A stretch of 29,841 nucleotides of DNA, from assembly GCA_964366285.1 (NCBI GenBank), contig CAYITV010000001.1, positions 1-29,841 of the forward strand. Reading direction: 5' to 3'. The notes below the pieces were generated by a model. That model did no database searches. It saw nothing but the letters and a program-made list of their open reading frames with translations, and was not told the DNA's origin. Shown one piece after another: positions 1 to 29,841 of this stretch. Each line of letters starts with the position of its first letter. Positions within the stretch are counted from its first letter, which is position 1. A program made the translations under genes and the position numbers. Source of the DNA: Candidatus Woesearchaeota archaeon. GTDB lineage: Archaea > Nanobdellota > Nanobdellia > SCGC-AAA011-G17 > UBA489.

Positions 1-9253: not shown

Positions 9254-10354
9254 TGATGCCAGCTTATTGATTATCTTTTGGAATATGGTTGGCTGCTGAT
9301 GAATTGGCAGGCATTTTCCATCTGCAATGATGTTGCTGTTGCATTCGTAACTGAATTGAGCAGATTCACCTGCTTCTTTTTGCTTCTTGATATTTCCATC
9401 AATATCGCAGTATGATGGGACATCATTCAAACGTATTCTTGTCCTTTGCTGAAGGCATGCGTTGAATCCTGAGTTAGCATAACATAATCCTGGCTCGCAT
9501 TTATTTGAATCTTTGGATTTTTGCCTTGCCTTCTCGTCCCTAATTATCATTAAATCTGCCTGTGTCTGGTCAATCTCTTTCTGTGTTGCCTTTCTCTTAA
9601 CAGGTTTTTCAATTATTACCTGATTTTCTATTTCTTGAGCCTGCATATCTTCAATTTGCTGCTGCTTTTCAGTCATTTCTTCCTGGGTTGACTTTTGAGC
9701 TGCATCTGGAATATCCTGCGGCTGCGATGGAATAATTTCTGCAATCTTCATCCCAAATTTCACATTACCTGATGCCGGCAAGTCGATTACAGTTATTATT
9801 GACTGCTCTGAAAGCGTGTAGATGCTGCCTTTCTTGATAACGTCTGTCTTTTCCTGCTGGCCTGAATCAGATGTTATAGTGAACATGACACCCTCATGCT
9901 TTGGATCTTTGACAGCTTCCAATGTGAATGATTTTCCATTGATTTCATACCTTTTCTTTTCAGCAGAGTTTGCATCCTGGGAGACTGACAGCGAGTCAAT
10001 AGCATCATAGCTTTTCTCTTCGATTGTCCCTGTTTTAGGCGTGACAACCAATGAGCACTTATCCTTGGCTGCAGACAAAGCTTGTATGTAAAGCTGGCCA
10101 AGCTCTACGACAGATCCTACCTTGATACTCTTCTCATTTAGCTTGTCGACCCTTATCCTGCAGTAACCGCCATTCTCATTATTCGCATTCTTCAGTCTGA
10201 TGATATTATCACCAATATTTATTGATGAACCTTCATTGATGCTTGTTATGTCTGCAAGCGCAGGCTGGATCGACGCTAACATGGCAAGGAGCAGGAAGGA
10301 GATGCTCATTAAAGCGATGTTTCTCCTTCCTTTCGGGGCTTGCGGCATTCTCAT
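9242..10354 (-). CDS. Secreted/surface hypothetical protein: signal peptide, beta-rich domains, Q/E-rich linker, Cys-rich C-terminal module
   Basis: Hydrophobic N-terminus ending ALA-D; C-terminal CEPGLC...YCDIDG...YECNSN...GKC and an amphipathic IFQKIINKLASIFG tail. Confidence 0.75.
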   Translation of the reverse strand: MRMPQAPKGRRNIALMSISFLLLAMLASIQPALADITSINEGSSINIGDNIIRLKNANNENGGYCRIRVDKLNEKSIKVGSVVELGQLYIQALSAAKDKCSLVVTPKTGTIEEKSYDAIDSLSVSQDANSAEKKRYEINGKSFTLEAVKDPKHEGVMFTITSDSGQQEKTDVIKKGSIYTLSEQSIITVIDLPASGNVKFGMKIAEIIPSQPQDIPDAAQKSTQEEMTEKQQQIEDMQAQEIENQVIIEKPVKRKATQKEIDQTQADLMIIRDEKARQKSKDSNKCEPGLCYANSGFNACLQQRTRIRLNDVPSYCDIDGNIKKQKEAGESAQFSYECNSNIIADGKCLPIHQQPTIFQKIINKLASIFG

Positions 10355-10395
10355 ACGGTTTTTTCTCCTTCTTGATATTTAGTTGTTATTAGGTG

Positions 10396-10541
10396 TGTGG
10401 TGTTTAAAGGTACACCACAACCTGATGGGTAAAGACATCAGGTCTGTTAGCTGGACGGGTATAAATATCTTGGGCGGACCTGCCGTTCTTTTCAAGGGTC
10501 CATCCAGGACCAGATCAAAAAACAAGGCTGAAATCCGGTCC
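10396..10541 (-). ncRNA. Candidate structured RNA or cis-regulatory element (four stem-loops)
   Basis: Perfect 8-bp stems with 8-nt loops at 10396-10419 and 10420-10443; further stems at 10471-10506 and 10507-10541. G-U pairs favour the minus strand. Confidence 0.45.
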
Positions 10542-10557
10542 GTTTTTGTTAAGGAGC

Positions 10558-11637
10558 TCATTTTTGCATGAACCAGCTGCTTAATTTGATGCTCTTTGAA
10601 ACATCTGTGACATCAATGGACACGATCTTCCTTGACCTCAGCGAGTCAAGTATCCTGATAAGGGATGTTTTTGGGATCTGGGTGCCATGGCGGATTTTTC
10701 CCTGCGTGGAAATGCCATTGTTGTCCAAAAGGAACTGCACAACCAAACGCTCGCGGTTGTTAAGCGTCGGAAGGATATGCTTGACGCGCTGGGGGAGCGA
10801 GGATTCCTTTGGTTTTTTGGCAATCCTTCTTGATAATCTATTATTATTCCTCTGCTGCGGCTCTATCTTTTCTAATGCTGCTGGTTCTTTGACTTGGAAA
10901 GCGGACTCATGGCGCACGAAAAACCAGTATGCCAATCCCGCAGCAAAAATTGCCAAGAGAATTATCATGGCAAATAATGTGAATGATGAATCTAATGAGC
11001 TTGAAGTCGTTTCATCTTCAAGCTTAAGCCTGATTGCCTCGAAATCGCCGCGATTGAATGCGAGATGCTGCTGCTCAAATGAATCCTTGTATGAAGCTGT
11101 GATGATGCAATTTCCTGTCGGCACTGCCTGGATCGTAAACGCACCGAACTTGTCTGTCTTTATCTGCTCAATTGGCATGAAATCCTTGTCGCAATTTAAT
11201 TTTATCTCCGCCCCTTCCAAGAGATTATCCAGCTTGTCAACGACTGTGCCGCGGATTGATGCTATTGGAAACAGGTAGATTATCTCTTTATTGCTTTCTG
11301 ATACTGTAAACTTCTCAAACGCGTAGTAATCTTTCCCTTCTGTCTGGGCTTCATCTGCAATGAAGACTAGTTCGTACTCGCCGCTATTCAAGTAGATGCT
11401 TGCCATGTTTGTGTTGAGATATTCTGTTATTGACAATTCCTTGCCTGTCAAAATGTTCTTTTCATTAATCTTGAGGGTTACATTCGTTATGTTCCTGTCT
11501 GTCCCGACTTCATTAAGCGCGTAGACTAGATGATACGATTCTTGAGCATCTGCTGCAAGAGACAAGAACATGACAAGAGATGCAAATGCAAGAATAATTA
11601 TGCTATGTTTTCCTGAATGCGATAATGAATTGCTCAT
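10558..11637 (-). CDS. Membrane-anchored protein: extracellular carboxypeptidase-regulatory-like beta sandwich, TM helix, cytoplasmic C-terminal winged HTH
   Basis: Signal-like N-terminus; SIRGTVVDKLDNLLEGAEI...TDKFGAFTI; TM FTLFAMIILLAIFAAGLAYWFFV; wHTH 'TQGKIRHGTQIPKTSLIRILDSLRSRKIV'. Confidence 0.75.
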   Translation of the reverse strand: MSNSLSHSGKHSIIILAFASLVMFLSLAADAQESYHLVYALNEVGTDRNITNVTLKINEKNILTGKELSITEYLNTNMASIYLNSGEYELVFIADEAQTEGKDYYAFEKFTVSESNKEIIYLFPIASIRGTVVDKLDNLLEGAEIKLNCDKDFMPIEQIKTDKFGAFTIQAVPTGNCIITASYKDSFEQQHLAFNRGDFEAIRLKLEDETTSSSLDSSFTLFAMIILLAIFAAGLAYWFFVRHESAFQVKEPAALEKIEPQQRNNNRLSRRIAKKPKESSLPQRVKHILPTLNNRERLVVQFLLDNNGISTQGKIRHGTQIPKTSLIRILDSLRSRKIVSIDVTDVSKSIKLSSWFMQK

Positions 11638-14428
11638 TTTTTATCTTTACCCTCTCGAATATCTTCTCCTGTGCTGCTTTTCCCCAGGTTATTGATGATG
11701 CACCTACCTTTTCCTTAATCTCTTTTTCAAATTCCTTCAGGTCATATGCTGACTCAATGAAGAGGACAATCCTATCCTCTTTTTTTAACTGCGATTTCTT
11801 CCTTAAATCCTGGATTCTTCTTGTGAGCTCGCGGAGGTAACCTTCCTTTTCAAGCTCCTGAGTTATTTTTGTATCTAAAACAACCTTGAGCTGACCTTCC
11901 TTTTTCATGATGACATTCTTAACATTCACTTCTTCTGCGATAAGCTTGATGTATTCCTTGCCGAGATTGCAACCAGCAACTTCCAGCTTATTCAAGACCT
12001 GCCTGACAGATATTTTTGCCTTAGAGCGTTCTTCAAGAGCCATGCTGACAATCTCCCTGGTCTTGTCCATGTCTGCATTAAGCTTTTCAGATATCAAGGT
12101 GCTGTCAAAAGCAGGCCAATCTTCCAGATGAACAGATTCTTGAAGCTTCTTGTTTTCTGACCTGAAGTTCTGGTAAATCTCTTCTGAAATAAAGGGGGCT
12201 ATTGGCGCTATGAGCTTTGCCATGGTAACAAGCACATATGCAAGCGTATTTATTGCATCTTCTTTTTCGCTTGTGGAGAAACGCTCCCTGCTTCTTCTGA
12301 CGTACCACAAGGATATATCGTCTATACATGATGAGATTGAACTGCAGGCAGATATTGCATCATAATCCTCAAATGCATTTGTCACATCCCTGATTGTCTT
12401 GTTAATGATGCTGATAATCCACCTGTCAAGGACGTGCTTGTTGCCAGGCTTGTTGAATATTGCATTGCCCTTGCCATACATCTGGTAGAACTGCATGATG
12501 TTGTAAAACAGCATCATAACCTTCCTATAGACTTCTTTCACGTTGTTTTCATTAAAATTCAGGTCTTCTGCGCGCATCAATGGAGAATTCATCATGTAGA
12601 AGCGGAGAGAATCAGCGCCATACTTGTCAAATATCTCATGCGGATCTGGAAAATTGCCCTTTGACTTCGACATCTTTGAACCATCTTCTGCCAATATTGT
12701 TCCAGACACTACGACATTCTTGAATGGAGGCTTGTCAAACAGCAGCACAGAGAGGACGTGCATGTAATAAAACCATGTCCTTACCTGAGGCACGTATTCT
12801 GAAACAAAGTCAGCGGGAAAGTTCTGCTTGAACCATTCTTTGCTGTCAAACGGGTAATGCTTTGCTGCATATGGCATGCTTCCTGATTCGAACCAGCAAT
12901 CAAGGACTTCTGGAATCCTGTCAATTGGCTTTTTGCATTTATCACACTTGAGATGGATTGTGTCCATGACATGCTTATGCAGGTCGATGTCTTTTCCAAT
13001 CTTCTCAACTGCCTTTTGTCTAAGCTCTTCAATGCTACCAATAACTGCTGTTTTATTGCATATTTTGCATTTCCATATAGGAAGGGCTGTTGCCCAGAAG
13101 CGATTTCTTGATATTGTCCAGTCTGGAGCTGTCTCGAGGACGTTCTTGAACCTGCCTTCCTTGATATGCTTGGGATACCAATTTATCTCGCTGTTTTTTT
13201 GCATAATTTTTTTCTTGATCTTCTGAATGTCAACAAACCAAGAGTCGAGTGCATTATAAAACAAAGGCGTGTCGCACCTGTAACAGAATGGATAGCTGTG
13301 GGTTGTCTTTTCTATACCATATACAAGGCCACGCTTCTCTAGATCTTGAAGGACTTTTCCATCTGCATTCTTGAACCATATTCCAATGAATTCTTTTGGA
13401 CCGAGATGAATCTTACCGCCCTTATCAAGATGCTGGATGAATGGGAGATTGTATTTTTTAACCATCTCATAATCAAATTCCCCATATAATGCCATGTGAA
13501 CAATGCCAGTTCCTTCTGATGCCAAGACTTGATCTCCGCCATTGATGATGATATATCCTTTCTTGTCTGCCGGGATGTGATACAACGGTTCGTATTCTTT
13601 ATTTAGCAATTCAGTTCCCTTGAATTCTTCAATTATAGAGTATTTTTCCTTGATTGTTTCCAGGCGATCCTTTGCGAGAATGTACATTTCATTTCCGACC
13701 TTGATTTTTGCATATGTCAATGCCTCGTTAATGGCGAGCGCAACATTGCCCAAAAGGGTCCATGGGGTAGATGTCCAAGATAGCACAAATGTGTTCTGCT
13801 CTCCCTTAAGCTTAAACTTTACTGTGACTGTATTTTCAGTGATGTCCTTGTAACTATTGTCCATGGCAATCTCTGATGATGCCAAGGGAGTTTCACACCG
13901 CGAACAATACAGCAGTATCTTCTTTCCCTGGTAGATATATCCTTCATCGTATAATCTCTTAAAGATGTACCAGACTGATTCCATGTAACTTTGGTCCATG
14001 GTCTTGTAGGCGTTGTCAAACTCAATCCATTTTCCCATGCGGCTGACTGTCTTTTTCCATTCATTAACAAAATGCAGGACCTTTGAGCGGCAGAATTCGT
14101 TGAATTTCTTGACGCCCATCTCTTCTATCTCTTTCTTTTCTCTTATGCCAAGCTCTTTTTCAGCTATTGTCTCGACAGGCAGGCCATGACAGTCCCAACC
14201 CCAACGCCTTTCTACGCGGTAGCCTTTCATTGTCCAGAAGCGAGGAAACAGATCCTTGCTTGTCAATCCAAGTATATGGCCGTAATGCGGCAGGCCAGTT
14301 GCAAATGGCGGACCGTCATAGAAAACATATTGCTTATTCTTTGGCCTTAATTCTACAGATTTTTCAAATATCCTGTTCTTTTCCCACCATCCAGCAATCT
14401 TTGTTTCGACTGCCTTTGCGTCGTACAT
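11603..14428 (-). CDS. ileS: Isoleucyl-tRNA synthetase (archaeal/eukaryotic type)
   Basis: DGPPFATGLPHYGH, GWDCHGLP, WTSTPWTL, DWTISRNRFW, WFESGSMP and KMSKS motifs. Confidence 0.97.
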   Translation of the reverse strand: MYDAKAVETKIAGWWEKNRIFEKSVELRPKNKQYVFYDGPPFATGLPHYGHILGLTSKDLFPRFWTMKGYRVERRWGWDCHGLPVETIAEKELGIREKKEIEEMGVKKFNEFCRSKVLHFVNEWKKTVSRMGKWIEFDNAYKTMDQSYMESVWYIFKRLYDEGYIYQGKKILLYCSRCETPLASSEIAMDNSYKDITENTVTVKFKLKGEQNTFVLSWTSTPWTLLGNVALAINEALTYAKIKVGNEMYILAKDRLETIKEKYSIIEEFKGTELLNKEYEPLYHIPADKKGYIIINGGDQVLASEGTGIVHMALYGEFDYEMVKKYNLPFIQHLDKGGKIHLGPKEFIGIWFKNADGKVLQDLEKRGLVYGIEKTTHSYPFCYRCDTPLFYNALDSWFVDIQKIKKKIMQKNSEINWYPKHIKEGRFKNVLETAPDWTISRNRFWATALPIWKCKICNKTAVIGSIEELRQKAVEKIGKDIDLHKHVMDTIHLKCDKCKKPIDRIPEVLDCWFESGSMPYAAKHYPFDSKEWFKQNFPADFVSEYVPQVRTWFYYMHVLSVLLFDKPPFKNVVVSGTILAEDGSKMSKSKGNFPDPHEIFDKYGADSLRFYMMNSPLMRAEDLNFNENNVKEVYRKVMMLFYNIMQFYQMYGKGNAIFNKPGNKHVLDRWIISIINKTIRDVTNAFEDYDAISACSSISSCIDDISLWYVRRSRERFSTSEKEDAINTLAYVLVTMAKLIAPIAPFISEEIYQNFRSENKKLQESVHLEDWPAFDSTLISEKLNADMDKTREIVSMALEERSKAKISVRQVLNKLEVAGCNLGKEYIKLIAEEVNVKNVIMKKEGQLKVVLDTKITQELEKEGYLRELTRRIQDLRKKSQLKKEDRIVLFIESAYDLKEFEKEIKEKVGASSITWGKAAQEKIFERVKIKNEQFIIAFRKT

Positions 14429-14452
14429 ATAACATGAAAAATCAAAGAACGA

Positions 14453-14533
14453 TTTATATAGTTTGTTCTTCTAACTGGCATTTTAGGGTTTGAAGCTGAG
14501 AAATATGCTGTGAAGCACAAAAAGCTTTATATA
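14453..14533. promoter_or_regulatory. Divergent TATA boxes for ileS (14453-14460) and the TRAM gene (AAAAAGC-TTTATATA, 14519-14533)
   Basis: The ileS box is 24 nt from the ATG (leaderless geometry). The TRAM box has an upstream purine-rich BRE-like run. Confidence 0.55.
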
Positions 14534-14631
14534 GTGGTTTTGATTTTAGAGGGTTACATACATAGTTAAGATTGGGGGATAAATACTCGTTCTTGACTTT
14601 TGTATAATTAAATAGACGGAGGATGTTAGAT

Positions 14632-15009
14632 ATGTTCAGAGATAAAGGGTTTCGGAAGGTAGCTCCTATTGAAGAAGGAGAAGAATTAGATGTCACGATT
14701 GAGGCAGTCGGAGAGAAGGGCGATGGGATTGCCAAAGCAAAGGGATTTGTCATATTTGTTCCTGGAGGAAAGCAAGGAGACAATGTAAGGGTGCGCGTCA
14801 CAAAGGTGCTCCGCAACTTCAGCTTCGGAGAGATTGTTGGTGCTGGACCGGCTCCTGCAAAGGCTGAGAAGAAATCAAAGAAGAAGGGCGAAGAAGGTGA
14901 ATCTGAGGAACAGGCTGAAGGTTCTGAAGAAACATCACAAGAAGACGAGAACCAAGACGAGAATTCGGAAGATTCAGATGAAGAAGATTCCAAGGAAGAG
15001 GATGAATAA
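14632..15009 (+). CDS. Single TRAM-domain RNA-binding protein with an acidic tail
   Basis: APIEEGEELDVTIEAVGEKGDGIAKAKGFVIFVPG...VRVTKV..NFSF. SD GGAGG 9 nt before ATG 14632. Confidence 0.92.
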   Translation: MFRDKGFRKVAPIEEGEELDVTIEAVGEKGDGIAKAKGFVIFVPGGKQGDNVRVRVTKVLRNFSFGEIVGAGPAPAKAEKKSKKKGEEGESEEQAEGSEETSQEDENQDENSEDSDEEDSKEEDE

Positions 15010-15136
15010 TTCTTCTTCTTTATTTCTTATTTTCTTTTCCATTATGCCATCCAAAGCGTCCTGAGATTTTTGTATTTTTAATTTAGCTTTTTAAGCGTGA
15101 TAAACCTTATAAAGAAGAGGCATTATCTCCAATGTT

Positions 15137-16096
15137 ATGGGGGAAATGCAGCAACTCTGGACTGAGAAATATCGGCCGCAGATGTTTTCTGAGATTGTCG
15201 GGCATAATGACATAATAAAAAGGGTTGAGGCATTTGTAAAACAGAAGAATGTTCCGCATCTCCTGCTTGCTGGAAGGGCTGGAATCGGAAAAACAACATT
15301 AGCAATGGTGATTGCTAAGGAATTATTTGGAGAGAACTGGAAAGAGAATTTTTTGGATTTGAACGCGAGCGATGATCGTGGGATAGACACCGTGAGAGTG
15401 AAGATAAAGGACTTTGCAAGAACGAAATCCATTGGAACAGATTTGCAGAAGATTGTGCATCTTGATGAATGCGATTCATTGACAAAAGAAGCGCAGCAGG
15501 CATTGAGAAGGACGATGGAGAATTATGCTGGAAATGCGAGATTCATCCTTAGCTGCAATGTGCAGAGCAAGATAATTGATCCAATCAAAAGCAGATGTGC
15601 TGTCTTCAGATTCAAGCCGTTGGAAAGAAAGGACATGGTTGAGATCATAGAAAGGATTGCCAAGGCTGAAAAACTGCAGATTGCTGAAAAGACAATAGAT
15701 GCATTGTATGAAGTATGCGAGGGCGACATGCGAAGGATGGTAAACATGCTGCAGAGCTGCGCTGCACTTGACAAGAAGATAACCGAAGATGCCGTTTATG
15801 AGCTTGCAGGGGCTGTGAAACCGAAGGAGATAAAGGATGCGTTGCTGATTGCCTTGAAGGGAGATTTTCTCAATGCAAGGGAGAAGTTATTAGATGTGAT
15901 GCTGGCGCATGGGATGGGGGGGCTAGATGTTGTAAAACAAATTCAAAAAGAGATCTGGGAGCTGCCAATAAGCGATGTTGAAAGGGTAAGATTGATTGAA
16001 AGATGCGGAGAGATAGAATTCAGAATGGTGGAAGGAAGCGATGACTGGATTCAACTGGAAGGATTATTATCAAGCTTTGTGCTGATGAAAAAATGA
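15137..16096 (+). CDS. rfcS: Replication factor C small subunit (no intein)
   Basis: WTEKYRP, GRAGIGKTT, LNASDDRG, DECDSLT..AQQALRR and SRC motifs. Confidence 0.96.
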   Translation: MGEMQQLWTEKYRPQMFSEIVGHNDIIKRVEAFVKQKNVPHLLLAGRAGIGKTTLAMVIAKELFGENWKENFLDLNASDDRGIDTVRVKIKDFARTKSIGTDLQKIVHLDECDSLTKEAQQALRRTMENYAGNARFILSCNVQSKIIDPIKSRCAVFRFKPLERKDMVEIIERIAKAEKLQIAEKTIDALYEVCEGDMRRMVNMLQSCAALDKKITEDAVYELAGAVKPKEIKDALLIALKGDFLNAREKLLDVMLAHGMGGLDVVKQIQKEIWELPISDVERVRLIERCGEIEFRMVEGSDDWIQLEGLLSSFVLMKK

Positions 16097-17268
16097 AAAC
16101 GTGGGTGGACAAATATACTCCAAATAGCTTAAATGAAATTGCAGGACAAGACTTTGCAATATCTCAATTGAAGAATGTAATTGAAAGAAAAGGTGTTGCA
16201 CTACTACATGGAGCGCCTGGGACTGGAAAAACCTGTAGCGTCTATGCATTGGCAAATGATCTCGGCTATGAAGTTCTTGAGATAAATGCATCTGACTTCA
16301 GGAATGAAGAGAATATGCAGAGGATTGTCGGCGGATCCTTGCAGCAGGCAAGCTTGTTCAGCAAGGGGAAGATTGTATTGGTTGATGAGCTTGAGGGAAT
16401 TTCAGGACAGGAGGACAGGGGAGGAATATCTGAGTTAAATGGTTTGCTTGACAGCAAGACGCATGCTGTTGTGCTGATAACAAATGATCCATGGGACAAG
16501 AAGTTCTCCACATTGAGAAAGAAATGCACCTTGATAGAATACAAGAATGTCAATGCTGACAGCGTTGCAAAGGTTTTAAGACGCATATGTGAAAAAGAGG
16601 GGATAAACTTCCTGGAAGAGGACTTGAAGATTCTTGCAAGAAGATCTGGAGGAGATGTAAGGGCAGCTATAACAGATTTGCATGCATTATGCATCGGCAG
16701 GAATGAGCTTTCGAGGGAAGACTTTTCAATCTTGGGGGAAAGAGAGCAGGAGAAGAGTGTTTTTACTGCATTGCAGGTTATCCTGAAGGGCAAGGACAGT
16801 GGCAAAGCAATCCAAGTGATGGATGAGGTTGATGTTGATCTGTTTGACATGATGCTGTGGCTTGATGAGAATATTGGAAGGGAATACAAGGGAAAGGATT
16901 TGGAATCTGGATATGACATGCTTGGAAAAGCTGATGTTTTCAATGGAAGAATCAAAAGATGGCAGTACTGGAGATTTTTGGTTTATATGAAGGAGCTGAT
17001 GAGCGCTGGAGTATCTGCTGCAAAAGAGATGCAATACTATGGGTATACGCCTTACAAAAGGTATGATCGAATCTTGAAGATGTGGATGGCGAATCAAAAG
17101 TATAAGAGAAGGAAAGATATTGCTGCGAAGCTTGCATCGCACAGCCATGTCTCTTCAAAATATGCTGTCAGGCATGTTGTTCCTTATGTAAAAATGCTTT
17201 ACAAGAAAGGACAAGAAATAGATGCTAACTTTACAGATGAAGAGGTTGAGTGGCTGAAAGAAAAATAA
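16093..17268 (+). CDS. rfcL: Replication factor C large subunit
   Basis: WVDKYTP, GAPGTGKT, EINASDFR, DELEG and GDVRAAI motifs; ATGA overlap with rfcS. Confidence 0.93.
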   Translation: MKTWVDKYTPNSLNEIAGQDFAISQLKNVIERKGVALLHGAPGTGKTCSVYALANDLGYEVLEINASDFRNEENMQRIVGGSLQQASLFSKGKIVLVDELEGISGQEDRGGISELNGLLDSKTHAVVLITNDPWDKKFSTLRKKCTLIEYKNVNADSVAKVLRRICEKEGINFLEEDLKILARRSGGDVRAAITDLHALCIGRNELSREDFSILGEREQEKSVFTALQVILKGKDSGKAIQVMDEVDVDLFDMMLWLDENIGREYKGKDLESGYDMLGKADVFNGRIKRWQYWRFLVYMKELMSAGVSAAKEMQYYGYTPYKRYDRILKMWMANQKYKRRKDIAAKLASHSHVSSKYAVRHVVPYVKMLYKKGQEIDANFTDEEVEWLKEK

Positions 17269-17312
17269 AAACAATAGTTTTATAAATGCATTCTGGAAAA
17301 ACAAATTCTATT

Positions 17313-17603
17313 ATGAAGATTAGCGAGTTAAAACCAAGAATGGGAAAGATTGAGATTGAAGTTACTGTTGATGATGTTGGAGAGATAAGAGAATTTGACA
17401 AGTTTGGCAAGAAGGGAAGAGTCTGCAATGCAACTGTAAGCGATGATTCTGGAAAGATAAAACTAACATTATGGAATGATGAGATTGACAAGGTAAAGAA
17501 AGGCGACAAATTAAAGATTTCCAATGGTTATGTGAATGAATTCCAAGGCGAGATGCAGCTTACTGCCGGTAGATTTGGTAAGTTAGAGGTTGTTGCTTCC
17601 TAG
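17313..17603 (+). CDS. ssb: Single-OB-fold ssDNA-binding protein (SSB/RPA-type)
   Basis: MKISEL, V.NATVSDDSGKIKLTLWN, NGYVNEFQGEMQLTAGRFG. TATA (17278-17286) 26 nt before ATG 17313. Confidence 0.88.
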   Translation: MKISELKPRMGKIEIEVTVDDVGEIREFDKFGKKGRVCNATVSDDSGKIKLTLWNDEIDKVKKGDKLKISNGYVNEFQGEMQLTAGRFGKLEVVAS

Positions 17604-17606
17604 TTT

Positions 17607-18005
17607 TTATATACCTACTAACTCATGCGTGTGATAGACTTCAATAGTATTTTGCTCTTTCAATTTTTTATCATTGCTCCAGATGGCACATTTTATTTTT
17701 AGAGCCAATGCAAAATAAGCCATGTCATCTGGATCCGGGCTTATCAGCTCAGCCTTTTGAATGAATTCACGCAATTCTTCCAAAGGCACTAAGATAATTC
17801 TTTTTTTGAGAATATCTAATGCATTATCAAATTCTTCAATGGTCTTCTCTGTTTTTTCAAGAATTTCAGCTTTATGCTCCTCCAACTCTGAGAATATATA
17901 CTCCGGTGCAAAGAGATGAAGTTTTTCATTGAAAAAAAGCCGGTAACTTGCGTTGTCTTTTATCAAAGATGCAAAAAGAATATTAGCATCAACAACAAGA
18001 TCCAT
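17607..18005 (-). CDS. PIN-domain (VapC-like) toxin
   Basis: LVVDANILF, E in APEYIFSEL, DPDD and WSND acidic PIN motifs. Confidence 0.9.
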   Translation of the reverse strand: MDLVVDANILFASLIKDNASYRLFFNEKLHLFAPEYIFSELEEHKAEILEKTEKTIEEFDNALDILKKRIILVPLEELREFIQKAELISPDPDDMAYFALALKIKCAIWSNDKKLKEQNTIEVYHTHELVGI

Positions 18006-18006
18006 T

Positions 18007-18237
18007 TTATCGAGCTATTGCCCTCAATTTGCTGCTGATTTTTTTGCTTACTTCTTTTCCCAAGCGCAATGCATCTTCTTCAGTAAGTTTACTTTTTTGT
18101 TTAAATTTTCTTAAGAACTCCATGTCAGCTACTTTTTGCATAAATGCCTGCCTTGCTACTTCTGACCAATTTATTTCTTTTATAGAGTCCATTTTTTGCT
18201 TCAATTCATTTGGCACGGCCAGAGTCATAGTGGTCAT
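18007..18237 (-). CDS. Ribbon-helix-helix antitoxin
   Basis: MTTMTLAVPNELKQKM...INWSEVARQA; directly upstream of the PIN gene; SD GGAG. Confidence 0.85.
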   Translation of the reverse strand: MTTMTLAVPNELKQKMDSIKEINWSEVARQAFMQKVADMEFLRKFKQKSKLTEEDALRLGKEVSKKISSKLRAIAR

Positions 18238-18298
18238 ATTTCTTCTCCATTTATGTGTGTTTATTTATAATATGTGCTTATATATAAATCTTCTGATT

Positions 18299-18364
18299 AA
18301 TCAATTTCGAGGCGAGATGCAATTGATTGCTGGACGATTTGGTAAGTTAGAGGTTGTTTCTTAG
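18299..18364 (+). pseudogene. Orphan second copy of the ssb 3' end (NQFRGEMQLIAGRFGKLEVVS*)
   Basis: Aligns ungapped with 17535-17594 at an offset of 764 bp; 50/60 nt identical, including a 23-bp perfect core. Confidence 0.9.
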
Positions 18365-19209
18365 AACTTCATTGCTTTTAATCTTTGAATTCTTTCTTGA
18401 AGAGGAGGATGACTTGAGAATAAATTGACCAGCCCCTGACCACTGATGGGTTTGACTATGAAGAGGTGACTTGTTGAGGGAGTGGCAAAGGTTAAAGGGA
18501 TGTGTTTTGAAGCATTATCAAGTTTTTGAAGTGCACTTGCGAGAGGCAATGGATTTTTAATTAGCCGAGCGCCGCGCTCGTCTGCCAAGTATTCTCTGCT
18601 GCGCGAGATTGCTAGTTGAATAATCATAGCTGCAAGAGGAGCAATAATAGCCATGAACAATAATCCTAATGGATTTCCTCCCCGATTATCGTTTCTGCCC
18701 CCACCAAAAATAACTGCAAAGCGAGCCATGAATGCCAGATAAGAGATTACTGATGCGATTGTGGCTGCTATTGTGGATATCAAAATATCCCTGTTCTTTA
18801 CATGGCCTATTTCATGAGCTAACACGCCTTTCAATTCTTCTTTTGTCAATAATTTCAGTATTCCTTCTGTGACTGCGACAACTGCTTTTTTTGGCGAAGG
18901 GCCTGTTGCAAAGGCATTAGCGTGTGGAGAGGGTATAAGGTAGACCTTTGGTTTAGGAAGATTGGCTTGTCTGCAGATGTCTTCGACCATCTTATGGACT
19001 TCCGGCGCCTTATTCTTTGGCAATTCTTTAGCGTGGTACATCATCAAGACTAATTTGTGTGAGAAGAAGTAGGTTCCGAAGTTCATTAAGACGGCAAATA
19101 TGAGAGCAATTGTCAATCCCTGCTGTCCGCCTATAAACGCTCCTATCAATAACAGAAGTCCTGAAAGGATTCCCAGTAGTAAAGCTGTTTTTAACTGGTT
19201 GAGTATCAT
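18361..19209 (-). CDS. htpX: HtpX family M48 zinc metalloprotease
   Basis: NAFATG, HEIGH, SRSREYLADE and FSSHPP motifs plus TM helices. Confidence 0.95.
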   Translation of the reverse strand: MILNQLKTALLLGILSGLLLLIGAFIGGQQGLTIALIFAVLMNFGTYFFSHKLVLMMYHAKELPKNKAPEVHKMVEDICRQANLPKPKVYLIPSPHANAFATGPSPKKAVVAVTEGILKLLTKEELKGVLAHEIGHVKNRDILISTIAATIASVISYLAFMARFAVIFGGGRNDNRGGNPLGLLFMAIIAPLAAMIIQLAISRSREYLADERGARLIKNPLPLASALQKLDNASKHIPLTFATPSTSHLFIVKPISGQGLVNLFSSHPPLQERIQRLKAMKF

Positions 19210-19231
19210 CAACTAGGCTTTAGAACGAAAG

Positions 19232-19239
19232 TTTAAATA
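19232..19239. promoter_or_regulatory. Single TATA element (TTTAAATA) centred between the divergent htpX and sigma genes
   Basis: TTTAAA lies 22 nt from the htpX ATG and 24 nt from the sigma ATG. Confidence 0.5.
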
Positions 19240-19261
19240 GTTTGCGGAGTAGTTATTTTTC

Positions 19262-20074
19262 ATGGATTTTAAAGCAAGAGGCAGGGTAAATGGTCTTTCA
19301 ATTGATCAGGAACAGAATCTTGTTTGTTTAGCACTGAAAGGCGATGCTGAATCGCGGGACTCACTGCTTCTTTCATATCGCAGGATTATCCACAGGGAAG
19401 CGCGACGATATGCCATCTATGCAGAAAGATCTGATTTAGAACAAGAGGGAATGATTGGCGTTTGCGAGGCTTTCGAGAATTATGACCCTTCATTTGGGGT
19501 GCCATTTAGGCACTATGTTTTTTATTGGATACGAAAAGCGATGATGGAGGCAACTGCAATGAACAGGTCAATACGATTGCCTAATGATCAGGTTGAATTA
19601 AGAATAAAGCTACACAGCATAGAAATCACACATTATAATGCCCATGGAAAACAACCCACGACGGAAGATTATGGATCTTTACTCGCTTCGAAAGCCGGGC
19701 CGCGCTTCTCGCCGCAAAGCATTGCAAGATCTATTGCAAATTATTCGCAATACATGCTTTCCCTTGACAGAAAACTTGATGAGGATTCAAAATTGACTAT
19801 TGGCGCATACTTTGCAGTTCCAGATGGTGATCCGTCTAATTATGCCGTGCTCTCTGAAATAAAAGAAAGGGTTTCAAGGGCATTAAAGTTTTTGTCGCGA
19901 TGGGAAAAAACAGTAATCCAAAAATATTTTGGGCTGGATGATGAAAAAGGGCTAACTTTAGAAGCTATTGCAAAGCTGGCTGGAACGCAAAAACAAAATG
20001 CACACAACGCAAAACGAAATGCATTGAAGAAGCTACGCATGTACGGCAGACTAGAAGATTATGTTTTGGAATAG
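19262..20074 (+). CDS. Sigma-70 family factor homolog (regions 1.2-4)
   Basis: EQNL..LALKGD..SRDSL (1.2), DLEQEGMIG..EAFENYDP..G..F..Y..YWIRKAM (2), RSIRLP, LSLD (3), LSRWEKTVIQKYFGL...TLEAIA (4). Confidence 0.9.
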   Translation: MDFKARGRVNGLSIDQEQNLVCLALKGDAESRDSLLLSYRRIIHREARRYAIYAERSDLEQEGMIGVCEAFENYDPSFGVPFRHYVFYWIRKAMMEATAMNRSIRLPNDQVELRIKLHSIEITHYNAHGKQPTTEDYGSLLASKAGPRFSPQSIARSIANYSQYMLSLDRKLDEDSKLTIGAYFAVPDGDPSNYAVLSEIKERVSRALKFLSRWEKTVIQKYFGLDDEKGLTLEAIAKLAGTQKQNAHNAKRNALKKLRMYGRLEDYVLE

Positions 20075-20082
20075 AAAGCATA

Positions 20083-20409
20083 TCACGAAACTATGACCTT
20101 CTTTGCCTTAGGCATCTCTTTTGGAACCTGCTCAGAAATCTTCTGGAGCTCGTAAGCGATCCAGGCCATCACAACTGCAGGATGCATCTGCTGAAGCTTG
20201 AAAAGAATTATATCCCTTATTTTCGCTGTTGTAACCTCATCAAAGCTATTAACATACTGGAGCAGGTCATAGGTGGTTTCTTCTATGATTGTATGCTTGA
20301 GGTATTCAGGGACACGGGCGTCCTTGACTGCTCTTGCGAGAGATCGCTTTAGTTTATTCCTGCTGAATTTTTCTCTCTTTCCGCTTTTCTTGATGACCTT
20401 CTTTTGCAT
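20083..20409 (-). CDS. Stand-alone ATP-cone domain protein
   Basis: KVIKKSGKREKFSRNKLKRSL...VTTAKIRDII. Confidence 0.8.
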   Translation of the reverse strand: MQKKVIKKSGKREKFSRNKLKRSLARAVKDARVPEYLKHTIIEETTYDLLQYVNSFDEVTTAKIRDIILFKLQQMHPAVVMAWIAYELQKISEQVPKEMPKAKKVIVS

Positions 20410-20503
20410 GATAAATCACTGCTGAAACAGGTATATATTTCTTTTCATCGTGTTTTTTTATCGGTGCGTTATTCTTAAATAGATGCTGATCATAAAAAAA
20501 GGC

Positions 20504-21244
20504 ATGACGCGCGTTCTTGTAGGATGCCCGACGTATGAAGGCTATAGATATTGCTTGAAGGAATATGCTGAAAGAGTGAAGGCACTTACCTACCATGATT
20601 ATGATATTGTGCTGGCTGACAATTCAAAAGGGAATGATTATGCCCATGAAATAAAACTGCATGACATTGAGGTTATACGCGAAAGGCATCTACAAAGCAT
20701 ATATGAAAGGATTGTTGAAAGCAGGAATCTGTTAAGGGAAAGAATGCTGAAGGGGAAATATGACTACTTTTTGAGCTTGGAGCAGGATGTGATACCACCT
20801 GTCGATATAATAGAGAAACTGATCAGGCATGGGAAGGATGTTGTTTCTGGTATTTATTATAAGTTATATAACGTGAATGTCAGGGGGAAGGATGGAATTG
20901 TTAGGCAGAAAAAAACATTGTTACCATTGATTTTCATGCCTTCTAATGACAAAGACAAGATGCATGTATGCTATCCCAAAGACGTTGAAGGAGAGCAGTT
21001 TTTCAAGATAAGGGCATGCGGATTGGGATGCGTACTTATTGGCAAGGAAGTTCTTGAGAAAGTTAAGTTTAGGTATGATCCTACAAAAAGCACTTTTGAT
21101 GACTTCTTGTTCTGCACTGATGTTATTGAGAAAGGATTTGAGATTTATGCTGACACGAGCGTGAAATGCAAACATTTGTTTTTGCAGAAGGGGGATGTAT
21201 TTAAAGATATGAAGAAAGAAGAAGCCGAAAATAGCGATAGTTAA
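20504..21244 (+). CDS. Glycosyltransferase family 2
   Basis: VLVGCPTY, LADNS, SRNLLR, LEQD (DxD-like), CGLGCVLI and DDFLFC motifs. Confidence 0.85.
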   Translation: MTRVLVGCPTYEGYRYCLKEYAERVKALTYHDYDIVLADNSKGNDYAHEIKLHDIEVIRERHLQSIYERIVESRNLLRERMLKGKYDYFLSLEQDVIPPVDIIEKLIRHGKDVVSGIYYKLYNVNVRGKDGIVRQKKTLLPLIFMPSNDKDKMHVCYPKDVEGEQFFKIRACGLGCVLIGKEVLEKVKFRYDPTKSTFDDFLFCTDVIEKGFEIYADTSVKCKHLFLQKGDVFKDMKKEEAENSDS

Positions 21245-21296
21245 TCCCAATATTTATAAAGTTCCTTTCATTCATGATGGAGGAAAAAGAGGTCAC

Positions 21297-22622
21297 ATGG
21301 CATACAATATCATTATCGGGCGCAATCAAACTGACAGAGAACTCTTTGGAGACAAGGGAACGGTTTATTTAGGAAAATTGTTTGTAAAGATGGGGCAACA
21401 AACTTCCTTGAGCAATCCAGTGTACATGGATGTTGCAAGGACGCATGTCATGCTTATTTGCGGCAAACGTGGAAGTGGCAAGAGCTACAGCGCATCAGTC
21501 ATTGCTGAAGAAATTTCAAGATTACCTCCAGAAGTCAAACAAAAAATGACTGTATTGTTCTTTGATACTATGGGAATCTTTTGGACGATGAAGTTTCCGA
21601 ATACACGACAAGAAGAGTTGGTAAGGAAGTGGGATCTGGAGCCTGAAGGCATGAATGTTAATATCTTTACTCCGAAGGGATTCTTTGATGTGTACAAGCA
21701 AAAAGGCATACCTACTGATCACCGTTTTGCATTGAAGACAAGCGAGCTTGATGCGGCTGACTGGTGCAATGTTTTTGAAGTGAGCCTCAATGATTCCATA
21801 GGGATTCTTATTGAAAGGATCATTAGCAACATGCGTGAGAGTGGGATGAATTACTCACTTCAGGATATTATTACTGCGATTAAACTTGATACCAAATCTG
21901 AAAAGACTGTCAGAGATGCTGCAGAAAACAGATTTTCAGCTGCTGAGTCATGGGGGTTATTTGAAAAAGAAGGGACTGTGATTGAAGACCTTATGAAACC
22001 TGGCAGCGTTAATGTATTGGACATCAGTGCGTACACAAATGTTGCAGGAAACTGGAGCATAAAGGGATTAGTGATTGGATTGATCAGCAAAAAAATGCTG
22101 CAAGAGAGAATCACAGCACGCAAGCAGGAAGAAATGGAAGAGATTGAAAAGCAGAAGAGCTACTTCCATGAAGAAAAAGAGATGGAAAAGCCAATGGTGT
22201 GGATCATGATTGATGAGCTTCATGAATTTTTGGGACGAGATGTTAAGACTCCAGCTACTGATGCTCTTGTGCAGTTATTAAGAGAGGGAAGGCAGCCAGG
22301 CATTAGTTTGGTGCTTGTAACACAACAGCCTGGTGAAATACACAAAGATGTTTTAACTCAGAGCGATATTGTCTTGAGTCATAGGCTAACTGCAAAAGCG
22401 GACATAGAGGCATTGAACAGCATGATGCAAAGTTATTTAGTGACTGATTTACAAACCTATCTTAATAACCTGCCTAAGCTCCAAGGGGCTGCAATAATTT
22501 TGGATGACAACAGCGAGAGAATTTATCCTGTAAGCATTCATCCCAAGAGAAGCTGGCACGGCGGAGAGGCTCCTTCTGCCATTTCCTTGAAGAAAGAGAT
22601 TGAGTTTGAGGTGAAGAAATGA
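21297..22622 (+). CDS. HerA-like (DUF87) P-loop ATPase
   Basis: Walker A GKRGSGKS, FDTMG, Walker B IMIDELHE, REGRQPG..LVTQQP. Confidence 0.88.
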   Translation: MAYNIIIGRNQTDRELFGDKGTVYLGKLFVKMGQQTSLSNPVYMDVARTHVMLICGKRGSGKSYSASVIAEEISRLPPEVKQKMTVLFFDTMGIFWTMKFPNTRQEELVRKWDLEPEGMNVNIFTPKGFFDVYKQKGIPTDHRFALKTSELDAADWCNVFEVSLNDSIGILIERIISNMRESGMNYSLQDIITAIKLDTKSEKTVRDAAENRFSAAESWGLFEKEGTVIEDLMKPGSVNVLDISAYTNVAGNWSIKGLVIGLISKKMLQERITARKQEEMEEIEKQKSYFHEEKEMEKPMVWIMIDELHEFLGRDVKTPATDALVQLLREGRQPGISLVLVTQQPGEIHKDVLTQSDIVLSHRLTAKADIEALNSMMQSYLVTDLQTYLNNLPKLQGAAIILDDNSERIYPVSIHPKRSWHGGEAPSAISLKKEIEFEVKK

Positions 22623-23188
22623 TTATTGATCTAATCAAGGCGTTTTTTGCAATATTTGTCGTGATGGACAGCTTGGGAAATCTGCCTGTGTTTTTATTCT
22701 GCATGAAGGGATTGAAGCAAGATAAACGCAAGGAGATGATTAAACAAACGATGTATGTTGCAGGAACAGTGTTGTTATTGTTCTTGTTCTTTGGCAAGAA
22801 TATATTATCATTCTTTAATGTTGATTTCAAGAGCTTCCAGATTGCCGGCGGGATTATCGTGATGATCTTTGGGATTAAATTGGTTATTGGACTGAAGATT
22901 CTTGAAGAGAGGGCTAAAAGCTATAGAATGGCTGTTATTCCTTTGGCTACGCCATTAATTACCGGACCGGCTACAATTACCACAATAATGATATTTGTGC
23001 ACCAGTATGGATTATGGCTAACATTATTGGCAAGCTTGCTTAACTTAGGTGTTGTTTATCTGTTTTTATCCAAGGCTGAGAGATTGAATCAGTTTCTTGG
23101 GAAGCAGGGAAGCGATGCTTTGTCAAAGATAATGGGATTGATATTGACTGCGATTGCCATTGGATTTATCAAGCAAGGATGGGGCTAA
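22619..23188 (+). CDS. marC: MarC family membrane protein
   Basis: FVVMDSLGN.PVF, SFQIAGGI, VIPLATPLITGPATITT, KIMGLIL.AIAI. Confidence 0.92.
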   Translation: MIIDLIKAFFAIFVVMDSLGNLPVFLFCMKGLKQDKRKEMIKQTMYVAGTVLLLFLFFGKNILSFFNVDFKSFQIAGGIIVMIFGIKLVIGLKILEERAKSYRMAVIPLATPLITGPATITTIMIFVHQYGLWLTLLASLLNLGVVYLFLSKAERLNQFLGKQGSDALSKIMGLILTAIAIGFIKQGWG

Positions 23189-23989
23189 TTATCTTTTAAG
23201 ATCGAGACATATTCTATGAGTATAAGGGGCGTATAAGCCACAGCTAACAAGATTTACTTTTGAGAATATTCTTTTATATTCCTTTATTATTTCTTTGAAG
23301 TTTTCTTCTCTTGCAAAGAGATAAAGGTGAATAACTCCTTTTGGTTTGAGTTTCTTAAGAACGAGAGGAAGATACTTTGGAGAGTCTTTGGGCAATGGCA
23401 TGATAATCCTATCAAACTTCTTGTTCAGTTTTGGAAGGATTTTTTTGACATCTCCCTGCAAGAGGTGAATATTTGTTAATTTGTTAAGTTTGATATTTTC
23501 CTCTGCATATTTATGGGCTGTTTTGTTAAGTTCGATGCCATACACTTCTTTTGGTTTGGAATTCTTGGCAATAACACATTGATAAGGAGCAATTCCAGAG
23601 AATAACACCAAAACTTCTTCTCCTTTCTTAACCTGCTTTGCTATGCGCAACCGTTCATTTGCAAGACGAGAAGAAAAATAGCATTTTTCTATATTCAATC
23701 TTAAGATGCAATTATTTTCTTTGTGGATTGTTTCTTTTGTTTTAATTCCTGAGATAATTGTTATTTTTGGCGTTCTTAATCTTCCAGAATATTTTCCAGA
23801 TTTCTTTGCTACAGTTTTTATAGGGGGATTCAGTGACATCAATGCATCTGCAATTATCTTTTCCTTATTTTTTAGTTCCTTGGAAAAATCATTGAATATT
23901 GCAATTGAGCCAACAACATCAAAAGAAGACGGGACTAATGACAACTCTTTGCGTGTTAATTTTTCTTTCAAGGCCTGTTTTAGTTTCAT
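23189..23989 (-). CDS. Trm5/Taw2 (Met-10+-like) tRNA-modifying SAM-dependent enzyme, short form
   Basis: SFDVVGSIAI, TIHKENNC, CYFSSRLANER, LFSGIAPY, GIELN and RIIMPLP. Trm5 versus Taw2 specificity cannot be resolved by eye. Confidence 0.85.
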   Translation of the reverse strand: MKLKQALKEKLTRKELSLVPSSFDVVGSIAIFNDFSKELKNKEKIIADALMSLNPPIKTVAKKSGKYSGRLRTPKITIISGIKTKETIHKENNCILRLNIEKCYFSSRLANERLRIAKQVKKGEEVLVLFSGIAPYQCVIAKNSKPKEVYGIELNKTAHKYAEENIKLNKLTNIHLLQGDVKKILPKLNKKFDRIIMPLPKDSPKYLPLVLKKLKPKGVIHLYLFAREENFKEIIKEYKRIFSKVNLVSCGLYAPYTHRICLDLKR

Positions 23990-23990
23990 T

Positions 23991-24887
23991 TTATGTCACT
24001 ATGAACAATACACCAATGATCATGATGATGCATGCAAATACCTTGCCTGCAAGATTCTTGTCCTGGAATATTTCACCCCCAATTATTGTTGAGAAAAGAG
24101 AGGATAATCTCCTGACACCAAGAATCAATGCAACCTCGGCAACTGGAATTGCAAGCGTGATTGTCAATAATATCCTTGACGTGAAGAGGAACAATGCTGC
24201 AAGGAATATCAGCCAGCCTGCGCTTTTCAAGCCGTGTTTTATACCATCTAGACCGTCGTGATATTTGTGAATCATAAAGAGGAATGCCAAGGCAACAAAA
24301 AAATGCGTTATAACCAAAAGGGTATATGGACTTATTGCCTGAGGATTATCTGTGTTTAGCATATATCTTGCGATTATTGCGGATACTGCATATAATACCA
24401 GACCAAAGAGAAGATAGTGGATGTACTTGGACTGCATGATTATCTTGATTGGGCTTAAAAATTCTGCCTTTTTATTCCTGAAATGCTTTAATTCAAGCAC
24501 ATATGCGCCAATAGTGACGCCCACGATTCCGCCGACATGCTTCATTGTAAGCATCTCTCCAAGGAAGATGTATGCCAAAACAGCAGTTATCGCTGGGCCG
24601 AAAACAAACAATGGAGATGACTCTGATAATTCCATGTGGCGGACTGCTTTTGTTATGTACAGAAATGCTATTGCATCTATAACTGAGATTATTATCAACA
24701 AAAACCAATATAATATTGGCATGCTTAATGAAACTTTGTTGATAAATGTTAAAGAGAGAAGAAACATTATCAGGGATATCACTGTTGCATACTCCATTGC
24801 ATGCTCTTTGAACAATGTTTTCTTTTCTGTCACTGTTGACAATGCATTGAGCACTGCGGATCCTAAAGCAAGAATATACCACTGCAT
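23991..24887 (-). CDS. EamA/DMT family transporter
   Basis: Two repeats of about five TM helices each; KAVRHMELSESSPL and RRLSSLFSTIIGG motifs. Confidence 0.85.
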   Translation of the reverse strand: MQWYILALGSAVLNALSTVTEKKTLFKEHAMEYATVISLIMFLLSLTFINKVSLSMPILYWFLLIIISVIDAIAFLYITKAVRHMELSESSPLFVFGPAITAVLAYIFLGEMLTMKHVGGIVGVTIGAYVLELKHFRNKKAEFLSPIKIIMQSKYIHYLLFGLVLYAVSAIIARYMLNTDNPQAISPYTLLVITHFFVALAFLFMIHKYHDGLDGIKHGLKSAGWLIFLAALFLFTSRILLTITLAIPVAEVALILGVRRLSSLFSTIIGGEIFQDKNLAGKVFACIIMIIGVLFIVT

Positions 24888-24890
24888 CTT

Positions 24891-25904
24891 TTAGCTCCAC
24901 TTATCCAAACCTGTCTGCTCTTTATCTTTTCTCTTTTTAAATAATTTATCAAGAGTTGAAGTGACTCTCGCTTCTGAAAAATCGTGCTTTTCTATAAGAA
25001 TTTTTCTGATTTTTTGTTCATCTGGGTCAGACCAGTTTAGAGAGTATTTATTAGATACTGGCATGCCCTTAAAAATATTGTAGATCTCTTTCCAATCAAA
25101 ATCTGCTTTTGCGGCTGTGAATATTTTTTCTGGTGTTTTTTGATACTTGACAAGCTTTAGCGCTTTCATTGGGCCAATGCCATAGACTCCAGTGTTGTAA
25201 TCAGTGCCCACAAGGATTGCCAGATATATGAGCTGGTCTTGGTTCAAATCAAGCTTTGACAGCACTTTATCAAGCTCAATTATTTCCGGGGAGGTTTTGA
25301 TTATGGCTCCAGACGGCAATTTTCTCTTTTGTGAAAGGGTTAGGTTTGTAACCAATCTGGGAGACCCATGAAGCAGGCAGTCGTAATCTGAAGATGCAGC
25401 AGCCCAGACATCGCCCTGCTTATTAATATATGCCATCTGCGCATCTGATTCTGACGGGGCTTGAATGACTGGCAATCCCATAGCTTCCATAAGTTGGACT
25501 GCCTCATCTGTCATATCTTTTGTTAGGAAAGAAAACTGCTTTGCATACATGCCCATAGATTCTATGTCTCCTTCTTCTTTTGCCAGATGATATTTTTCCT
25601 TTGCATCCTGCTTTCTTGCATGACGCTCTTCTGTAACGCGAAGCTTTTGTTTTGGCGGCTGGCCATCAAGAACTATCGCAAGCTTTATTCCACGCTGCAT
25701 AAGATTAGAGAATCGAGACCAGATGCCGACTAGATGAGATGTTATGCTGCCATGAGAGTCCATTAATAACGTTCCGTCTGCCTGCCTTATAGATGACAGG
25801 AATTGGAAGGCGAAGTTCGAGAAGTCTACTGCTATCTTCTTCCCTATCAAATGATCAAAGGTAATAGCCTCTTTTTCCACTAATTTTGTGAGTTTTACTC
25901 CCAT
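24891..25904 (-). CDS. fen: Flap endonuclease 1
   Basis: MGV, AVDFSNFAFQFLSSIRQADG, DG, APSESDAQ, SSDYDCLL and GTDYN motifs; C-terminal PIP box QTGLDKW. Confidence 0.96.
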   Translation of the reverse strand: MGVKLTKLVEKEAITFDHLIGKKIAVDFSNFAFQFLSSIRQADGTLLMDSHGSITSHLVGIWSRFSNLMQRGIKLAIVLDGQPPKQKLRVTEERHARKQDAKEKYHLAKEEGDIESMGMYAKQFSFLTKDMTDEAVQLMEAMGLPVIQAPSESDAQMAYINKQGDVWAAASSDYDCLLHGSPRLVTNLTLSQKRKLPSGAIIKTSPEIIELDKVLSKLDLNQDQLIYLAILVGTDYNTGVYGIGPMKALKLVKYQKTPEKIFTAAKADFDWKEIYNIFKGMPVSNKYSLNWSDPDEQKIRKILIEKHDFSEARVTSTLDKLFKKRKDKEQTGLDKWS

Positions 25905-25963
25905 ATGGATTCTCCTTCTTTTAGTTCATGTTTCCTGAACTATTTGTTCGTAATTCATAAACA

Positions 25964-26584
25964 TTACTCTTCCCCCAATTCTATTATTTCCTTCATTGCA
26001 TAATTTACTTTTTGTTCTGCGAGAAGATCTATTATTTTCATTTGCTCCTCTTTGGGAACGATAAAAACATTCGGTCCTATCTTTTTGCCTCCTTTCTGAT
26101 AGACTATTCCTTTTCCCTTATAATATTCTTCATCCCTTCCAAAAAGCATTCTCCTCGTTTTGATGTATTTTTTCTTTTCTTTTGGGTAAGTAATTACAAA
26201 AAGAACACTTCTTTCACCTGCAAGTGTATGTGGTTTCCTTGTATAGAGAGTGATACCCTCGCTGATGATGCTTGTTTTCAGATCCCATTCTTGAAGGCTG
26301 CCAGTTTGGACGGAAAATGGATATGTATGCTTCATGAGTTTCCATTTTTCATAATCTTGCGAGGAGGTAAATGTGACGATGGCTGACGCCATTCCCCTTT
26401 GAACAGTTTCTTCATCTTCTTTTGCGCATTCTACAAAGAGATCAATATCGCTTTTTTTCGTTAATTCACCGCGGACTGCTGATCCAAAGAGATGAACAGC
26501 ACGAATTTTTTTGTTTATTTCGCCTTTTTGAAATGCGAAGCTAAAGAGATTATAGCAGTAAGCAAGCGCATTAGTTGTTTGCAT
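25964..26584 (-). CDS. Minimal nucleotidyltransferase (MntA-like) with an additional C-terminal domain
   Basis: GS-X10-DID (GSAVRGELTKKSDID). Start chosen at ATG 26584; GTG 26599 is possible. Confidence 0.85.
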   Translation of the reverse strand: MQTTNALAYCYNLFSFAFQKGEINKKIRAVHLFGSAVRGELTKKSDIDLFVECAKEDEETVQRGMASAIVTFTSSQDYEKWKLMKHTYPFSVQTGSLQEWDLKTSIISEGITLYTRKPHTLAGERSVLFVITYPKEKKKYIKTRRMLFGRDEEYYKGKGIVYQKGGKKIGPNVFIVPKEEQMKIIDLLAEQKVNYAMKEIIELGEE

Positions 26585-27014
26585 CTTCAAGGTTTTCACC
26601 TGCCTCGAGAAGTAGTTTCAATAATATTTCTTTGTATTTTGTAAAGGTTTCTACCAATTCTTTGATGTCTGATTTCTCGCTCTTGCCATAAATGAGTTTA
26701 TTTCTCTTTTCTTCAATTGTGTAGAGCAAGTCGAGAATATCTGTTTTGTTGGCAAATTCCATCTTTAGTTTTCTTTCTGCAAGTGGTATAATTTTTTGGC
26801 CAGGAAACGGCCGTTTAAACCATTCATGCTTGATTTGCGCACCAATAGGAATTTTTCCTGTCTTGTGAAGATAGAGCTCAAGCAATTCGATAGAACATGC
26901 TGATGCATGAAACCCGATGGTTGCCGGCCTTAACTCTATGCCAATGGCTATGGCATCCTTTAGTTCTTGGAGATGCTCCTGGATCTTTGCCTTGTGAACA
27001 TGAGCGGCTGGCAT
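26571..27014 (-). CDS. HEPN-like protein, partner of the MNT
   Basis: Helical protein with an R-X4-Y motif (RNKLIY); overlaps the MNT start. TATA about 21 nt before ATG 27014. Confidence 0.7.
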   Translation of the reverse strand: MPAAHVHKAKIQEHLQELKDAIAIGIELRPATIGFHASACSIELLELYLHKTGKIPIGAQIKHEWFKRPFPGQKIIPLAERKLKMEFANKTDILDLLYTIEEKRNKLIYGKSEKSDIKELVETFTKYKEILLKLLLEAGENLEDANN

Positions 27015-27015
27015 A

Positions 27016-27066
27016 GTGGTAGAAAAGTACCACTTATTTATAAATTTTGTGGTAGGAAAGTACCAT
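27016..27066. promoter_or_regulatory. Two 18-bp palindromic operator-like sites flanking the TATA box of the HEPN-MNT operon
   Basis: GTGGTA-GAAAAG-TACCAC (27016-27033) and GTGGTA-GGAAAG-TACCAT (27049-27066), with TTATTTATAAATTTT between them. Confidence 0.75.
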
Positions 27067-27113
27067 AAGCATAACATCCTAAGAGTGGCCATACTACAAG
27101 GTTTAAATGCGAC

Positions 27114-27791
27114 TTAAATTATGTCAAACTTGCTGTCTAGAAGAAGAATTGTTTGATTAAGAACCTTAGCATTATAGGCCTGGCCTGCATTGATGATGTT
27201 GATATTACCAGAAACATCAAAAGGCACCTGAACAGAACCGCCAGAATATAACCTCGTGAAAGTAACTTGACGGTTTAAATTGTCAATGTAGTCAACTCTC
27301 CATATATCCGGCGACATCTGGCCAGTACAACCGAATTGAATGCATATATTTACCGTCGGGAATATTATAGTATCAAACGCCTGAACCATCTTGTTTCTGT
27401 TTGCATTAAATGAAAGGAATAATTTGTTGCTTGTTTCATCATATCGAAGTTTGTTGACAATTCCTGCTTGTATTAAATCTGCTTCAGCACCAAAATGATC
27501 TGTCCTCGATGGGTCATATACAAACTGTTTTATTCCGTTAATATTGAAGGTTAATTGATTAACATTTTCATCGACAGAAACAAACTTAGCATTAGCATAA
27601 CCTGGCGGATTTGGAATCCTGAACTGCTCACCTACTTCAATCACCTGGTATGGAAAAAAATTGATGGAATCTGAAAACCTTGCTGATTGAGTGCTTAAAA
27701 CCTGCTGGCCAGTCATACCTTTTCCAAAGAGTGATAAAGATACTGCAAGAACAAGTATAATAATTACAGTAGTGATGTACCCCTTTTCCAT
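27114..27791 (-). CDS. Membrane-anchored/secreted hypothetical protein
   Basis: N-terminal TM helix followed by GMTG; beta-rich, Asn-rich body. Confidence 0.7.
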   Translation of the reverse strand: MEKGYITTVIIILVLAVSLSLFGKGMTGQQVLSTQSARFSDSINFFPYQVIEVGEQFRIPNPPGYANAKFVSVDENVNQLTFNINGIKQFVYDPSRTDHFGAEADLIQAGIVNKLRYDETSNKLFLSFNANRNKMVQAFDTIIFPTVNICIQFGCTGQMSPDIWRVDYIDNLNRQVTFTRLYSGGSVQVPFDVSGNINIINAGQAYNAKVLNQTILLLDSKFDII

Positions 27792-27868
27792 ATTGATTTT
27801 AAGAAGAATAAGATATATATATCTTTCGAATTATTTTTTAAGAGCGAGGTTTACTAAGGCGATTAAAG

Positions 27869-28558
27869 ATGGTGATAAAAGAGCGTGTTTTGGAGCATCC
27901 TGGAAGCTTTTACGTGTTTAGAATCCATGAAGCGAAGACAAATCAGCTATGCAATGGAAACGGCTTTGCACCTTTGAAAACGTATCTCTCCTCTGTGTTT
28001 GAGCAGTGTCCTGACAAGTATTTCCATGAAGGACCTAGAAGCAGCTGCCTGAAATTTAGGATGAACCATGATTTAATTGAAGTGAGAGGGCACGAGGTAA
28101 GCACGCTAGCGAAGTATGGATTACTGGAGAATCAGCAGAGGTACAAGGACAACCATTCACGCGTGCAGATGTTTATGCTAGAACATGACAGTAACACTGT
28201 TGCGATGGAAGTGCCTTTGTGGCTGCATGAGCAGGAATTGGAAGGGTATCATGAACTGTTTGGAAGCGCATTGCCATTGAGCGGGCATATTGATGTGCTG
28301 AGAGTGGATGACGGCAAGGTGTGGATATGGGATTACAAACCACATGCGCAGAAAGAAAAGTATGCAGCAACGCAGGTGTATTTCTATTCCTTGATGCTGA
28401 GCAAGAGAACGGGAATTCCTTTGGAACATTTCAGATGCGGATACTTTGATGATGTGCATGCGTATTTATTTCAACCGAAAGAAGGATTATTACAGAAAGA
28501 AAAGAAAACCTCATTGATGGATTTTAACGAGACAAGTAATATCCATACACTTTCATAA
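27869..28558 (+). CDS. PD-(D/E)XK (RecB-like) nuclease
   Basis: MEVP, GHID, DYK and QVYFY motifs. Confidence 0.82.
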   Translation: MVIKERVLEHPGSFYVFRIHEAKTNQLCNGNGFAPLKTYLSSVFEQCPDKYFHEGPRSSCLKFRMNHDLIEVRGHEVSTLAKYGLLENQQRYKDNHSRVQMFMLEHDSNTVAMEVPLWLHEQELEGYHELFGSALPLSGHIDVLRVDDGKVWIWDYKPHAQKEKYAATQVYFYSLMLSKRTGIPLEHFRCGYFDDVHAYLFQPKEGLLQKEKKTSLMDFNETSNIHTLS

Positions 28559-29228
28559 CCTTCTGCACATAGTTGGTTGTTTCTATTGCGTGCGATTTTG
28601 TAACGACTGGCAGAATTGTTGCAATCGATTCCCATTGATTTTGGGAGAGCACTGCATATGCCTCTATGTTTTCATAGGTGTGCTTTTTGTTTCCGCGCTG
28701 GATTGTAATGCTATTTTTTCCTTGCTGTGCCGCCTCGATGATCTTTTGACAGGCGATGATATTATTTGGACCTGCATTATAAGCTCCAAGGGCAAATTTC
28801 CACCTTTCCAATCCTTGTTCTCGGGAGAAGATATCATACATCCTTCTCAAATAAGCTGCACCGCCAAGGATACTTTGTTCTGGGCTACAACGATCTGTGA
28901 CCCCAACTTCTTTGGCTGCCGCTTCCATTAATTGCGAGAGGCCTTTTGCGCCTGCTTTTGAGGTGCTAATTGGATTGAAGCTAGATTCTACATTGATAAG
29001 GGCGGCATAGAGATGCTGTGAGATATTGTTAGATACTTCTGCATCATGTATTAAATCTTGGTATGGATAAGATAGAGTTGATGCGTGTTCTTCGTACGGC
29101 GTAAACGAGCTTTCTACTTGTTGTTCAAGTGATGATTGTTTTGGAAGAGCGGGGCATGCTATCATTAAACCAGATGCAGTTCCTATTACTGCTGCGAGTA
29201 TTGATTTTGGGAGTGAGAAGTTTGTCAT
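28524..29228 (-). CDS. Lytic transglycosylase (SLT domain) with an N-terminal signal/lipoprotein-like sequence
   Basis: LINVESSFNP (catalytic Glu), GAKGLSQLM, SILGGAAYL, ALGAYNAG and ETTNYV motifs. Confidence 0.92.
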   Translation of the reverse strand: MTNFSLPKSILAAVIGTASGLMIACPALPKQSSLEQQVESSFTPYEEHASTLSYPYQDLIHDAEVSNNISQHLYAALINVESSFNPISTSKAGAKGLSQLMEAAAKEVGVTDRCSPEQSILGGAAYLRRMYDIFSREQGLERWKFALGAYNAGPNNIIACQKIIEAAQQGKNSITIQRGNKKHTYENIEAYAVLSQNQWESIATILPVVTKSHAIETTNYVQKVMKVYGYYLSR

Positions 29229-29245
29229 CTTTTTTGACTTGCTGT

Positions 29246-29841
29246 TTAGTTTTTCGGTGCGCCTTCGGTGCACACAAGCACCCCGAGCGAGGCAACCGAG
29301 TACTGAGGGACCCCATAGCAGTCGAGGTCAGCCCTGACCGAATCAGCGTAGAACCTCGCGACAGCATCATCGATAGGAGAATAGAAATGGATATGCTTTC
29401 CTCTTTGATATCCTTGATATGTTGATTTCTTAATAGCTAATCCTTGCTTGTTAAATGATCTTGGATTAAGATCGATGAGACAACCATTAGCATTCATAAT
29501 ACACTTTTCCAAAGGACTGACGATAGATTGAACAGAATTTCCAAATAATCCTTCAAACTTGTTTTCTGTGGCTGCACAATAGCTTGTTTCTATACAAAAA
29601 TGACCTTGGTCATCTTTCTTAAAATAGGTGGCAAGATTTATCCAACAATCAGCTGTCAAACGCTCATAGAGGTCATGCATACTTCTTTCCGATAGCGGGT
29701 TGCCATAACCATTGAAAAGAGTTGTTTTTTTGCTGTGTGCAGAAACAACATTAATGAGATGGGGGATGAATAAAGATGTACCTACAACTGAAAGGCCTTC
29801 ATCAGCTGCTGCATAAACAGGGGTTCCGCAAGAATTGGCTA
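29246..29841 (-). CDS. Probable DGR target protein (CLec-type C-terminus); 5' end beyond the window
   Basis: The frame is open from the window edge (ANSCGTPVY...SMHDLY), so the listed 144-aa ORF is only the C-terminal part. It ends in a VR-like segment. Confidence 0.72.
   Translation of the reverse strand, partial: ANSCGTPVYAAADEGLSVVGTSLFIPHLINVVSAHSKKTTLFNGYGNPLSERSMHDLYERLTADCWINLATYFKKDDQGHFCIETSYCAATENKFEGLFGNSVQSIVSPLEKCIMNANGCLIDLNPRSFNKQGLAIKKSTYQGYQRGKHIHFYSPIDDAVARFYADSVRADLDCYGVPQYSVASLGVLVCTEGAPKN
29257..29273 (-). promoter_or_regulatory. GAA-loop hairpin just 3' of the putative variable region (DGR homing hairpin candidate)
   Basis: GTGCACC-GAA-GGCGCAC; 6/7 Watson-Crick pairs. 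Confidence 0.55.
29279..29362 (-). other. Putative DGR variable region (VR)
   Basis: 28 codons, none ending in A; 9/84 A and 53/84 GC, versus 39/120 GC at 29401-29520. Encodes VARFYADSVRADLDCYGVPQYSVASLGV. Confidence 0.7.

Follow-up and report, generated by a model that had tools for sequence, protein, structure and literature searches.

A toxin-antitoxin cassette between two allelic copies of an ssb gene end in a woesearchaeal genome, and a possible homology-guided route of entry

In the genome of a Candidatus Woesearchaeota archaeon, a small toxin-antitoxin (TA) cassette lies between two copies of the 3' end of an ssb-like gene, at its junction with the convergent protease gene htpX. We analyzed this locus within a 29,841-nt stretch of DNA (hereafter the window) and compared it with related loci across the order. 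We read the 0.7-kb unit as a selfish type II TA cassette in which a VapB-like antitoxin and a PIN_2 toxin have an archaeal promoter of their own. Host-mediated recombination would have brought it to the ssb/htpX junction together with another allele of the final ~21 ssb codons; we put the probability of these two parts jointly at about 0.55. TA modules are notoriously mobile, and the movement of chromosomal copies outside plasmids, phages, transposons and integrons is poorly explained. The ssb locus offers a clean case, in which the cassette, the empty site and the displaced allelic gene end are all visible, while the same layout, directed at essential gene ends, is found in about a sixth of the related cassettes across this archaeal order and has probably spread by the host's own recombination.

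Only the PIN_2 toxin gene, the 76-aa antitoxin gene and 61 nt of promoter region separate the two ssb ends, which start 764 nt apart (Table 1). A repeat search returned one direct repeat, formed by 17535-17598 and 18299-18362 (64 nt, 83% identical, spacing 764), with z = 25-31 over shuffles in flank-against-flank alignment. Copy 1 closes with a TAG at 17603 and the orphan with one at 18364; the latter (18362-18364) overlaps the htpX stop codon (18361-18363, minus strand) by 2 nt, and the last 4 nt of the orphan supply the stop codon of htpX. In 13 TA-free relatives the real ssb stop meets that of htpX likewise, with an overlap or zero gap. Around the identical 23-nt core, the copies show 10 differences in the 37 nt to the left, and an indel plus one substitution to the right. 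The repeat search and the gene content thus bear out a preliminary description in which two ssb 3' ends exactly bracketed the TA pair, and the overlapping stop codons and the 23-bp core were also correctly described there. Its statement that the copies differ by no indels was wrong: a GCT codon (17595-17597) is present in copy 1 only, and because of this 3-nt indel copy 1 ends in VVAS and the orphan in VVS before the stop. The orphan's three amino-acid changes fall on residues conserved in orthologues.

Table 1 Features of the ssb/htpX junction, with positions in the window.
Feature	Position	Strand	Details
ssb-like single OB-fold gene	17313..17603	+	96 aa; Pfam PF21473 Ssb-like_OB, E 3e-10
Repeat copy 1, working ssb 3' end (…NEFQGEMQLTAGRFGKLEVVAS, stop)	17535..17603	+	Residues conserved across all orthologues retained
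Identical core, candidate crossover region	17572..17594 = 18336-18358	+	23 nt; none of the differences between the copies inside
PIN_2-domain toxin gene	17607..18005	-	132 aa; Pfam PF10130, E 4e-28; stop 3 nt from ssb stop
Antitoxin gene, VapB-like	18007..18237	-	76 aa; 1 nt upstream of toxin gene
Cassette promoter region (predicted)	18238..18298	-	TATA-like element 18280-18289; two CACATA, 18252-18257 and 18271-18276; GGAG 18245-18248
Repeat copy 2, displaced (orphan) ssb 3' end (…NQFRGEMQLIAGRFGKLEVVS, stop)	18299..18364	+	No gene body 5' of the orphan
htpX (M48 protease), convergent with ssb	18361..19212	-	Pfam PF01435, E 3e-41

The length of the ssb-like protein is counted from the ATG that aligns with the starts of its orthologues, with a further open ATG upstream at 17286; the protein also matches NCBIfam SSB/RPA models, below cut-off, and its orthologues adjoin RFC-large in relatives. 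GC content is 33-34% in the cassette and 41-44% in RFC and htpX. An assembly chimera was ruled out by exact metagenome contigs from two studies that span both junctions: Logan contigs run across the boundary of the ssb end and PIN (X1 record 3, 17092-17681; X4 record 30, 17470-17632, from a different study) and from antitoxin through orphan to htpX (X1 record 6, 18139-18729; X2 record 14, 17928-19410). Neither a 764-nt (circle) joint nor an empty-site joint was seen among the contigs of 4 runs, at a depth of ~4-6×. We found no transposase in the unit, and no recombinase or integrase in the unit or in the whole window, as the preliminary description had stated for integrases.

The cassette has the make-up of a VapBC-like type II module. 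Its toxin carries all five conserved acidic positions, of which four (D6, E40, D91 and D94) do not vary in a 14-sequence alignment and the fifth, D112, is at least 90% conserved there, and a small antitoxin gene lies directly upstream; the patchy, multi-copy spread, here in 85 of 240 genomes of the order, is likewise typical. The antitoxin sets the module apart, as it has no Pfam family match and only weakly matches the Sulfolobus-type VapB model (NCBIfam NF050799, E 3e-6, below cut-off); its fold and DNA binding are putative. An AF2 model (pLDDT 74) predicts an extended or disordered N-terminus followed by three helices, which would be compatible with an RHH protein, the type named in the preliminary description; no PDB match came from a sequence-profile search or from Foldseek with this model. 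Across the fetched loci, an antitoxin adjoined the PIN gene in 82 of 98 PIN matches, i.e., in every match where this query detected an antitoxin. In 24 cassettes the predicted promoter layout recurs ~60 nt ahead of the antitoxin ATG, and this segment would presumably drive the operon. Homologues of the toxin number 567 at E ≤ 1e-30, with identities of at most 73%. No donor or near-identical cassette emerged: the best PIN protein among 5.8 billion sequences reached that same 73%, and those in the 240 genomes of the order at most 72%.

Next, we evaluated how the two ssb ends diverged. Between copy 1 and the orphan there are 6.0 synonymous and 4.0 non-synonymous differences (pS 0.49, pN 0.084, ratio 0.17), while neutral drift of the orphan for half that distance would have yielded 13.7 non-synonymous differences instead of the 4 observed (P = 0.002). 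With such a ratio and so few amino-acid changes the copies are, judged by their substitutions, separate coding alleles rather than a gene end and its decayed duplicate, which upholds the earlier interpretation of their mostly synonymous divergence. Comparable ratios were obtained at other cassettes (GatB, 0.11; an aminoacyl-tRNA synthetase (aaRS), 0.11; PTH2, 0.16; pooled, 0.19, against ~0.5 expected), and among 9 coding cases the stop codon of the orphan is kept, in homologous position, in 8. Two orphans resemble the outcome of duplication plus decay, i.e., that of L045, with two stops and a ratio of 0.33, and that of L188, with a ratio of 0.36. For genome annotation, orphan gene tails beside TA pairs are neither assembly errors nor pseudogenes of duplicated genes.

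TA-free relatives give the empty site. The preliminary description had expected ssb to abut htpX in such genomes and to carry the downstream-type end. The abutment stands, as the two genes abut or overlap at 13 TA-free loci, including the closest TA-free relative, L053. The end type does not, since L053 carries the upstream-type end (VVAS before the stop, and 4 of 4 diagnostic silent sites), an outcome that the description itself had named as refuting it, though the more distant TA-free G002 and L054/L055 resemble the orphan end. Over the four silent sites and the GCT codon, copy 1 sides with L053, and the orphan shares the states of G002 and, in part, of L054. That the downstream copy is ancestral and the functional end arrived with the cassette, as had also been proposed, is therefore not established. 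Changes specific to the orphan comprise 3 non-synonymous and 1 synonymous, while both of those specific to copy 1 are synonymous. Identity over the core, with divergence on either side of it, points to a crossover within the repeat, after which each copy would be a hybrid. ssb DNA is 88.4% identical to that of L053 over codons 34-96 and 73.7% over codons 1-33 (htpX, 75.8%; RFC-large, 66.6%). Because a similar rise (66.7 to 81.7%) occurs against L054, the jump may reflect a rate difference along ssb and not a breakpoint, and we dropped this mosaic as proof that all of copy 1 was imported. Polarizing the GatB and aaRS cases through relatives was also given up, as the relatives are too distant.

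Across the order, 14 of 78 non-tandem cassettes are bracketed by a pair of direct repeats, 29-161 nt long, 82-100% identical and 726-891 nt apart, compared with 1 of 400 control segments. The TA pair fills this spacing in all 14 units, and none of them contains a recombinase. Conserved gene ends make up 10 of the 11 identifiable targets, i.e., SSB, three aaRS, GatB, FtsZ, PTH2, Lhr, AP endonuclease and a tRNA; the tRNA was called by eye from its 3' half, and ARAGORN reported no tRNA in L148 or L048. No second ssb-end copy was present at ~100 other ssb loci, and the cargo found between ssb and htpX elsewhere (G002, G039, L089, L093, L097, L091/95, L092, L113 and L131) comes without a repeat. 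The idea that ssb 3' duplicates might enclose other cargo thus found no second example, and ssb as a recurrent, specific landing site was ruled out, with a downstream duplicate at 1 of ~100 loci. As far as these comparisons reach, the recurrent part is the cassette family and not the ssb target; the notion of a minimal TA cassette that uses a conserved gene as its landing site accordingly holds for the family in general and fails for ssb itself.

Related cassettes are not tied to one target. Those of L045, L138 and L158 are ~80% identical to each other, yet occupy three distinct targets; the repeats of close cassettes measure 36, 135 and 161 nt, and similarity between cassettes is limited to the stretch from the TATA region through the PIN stop. 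We saw no terminal inverted repeat or common end motif by eye in the aligned cassette ends. Unit ends were also sought in two pairs of ~90% identical cassettes (L154/L157 and L029/L037), where contig ends cut both. In G094 and G096, by contrast, 779 nt are shared at 91% identity, exactly from the PIN stop to the stop of the GatB orphan, with unrelated flanking DNA on both sides: the cassette and its gene-end fragment travel as one unit, which in G096 lies away from GatB. Within the GatB repeat the identical stretch is at the far left and all differences run up to the stop. Repeats in L138, L140, L148 and L156 are 97-100% identical, and no cassette was found at 30 other GatB loci.

Given these patterns, the route that we favor would start with a cassette that, in some lineage, already has a gene-end repeat on either side and leaves, by looping out or by transfer, with one repeat copy as a "homology arm". 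In a related genome this arm would pair with the orthologous end of ssb, and a crossover, plausibly inside the 23-nt core, would insert the cassette. ssb would thereby retain a complete working end, while a hybrid spare end would be pushed to the far side, where it still gives the overlapping htpX stop. Loss of the inserted cassette would then be made hard by TA addiction and by the neighboring essential genes. Several observations weigh against this route. An arm of 64 nt is short for homologous recombination. The ~100 ssb and 30 GatB loci hold no further cassettes, such that lineage-to-lineage spread at one target is not directly seen. If the crossover fell in the core, the native end should have lacked GCT, yet the closest relative has it, and a homoplastic 3-nt indel or another crossover point would be needed. 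The displaced G096 unit fits illegitimate insertion or a fragmented assembly and not arm-guided insertion, the near-identical repeats in four of the cassettes also fit true target duplication at insertion, and with the nearest PIN protein at 73% identity there is no known donor.

Extending this route to the whole family, the PIN/VapB cassettes might, tentatively, be a mobile element of DPANN archaea that is minimal and needs no enzyme of its own: it would loop out between gene-end copies, carry one of them as its homology arm and re-enter orthologous gene ends elsewhere by host recombination alone. Selection among cassettes would, with such a life cycle, favor arms from universally conserved genes. 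Were the arm-guided route true, addiction modules could exploit how well housekeeping gene sequences are conserved to spread through very small genomes nearly devoid of mobile-element enzymes, and each displaced gene end would be a fossil from which a past transfer could be dated.

The layout might also have arisen by one-ended homologous recombination, in which a linear fragment of a related donor (the 3' part of its ssb plus the adjoining cassette) recombined through homology inside ssb and was joined illegitimately ~64 nt before the recipient stop; copy 1 would then be all foreign and the orphan native, which is the polarity of the preliminary description. This mechanism is known (PMC3240628) and has been suggested for displaced gene ends (PMC5361080), the orphan is indeed contiguous with htpX in the ancestral overlapping-stop arrangement, the GatB repeat with its identical stretch at the far left speaks for it, and the higher ssb identity to L053 over the 3' codons hints at an imported tract. 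The latter rise may be a rate difference, given the similar jump against L054. We consider one-ended recombination unlikely, as it leaves the identical core amid diverged flanks unexplained, requires the illegitimate end to fall within ~9 nt of the cassette TATA element here and ~5 nt of it in L049, and hardly accounts for the identical promoter/orphan junction of the two GatB-case genomes with their different flanks, which argues against junctions formed anew at each event. A true insertion with long target duplication, i.e., a single insertion into the native ssb end that duplicated 64-69 nt, with the copies diverging in place, is less probable still and is disfavored at the ssb locus. Long variable repeats, no mobility gene and frequent placement over a neighbor's stop codon are known from restriction-modification units (PMC2853133); several family cassettes have nearly identical repeats, and the orphans of L045 and L188 look as this scenario predicts. 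With the ssb and htpX stops overlapping, moreover, only insertion with duplication spares both genes. Against it stand a silent divergence of ~0.5 per site next to only 3-4 amino-acid changes in an orphan that has kept its stop and suffered no frameshift, the clustering of the differences outside the 23 nt of the core, and five sites, including the indel, that would need parallel change to the G002/L054 states.

Comparably improbable, in our view, is that a tyrosine recombinase supplied in trans integrated the unit site-specifically, in the att manner, or that a larger integrated element was stripped down to it; in these cases the 23 nt would serve as att core, with the ssb end on the cassette as attP arm. 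Diverged arm, identical core, diverged arm is the classic att pattern, and conserved gene 3' ends and tRNA 3' halves are typical integrase targets. Two tyrosine recombinases (PF00589, by Pfam match only) are encoded in the window's genome, G000, on other contigs, C32 and C83, and one of them is presumably the XerA that archaea carry. However, all 14 bracketed units hold the TA pair alone, and independent decay to identical minimal content is unlikely; close cassettes take different targets with repeats of very different length, and we saw no conserved end motif or terminal inverted repeat with them. Arm-guided entry, by comparison, remains our preferred reading.

The hosts of this cassette are tiny groundwater archaea, and of known systems the closest in kind are gene-end replacement of the att type and the insertion with long target duplication (ILTD) of restriction-modification units, with a mechanism that would here be host recombination. 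Integrative elements such as phage 21 and e14 in icd insert in a gene 3' end and supply a replacement end. As in these elements (those integrating in tRNA genes are discussed in PMC2853133), the ssb end is duplicated with the working copy intact, the spare copy differs chiefly at silent sites, and an identical core is flanked by diverged arms. The ssb cassette differs from them in its small size (0.7 kb), in the lack of an integrase in the element or the window, and in the many targets and very different repeat lengths of its relatives.

ILTD was described for restriction-modification gene complexes by Nobusato et al. (2000, Gene 259:99, as cited in PMC2853133) and by Furuta, Abe & Kobayashi (2010, PMC2853133; review, PMC3874152), and it has been hypothesized that these units insert, are released through their repeats and invade anew (PMC2853133, PMC3874152). 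Shared with ILTD are a small addiction-type module without transposase or integrase, long direct repeats of variable length (>30 bp as criterion there; 64-69 nt, 83% identical here), an empty site with a single repeat copy in relatives, and repeats that often cover the neighboring gene's stop codon. The cargo here is instead a PIN/VapB-type TA pair in tiny DPANN-type archaea, the repeat copies are different coding alleles and not a fresh local duplicate, and conserved ends of housekeeping genes are strongly preferred as targets. None of the cases that passed the 2010 ILTD screen (PMC2853133) was archaeal, and in a literature search of incomplete coverage we found no description of archaeal TA cassettes with long target duplications.

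A third parallel is C-terminal displacement, proposed for T6SS effector-immunity arrays and Rhs loci (PMC5361080) and linked to homology-facilitated illegitimate recombination (PMC3240628). There too, new cargo is anchored by the conserved part of a gene and enters behind it, and the previous gene end is shifted downstream and persists as an orphan. The displaced Rhs and T6SS ends are variable toxin tips under diversifying selection, whereas at the ssb locus the orphan is a near-identical housekeeping allele and the cargo has no relation to the gene that anchors it.

The window's ssb gene is followed by a toxin-antitoxin (TA) cassette, i.e., a PIN_2 toxin gene, a VapB-like antitoxin gene and a putative promoter region, and then by an orphan second ssb 3' end whose TAG overlaps the htpX stop. 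The two ends form a direct repeat of 64 nt (83% identity, spacing 764 nt) that reaches the TAG in both copies, confirming the arrangement noticed in the preliminary description. They are not free of indels as had been stated there, since the working end (copy 1) is one codon longer (VVAS* vs VVS*). Logan contigs in runs from two separate studies matched exactly across the junction of the ssb end with PIN and across that of antitoxin, orphan and htpX, which argues against an assembly chimera. The PIN protein holds all five conserved acidic positions in a 14-sequence alignment (D6, E40, D91 and D94 invariant, D112 at least 90% conserved). The antitoxin had no Pfam or structural match; its one hit, to a Sulfolobus VapB model, fell below threshold, and the label "RHH" is a guess.

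Coordinates of the ssb locus in the window and of a second bracketed cassette in the same genome
Feature	Positions	Strand	Remarks
ssb-like single OB-fold gene	17313 (probable start; region from 17286) to stop 17601-17603		PF21473
Copy 1, working ssb 3' end	17535-17603		
Shared core, mismatch-free	17572-17594 = 18336-18358		23 nt
Spacer, ssb stop to PIN_2 gene			3 nt
PIN_2 toxin gene	17607-18005	minus	PF10130, E 4e-28
Spacer, PIN_2 gene to antitoxin gene			1 nt
Antitoxin gene	18007-18237		76 aa
Region upstream of antitoxin gene			61 nt
Orphan, second ssb 3' end	18299-18364		
htpX	18361-19212	convergent	
Second cassette (L002)	1277-1875		locus coordinates
Repeats of second cassette (L002)	1171-1226 and 1930-1989		locus coordinates

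Next, we compared ssb loci fetched from related genomes (20) and metagenomes (80). At 13 of these, the convergent ssb and htpX genes abut without a gap or have overlapping stops, as had been predicted for TA-free relatives; they include L053, the closest relative found (protein identity 96% in ssb, 83% in htpX), whose stop overlap is exactly that of orphan and htpX in the window. Because the two genes abut or overlap at these loci, the cassette has been inserted where ssb and htpX ancestrally met, and since the stops overlap, both genes would be intact only after an insertion duplicating at least the overlap. A second ssb end downstream was absent at all other ssb loci (about 100), and at several of them the ssb-htpX interval contains other cargo, with no repeats; ssb is thus not a recurrent landing site. 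No joint skipping the cassette was listed among contigs at about 4-6x depth, an absence of little weight.

In a genome of the same genus (G002), the ssb/htpX junction is occupied by a P-loop (kinase-like) ORF of 200 aa, encoded on the opposite strand (L004, 1787-2389), whose own end extends 11 nt into the ssb end; there is no repeat. At L014/L030 (G039) and L098, homologues of the TA pair (72% and 61% identical) and a 193-aa ORF lie between RFC-large and ssb. The ssb/htpX gap is filled there by another pair of small genes (69 aa and 108 aa), the 108-aa product being AbrB-like and having a zinc ribbon; at L098 the antitoxin is also present upstream of ssb.

The central inference of the preliminary description, that both ssb ends evolved as coding sequence, held up. 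Over 20 aligned codons, copy 1 and orphan differ by 6.0 synonymous and 4.0 non-synonymous changes (pS 0.49, pN 0.084, ratio 0.17), against ~13.7 non-synonymous differences expected had the orphan drifted neutrally for half that silent distance (probability of ≤4, 0.002). Changes specific to copy 1 are two, both silent, and those specific to the orphan comprise one silent change and three amino-acid replacements, each at a residue that every orthologue conserves, a pattern suggestive of brief decay.

Either copy may be the native one. The downstream copy had been taken as ancestral, with an upstream-type end in TA-free relatives named as counter-evidence, and this polarity is now in trouble: L053, the closest TA-free relative, carries the upstream-type end, with the GCT codon present and the copy-1 state at 4/4 diagnostic silent sites. 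G002 lacks the GCT codon and has the orphan's codon at 3/4 diagnostic sites and the first base of its arginine codon at the fourth. The GCT codon is also missing at two further loci, L054 and L055, which have the first base in common with the orphan for 2/4 diagnostic codons and agree with copy 1 at the remaining two. Identity to L053 rises from 73.7% over ssb codons 1-33 to 88.4% over codons 34-96, with htpX (75.8%) and RFC-large (66.6%) far below the latter value. Codons 34-96 could be an imported tract ending at the cassette, a reading we do not rely on because the same rise is seen against L054. The first third of ssb (window 17313-17411) shows 67-74% DNA identity to all relatives and the rest (17412-17603) 77-88%, despite a protein conserved throughout; this may reflect a rate difference or old recombination. 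More telling than the identity jump is how the differences between copy 1 and orphan are distributed: 10 to the left of the core, none within its 23 nt, and an indel plus a substitution to the right. This layout is what a reciprocal crossover within the repeat would leave behind, both copies then being hybrids of native and incoming sequence.

We then examined the cassette family. PIN_2 homologues (E≤1e-20) occur in 85/240 genomes of the order, often multi-copy and in unrelated contexts, and every antitoxin that was detected lay next to its PIN_2 gene. Some 60 nt ahead of the antitoxin gene, a conserved TATA-like element opens the stretch over which cassettes are similar; two CACATA motifs and a GGAG come after it, and the stretch ends at the PIN stop. 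In flank-vs-flank comparison of 78 cassettes, 14 non-tandem ones lay between significant direct repeats (29-161 nt, 82-100% identical), against 1/400 random 630-nt segments of comparable loci; with a spacing of 726-891 nt, these repeats enclose nothing but the TA pair. The duplicated targets are gene ends, from the genes for SSB, three aminoacyl-tRNA synthetases, GatB, FtsZ, peptidyl-tRNA hydrolase, Lhr helicase, AP endonuclease, a tRNA (judged by eye) and one surface protein, and three cassettes ~80% identical to each other sit at three different targets (repeats of 36, 135 and 161 nt). Working copy and orphan gave a pN/pS of 0.19 over seven pooled coding cases (0.11-0.18 in five, 0.33-0.36 in two), and the orphan retains a stop at the homologous position in 8/9 coding cases. 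Tandem pairs at L152 (G056) and L180 (G040) were not counted because their "flanking repeats" are the neighboring cassette's promoter or end. A subfamily at L024, L027 and L031 (78-90% DNA identity across genomes of different families) has a conserved 50-110-nt tail past the PIN stop, which may be either a 3' element or a fragment brought along with the cassette.

One of the 14 lies in the source genome itself (L002; G000 contig C48, 1057-4104). Its cassette is distantly related to the window's (PIN 30% identical), the repeat around it (60 nt, 83% identical) comes from the 3' end of a gene for a class I (Trp/Tyr) aminoacyl-tRNA synthetase, and its orphan retains the stop codon. Best matches of this synthetase are in other families (66%), with none at E≤1e-20 in the two same-genus genomes, which suggests that the gene itself may have been transferred. 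In a genome of another family (L226/L038; G027 contig C35), a cassette that belongs to the same subfamily as the window's (65-74% identical) and has a frameshifted PIN gene is convergent on the 3' end of this synthetase's orthologue. At L148 (G163), a 100% identical 96-nt repeat (1337-1432 and 2219-2314) brackets a cassette and, on its minus strand, seems to contain a tRNA gene's 3' half. ARAGORN called no tRNA there or beside the cassette in L048; these tRNAs may be intron-containing or atypical. Finally, genomes G094 and G096 have in common a 779-nt block (91% identical) running exactly from PIN stop to GatB-orphan stop; unrelated DNA lies on both sides, so cassette and gene-end fragment can move as one unit.

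The best fit is an enzyme-free cassette moved by host recombination, to which we give a probability of roughly 0.55: the cassette would carry no enzyme, and the gene-end fragment traveling with it would serve as homology arm. Phage-type replacement of a gene's 3' end likewise leaves an allelic spare end and an identical core; unlike it, the cassette has no integrase. Site-specific integration by a recombinase in trans, or a larger element since stripped, is improbable: the source genome encodes two tyrosine recombinases on other contigs, but cassettes are uniformly minimal in content and targets are many. One-ended homologous plus illegitimate recombination, i.e., the course matching the earlier polarity, is unlikely too, though somewhat less so. 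The displaced ssb end is reminiscent of the C-terminal displacement produced by homology-facilitated illegitimate recombination (PMC3240628, PMC5361080).

Among systems already described, the nearest is "insertion with long target duplication", known from restriction-modification units, with long variable repeats that often span the neighbor's stop codon, no mobility gene, and a hypothesized cycle of insertion, repeat-mediated release and re-invasion; in that screen repeats were near-identical and no archaeal case passed (PMC2853133, PMC3874152). That a long target was truly duplicated and the copies then diverged is improbable at ssb, where the substitution pattern disfavors it, but likely for the near-identical repeats at other cassettes and possibly the founding event at each target. 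The layout is a variant of a kind already described, and in a literature search of incomplete coverage we found no precedent for it with TA cassettes in archaea.

The source genome (816 kb, 115 contigs) is that of a small archaeon from groundwater metagenomes, with RFC genes and best protein relatives labeled Woesearchaeota or Nanoarchaeota. Adjoining htpX in this otherwise archaeal context, a 270-aa protein (window 19262-20074, plus strand) has Pfam domains for Sigma70 regions 2 and 4.

What the first reader, a model, noticed from the sequence alone, without database searches (positions are those of the whole stretch)
19262..20074. Complete multi-region sigma70 homolog embedded in an archaeal chromosome
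Seen: regions 1.2, 2, 3 and 4 are intact among clearly archaeal genes. The promoter-reading segments are altered relative to RpoD-type consensus: FRHYVFYWIRKAM for FSTYATWWIRQAI, and TQKQNAHNAK for TRERIRQIE. Established: archaeal RNAP initiates with TBP/TFB, not sigma; sigma-like genes have been noted in some DPANN genomes, with function unresolved. Inference: a repurposed DNA-binding regulator, an RNAP clamp binder, or an effector aimed at a bacterial partner's RNAP (compare the SLT gene).
Basis: partly seen in the sequence, partly recalled or inferred. Interest (0 to 1): 0.75.

Follow-up and report, generated by a model that had tools for sequence, protein, structure and literature searches.

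The report
Divergent sigma-factor gene in DPANN archaeon
A tiny groundwater (DPANN-type) archaeon really does carry an intact bacterial-style sigma-factor gene driven by an archaeal promoter, but such genes were reported in these archaea in 2021 and this dispensable, fast-evolving copy does not show what they do beside an archaeal RNA polymerase.

Summary
Observation confirmed. Window 19262-20074 (+) encodes a 270-aa sigma-70-family protein, collinear with B. subtilis SigA from region 1.2 to 4.2. The AF2 model is confident (pLDDT 87.8).

- **Context:** the neighbours are archaeal (MCM with inteins, TBP, RFC, FEN1). Independently assembled contigs bridge both junctions, so it is not a chimera. 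The genome has one archaeal RNAP and no bacterial one.
- **Not new in kind:** Castelle et al. 2021 (PMC8204110) reported sigma-70 genes in DPANN. Here 107 of 196 genomes of the order carry a sigma r2 domain, and this genome has three sigma genes. This scan has noted such genes in at least 22 other genomes.
- **Specific to this copy:**
  - It is an accessory gene. It lies in a 1.27-kb indel absent from a congener, directly behind a native BRE/TATA promoter.
  - It is a long-branch orphan, at most 36% identical to any full-length protein.
  - It has replaced the -35 and -12 reading residues that most other DPANN sigmas keep.
  - A poor 120-codon comparison gives dN/dS 0.20.
- **Function:** undetermined. 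My best guess is a gene-specific regulator acting inside the archaeon. A co-fold with the archaeal RNAP clamp gave no verdict.

The parts
19262..20074 (+). Sigma-70-family CDS, 270 aa, including the stop codon
   Evidence: ORF. Pfam r2 and r4 and NCBIfam models. PDB SigA alignment. AF2 model and Foldseek.
19227..19238 (+). BRE/TATA-like element AAAGTTTAAATA. The TATA starts 30 nt before the ATG, which suggests a leaderless mRNA. It is shared with the divergent HtpX gene.
   Evidence: Sequence. TBP has a TATA at -28 and gene 1773-2189 has one at -30. The element is orthologous to the promoter that drives GT in congener G002: the blastn HSP runs to window 19247, and 24 of 34 positions match with identical spacing to the ATG.
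19262..19366 (+). Region 1.2 (aa 1-35), missing about its first 5 residues. No region 1.1.
   Evidence: Aligned to SigA 106-138. Helices 3-7 and 14-25 in the model.
19367..19561 (+). Sigma2 domain (aa 36-100). Region 2.2 is DLEQEGMIGV. Regions 2.3/2.4 are FRHYVFYWIRKAM.
   Evidence: PF04542 at residues 37-96. Comparison with DPANN and bacterial sigmas.
19574..19831 (+). Sigma3 domain (aa 105-165) and the region 3.2 linker or 'finger' (aa 166-190, LDRKLDEDSKLTIGAYF)
   Evidence: Collinear with SigA 208-300. Helices 108-161. Not detected by Pfam's r3 model.
19832..20050 (+). Sigma4 domain (aa 191-263). The 4.2 recognition helix is TQKQNAHNAKRNAL where the canonical sequence is TRERIRQIEAKAL.
   Evidence: PF04545 at residues 207-259. 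Alignment. pLDDT 93-98.
19248..20518 (.). 1.27-kb segment holding sigma, the convergent ATP-cone gene and GT's present promoter. It is replaced by 29 bp in congener G002.
   Evidence: blastn HSPs: window 18361-19247 matches L026 5053-5940, and window 20519-24980 matches L026 5970-10421. G002 gene order is HtpX, GT, HerA.
20083..20409 (-). Stand-alone ATP-cone gene (108 aa), convergent with sigma with 8 nt between the stop codons. It lies inside the same indel but is not a conserved partner.
   Evidence: PF03477. Its G002 ortholog (65% identity) and G142 ortholog (59%) sit elsewhere with no sigma nearby.

Best explanation
**Shown**
- This is a genuine, intact sigma-70-family gene with the architecture sigma1.2-sigma2-sigma3-sigma3.2-sigma4 and no sigma1.1.
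- It is encoded in the chromosome of a small DPANN archaeon (816 kb, 90% complete) of an order where such genes are common.
- It is one of three sigma-family genes in this genome.
- It sits directly behind a native archaeal BRE/TATA promoter.
- It is an accessory gene within its genus.
- It is a very long branch whose -35 and -12 reading residues have been replaced.

**Inferred**
- The gene is transcribed by the archaeon's own TBP/TFB/RNAP as a leaderless mRNA.
- It is kept by selection.
- It works inside the archaeon as a gene-specific transcription regulator that reads a non-canonical DNA motif through its sigma4 helix-turn-helix, possibly with sigma2.
- It is not a general initiation factor.

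I put the identity and archaeal residence at above 0.9. I put this mechanism at about 0.4. Whether the protein also touches the archaeal RNAP is open; see rival 1.
For: **Identity and fold:**

**Archaeal residence**
- Neighbouring genes are archaeal.
- Junctions are bridged by independent contigs.
- The flanks are syntenic with a 96%-complete congener at 79-82% protein identity.
- Composition and synonymous codon usage fall within the range of neighbouring genes: GC 0.415, log-likelihood -1.155 per codon against a range of -1.007 to -1.195.
- The genome has one archaeal rpo2-rpo1N operon and no bacterial alpha-CTD above the cut-off.

**Promoter**
- AAAGTTTAAATA lies with its TATA at -30, as for TBP and another gene in the window.
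- It is orthologous to the promoter that drives the glycosyltransferase in G002.

**Constraint**
- Nei-Gojobori over 120 codons against the only close relative gives dN 0.056, dS 0.277, ratio 0.20.
- The frame is intact and all domains fold confidently.

**Changed specificity** (E. coli numbering from memory)
- R584K, E585Q, R586N, R588H, Q589N, Q437K and T440M.
- Most DPANN-order sigmas aligned keep LTRER(I/V)RQI and YA(V/T)WWIRQ.

**Family setting:** sigma r2 occurs in 107 of 196 genomes of the order, and sigma genes in DPANN are published.
Against: - There is no RNA, protein or binding data of any kind.
- The dN/dS rests on one 690-bp contig at 0.74x coverage. That contig also carries a 1-nt deletion and an unrelated left half.
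- A plain DNA-binding regulator would need only sigma4. Retention of sigma2, sigma3 and the 3.2 finger, and constraint measured mainly across sigma3 and 3.2, argues that contact with an RNA polymerase still matters.
- Region 2.2 keeps D, Q and E of the DLIQEG core-binding motif, and the melting aromatics F, Y and W are largely kept.
- The long branch (2.13 substitutions per site), the dispensability and the near-absence from 15 billion proteins also fit decay or a transient passenger gene.
Confidence: 0.4

Rival explanations
1. RNAP-docking factor. The protein binds the archaeon's own RNA polymerase, with sigma2 on the universally conserved clamp coiled-coil of Rpo1N. It then either recruits the polymerase to special promoters or competes with TFE and Spt4/5 there.
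For: - The whole multi-domain scaffold, including the 3.2 finger, is retained and folds confidently.
- Region 2.2 keeps D, Q and E, and the melting aromatics are largely kept.
- The constraint estimate covers sigma3 and 3.2, which have no known role away from a polymerase.
- The only RNAP in the genome is archaeal.
- The Rpo1N coiled-coil is invariant across the order. From general knowledge it resembles the bacterial beta' coiled-coil.
Against: - No archaeal RNAP has been shown to bind a sigma.
- N409 of the core-binding motif is replaced by M in this copy.
- The clamp coiled-coil is identical in all 29 order genomes aligned, and that sample includes genomes with no sigma r2 match, so there is no sign of co-adaptation.
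- An earlier check in this scan priced the same claim for another genome at 8 in 100. That is an AI note, not evidence.
Confidence: 0.17
2. Passenger of the mobile or viral gene pool. The gene was brought in by, or serves, a virus or mobile element of DPANN archaea. It is only transiently resident and has no role in host regulation.
For: - It lies in a 1.27-kb indel, in a 5-kb stretch with three indels between congeners, next to a PIN/antitoxin cassette.
- No ortholog was found at E <= 1e-8 in 24 genomes of its own family.
- The full-length hit with the highest tree-alignment identity (P0009) and a loose tree neighbour (P0025) sit on contigs of tightly packed co-directional ORFs without Pfam hits, which looks virus-like.
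- The match to phrog_351 (sigma factor) is 1e-39.
- rpoS-like genes were reported in DPANN viruses and a prophage (PMC12647753).
Against: - There is no integrase, capsid, terminase or repeat at the indel borders.
- The co-resident ATP-cone gene is a native gene of the genus (65% ortholog elsewhere in G002).
- Composition is host-like.
- Phage genomes hold nothing closer than about 30% identity.
- The AU test does not reject membership in the main chromosomal DPANN sigma clade (p 0.48).
Confidence: 0.15
3. Decaying relic. This is a formerly functional DPANN sigma that has lost its promoter-reading residues and now drifts, still open by chance.
For: - Long terminal branch of 2.13.
- Canonical -35 and -12 residues are all replaced, while most relatives keep them.
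- The gene is dispensable in the congener.
- The only close relative is a fragment with a frameshift.
Against: - An open 270-codon frame in a 40% GC genome.
- All domains are predicted with high confidence.
- dN/dS is 0.20 (weak data).
- A good promoter sits at the canonical distance.
- The replaced residues are polar and basic (K, Q, N, H, N), as expected for a re-specified DNA-reading helix rather than random decay.
Confidence: 0.13
4. Effector against bacteria. The protein is delivered into a bacterial partner or prey, where it captures the bacterial core RNAP.
For: - I did not test this.
- The DPANN sigma family as a whole keeps bacterial-type core-binding, -10 and -35 residues.
Against: - This particular copy has lost the -35 and -12 reading residues.
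- The N-terminus MDFKARGRVNGLSIDQEQ has no hydrophobic signal-like stretch.
- No secretion or delivery genes lie nearby.
- No DPANN archaeon with a bacterial host is known to me.
Confidence: 0.05

Closest known systems
Sigma-70 genes of DPANN archaea (protein family fam00359; Castelle et al. 2021, Front Microbiol, PMC8204110)
   Same: - A sigma-70-family gene in a small DPANN genome of a lineage where such genes are prevalent, beside TBP, TFB and an archaeal RNAP.
- No anti-sigma factor is evident, and the function is unknown.
- The best full-length hit is a sigma of the same order: G112, 33% identity, identical to global hit P0003.
   Different: - This copy is a long-branch orphan.
- It is accessory within its genus.
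- It has replaced the 4.2 and 2.4 recognition residues that most other sigmas of the order keep.
- Membership in fam00359 itself could not be tested, because that family is defined by the authors' own clustering.
Bacterial group 1/2 sigma factors, e.g. B. subtilis SigA (PDB 7CKQ chain F), M. tuberculosis SigB, E. coli RpoS
   Same: - Collinear over regions 1.2, 2.1-2.4, 3.0, 3.2, 4.1 and 4.2, at about 30% identity.
- Same three-domain helical fold.
- Keeps D, Q and E of DLIQEG, the F, Y and W melting aromatics, and the acidic 3.2 finger.
   Different: - No region 1.1 or non-conserved region.
- Scores 91 bits against a 572-bit cut-off for the RpoD equivalog model, and equally far below every other equivalog.
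- Substitutions: N409M, W433Y, Q437K, T440M, H455D, R584K, E585Q, R586N, R588H and Q589N (E. coli numbering from memory).
- It resides in a cell without a bacterial core enzyme.
rpoS-like genes of DPANN viruses and a prophage (Nat Commun 2025, PMC12647753)
   Same: Divergent sigma homologs linked to DPANN. Two of this protein's nearer relatives lie on virus-like contigs.
   Different: The locus here has no viral genes. No sequence comparison with those viral genes was possible.

Membership tests
Sigma-70 family (Pfam Sigma70_r2 and r4; NCBIfam TIGR02937) | Sigma2 domain scoring above the Pfam gathering score | tested here: met
   PF04542 scores 42 bits against 24, at residues 37-96. It scores 44.4 bits in the genome search.
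Sigma-70 family (Pfam Sigma70_r2 and r4; NCBIfam TIGR02937) | Sigma4 helix-turn-helix domain | tested here: met
   PF04545 scores 23.1 against 24.1 on the protein and 25.7 (over the cut-off) in the six-frame search. TIGR02937 scores 71.7 against 42.9 and spans residues 31-259. pLDDT is 93-98.
Sigma-70 family (Pfam Sigma70_r2 and r4; NCBIfam TIGR02937) | Binds the core RNA polymerase and directs promoter-specific initiation | not testable with these tools
   This needs biochemistry. The single co-fold attempt gave no verdict and is reported only under Tried and rejected.
Group 1 (primary) sigma factors, RpoD/SigA | Scores above the RpoD equivalog cut-offs, has region 1.1, and has canonical 2.4 and 4.2 recognition residues | tested here: not met
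   NF006666 scores 91 against 572 and TIGR02393 scores 89.5 against 354. The frame opens only 3 codons before M1. The 4.2 and 2.4 residues are replaced.
Group 2/3 architecture (sigma1.2-2-3-4 without 1.1) | Sigma3 domain and 3.2 linker present between sigma2 and sigma4 | tested here: met
   Collinear alignment to SigA, SigB and RpoS. Helices 108-161 plus a linker. Foldseek full-length matches. Pfam's r3 model itself does not fire.
DPANN sigma-70 family fam00359 (Castelle 2021) | Clusters with the sigma proteins of DPANN genomes | tested here: inconclusive
   The best-scoring full-length hit is a same-order DPANN sigma. The tree places the query on a 2.13 branch with no starred clade. The AU test does not reject it joining the main DPANN clade (p 0.478).

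The most novel reading that the evidence does not exclude
The protein docks on the archaeon's own RNA polymerase clamp and, with its re-specified sigma4 and sigma2 surfaces, directs or blocks initiation at a private promoter class. That would be a working hybrid of bacterial sigma-type and archaeal TBP/TFB-type transcription initiation in one cell.
Probability: 0.1. Interest if true: 0.9.

Novelty: new member of a known kind. Interest (0 to 1): 0.33.

Why it matters
Sigma factors are the hallmark of bacterial transcription initiation, and archaea use TBP/TFB/TFE instead. Their presence in over half of the genomes sampled from one archaeal order is therefore a real open question. It was raised in print in 2021 and has not been answered.

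This gene adds little to that question as such. It does offer a useful contrast case, because this copy has rewritten the DNA-reading residues that most other members of the order keep in canonical bacterial form. If the family is ever studied at the bench, comparing a canonical member with this copy could separate polymerase docking from promoter reading.

The locus also shows how such genes move. This one sits exactly between a native promoter and the gene that promoter used to drive.

Tried and rejected
1. **Co-fold.** Complex prediction with the genome's Rpo1N residues 1-447 (29-row alignment) and sigma residues 1-110 (60-row alignment) scored 0.00, and the controls were not run. This is no verdict, and no evidence for or against binding.
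2. **RNA evidence.** No RNA holder was listed for the gene or the locus (one search was a machine error). This is no evidence on expression.
3. **Word-index protein search.** The search for homologous proteins found only the protein itself.
4. **Taxonomically labelled search.** Bacterial or archaeal origin of the unlabelled representatives had to be judged from gene context on a few contigs. P0037 and P0039 were uninformative.
5. **Phage origin.** tblastn against 50,697 phage records gave at most about 30% identity, no closer than cellular sigmas.
6. **ATP-cone as a conserved partner or anti-sigma.** Rejected. Its orthologs in G002 and G142 lie elsewhere with no sigma nearby.
7. **Sigma-70-type promoter and terminator scan of the locus.** At the level of shuffled sequence: 4 found against 3.3 expected.
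8. **Contig L018** (84% identical fragment). Only its right half matches. It is usable only for a rough dN/dS, not for synteny.
9. **Genome-wide -35/-10 enrichment test.** Not run, because the recognition residues of this copy are non-canonical and its motif is unknown.

Full report
**What is there**

Window 19262-20074 (+) is a 270-codon ORF with only three further open codons upstream.
- It matches Pfam Sigma70_r2 at 42 bits (cut-off 24).
- It matches Sigma70_r4 at 23.1 bits on the protein, and at 25.7 bits (above the 24.1 cut-off) in the six-frame genome search.
- It matches the NCBIfam sigma-70 superfamily model TIGR02937 at 71.7 bits (cut-off 42.9).
- Full-length RpoD, SigB and RpoS models align residues 1-263 at about 1e-25, far below their equivalog cut-offs.
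- Against PDB sequences the best match is B. subtilis SigA (7ckq_F, 5e-24). It is collinear from region 1.2 through 2.1-2.4, 3.0 and the 3.2 finger to 4.2.
- An AF2 model built on 60 relatives has mean pLDDT 87.8, with the expected helical sigma2, sigma3 and sigma4 domains. Foldseek aligns it to whole sigmaA and sigmaS chains at probability 1.0.

Pfam's r1_2 and r3 models do not fire. Region 1.2 lacks about its first five residues, and there is no region 1.1.

**It is in an archaeon and is not an assembly artefact**

- The window encodes MCM with two inteins, TBP, IleRS, RFC small and large subunits, HerA, Trm5/Tyw2 and FEN1.
- The genome (816 kb, 115 contigs, 90% complete) has a single Rpb1-type hit, in an archaeal rpo2-rpo1N operon. 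It has no bacterial alpha-CTD above the cut-off.
- Contigs assembled independently from three groundwater metagenomes of one study bridge both junctions with no mismatch. One of these samples may be the source sample. The pieces are HtpX to the sigma 5' end (17928-19410) and the sigma 3' end through ATP-cone to the glycosyltransferase (19537-20653, 19689-20725, 19818-20534).
- A run from a second study holds an identical 211-bp piece of the gene.
- GC content (0.415) and synonymous codon usage lie within the range of the neighbouring genes.

**Promoter**

The 49-bp spacer before the ATG holds AAAGTTTAAATA. The TATA starts 30 nt before the start codon. TBP has a TATA at -28 and gene 1773-2189 has one at -30, which fits leaderless transcripts. 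The same box faces the divergent HtpX gene.

**Accessory status**

The same-genus genome G002 is 96% complete in 4 contigs, and its flanking proteins are 79-82% identical to those here. In G002 the order is HtpX, glycosyltransferase, HerA.
- blastn homology runs from HtpX to window position 19247, 15 nt before the sigma ATG. It resumes at 20519, inside the glycosyltransferase.
- So 1,271 bp in this genome correspond to 29 bp in G002.
- The promoter and leader that drive the glycosyltransferase in G002 are the ones now in front of sigma: 24 of 34 positions are identical, with the same spacing to the ATG.
- The ATP-cone gene that shares the indel is native to the genus. Its ortholog lies elsewhere in G002 and in G142 with no sigma nearby, so it is not a conserved partner.
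- No genome of the same family (0 of 24) has a match to this protein at E <= 1e-8.
- The surrounding 5 kb holds two more indels between the congeners, one of them a PIN/antitoxin cassette.

**How unusual the kind is**

Not very. Castelle et al. 2021 reported sigma-70 genes (fam00359) in DPANN, especially Woesearchaeota. They ruled out mis-binning, found no anti-sigma factors, and left the mechanism open.
- In this order, 107 of 196 genomes at least 80% complete carry a Sigma70_r2 match, and 60 of 107 high-quality genomes do.
- One strong hit (G059:C170) looks like a bacterial contaminant, so these counts are slightly inflated.
- This genome has two more sigma-family genes. One is a 167-aa ECF-like gene beside an intein-bearing TFB and ribosomal protein S8e. 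The other is a FliA-like gene near aIF2-gamma.
- This scan has already noted such genes in at least 22 other genomes.

**What is particular to this copy**

Among 1.84 billion cluster representatives there is one close relative. It is a 100-aa fragment at 84% identity on a 690-bp, 0.74x contig whose other half is unrelated. Everything else is at most 36% identical.

The best full-length hit (33-34%) is the third gene of a tandem sigma triplet in another family of the same order.

In a 106-row tree the query has a terminal branch of 2.13 substitutions per site and no well-supported clade. It groups loosely with unlabelled sequences. One of these (P0025), and also P0009, the row with the highest identity to the query in the tree alignment, lie on virus-like contigs. 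An AU test does not reject placing the query inside the main DPANN sigma clade (p 0.478). Its origin is therefore unresolved.

Most sigmas of the order keep DLI(S/Q)EGNLGL, F(I/S)(S/T)YA(V/T)WWIRQ and LTRER(I/V)RQI, which are the bacterial core-binding, melting/-10 and -35 residues. This copy instead reads DLEQEGMIGV, FRHYVFYWIRKAM and GTQKQNAHNAKRN.
- In E. coli numbering (from memory), D403, Q406, E407, F427, Y430, W434 and R436 are kept.
- N409M, W433Y, Q437K, T440M, H455D, R584K, E585Q, R586N, R588H and Q589N are changed.

A Nei-Gojobori estimate over the 120 codons alignable with the fragment gives dN 0.056, dS 0.277 and ratio 0.20. This suggests constraint, but the data are poor.

**Mechanism**

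Nothing here measures function.
- I commit to a gene-specific regulator acting inside the archaeon with re-specified DNA reading (about 0.4). The gene has a native archaeal promoter, an intact and confidently folded scaffold, apparent constraint, and polar or basic replacements on the recognition helix.
- The strongest objection is that sigma2, sigma3 and the 3.2 finger are retained. That makes sense mainly on a polymerase, so docking on the archaeal clamp is the main rival (0.17).
- The Rpo1N coiled-coil is invariant across the order and shows no co-adaptation.
- A mobile or viral passenger (0.15), a decaying relic (0.13) and an effector against bacteria (0.05) follow. This copy is the family member least fitted to read bacterial promoters, and it has no signal-like N-terminus.

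**Verdict**

This is a new member of a known kind and of moderate-to-low interest.

Noticed in passing
window 17286-18364: The OB-fold (ssb-like) gene at 17286-17603 is followed by a PIN/antitoxin pair (17607-18237) and a short duplicated copy of the OB-fold gene's 3' end (about 18300-18364). G002 has a 200-aa P-loop gene at this place instead. This matches the scan's own note e1-5300162.
   Followed up: partly
window 15089-20518 against L026 (G002:C1:498000-510000): There are three indels within about 5 kb between congeners. G002 has an extra 1.9 kb (a TrmB-like regulator and a 109-aa gene) after RFC. The two genomes have different cassettes before HtpX. The sigma/ATP-cone segment comes after HtpX. 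This is a local hot spot of gene turnover.
   Followed up: partly
G000:C78 (L001 1474-1977) and G000:C82 (L003 1012-2019, minus strand): The same genome has two more sigma-family genes. One is a 167-aa ECF-like gene between an intein-containing TFB and ribosomal protein S8e. The other is a FliA-like gene (335-aa ORF) between a 336-aa gene I did not identify and a Nudix gene, with aIF2-gamma beyond the Nudix gene. The G002 sigma at C1:161k is only 31% identical to the C82 copy.
   Followed up: partly
L059 (G112:C36), also L019 and L020: Three sigma genes lie in tandem (about 290-300 aa each) in another family of the order. Near-identical triplets appear in two ENA metagenome contigs, beside NIF3, cupredoxin and DoxX genes.
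   Followed up: no
L029/L062 (G059:C170, 1.9-kb contig): This sigma is 55-74% identical to long RpoD-like representatives, and one of those has a DnaG-RpoD context. It is probably a bacterial contaminant contig in that MAG, so order-wide sigma counts are slightly inflated.
   Followed up: partly
L085 and L086 (contigs carrying P0009 and P0025): These sigma genes sit at the end of runs of small, co-directional, tightly packed ORFs without Pfam hits. This looks virus- or mobile-element-like, and is possibly related to the rpoS-like genes reported in DPANN viruses (PMC12647753).
   Followed up: no
window 2921-8143 (minus strand): MCM is read as two ORFs (5258-8143 and 2921-5230). Each has intein-splicing and LAGLIDADG domains, and the break between the ORFs falls inside the second intein region.
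   Followed up: no
window 9-1154: A TnpB/Cas12f-like gene (OrfB_IS605 plus the TNB domain) lies at the window's left edge.
   Followed up: no
window 19209-19262: A single near-palindromic TATA box (TTTAAATA, 19231-19238) lies about 22-30 nt from the starts of both divergent genes, HtpX and sigma. This suggests a shared bidirectional promoter.
   Followed up: partly

Follow-up and report, generated by a model that had tools for sequence, protein, structure and literature searches.

The lectin-fold protein Mtd of Bordetella phage BPP-1 is a DGR-diversified binder that is proposed to switch the cell-surface ligand being recognised, and it belongs to the structure of a particle that is extracellular and has a known receptor. 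The described systems that most resemble the locus presented here are, on the one hand, the AvpA and Nanoarchaeota (DUSEL4 / SCGC AAA011-G17) DGRs (PMC4372165; PMC5006420; PDB 5IOO), whose targets are small single-domain proteins of the C-type-lectin fold carrying the variable region (VR) near the C-terminus, with an IMH ending in GGGGT as opposed to GGAAT in the template repeat, TR (TGGGGT for the IMH vs. TGGAAT for the IMH* in Paul 2015, PMC4372165), and a GRA-loop hairpin situated inside the target gene, and, on the other, the SLT-domain proteins of Woesearchaeota/Pacearchaeota, up to ~3,000 aa long, for which an action on bacterial hosts has been suggested (Castelle 2021, PMC8204110, where Rinke 2013 and Castelle 2015 are cited as earlier reports). 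AvpA has no signal peptide, and the archaeal DGR targets of Roux 2021 (PMC8144416) were likewise devoid of export or membrane signals, without being established as genuinely non-membrane-bound.

Both kinds of components meet in the window, i.e., the whole stretch of 29,841 nucleotides that was analyzed, which belongs to a tiny groundwater archaeon with an 816-kb genome (90% complete), whose archaeal, DPANN-like nature a first-pass annotation had recognised correctly from the letters. The end of the window forms part of a three-gene co-directional cluster on the minus strand, in which gene A, a genuine and currently templated DGR target lying just outside the window, is followed after 9 nt by gene B and, after a further 17 nt, by the gene of an SLT-family lytic transglycosylase (SLT). 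The annotation's picture of a VR-family gene and an SLT following one another on one strand at this distance holds to the nucleotide (Table 1), as do the identities it gave to the two genes (a member of a DGR-type lectin-fold variable-protein family and a predicted exported SLT) and its remark on an in-frame GTG overlapping the hairpin, the GTG in question (29273-29271), in frame with the SLT, being the first three hairpin bases.

Table 1. Features of the gene B–SLT junction and its flank, in positions of the window.
Feature	Position	Strand	Basis or remark
PD-(D/E)XK nuclease gene	27869..28558	+	Pfam PDDEXK_1, E 2.6e-6
SLT-family lytic transglycosylase gene	28524..29228	-	234 aa + stop
Catalytic Glu81 codon of SLT, E-S motif	28986..28988	-	31-sequence alignment
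Hydrophobic N-terminal segment of SLT, residues 9-24, SILAAVIGTASGLMIA	29157..29204	-	Kyte-Doolittle 15-aa maximum 2.14
SLT ATG	29228-29226	-	ORF reading
B-SLT spacer	29229..29245	-	ACAGCAAGTCAAAAAAG, 17 nt
Gene B stop TAA	29248-29246	-	ORF reading
Gene B, 3' 197 codons + stop	29246..29841	-	AvpA-like C-type-lectin-fold, DGR variable-protein family
GAA-loop hairpin GTGCACC-GAA-GGCGCAC	29257..29273	-	Inside last codons of gene B
Codon GTT, then IMH-like motif	29279..29296	-	GCCTCGCTCGGGGT
VR-like core, 68 nt	29297..29364	-	Homologous to template repeats of B-family DGRs

The nuclease gene is convergent with the SLT gene, their 3' ends overlapping by 35 nt, and forms a conserved flank of the locus (75% identity in the same-genus genome G002 and 77% in the relatives L018/L019). 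In the other direction, gene B runs across a 10-N scaffold gap (contig positions 29842-29851) and begins with an ATG at position 29986 of the contig, so that its intact reading frame encodes ~246 aa; the B–SLT junction itself is in contiguous sequence. Upstream, at gene A, the join can be made in two ways: there is a 55-nt overlap with contig C59, and a competing candidate is contig C20, which adjoins the PolB gene and has a 93% copy of the gene A promoter and gene start.

Searches of Pfam and of PDB sequences gave no match for gene A, gene B or P0036 (the variable-protein gene standing before the SLT in L018), and no sequence-level match connects gene B with AvpA. An AF2 model of gene B (pLDDT 87, pTM 0.84), confident through most of the protein, nevertheless had AvpA as its top structural match in a VIA-align wide search (5ioo_B; Z 6.3, with an rmsd of 4.1 over 140 aligned residues) and TaqVP (5vf4, Z 5.9) as its second, while nearly all of the other 48 among the matches listed were C-type lectin domains, Mtd being one of the weaker ones (1yu0, Z 4.0); even the best Z values are moderate, and a Foldseek search against PDB returned nothing at E <= 0.001, the lectin fold being recovered by the exhaustive aligner only. 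The model thus gives gene B a C-type lectin fold, to which Nanoarchaeota AvpA comes nearest. A full-length ortholog, P0040 (237 aa), is 67% identical, and the profile of the B family, a large archaeal one, matches 75 of the 240 genomes of the order and, in a separate search, 566 representative clusters. Members of this family are proven DGR targets at loci L028 and L051, where TR/VR mismatches fall on adenines only (11/11 and 12/12, respectively), and reverse transcriptases (RTs) like the one on contig C15 adjoin the B-family loci L028, L033, L044 and L051. The gene A VR aligns over 80 nt with a TR on contig C44 with 10 mismatches, all of them at TR adenines, and the RT beside this TR, on another contig than gene A, is intact; for the P0036 family, too, DGR targets have been validated elsewhere. 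A and B are small lectin-fold proteins of two unrelated families, both DGR-rewritten in Nanoarchaeota-type (DPANN) archaea, and homology among A, B and P0036 was considered and rejected, pairwise scores being no better than those of shuffles. Judged by hydrophobicity, which is what the export predictions for SLT, A and B consist of, no N-terminal hydrophobic segment is present in B, its ortholog or 147 family representatives, and the gene A product has no signal peptide or membrane segment either; non-classical export of the two products may take place.

The SLT, in its turn, matches Pfam SLT PF01464 (GH23) at 75.9 bits vs. a cut-off of 21.3 (E 2.5e-21, residues 74-175) and is the sole SLT match in its genome. 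Residues E81, S82, S90, G96 and Q99 are invariant in the alignment, and the AYNAG motif (A149-G153) is present; as far as can be read from these residues, the enzyme would cut bacterial murein. Its N-terminal hydrophobic segment is probably a signal peptide or a membrane anchor. The possibility of a lipoprotein was entertained and dropped, as Cys25 fits a lipobox but is a Tyr in the ortholog P0042 (76-78% identity) and absent in the ortholog P0002 (54-56%). SLT was not found in the two same-genus genomes and was found in only 4 of 24 same-family genomes, an SLT-domain match is seen in 138/240 genomes of the order, and the nearest relatives outside the clade are small metagenomic SLTs (36-48% identical). 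The resemblance to the proteins of Castelle 2021 (PMC8204110) thus lies in an SLT domain and predicted export in an archaeon of the DPANN group, where no murein is to be expected, whereas the size differs, the enzyme here being a single-domain one.

Between gene B and the SLT, no promoter or terminator had been recognised by the first-pass annotation, and the spacer indeed has no sigma-70-like promoter or intrinsic-terminator-like site; neither is there a run of at least five T between the two genes, and the nearest TATA-like match on the coding strand lies ~220 nt upstream of the SLT ATG. A promoter motif, GTAACAAATAGAAAGATTTATA, is found upstream of gene A and is conserved upstream of the gene B ortholog in L020, an independent metagenome contig. 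Genes on the same strand, spacers of 9 and 17 nt and a conserved TATA promoter before the first gene are the sequence features of an operon, and, with gene A only 9 nt upstream of gene B, A-B-SLT looks like one; co-transcription of B and SLT is plausible, and the three genes probably form one transcription unit behind this one promoter.

In relatives, the gene order is PolB, B, SLT in L020 (with a 15-nt spacer at the junction), PolB, P0036, SLT and PDDEXK in the metagenomic relative L018, and PDDEXK, Peptidase_M15_3 and PolB in G002, where the M15 peptidase stands alone, with no variable gene. The PolB-to-nuclease slot, in other words, holds a predicted exported peptidoglycan hydrolase in all four relatives compared (SLT in three, M15 in the fourth), with zero, one or two DGR-family genes ahead of it. 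The slot evolves fast, as identity to L020 amounts to 94% for PolB, yet 76% for SLT and 67% for B, and the replacement of SLT by a non-orthologous M15 peptidase within the genus argues for selection to keep some murein-degrading activity. Three DGR-target families (A, B and P0036) directly before the SLT in three relatives exceed what a single chance insertion would leave, and selection for co-expression could be the reason, which weighs against the account preferred below.

The account that we consider probable is that known components have come together in a fast-evolving cell-wall-hydrolase slot, variable genes having accreted behind a shared promoter. The cluster would be transcribed as one unit from the one conserved TATA promoter; the hydrolase would be exported and would cut bacterial murein in the course of attachment, attack or scavenging; the variable-protein genes would have been added to this quickly changing locus under the control of that promoter and would be co-expressed with the hydrolase. 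Accretion in a variable island had been the fallback alternative of the first-pass annotation, and the M15 peptidase alone in the G002 slot fits it better than it fits a module. Functional coupling of B and SLT is possible.

Whether gene B is still being diversified bears on a reading that is doubtful, although it deserves to be weighed seriously, namely, that gene B is a former DGR target that has lost its template and is now subject to ordinary evolution or decay, its adjacency to the SLT reflecting nothing more than shared ancestry with L020. The first-pass annotation had called the gene "VR-bearing" and hypervariable, and the part of this that stands is the family resemblance: the last 120 nt, with 60% GC vs. 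37% in the remainder of the gene, align with family TRs, every one of the 9 adenines in the 68-nt core is at a site where family TRs have A, and the IMH-like motif (ending in CTCGGGGT) and the GAA-loop hairpin match the archaeal VR cis-elements of Paul 2015 (PMC4372165), in which the hairpins of Nanoarchaeota DGRs have GRA loops and lie inside the target gene. Validated TR/VR pairs in relatives have a pair-specific GCTNNNCTCGG motif in common. Where the label falls short is in the matter of a cognate TR: unlike in the AvpA system, no repeat within the window serves as one, and none was found in the 816-kb genome or the metagenomes scanned. The best TR (C15, positions 80-147) has 17 mismatches to the VR over 68 nt, of which 10 fall on TR adenines and 7 do not, and its IMH* does not match either; C74 has a TR with 21 mismatches, which adjoins a truncated RT-like ORF without a Pfam match. 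Deviations of the nearest TRs at 7-8 positions other than adenines and at 4/11 positions of the IMH*, together with the truncated ORF, speak for the decay reading. The IMH* to be expected of a cognate TR is GCCTCGCTCGGAAT; no IMH* matching the gene B IMH was found in the genome, and a pattern scan of metagenomes (JGI) for the expected TR tail and IMH* yielded three family TRs and one unrelated, none cognate to the VR here or in L020. RVT_1 matches above the Pfam cut-off number three (C15, C90 and C44), the C15 RT being of the type that adjoins B-family genes in relatives.

Loss of the template would also agree with the hairpin, whose 7-bp stem has one A.C mismatch and which is other than the minimum-energy fold (as a strong structure it was discarded, z of -0.6 to -1.5 not being exceptional), and with the uniformity seen so far: P0040, the one member of its 90% cluster, has the same sequence on all 7 contigs that carry it in 6 samples, the gene B VR is identical in contigs from runs X1 and X3 of one study, and low-depth Logan contigs of four groundwater runs contain no VR variants of gene B, this population comparison resting, however, on contigs at 3-6x depth. 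Positions 29318-29364 are matched by TR/VR copies from other organisms in groundwater-run contigs. Against decay speak the intact frame and the confident fold model, and the comparison with L020, where 7/19 A-sites but 5/45 non-A sites differ (Fisher p 0.03), the non-A sites of the VR differing at 11% vs. 24% in the rest of the gene; this concentration at TR-adenine sites points to rewriting by a DGR since the lineages diverged. Furthermore, genome completeness stands at 90% and the assembly breaks at every DGR locus, and the cognate TR may therefore be missing from it. We infer that an unassembled element serves the VR or else that its rewriting has ceased.

Unlikely, in our estimation, is the mechanism that the first-pass annotation had put forward as "recognise-and-breach", in which DGR-diversified lectin-fold proteins would recognise bacterial ligands and direct or license wall opening by the SLT, allowing an episymbiont to switch partner or prey. 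The model behind it is Mtd, from which the variable proteins here differ in that they carry no export signal and have neither a known ligand nor a demonstrated physical link to the SLT. The tight co-directional spacing without internal promoter or terminator motifs is in its favour, as are the retention of the pairing in L020, the different DGR-family gene before the SLT in L018, the evolution of both B and SLT at a pace far beyond that of PolB, the action on bacterial hosts proposed for woesearchaeotal and pacearchaeotal SLT-domain proteins and the suggestion that AvpA-like proteins may serve symbiosis (Handa 2016, PMC5006420). The recurrence on which it would depend is, however, confined to the genome analyzed, L020 and L018, all with shared flanking synteny: among the loci sampled from the 240-genome order, the pairing was seen at none of the further gene-B loci (29), of those of the P0036 family (12) or of those with an SLT (42), and for ~51 other genomes having both families the hit tables show no adjacency, with distances of 3.6 and 7.5 kb in the closest cases. 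Unlike the AvpA target, gene B sits between another DGR target and the SLT rather than beside an RT, and it has no cognate TR; the other DGR loci of the same genome have housekeeping neighbours only and no wall hydrolases. A "Rosetta-stone" fusion was sought as well and rejected, none of the seven long B-family proteins having an SLT domain (four of the seven have two matched stretches of the B-family profile). With three close relatives only and no export signal on the lectin-like protein, be it B, A or the 147 family representatives, for which Roux 2021 offers a parallel, recognise-and-breach is not supported, and the lone M15 peptidase of G002 likewise sides with accretion behind a shared promoter.

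That the adjacency of B and SLT is an assembly or binning artefact is exceedingly improbable, for although the contig is a scaffold with the 10-N gap inside gene B and ends in a repeated region, no gap interrupts the sequence from the gene B stop through the spacer to the SLT start, run X1 has a 235-nt contig that agrees at every position of 29087-29321, the independent L020 has the orthologous junction and a single full-length ortholog is matched by gene B on both sides of the gap.

For the function of DGR targets that are small and lectin-folded in DPANN archaea, the locus provides a concrete, testable context, predicted co-expression with a bacterial-wall enzyme, in which three unrelated target families stand directly ahead of a predicted exported murein hydrolase, behind what is probably one promoter, in three related groundwater archaea. 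It is decidedly improbable, as we see it, that signal-less DGR variable proteins cooperate with the predicted exported murein hydrolase, adaptably targeting or licensing it for the attack on, or attachment to, bacterial walls; if true, such cooperation in this small clade would for the first time place AvpA-like targets of DPANN archaea in a functional context.

The junction between gene B, the AvpA-like gene at the end of the window, and the SLT gene downstream of it is compact. The first-pass annotation had placed the SLT start 17 nt after the gene B stop on the same strand, with which the coordinates agree, and had seen no promoter or terminator between the two. Indeed, neither a sigma-70-like promoter nor a terminator-like site was recognised in the spacer, nor a T-run on the coding strand between the genes, nor a TATA-like box on that strand within ~220 nt 5' of the SLT start; the in-frame GTG said to overlap a hairpin lies at 29273, as the opening triplet of GTGCACC-GAA-GGCGCAC.

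Coordinates of the slot genes in the archaeal genome (contigs C1 and C59) and of the peptidase gene in a genome of the same genus (G002)
Feature	Position	Strand	Size	Remarks
Gene A	C1 29999-30437 + C59 5242-5499; locus L004 2751-3188	minus (L004)	214 aa	
Gene B, 3' part	stop TAA 29248-29246; runs off the window	minus		
Spacer gene B/SLT		minus	17 nt	ACAGCAAGTCAAAAAAG
SLT gene	ATG at 29228, end 28524	minus	234 codons	PF01464
G002 Peptidase_M15_3	L093 (G002:C1:500000-519999) 10097-10750	minus	217 aa	hydrophobic N-terminus

The window end (C1:29841) directly abuts a 10-N scaffold gap, across which gene B extends, starting with an ATG at position 29986 of the contig; as both halves align with one full-length ortholog of 237 aa, the scaffold is, by this alignment, sound. 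The genome itself (816 kb in 115 contigs, 40% GC, estimated completeness 90%) comes from groundwater, judging by the metagenome runs containing its sequence, and the neighbours are archaeal (FEN1, PolB, Cdc6 and, by eye only, a histone-like ORF). Three genes at 25964-27791, between FEN1 and the PD-(D/E)XK nuclease gene, encode an MNT protein of 211 aa paired with a HEPN protein of 173 aa, and a protein of 225 aa whose N-terminus includes a hydrophobic segment; all are missing at the syntenic site of G002, which makes them a second insertion in the region.

The SLT gene product is an SLT-family lytic transglycosylase (E 2.5e-21), the sole SLT match in a genome-wide search. It belongs with the SLT-domain proteins noted in DPANN by Castelle and colleagues, among which it is small. 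The catalytic E81-S82 motif, S90, G96, Q99 and the AYNAG motif are all retained in a 31-sequence alignment, and residues 9-24 are hydrophobic (Kyte-Doolittle, 15-residue maximum 2.14). A lipoprotein was considered, Cys25 being compatible with the lipobox pattern, but this Cys is not conserved in the orthologs; it is therefore safer to read the segment as a signal peptide or membrane anchor. The 3' ends of the SLT gene and the convergent nuclease gene share 35 nt (28524-28558).

Gene B is a variable-region gene of a diversity-generating retroelement (DGR) by family and architecture, but not by the strict template repeat (TR) test. Its profile, built from gene B and two homologs, had matches in 75 of 240 genomes from the order to which this archaeon belongs, frequently as tandem arrays, and in 566 representative clusters of a library of 1.8 billion proteins. 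Family members in relatives are, by TR comparison, proven DGR targets: their variable regions (VRs) differ from the TR at 11 positions in locus L028 and 12 in L051, every one of them a TR adenine, and reverse transcriptases (RTs) close to the one on contig C15 of our genome lie within 1.5 kb of the family genes of L028, L033, L044 and L051. The top structural match of the gene B AF2 model (pLDDT 87) was AvpA of Nanoarchaeota (5ioo_B; Z 6.3, 140 residues, rmsd 4.1), followed by TaqVP (5vf4; Z 5.9); nearly all other matches listed were C-type lectin domains (Z moderate, list uniform), and a Foldseek search with the same model found nothing. Gene B is a further member of the AvpA-like Nanoarchaeota DGR variable proteins (Paul 2015, PMC4372165; Handa 2016, PMC5006420).

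As to architecture, GC rises to 60% in the last 120 nt of gene B (vs 37% upstream), and a 68-nt VR-like core (29297-29364) aligns with family TRs, its adenines falling at TR-A positions in 9 of 9 cases; GTT comes next, then the motif GCCTCGCTCGGGGT and then a hairpin with a GAA loop, still within the coding region. This layout agrees with that of Nanoarchaeota DGRs, which carry TGGGGT as the motif at the VR 3' end (IMH) vs TGGAAT at the TR (IMH*), and GRA-loop hairpins within the target gene (Paul et al. 2015, PMC4372165). No second copy of the VR region was found in the window; the closest TR of the genome (C15:80-147) mismatches the core at 17 of 68 positions (10 at TR adenines, 7 elsewhere), that on C74 at 21, and a pattern scan of JGI metagenomes yielded three further family TRs, each with 7-8 non-adenine differences. 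Validated TR/VR pairs have a pair-specific 11-nt motif, GCTNNNCTCGG, common to IMH and IMH*, and gene B's own IMH-like motif is matched nowhere else in the genome. Family TRs (L028 1646-1775, L051 3058-3185, own C15 80-190 and C74 ~3880-4011) also have 17-24 nt extra between IMH* and the variable part, which ends in CAGAACTCGAAA; the cognate VRs lack this stretch.

Whether the gene B VR is still being rewritten receives a mixed answer. Compared with the ortholog of a metagenomic relative (L020), TR-adenine sites differ at 7/19 and other sites at 5/45 (Fisher p 0.03), and non-A sites of the VR differ by 11% vs 24% across the rest of the gene, a pattern pointing to DGR rewriting after the divergence of the two lineages. 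The ortholog protein has the same sequence on seven contigs from six samples (its 90% cluster has a single member), and our VR is invariant between contigs of two runs from a single study, at a depth of just 3-6x. The "hypervariability" initially ascribed to gene B is therefore a property of the family, with its proven targets, and putative in this copy, for which neither a cognate TR in the genome nor VR variants among these contigs were found. A frozen gene B, formerly a DGR target, seems unlikely and would in any case be a sub-case compatible with accretion of variable genes.

Gene A, whose 3' end lies 9 nt upstream of gene B, is by comparison with its template a genuine DGR target: its VR (C1 30051-30130, beyond the window) differs at 10 of 80 positions, 10/10 of them adenines, from a TR (C44:385-464) that precedes an intact RT of 348 aa. 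The ends of C59 and C1 overlap by exactly 55 nt, which gives the complete gene, with an N-terminus that is not hydrophobic. Its promoter and first codons exist in two copies, 93% identical, at the start of C20 (1-87, beside PolB) and the end of C59 (5195-5278); the former implies a gene A paralog, whose VR end would open C44, and the assignment of the two copies to C1 and to C44 (VR, TR, RT) is an ambiguous, non-unique join. Given intergenic distances of 9 and 17 nt, and GTAACAAATAGAAAGATTTATATA upstream both of gene A and of the L020 gene B ortholog, a single TATA promoter for A, B and SLT would be the simplest reading.

Other DGR elements of the genome neighbour diphthamide synthase, ribosomal protein and Cdc6 genes. 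On C74 (3371-4054, minus strand; L108), a gene B-type TR adjoins a 227-aa RT-like ORF without a Pfam match and with 70% DNA identity to the C15 RT, probably a decayed cassette. A third TR/VR pair, on C90 (2122-2189/2613-2680; L109), has 5 differences over 68 nt; two are G-to-T on the coding strand and cluster with an A-to-T change, which means that strict adenine specificity does not hold for this pair. Contig C15 also carries, 5 kb downstream of its RT, an IS605 OrfB/TnpB-like gene with a Cas12f1-like TNB domain (C15 6047-7192; L106).

Among relatives, L020 has PolB (94% identical to ours), the gene B ortholog (67%), 15 nt and the SLT ortholog (76%), and L018/L019 have PolB (81%), P0036, 69 nt, SLT (54%), PDDEXK and MNT-HEPN; the slot genes thus evolve much faster than the flanking PolB. 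P0036 has no sequence relationship to gene A or B; its gene ends in TTTCGGGGTAC and a perfect GAA-loop hairpin, and its family is, going by adenine-only mismatches (16/16 in L095, 5/5 in L103) beside adjoining RTs, a proven DGR target family in those other loci. In G002 (4 contigs, 96% complete) FEN1 is followed by PDDEXK, Peptidase_M15_3 and PolB; A, B and SLT are all absent from the slot, where the M15 peptidase replaces them, one murein hydrolase swapped for another. SLT domains occur in 138/240 genomes of the order, ~51 of which, besides ours, also have a gene B-family gene; none of these are adjacent in our reading of the hit tables, the nearest pairs being 3.6 and 7.5 kb apart. The recurrence that the first-pass annotation had proposed to test in DPANN genomes is thus confined to synteny-sharing relatives (our genome, L020 and L018/L019), the partner gene being absent within +/-1.5 kb of the best 29 gene B loci, 12 P0036-family loci and 42 SLT loci.

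The export signal sought at the target N-terminus was likewise not found: no hydrophobic N-terminal stretch is present in gene B, its ortholog, gene A or any of 147 complete family representatives, and no long family member is fused to SLT. Archaeal DGR targets also lack such segments, their true non-membrane status having been left undecided (Roux et al. 2021, PMC8144416). In seventeen of the 147, the N-terminus is a conserved peptide, IPxxFxGxxIxG[AS]hx[RK]VL, to which a P/Q/S/T-rich linker is attached, and nine more have an "EAYE"-type variant; P0052, P0055, P0059, P0070, P0073 and P0082 are among these proteins. The peptide, which our gene B does not have, could serve in docking or targeting.

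DGR variable-protein genes of three families turn over between promoter and hydrolase. This turnover and the fast evolution of the slot favour a reading we consider reasonably probable, namely that variable genes accrete in a fast-evolving host-interaction locus, with co-expression incidental or loosely adaptive. The "recognise-and-breach" module first proposed, a true binder-plus-lysin unit, is quite improbable: three unrelated target families directly before SLT are suggestive, but no export route for the binder and no recurrence in independent lineages were found, nor any indication that the partners associate physically. These likelihoods, and that of a frozen gene B, overlap and are neither exclusive nor additive, as accretion includes both an active and a frozen gene B.

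A full-text literature search listed no paper combining DGR, DPANN and transglycosylase, and the operon-like juxtaposition of a DGR target and SLT therefore appears new to the literature and limited to one small clade. What is constant in the slot is a predicted exported peptidoglycan hydrolase, either SLT or a non-orthologous M15 peptidase that has taken its place, which is consistent with published suggestions of bacterial walls as a target of Woesearchaeota and Pacearchaeota (Castelle 2021, PMC8204110).

Follow-up and report, generated by a model that had tools for sequence, protein, structure and literature searches.

How did a gene near the end of an archaeal contig come to end in what looks like the variable region (VR) of a diversity-generating retroelement (DGR), with neither a reverse transcriptase (RT) nor a template repeat (TR) beside it, and is that region still being rewritten? 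The stretch of DNA analysed here, which we call the window, comprises the first 29,841 nt of contig C1 (30437 nt) from a Woesearchaeota assembly of 816 kb in 115 contigs that is 90% complete. A first-pass annotation had read the end of the gene as the VR of a DGR, an element that acts on C-type-lectin-fold (CLec) proteins and occurs in DPANN archaea. A DGR variable region in a CLec-fold protein of a DPANN archaeon is supported by the adenine bias of the mismatches, the IMH with its short-loop hairpin, the AvpA-like model of the protein and the RTs present elsewhere in the genome.

The segment is very probably a VR produced by adenine-mutagenic retrohoming into an AvpA-like CLec protein, a target served in trans whose cognate TR is unassembled or lost. 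DGR variable regions without a local RT have already been described in Nanoarchaeota, and the VR of the window extends that picture. Its value lies in its context, a 0.8-Mb DPANN genome with at least four templates, three intact RTs, targets on other contigs and trans targeting in the adjacent gene.

Composition and sequence elements of the variable region

The end of the target gene differs from its surroundings in base composition. In blocks of ten codons, the GC content rises from 0.30-0.37 upstream to 0.57-0.67 across the last 40 codons, confirming the jump described at first pass. The VR region reaches the highest GC (0.655) of all 84-nt segments in the 29.8 kb (mean 0.403, sd 0.059), and, at about 4.3 sd over the mean, it is the only such region of the window with a GC of 0.60 or more. 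The annotation had also counted 28 codons with no adenine in the third position and nine adenines in all, and exactly this is found in the 84 nt at 29279-29362. The VR has a GC3 of 0.76, the gene body one of 0.28. The reading frame of the VR is intact, and its AAY codons are all gone. The coordinates of these and other features are collected in Table 1.

Table 1. Features of the target locus in the window and insert-bearing templates of the same genome
Feature	Position	Strand	Basis or remark
DGR target gene, 3' 596 nt	29246..29841	-	ORF prediction; stop TAA at 29246-29248
Variable region, 86 nt	29279..29364	-	End-to-end alignment with family TRs after insert removal; GC 0.63, 9 A
Junction codon GTT	29294..29296	-	Equals AA|Y of the template once the mini-intron is removed
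IMH-like element GCCTCGCTCGGGGTG	29279..29293	-	Family templates have GGAATA (IMH*) at the same place
Hairpin GTGCACC-GAA-GGCGCAC	29257..29273	-	Inside the CDS, codons C-T-E-G-A
SLT-domain lytic transglycosylase, exported, co-directional downstream gene	28524..29228	-	Pfam SLT, E=2.5e-21
Insert-bearing TR, contig C15	~74-190		Same genome
Insert-bearing TR, contig C74	~3900-4030	-	Same genome
Insert-bearing TR, contig C90	~2085-2200	-	Same genome

The IMH-like motif CGGGGTG (29285-29279) lies inside the gene and reads GGGGTG here versus GGGGTA in nearly all family members compared. The GAA-loop hairpin that had been noticed near the stop is present, with the arms GTGCACC (29273-29267) and GGCGCAC (29263-29257) enclosing the loop GAA (29266-29264). 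It pairs at six of seven positions, the third pair from the loop being an A.C mismatch that the annotation had not mentioned. In RT-bearing relatives with a CAEG-type hairpin, the stems have at least five contiguous pairs from the loop (in one case four plus wobbles), and the family hairpin presents a G-N-A loop embedded in the codons C-A-E-G-T. Nanoarchaeota DGRs carry TGGGGT in the VR versus TGGAAT in the template, and GRA-loop hairpins inside the target gene (PMC4372165). The motifs of the present family, GGGGT in the VR versus GGAAT in the template together with the loop hairpin, agree with this published pattern.

The coding sequence of the target gene runs beyond the window to an ATG at contig position 29986 and specifies about 246 amino acids. 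A 10-N scaffold gap (29842-29851) falls within it. Near this gap the protein has extra residues, ANSCGTP, relative to its ortholog; the join may be imperfect, and the frame across the gap is uncertain.

Directly downstream, the SLT gene begins 17 nt past the stop of the target gene, at the place where a complete cassette would have its TR and RT, and therefore no cassette can lie there. The position of the target gene directly before the SLT gene, apart from any cassette, thus makes it a non-adjacent (trans) target. A repeat search of the window for a TR-like copy and an RT search found neither element, as had been stated at first pass.

An independent Hainich assembly (L035) is 99.8% identical to the window over 27566-29819. 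To the left of 27566, a position within the gene at 27114-27791, the two diverge completely. At the strain level, this break marks a boundary of recombination or replacement in a gene for a secreted or surface-type protein.

Fold and family of the target protein

The target protein has no match in Pfam or among PDB sequences (phmmer), and a Foldseek search of its model against the PDB gave no match. The AF2 model, built on 20 homologues, has a pLDDT of 82 and a pTM of 0.82. In an exhaustive VIA-align search with this model, the top match is AvpA (5ioo, Z 6.4, 135 residues across model residues 3-191), followed by TaqVP (5vf4, Z 5.3) and then by about 45 C-type lectins, with little else among the further matches and Mtd lower down (Z 3.9); Z values below 8 are modest by the tool's own caveat, and the match list is nonetheless homogeneous. 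The model thus supports the assignment of the protein to an AvpA-like CLec fold, as a DGR variable protein, in line with the fold that the annotation had anticipated.

Homologues of the target are found in 17 of 60 related genomes, and the C-terminal motifs of the family are conserved at the protein level. Three homologous loci, L017 (with two VRs), L023 and L034, are complete target-TR-RT cassettes in which VR and TR differ by 0-2 non-A mismatches, and further pairs are known. The ortholog of the target gene (P0002/L008) shares 67% amino acid identity and the same order of target gene and SLT gene, and no TR or RT is found at its locus. By our reading of the alignments, the VRs of the window and of L008 differ mainly at those first and second codon positions that are adenines in the family TRs, suggesting that trans diversification has acted on the locus since the two lineages split.

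The target gene at L023 (1261-2043, G047:C17), which has a cognate TR and RT beside it, carries its VR out of frame, and the protein tail reads ...GGSTLVAMGILLSRIPRSGYMDAPKARK in place of the motif of the family. Homing that shifted the frame, or variants mixed during assembly, would account for such a sequence.

Descent of the variable region from a family template

Comparison with templates of the family reveals mismatches concentrated on template adenines. With the C15 TR (insert removed), the best in the genome, 12 of 21 A sites and 12 of 61 non-A sites are mismatched (p=0.002). The best TR found anywhere, L068 from a Nanoarchaeota MAG, is mismatched at 13 of 22 A sites and 9 of 60 non-A sites (p=1.6e-4), and all nine non-A mismatches are third codon positions. 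Across the TRs of C15, L068, L066, L043 and L037, the VR is mismatched at 12-13 of 21-22 adenines and at 9-12 of the roughly 60 remaining bases (Fisher's test, one-sided, p between 1.6e-4 and 0.003), the non-A mismatches falling mostly on third codon positions. So strong a bias indicates that the VR descends by adenine mutagenesis from a template of the same family, and the non-adenine differences indicate that it was written by none of the known templates.

A different account would have the GC-rich tail be a conserved lectin-like structural motif or a horizontally acquired segment, its likeness to VRs reflecting shared ancestry only. The lack of a Pfam match and of a cognate TR would fit such an origin, as would the protein-level conservation of the C-terminal motifs. 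We nevertheless consider it very improbable that the tail was not written by a DGR, since the mismatches to at least five independent family TRs cluster on template adenines and the orthologs differ at the same template-adenine sites. Moreover, the IMH and the hairpin are DNA-level signals, and sister genes sit in cassettes with A-only differences.

We infer, then, that homing wrote the copy in the window, working in trans at this locus. The templates of the clade are AAY-rich, carry a bulge-helix-bulge-like insert and end in GGAATA; an RT with the motifs LGNxTSQ and YVDD starts some 30 nt further on. Adenine-mutagenic retrohoming from such a family template would have delivered the sequence at 29279-29364, on the minus strand, to the C-terminus of the AvpA-like protein.

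Reverse transcriptases, templates and a proven trans target

The genome contains three intact DGR RTs (PF00078), on contigs C15, C90 and C44, each with LGNxTSQ and YVDD. An AAY-rich template precedes each RT, and the genome holds at least four templates. On C74 the template is intact and the RT is broken (~3300-3885, minus strand; L002): residues 3-131 and 298-353 are left, out of frame, and the SQ and YVDD core is deleted. No VR for the C74 TR is present in the assembly, which demonstrates that DGR partners are missing from it. The VR fragment at the end of C74 fits, at its 3' end, the IMH* of the C15 TR better than that of C74 itself.

The contig ends themselves coincide with DGR parts. C15 begins about 75 nt before its TR. 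The first bases of C44 already belong to a VR, and C74 stops within another VR, the rest of whose gene is missing. Breaks in the assembly thus fall at DGR repeats.

On C1, the next gene upstream of the target gene ends in a second VR, of another family, at 30047-30130 on the minus strand and beyond the window (L001, ~2318-2401). Over 84 nt it differs from the C44 TR by 12 mismatches, 12 of 12 at template adenines, and its hairpin, GGTGCC-GCA-GGCACC, is a perfect 6 bp. This gene is a proven, clean remote target of the C44 TR, with the RT on a different contig. Contig C44 itself opens with another VR for the same TR. With templates serving targets on other contigs, the genome runs a DGR network.

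A conserved non-coding leader is observed about 150 nt upstream of the TRs of C15, C74, L037, L039, L041, L043 and others; an example reads ...ATGAAATACAA...AGTAGTAATGA...GAAGTT...TTATGGTGA..., and the RT starts within about 30 nt of the TR. In these archaeal DGRs, the counterpart of the structured RNA element known from the 3' side of the TR in Bordetella phage may be located on the 5' side.

Search for the cognate template

The first-pass annotation had predicted a nearly identical template elsewhere, and had proposed a genome search for a copy differing only at adenines beside an RT. In the 115 contigs of the assembly, BLAST and an A-tolerant sliding scan found no TR whose differences from the VR are confined, or nearly confined, to adenines. 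The scan matched the TRs of C15 and C74 only, both homologous and non-cognate, with 6-8 non-A mismatches per 60 nt at best.

The prediction was borne out no better in larger collections. An exact degenerate pattern that accepts A in place of any base of the VR retrieved no TR from metagenome contigs; its sole match there is the window's own locus in the Hainich H51 assembly, a copy with 99.8% identity, an unchanged VR and 4 SNPs elsewhere. The same pattern had no match in viral contigs. Over the GTDB species representatives, an IMH* pattern yielded no cognate TR and two homologous, non-cognate archaeal TRs (L066 and L068); a third match, bacterial, was dismissed as chance. In the near-complete relative G030, which has two RT loci, the TR of the locus outside contig C2 is of another type and non-cognate to the family VRs there.

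The template sequence drafted at first pass resembles the family TRs over the mutagenised part. It missed the insert of 18-25 nt described below and the GGAATA that takes the place of the GGGGT of the VR. The 3' end of the cognate TR is expected to read TGCCTCGCTCGGAATA. Its absence applies to a 90%-complete assembly, and the TR is either unassembled or lost.

Present activity of the variable region

If the VR is genuine, the chance that it is still being rewritten is about even. In one scenario the VR is a live remote target. The unassembled part of the genome would contain the cognate TR, alone or together with its own RT, and an RT of the C15 clade would still rewrite the VR in trans. We place the probability of this slightly below one half. 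In the other it is an orphaned target, a fossil whose template has been lost or has diverged; the VR would then preserve the state in which it was last written and be kept only by selection on the protein. To this we assign a probability only marginally lower.

The state of the VR itself argues for continued rewriting. It is in frame, fully diversified and free of AAY, and its third positions have not drifted to the AT-rich norm of the genome (GC3 0.76 versus 0.28, A3 = 0). A frozen copy would have had to keep this very high GC3, the GGGGT motif and six of seven stem pairs in an AT-biased genome. The stem mismatch, on the other hand, speaks against a live target, and a fossil is favored by the fact that the stems of this gene and of its ortholog are each broken, by different substitutions. 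L021 in G035, a 97%-complete genome in which no RT was found, has a comparable mismatch.

The genomic context is divided in the same way. An active system is supported by the intact RT of the same clade, by the neighboring gene that is a clean remote target of C44, and by an assembly broken at DGR repeats (the edges of C15, C44 and C74) that lacks the partner of the C74 TR. The failure to find the cognate TR in any collection searched (assembly, metagenome, viral contigs and GTDB representatives) counts against activity and for loss of the template, although the assembly is incomplete exactly where DGR parts lie. Homologues of the target persist in G035 and G037, genomes without a detected RT, and VR-only partial DGRs have been described in Nanoarchaeota (PMC4372165), both of which are compatible with an orphaned target.

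Population data bear on the question to a limited depth. Two assemblies and the low-depth contigs of two to three runs share one and the same VR, which favors a fossil. Among Logan contigs (word depth 2.5-4), those of the organism itself have this VR unchanged; the absence of variant alleles, which weighs against a live target, refers to contigs at a depth of 2.5-4 that drop rare variants and render them invisible. Many variant contigs over 29280-29365 run into unlike flanks and thus come from other loci. Six contigs carrying the ortholog are essentially identical, differing at 3 sites that lie some 2.7 kb upstream of the gene, and being near-identical throughout they are uninformative on the stability of the VR. 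Between the orthologs, third-position identity, a possible sign of continued templating, is 13/15 in the VR and 71/99 in the gene body (p=0.35, not significant); the VR shows no reduction, contrary to what an orphan would suggest.

An intron-like insert in the templates of the clade

Every template of the clade carries an insert of 18-25 nt, and the corresponding VR lacks it in 19 of 19 TR-VR pairs. Of 240 genomes of the order, 17 contributed to the set, which comprises 21 templates and 19 template-VR pairs; a control pattern gave 3 hits. Beyond C15, C74 and C90, the loci are L037-L043, L066, L068 and L074-L093. The insert interrupts the last AAY codon after its second base (AA|Y). In 18 of the 19 pairs, the third base of the junction codon in the VR equals the base at the 3' junction of the insert, that is, the last base of the insert or the base after it.

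In all 21 TRs the insert can be folded in the same way: CUCG, an AAA bulge, a covarying stem of 2-5 bp with its loop, and CGAG. The inner stem has a mean of 3.67 pairs versus 0.57 in shuffles. CUCG and CGAG form a central helix of 4 bp, with U.G variants. The inferred cut falls after the second A of AAA, and the 3' junction lies 2 nt past CGAG. The junctions would be situated 2 nt 3' of each helix strand, which is the cleavage geometry of the archaeal bulge-helix-bulge (BHB) motif. The outer helix is irregular, making this a relaxed-type motif, a caveat if the host enzyme is of the strict homotetrameric kind.

Judged from these sequence features, the arrangement points to splicing of the template RNA by the host tRNA-splicing enzymes before reverse transcription. 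Five TR-VR pairs also show A-to-N changes 3' of the insert, which means that the cDNA spans both sides of it and rules out an internal self-priming site at the insert. A simple bypass of the hairpin by the RT is less likely, as the skipped sequence takes in a single strand of the 4-bp helix, in agreement with the BHB stagger.

As for the host enzymes, RtcB is found in the genome. A search for the EndA domain was negative in the 90%-complete assembly and positive in 56 of 60 relatives, both congeners among them. Of 23 tRNAs, 13 have an intron by ARAGORN prediction.

A full-text literature search found no paper that links BHB introns with DGR templates, and no such link was found in PMC4372165. 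Wu et al. 2018 describe length differences between TR and VR only as slippage near AAC (PMC5758913). With such inserts in the templates, TR finders that need an ungapped TR/VR alignment clip or miss the elements and lose their 3' end. The 21 templates and 19 template-target pairs constitute a data set for putative tRNA-type mini-introns in archaeal DGR templates.

Comparison with described DGRs

The closest parallels are the DGRs of the DUSEL4 Nanoarchaeota (Paul et al. 2015, PMC4372165), which share with the present genome multiple cassettes per small genome, the GGGGT/GGAAT pair of IMH motifs and a GRA-loop hairpin in the target gene. The 'partial DGRs' described there are likewise VR-only loci, read as fossils or as remotely diversified targets. 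In contrast to DUSEL4, the target of the window occupies a different locus, a putative operon with an exported SLT enzyme and an upstream DGR target of a second family, and the templates of the clade carry the BHB-like insert.

AvpA (5IOO; Handa et al. 2016, PMC5006420) has the same single-domain CLec fold, a VR near the C-terminus and a hairpin within the coding sequence. The two proteins nevertheless have no detectable sequence similarity (9% identity in the structural alignment), and the VR of the window lies almost at the very C-terminus, whereas 46 residues follow the VR in AvpA.

In the Treponema DGR with its seven targets (Wu et al. 2018, PMC5758913), a target far from TR and RT is also recognised via IMH and hairpin and served in trans. 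Service of this kind is demonstrated in the present genome for the C44 TR and the gene upstream of the target gene. That survey defines targets by having only A-to-N differences to a TR; for the VR of the window, no such TR was found.

The DGR of Bordetella phage BPP-1 (Mtd, TR, Avd and bRT; for target recognition, Guo et al. 2011, PMC3240598) shows the same adenine mutagenesis of AAY codons, IMH/IMH* directionality, GC-rich stem-loop 3' of the VR and CLec fold. The archaeal clade differs from it in the 3-nt hairpin loop inside the ORF and in a TR that abuts the RT without a long spacer. It differs further in the conserved leader 5' of the TR and in the intron-like insert.

The junction of a diversified target with an enzyme that cuts the bacterial wall fits the use of diversified binders by such archaea toward hosts or prey. 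A more far-reaching model combines this with the insert. In it, the host tRNA-splicing enzymes would process an unassembled, intron-bearing template before reverse transcription, and the VR, a live trans target of this template, would form one operon with the C44-templated target and the exported lytic transglycosylase. Two binders, diversified by two DGRs and coupled to a murein-cutting enzyme, would then act as a 'recognise and breach' module against bacterial partners. Taken as a whole, we regard this model as unlikely.

In several relatives the DGR-type RT is encoded in two adjacent pieces with the same split, at about residues 193/198 (G002:C1:539783-540825, G012:C62, G014:C45, G017:C222 and G060:C37). 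These two-piece RTs represent either a recurrent frameshift or a genuinely split RT.
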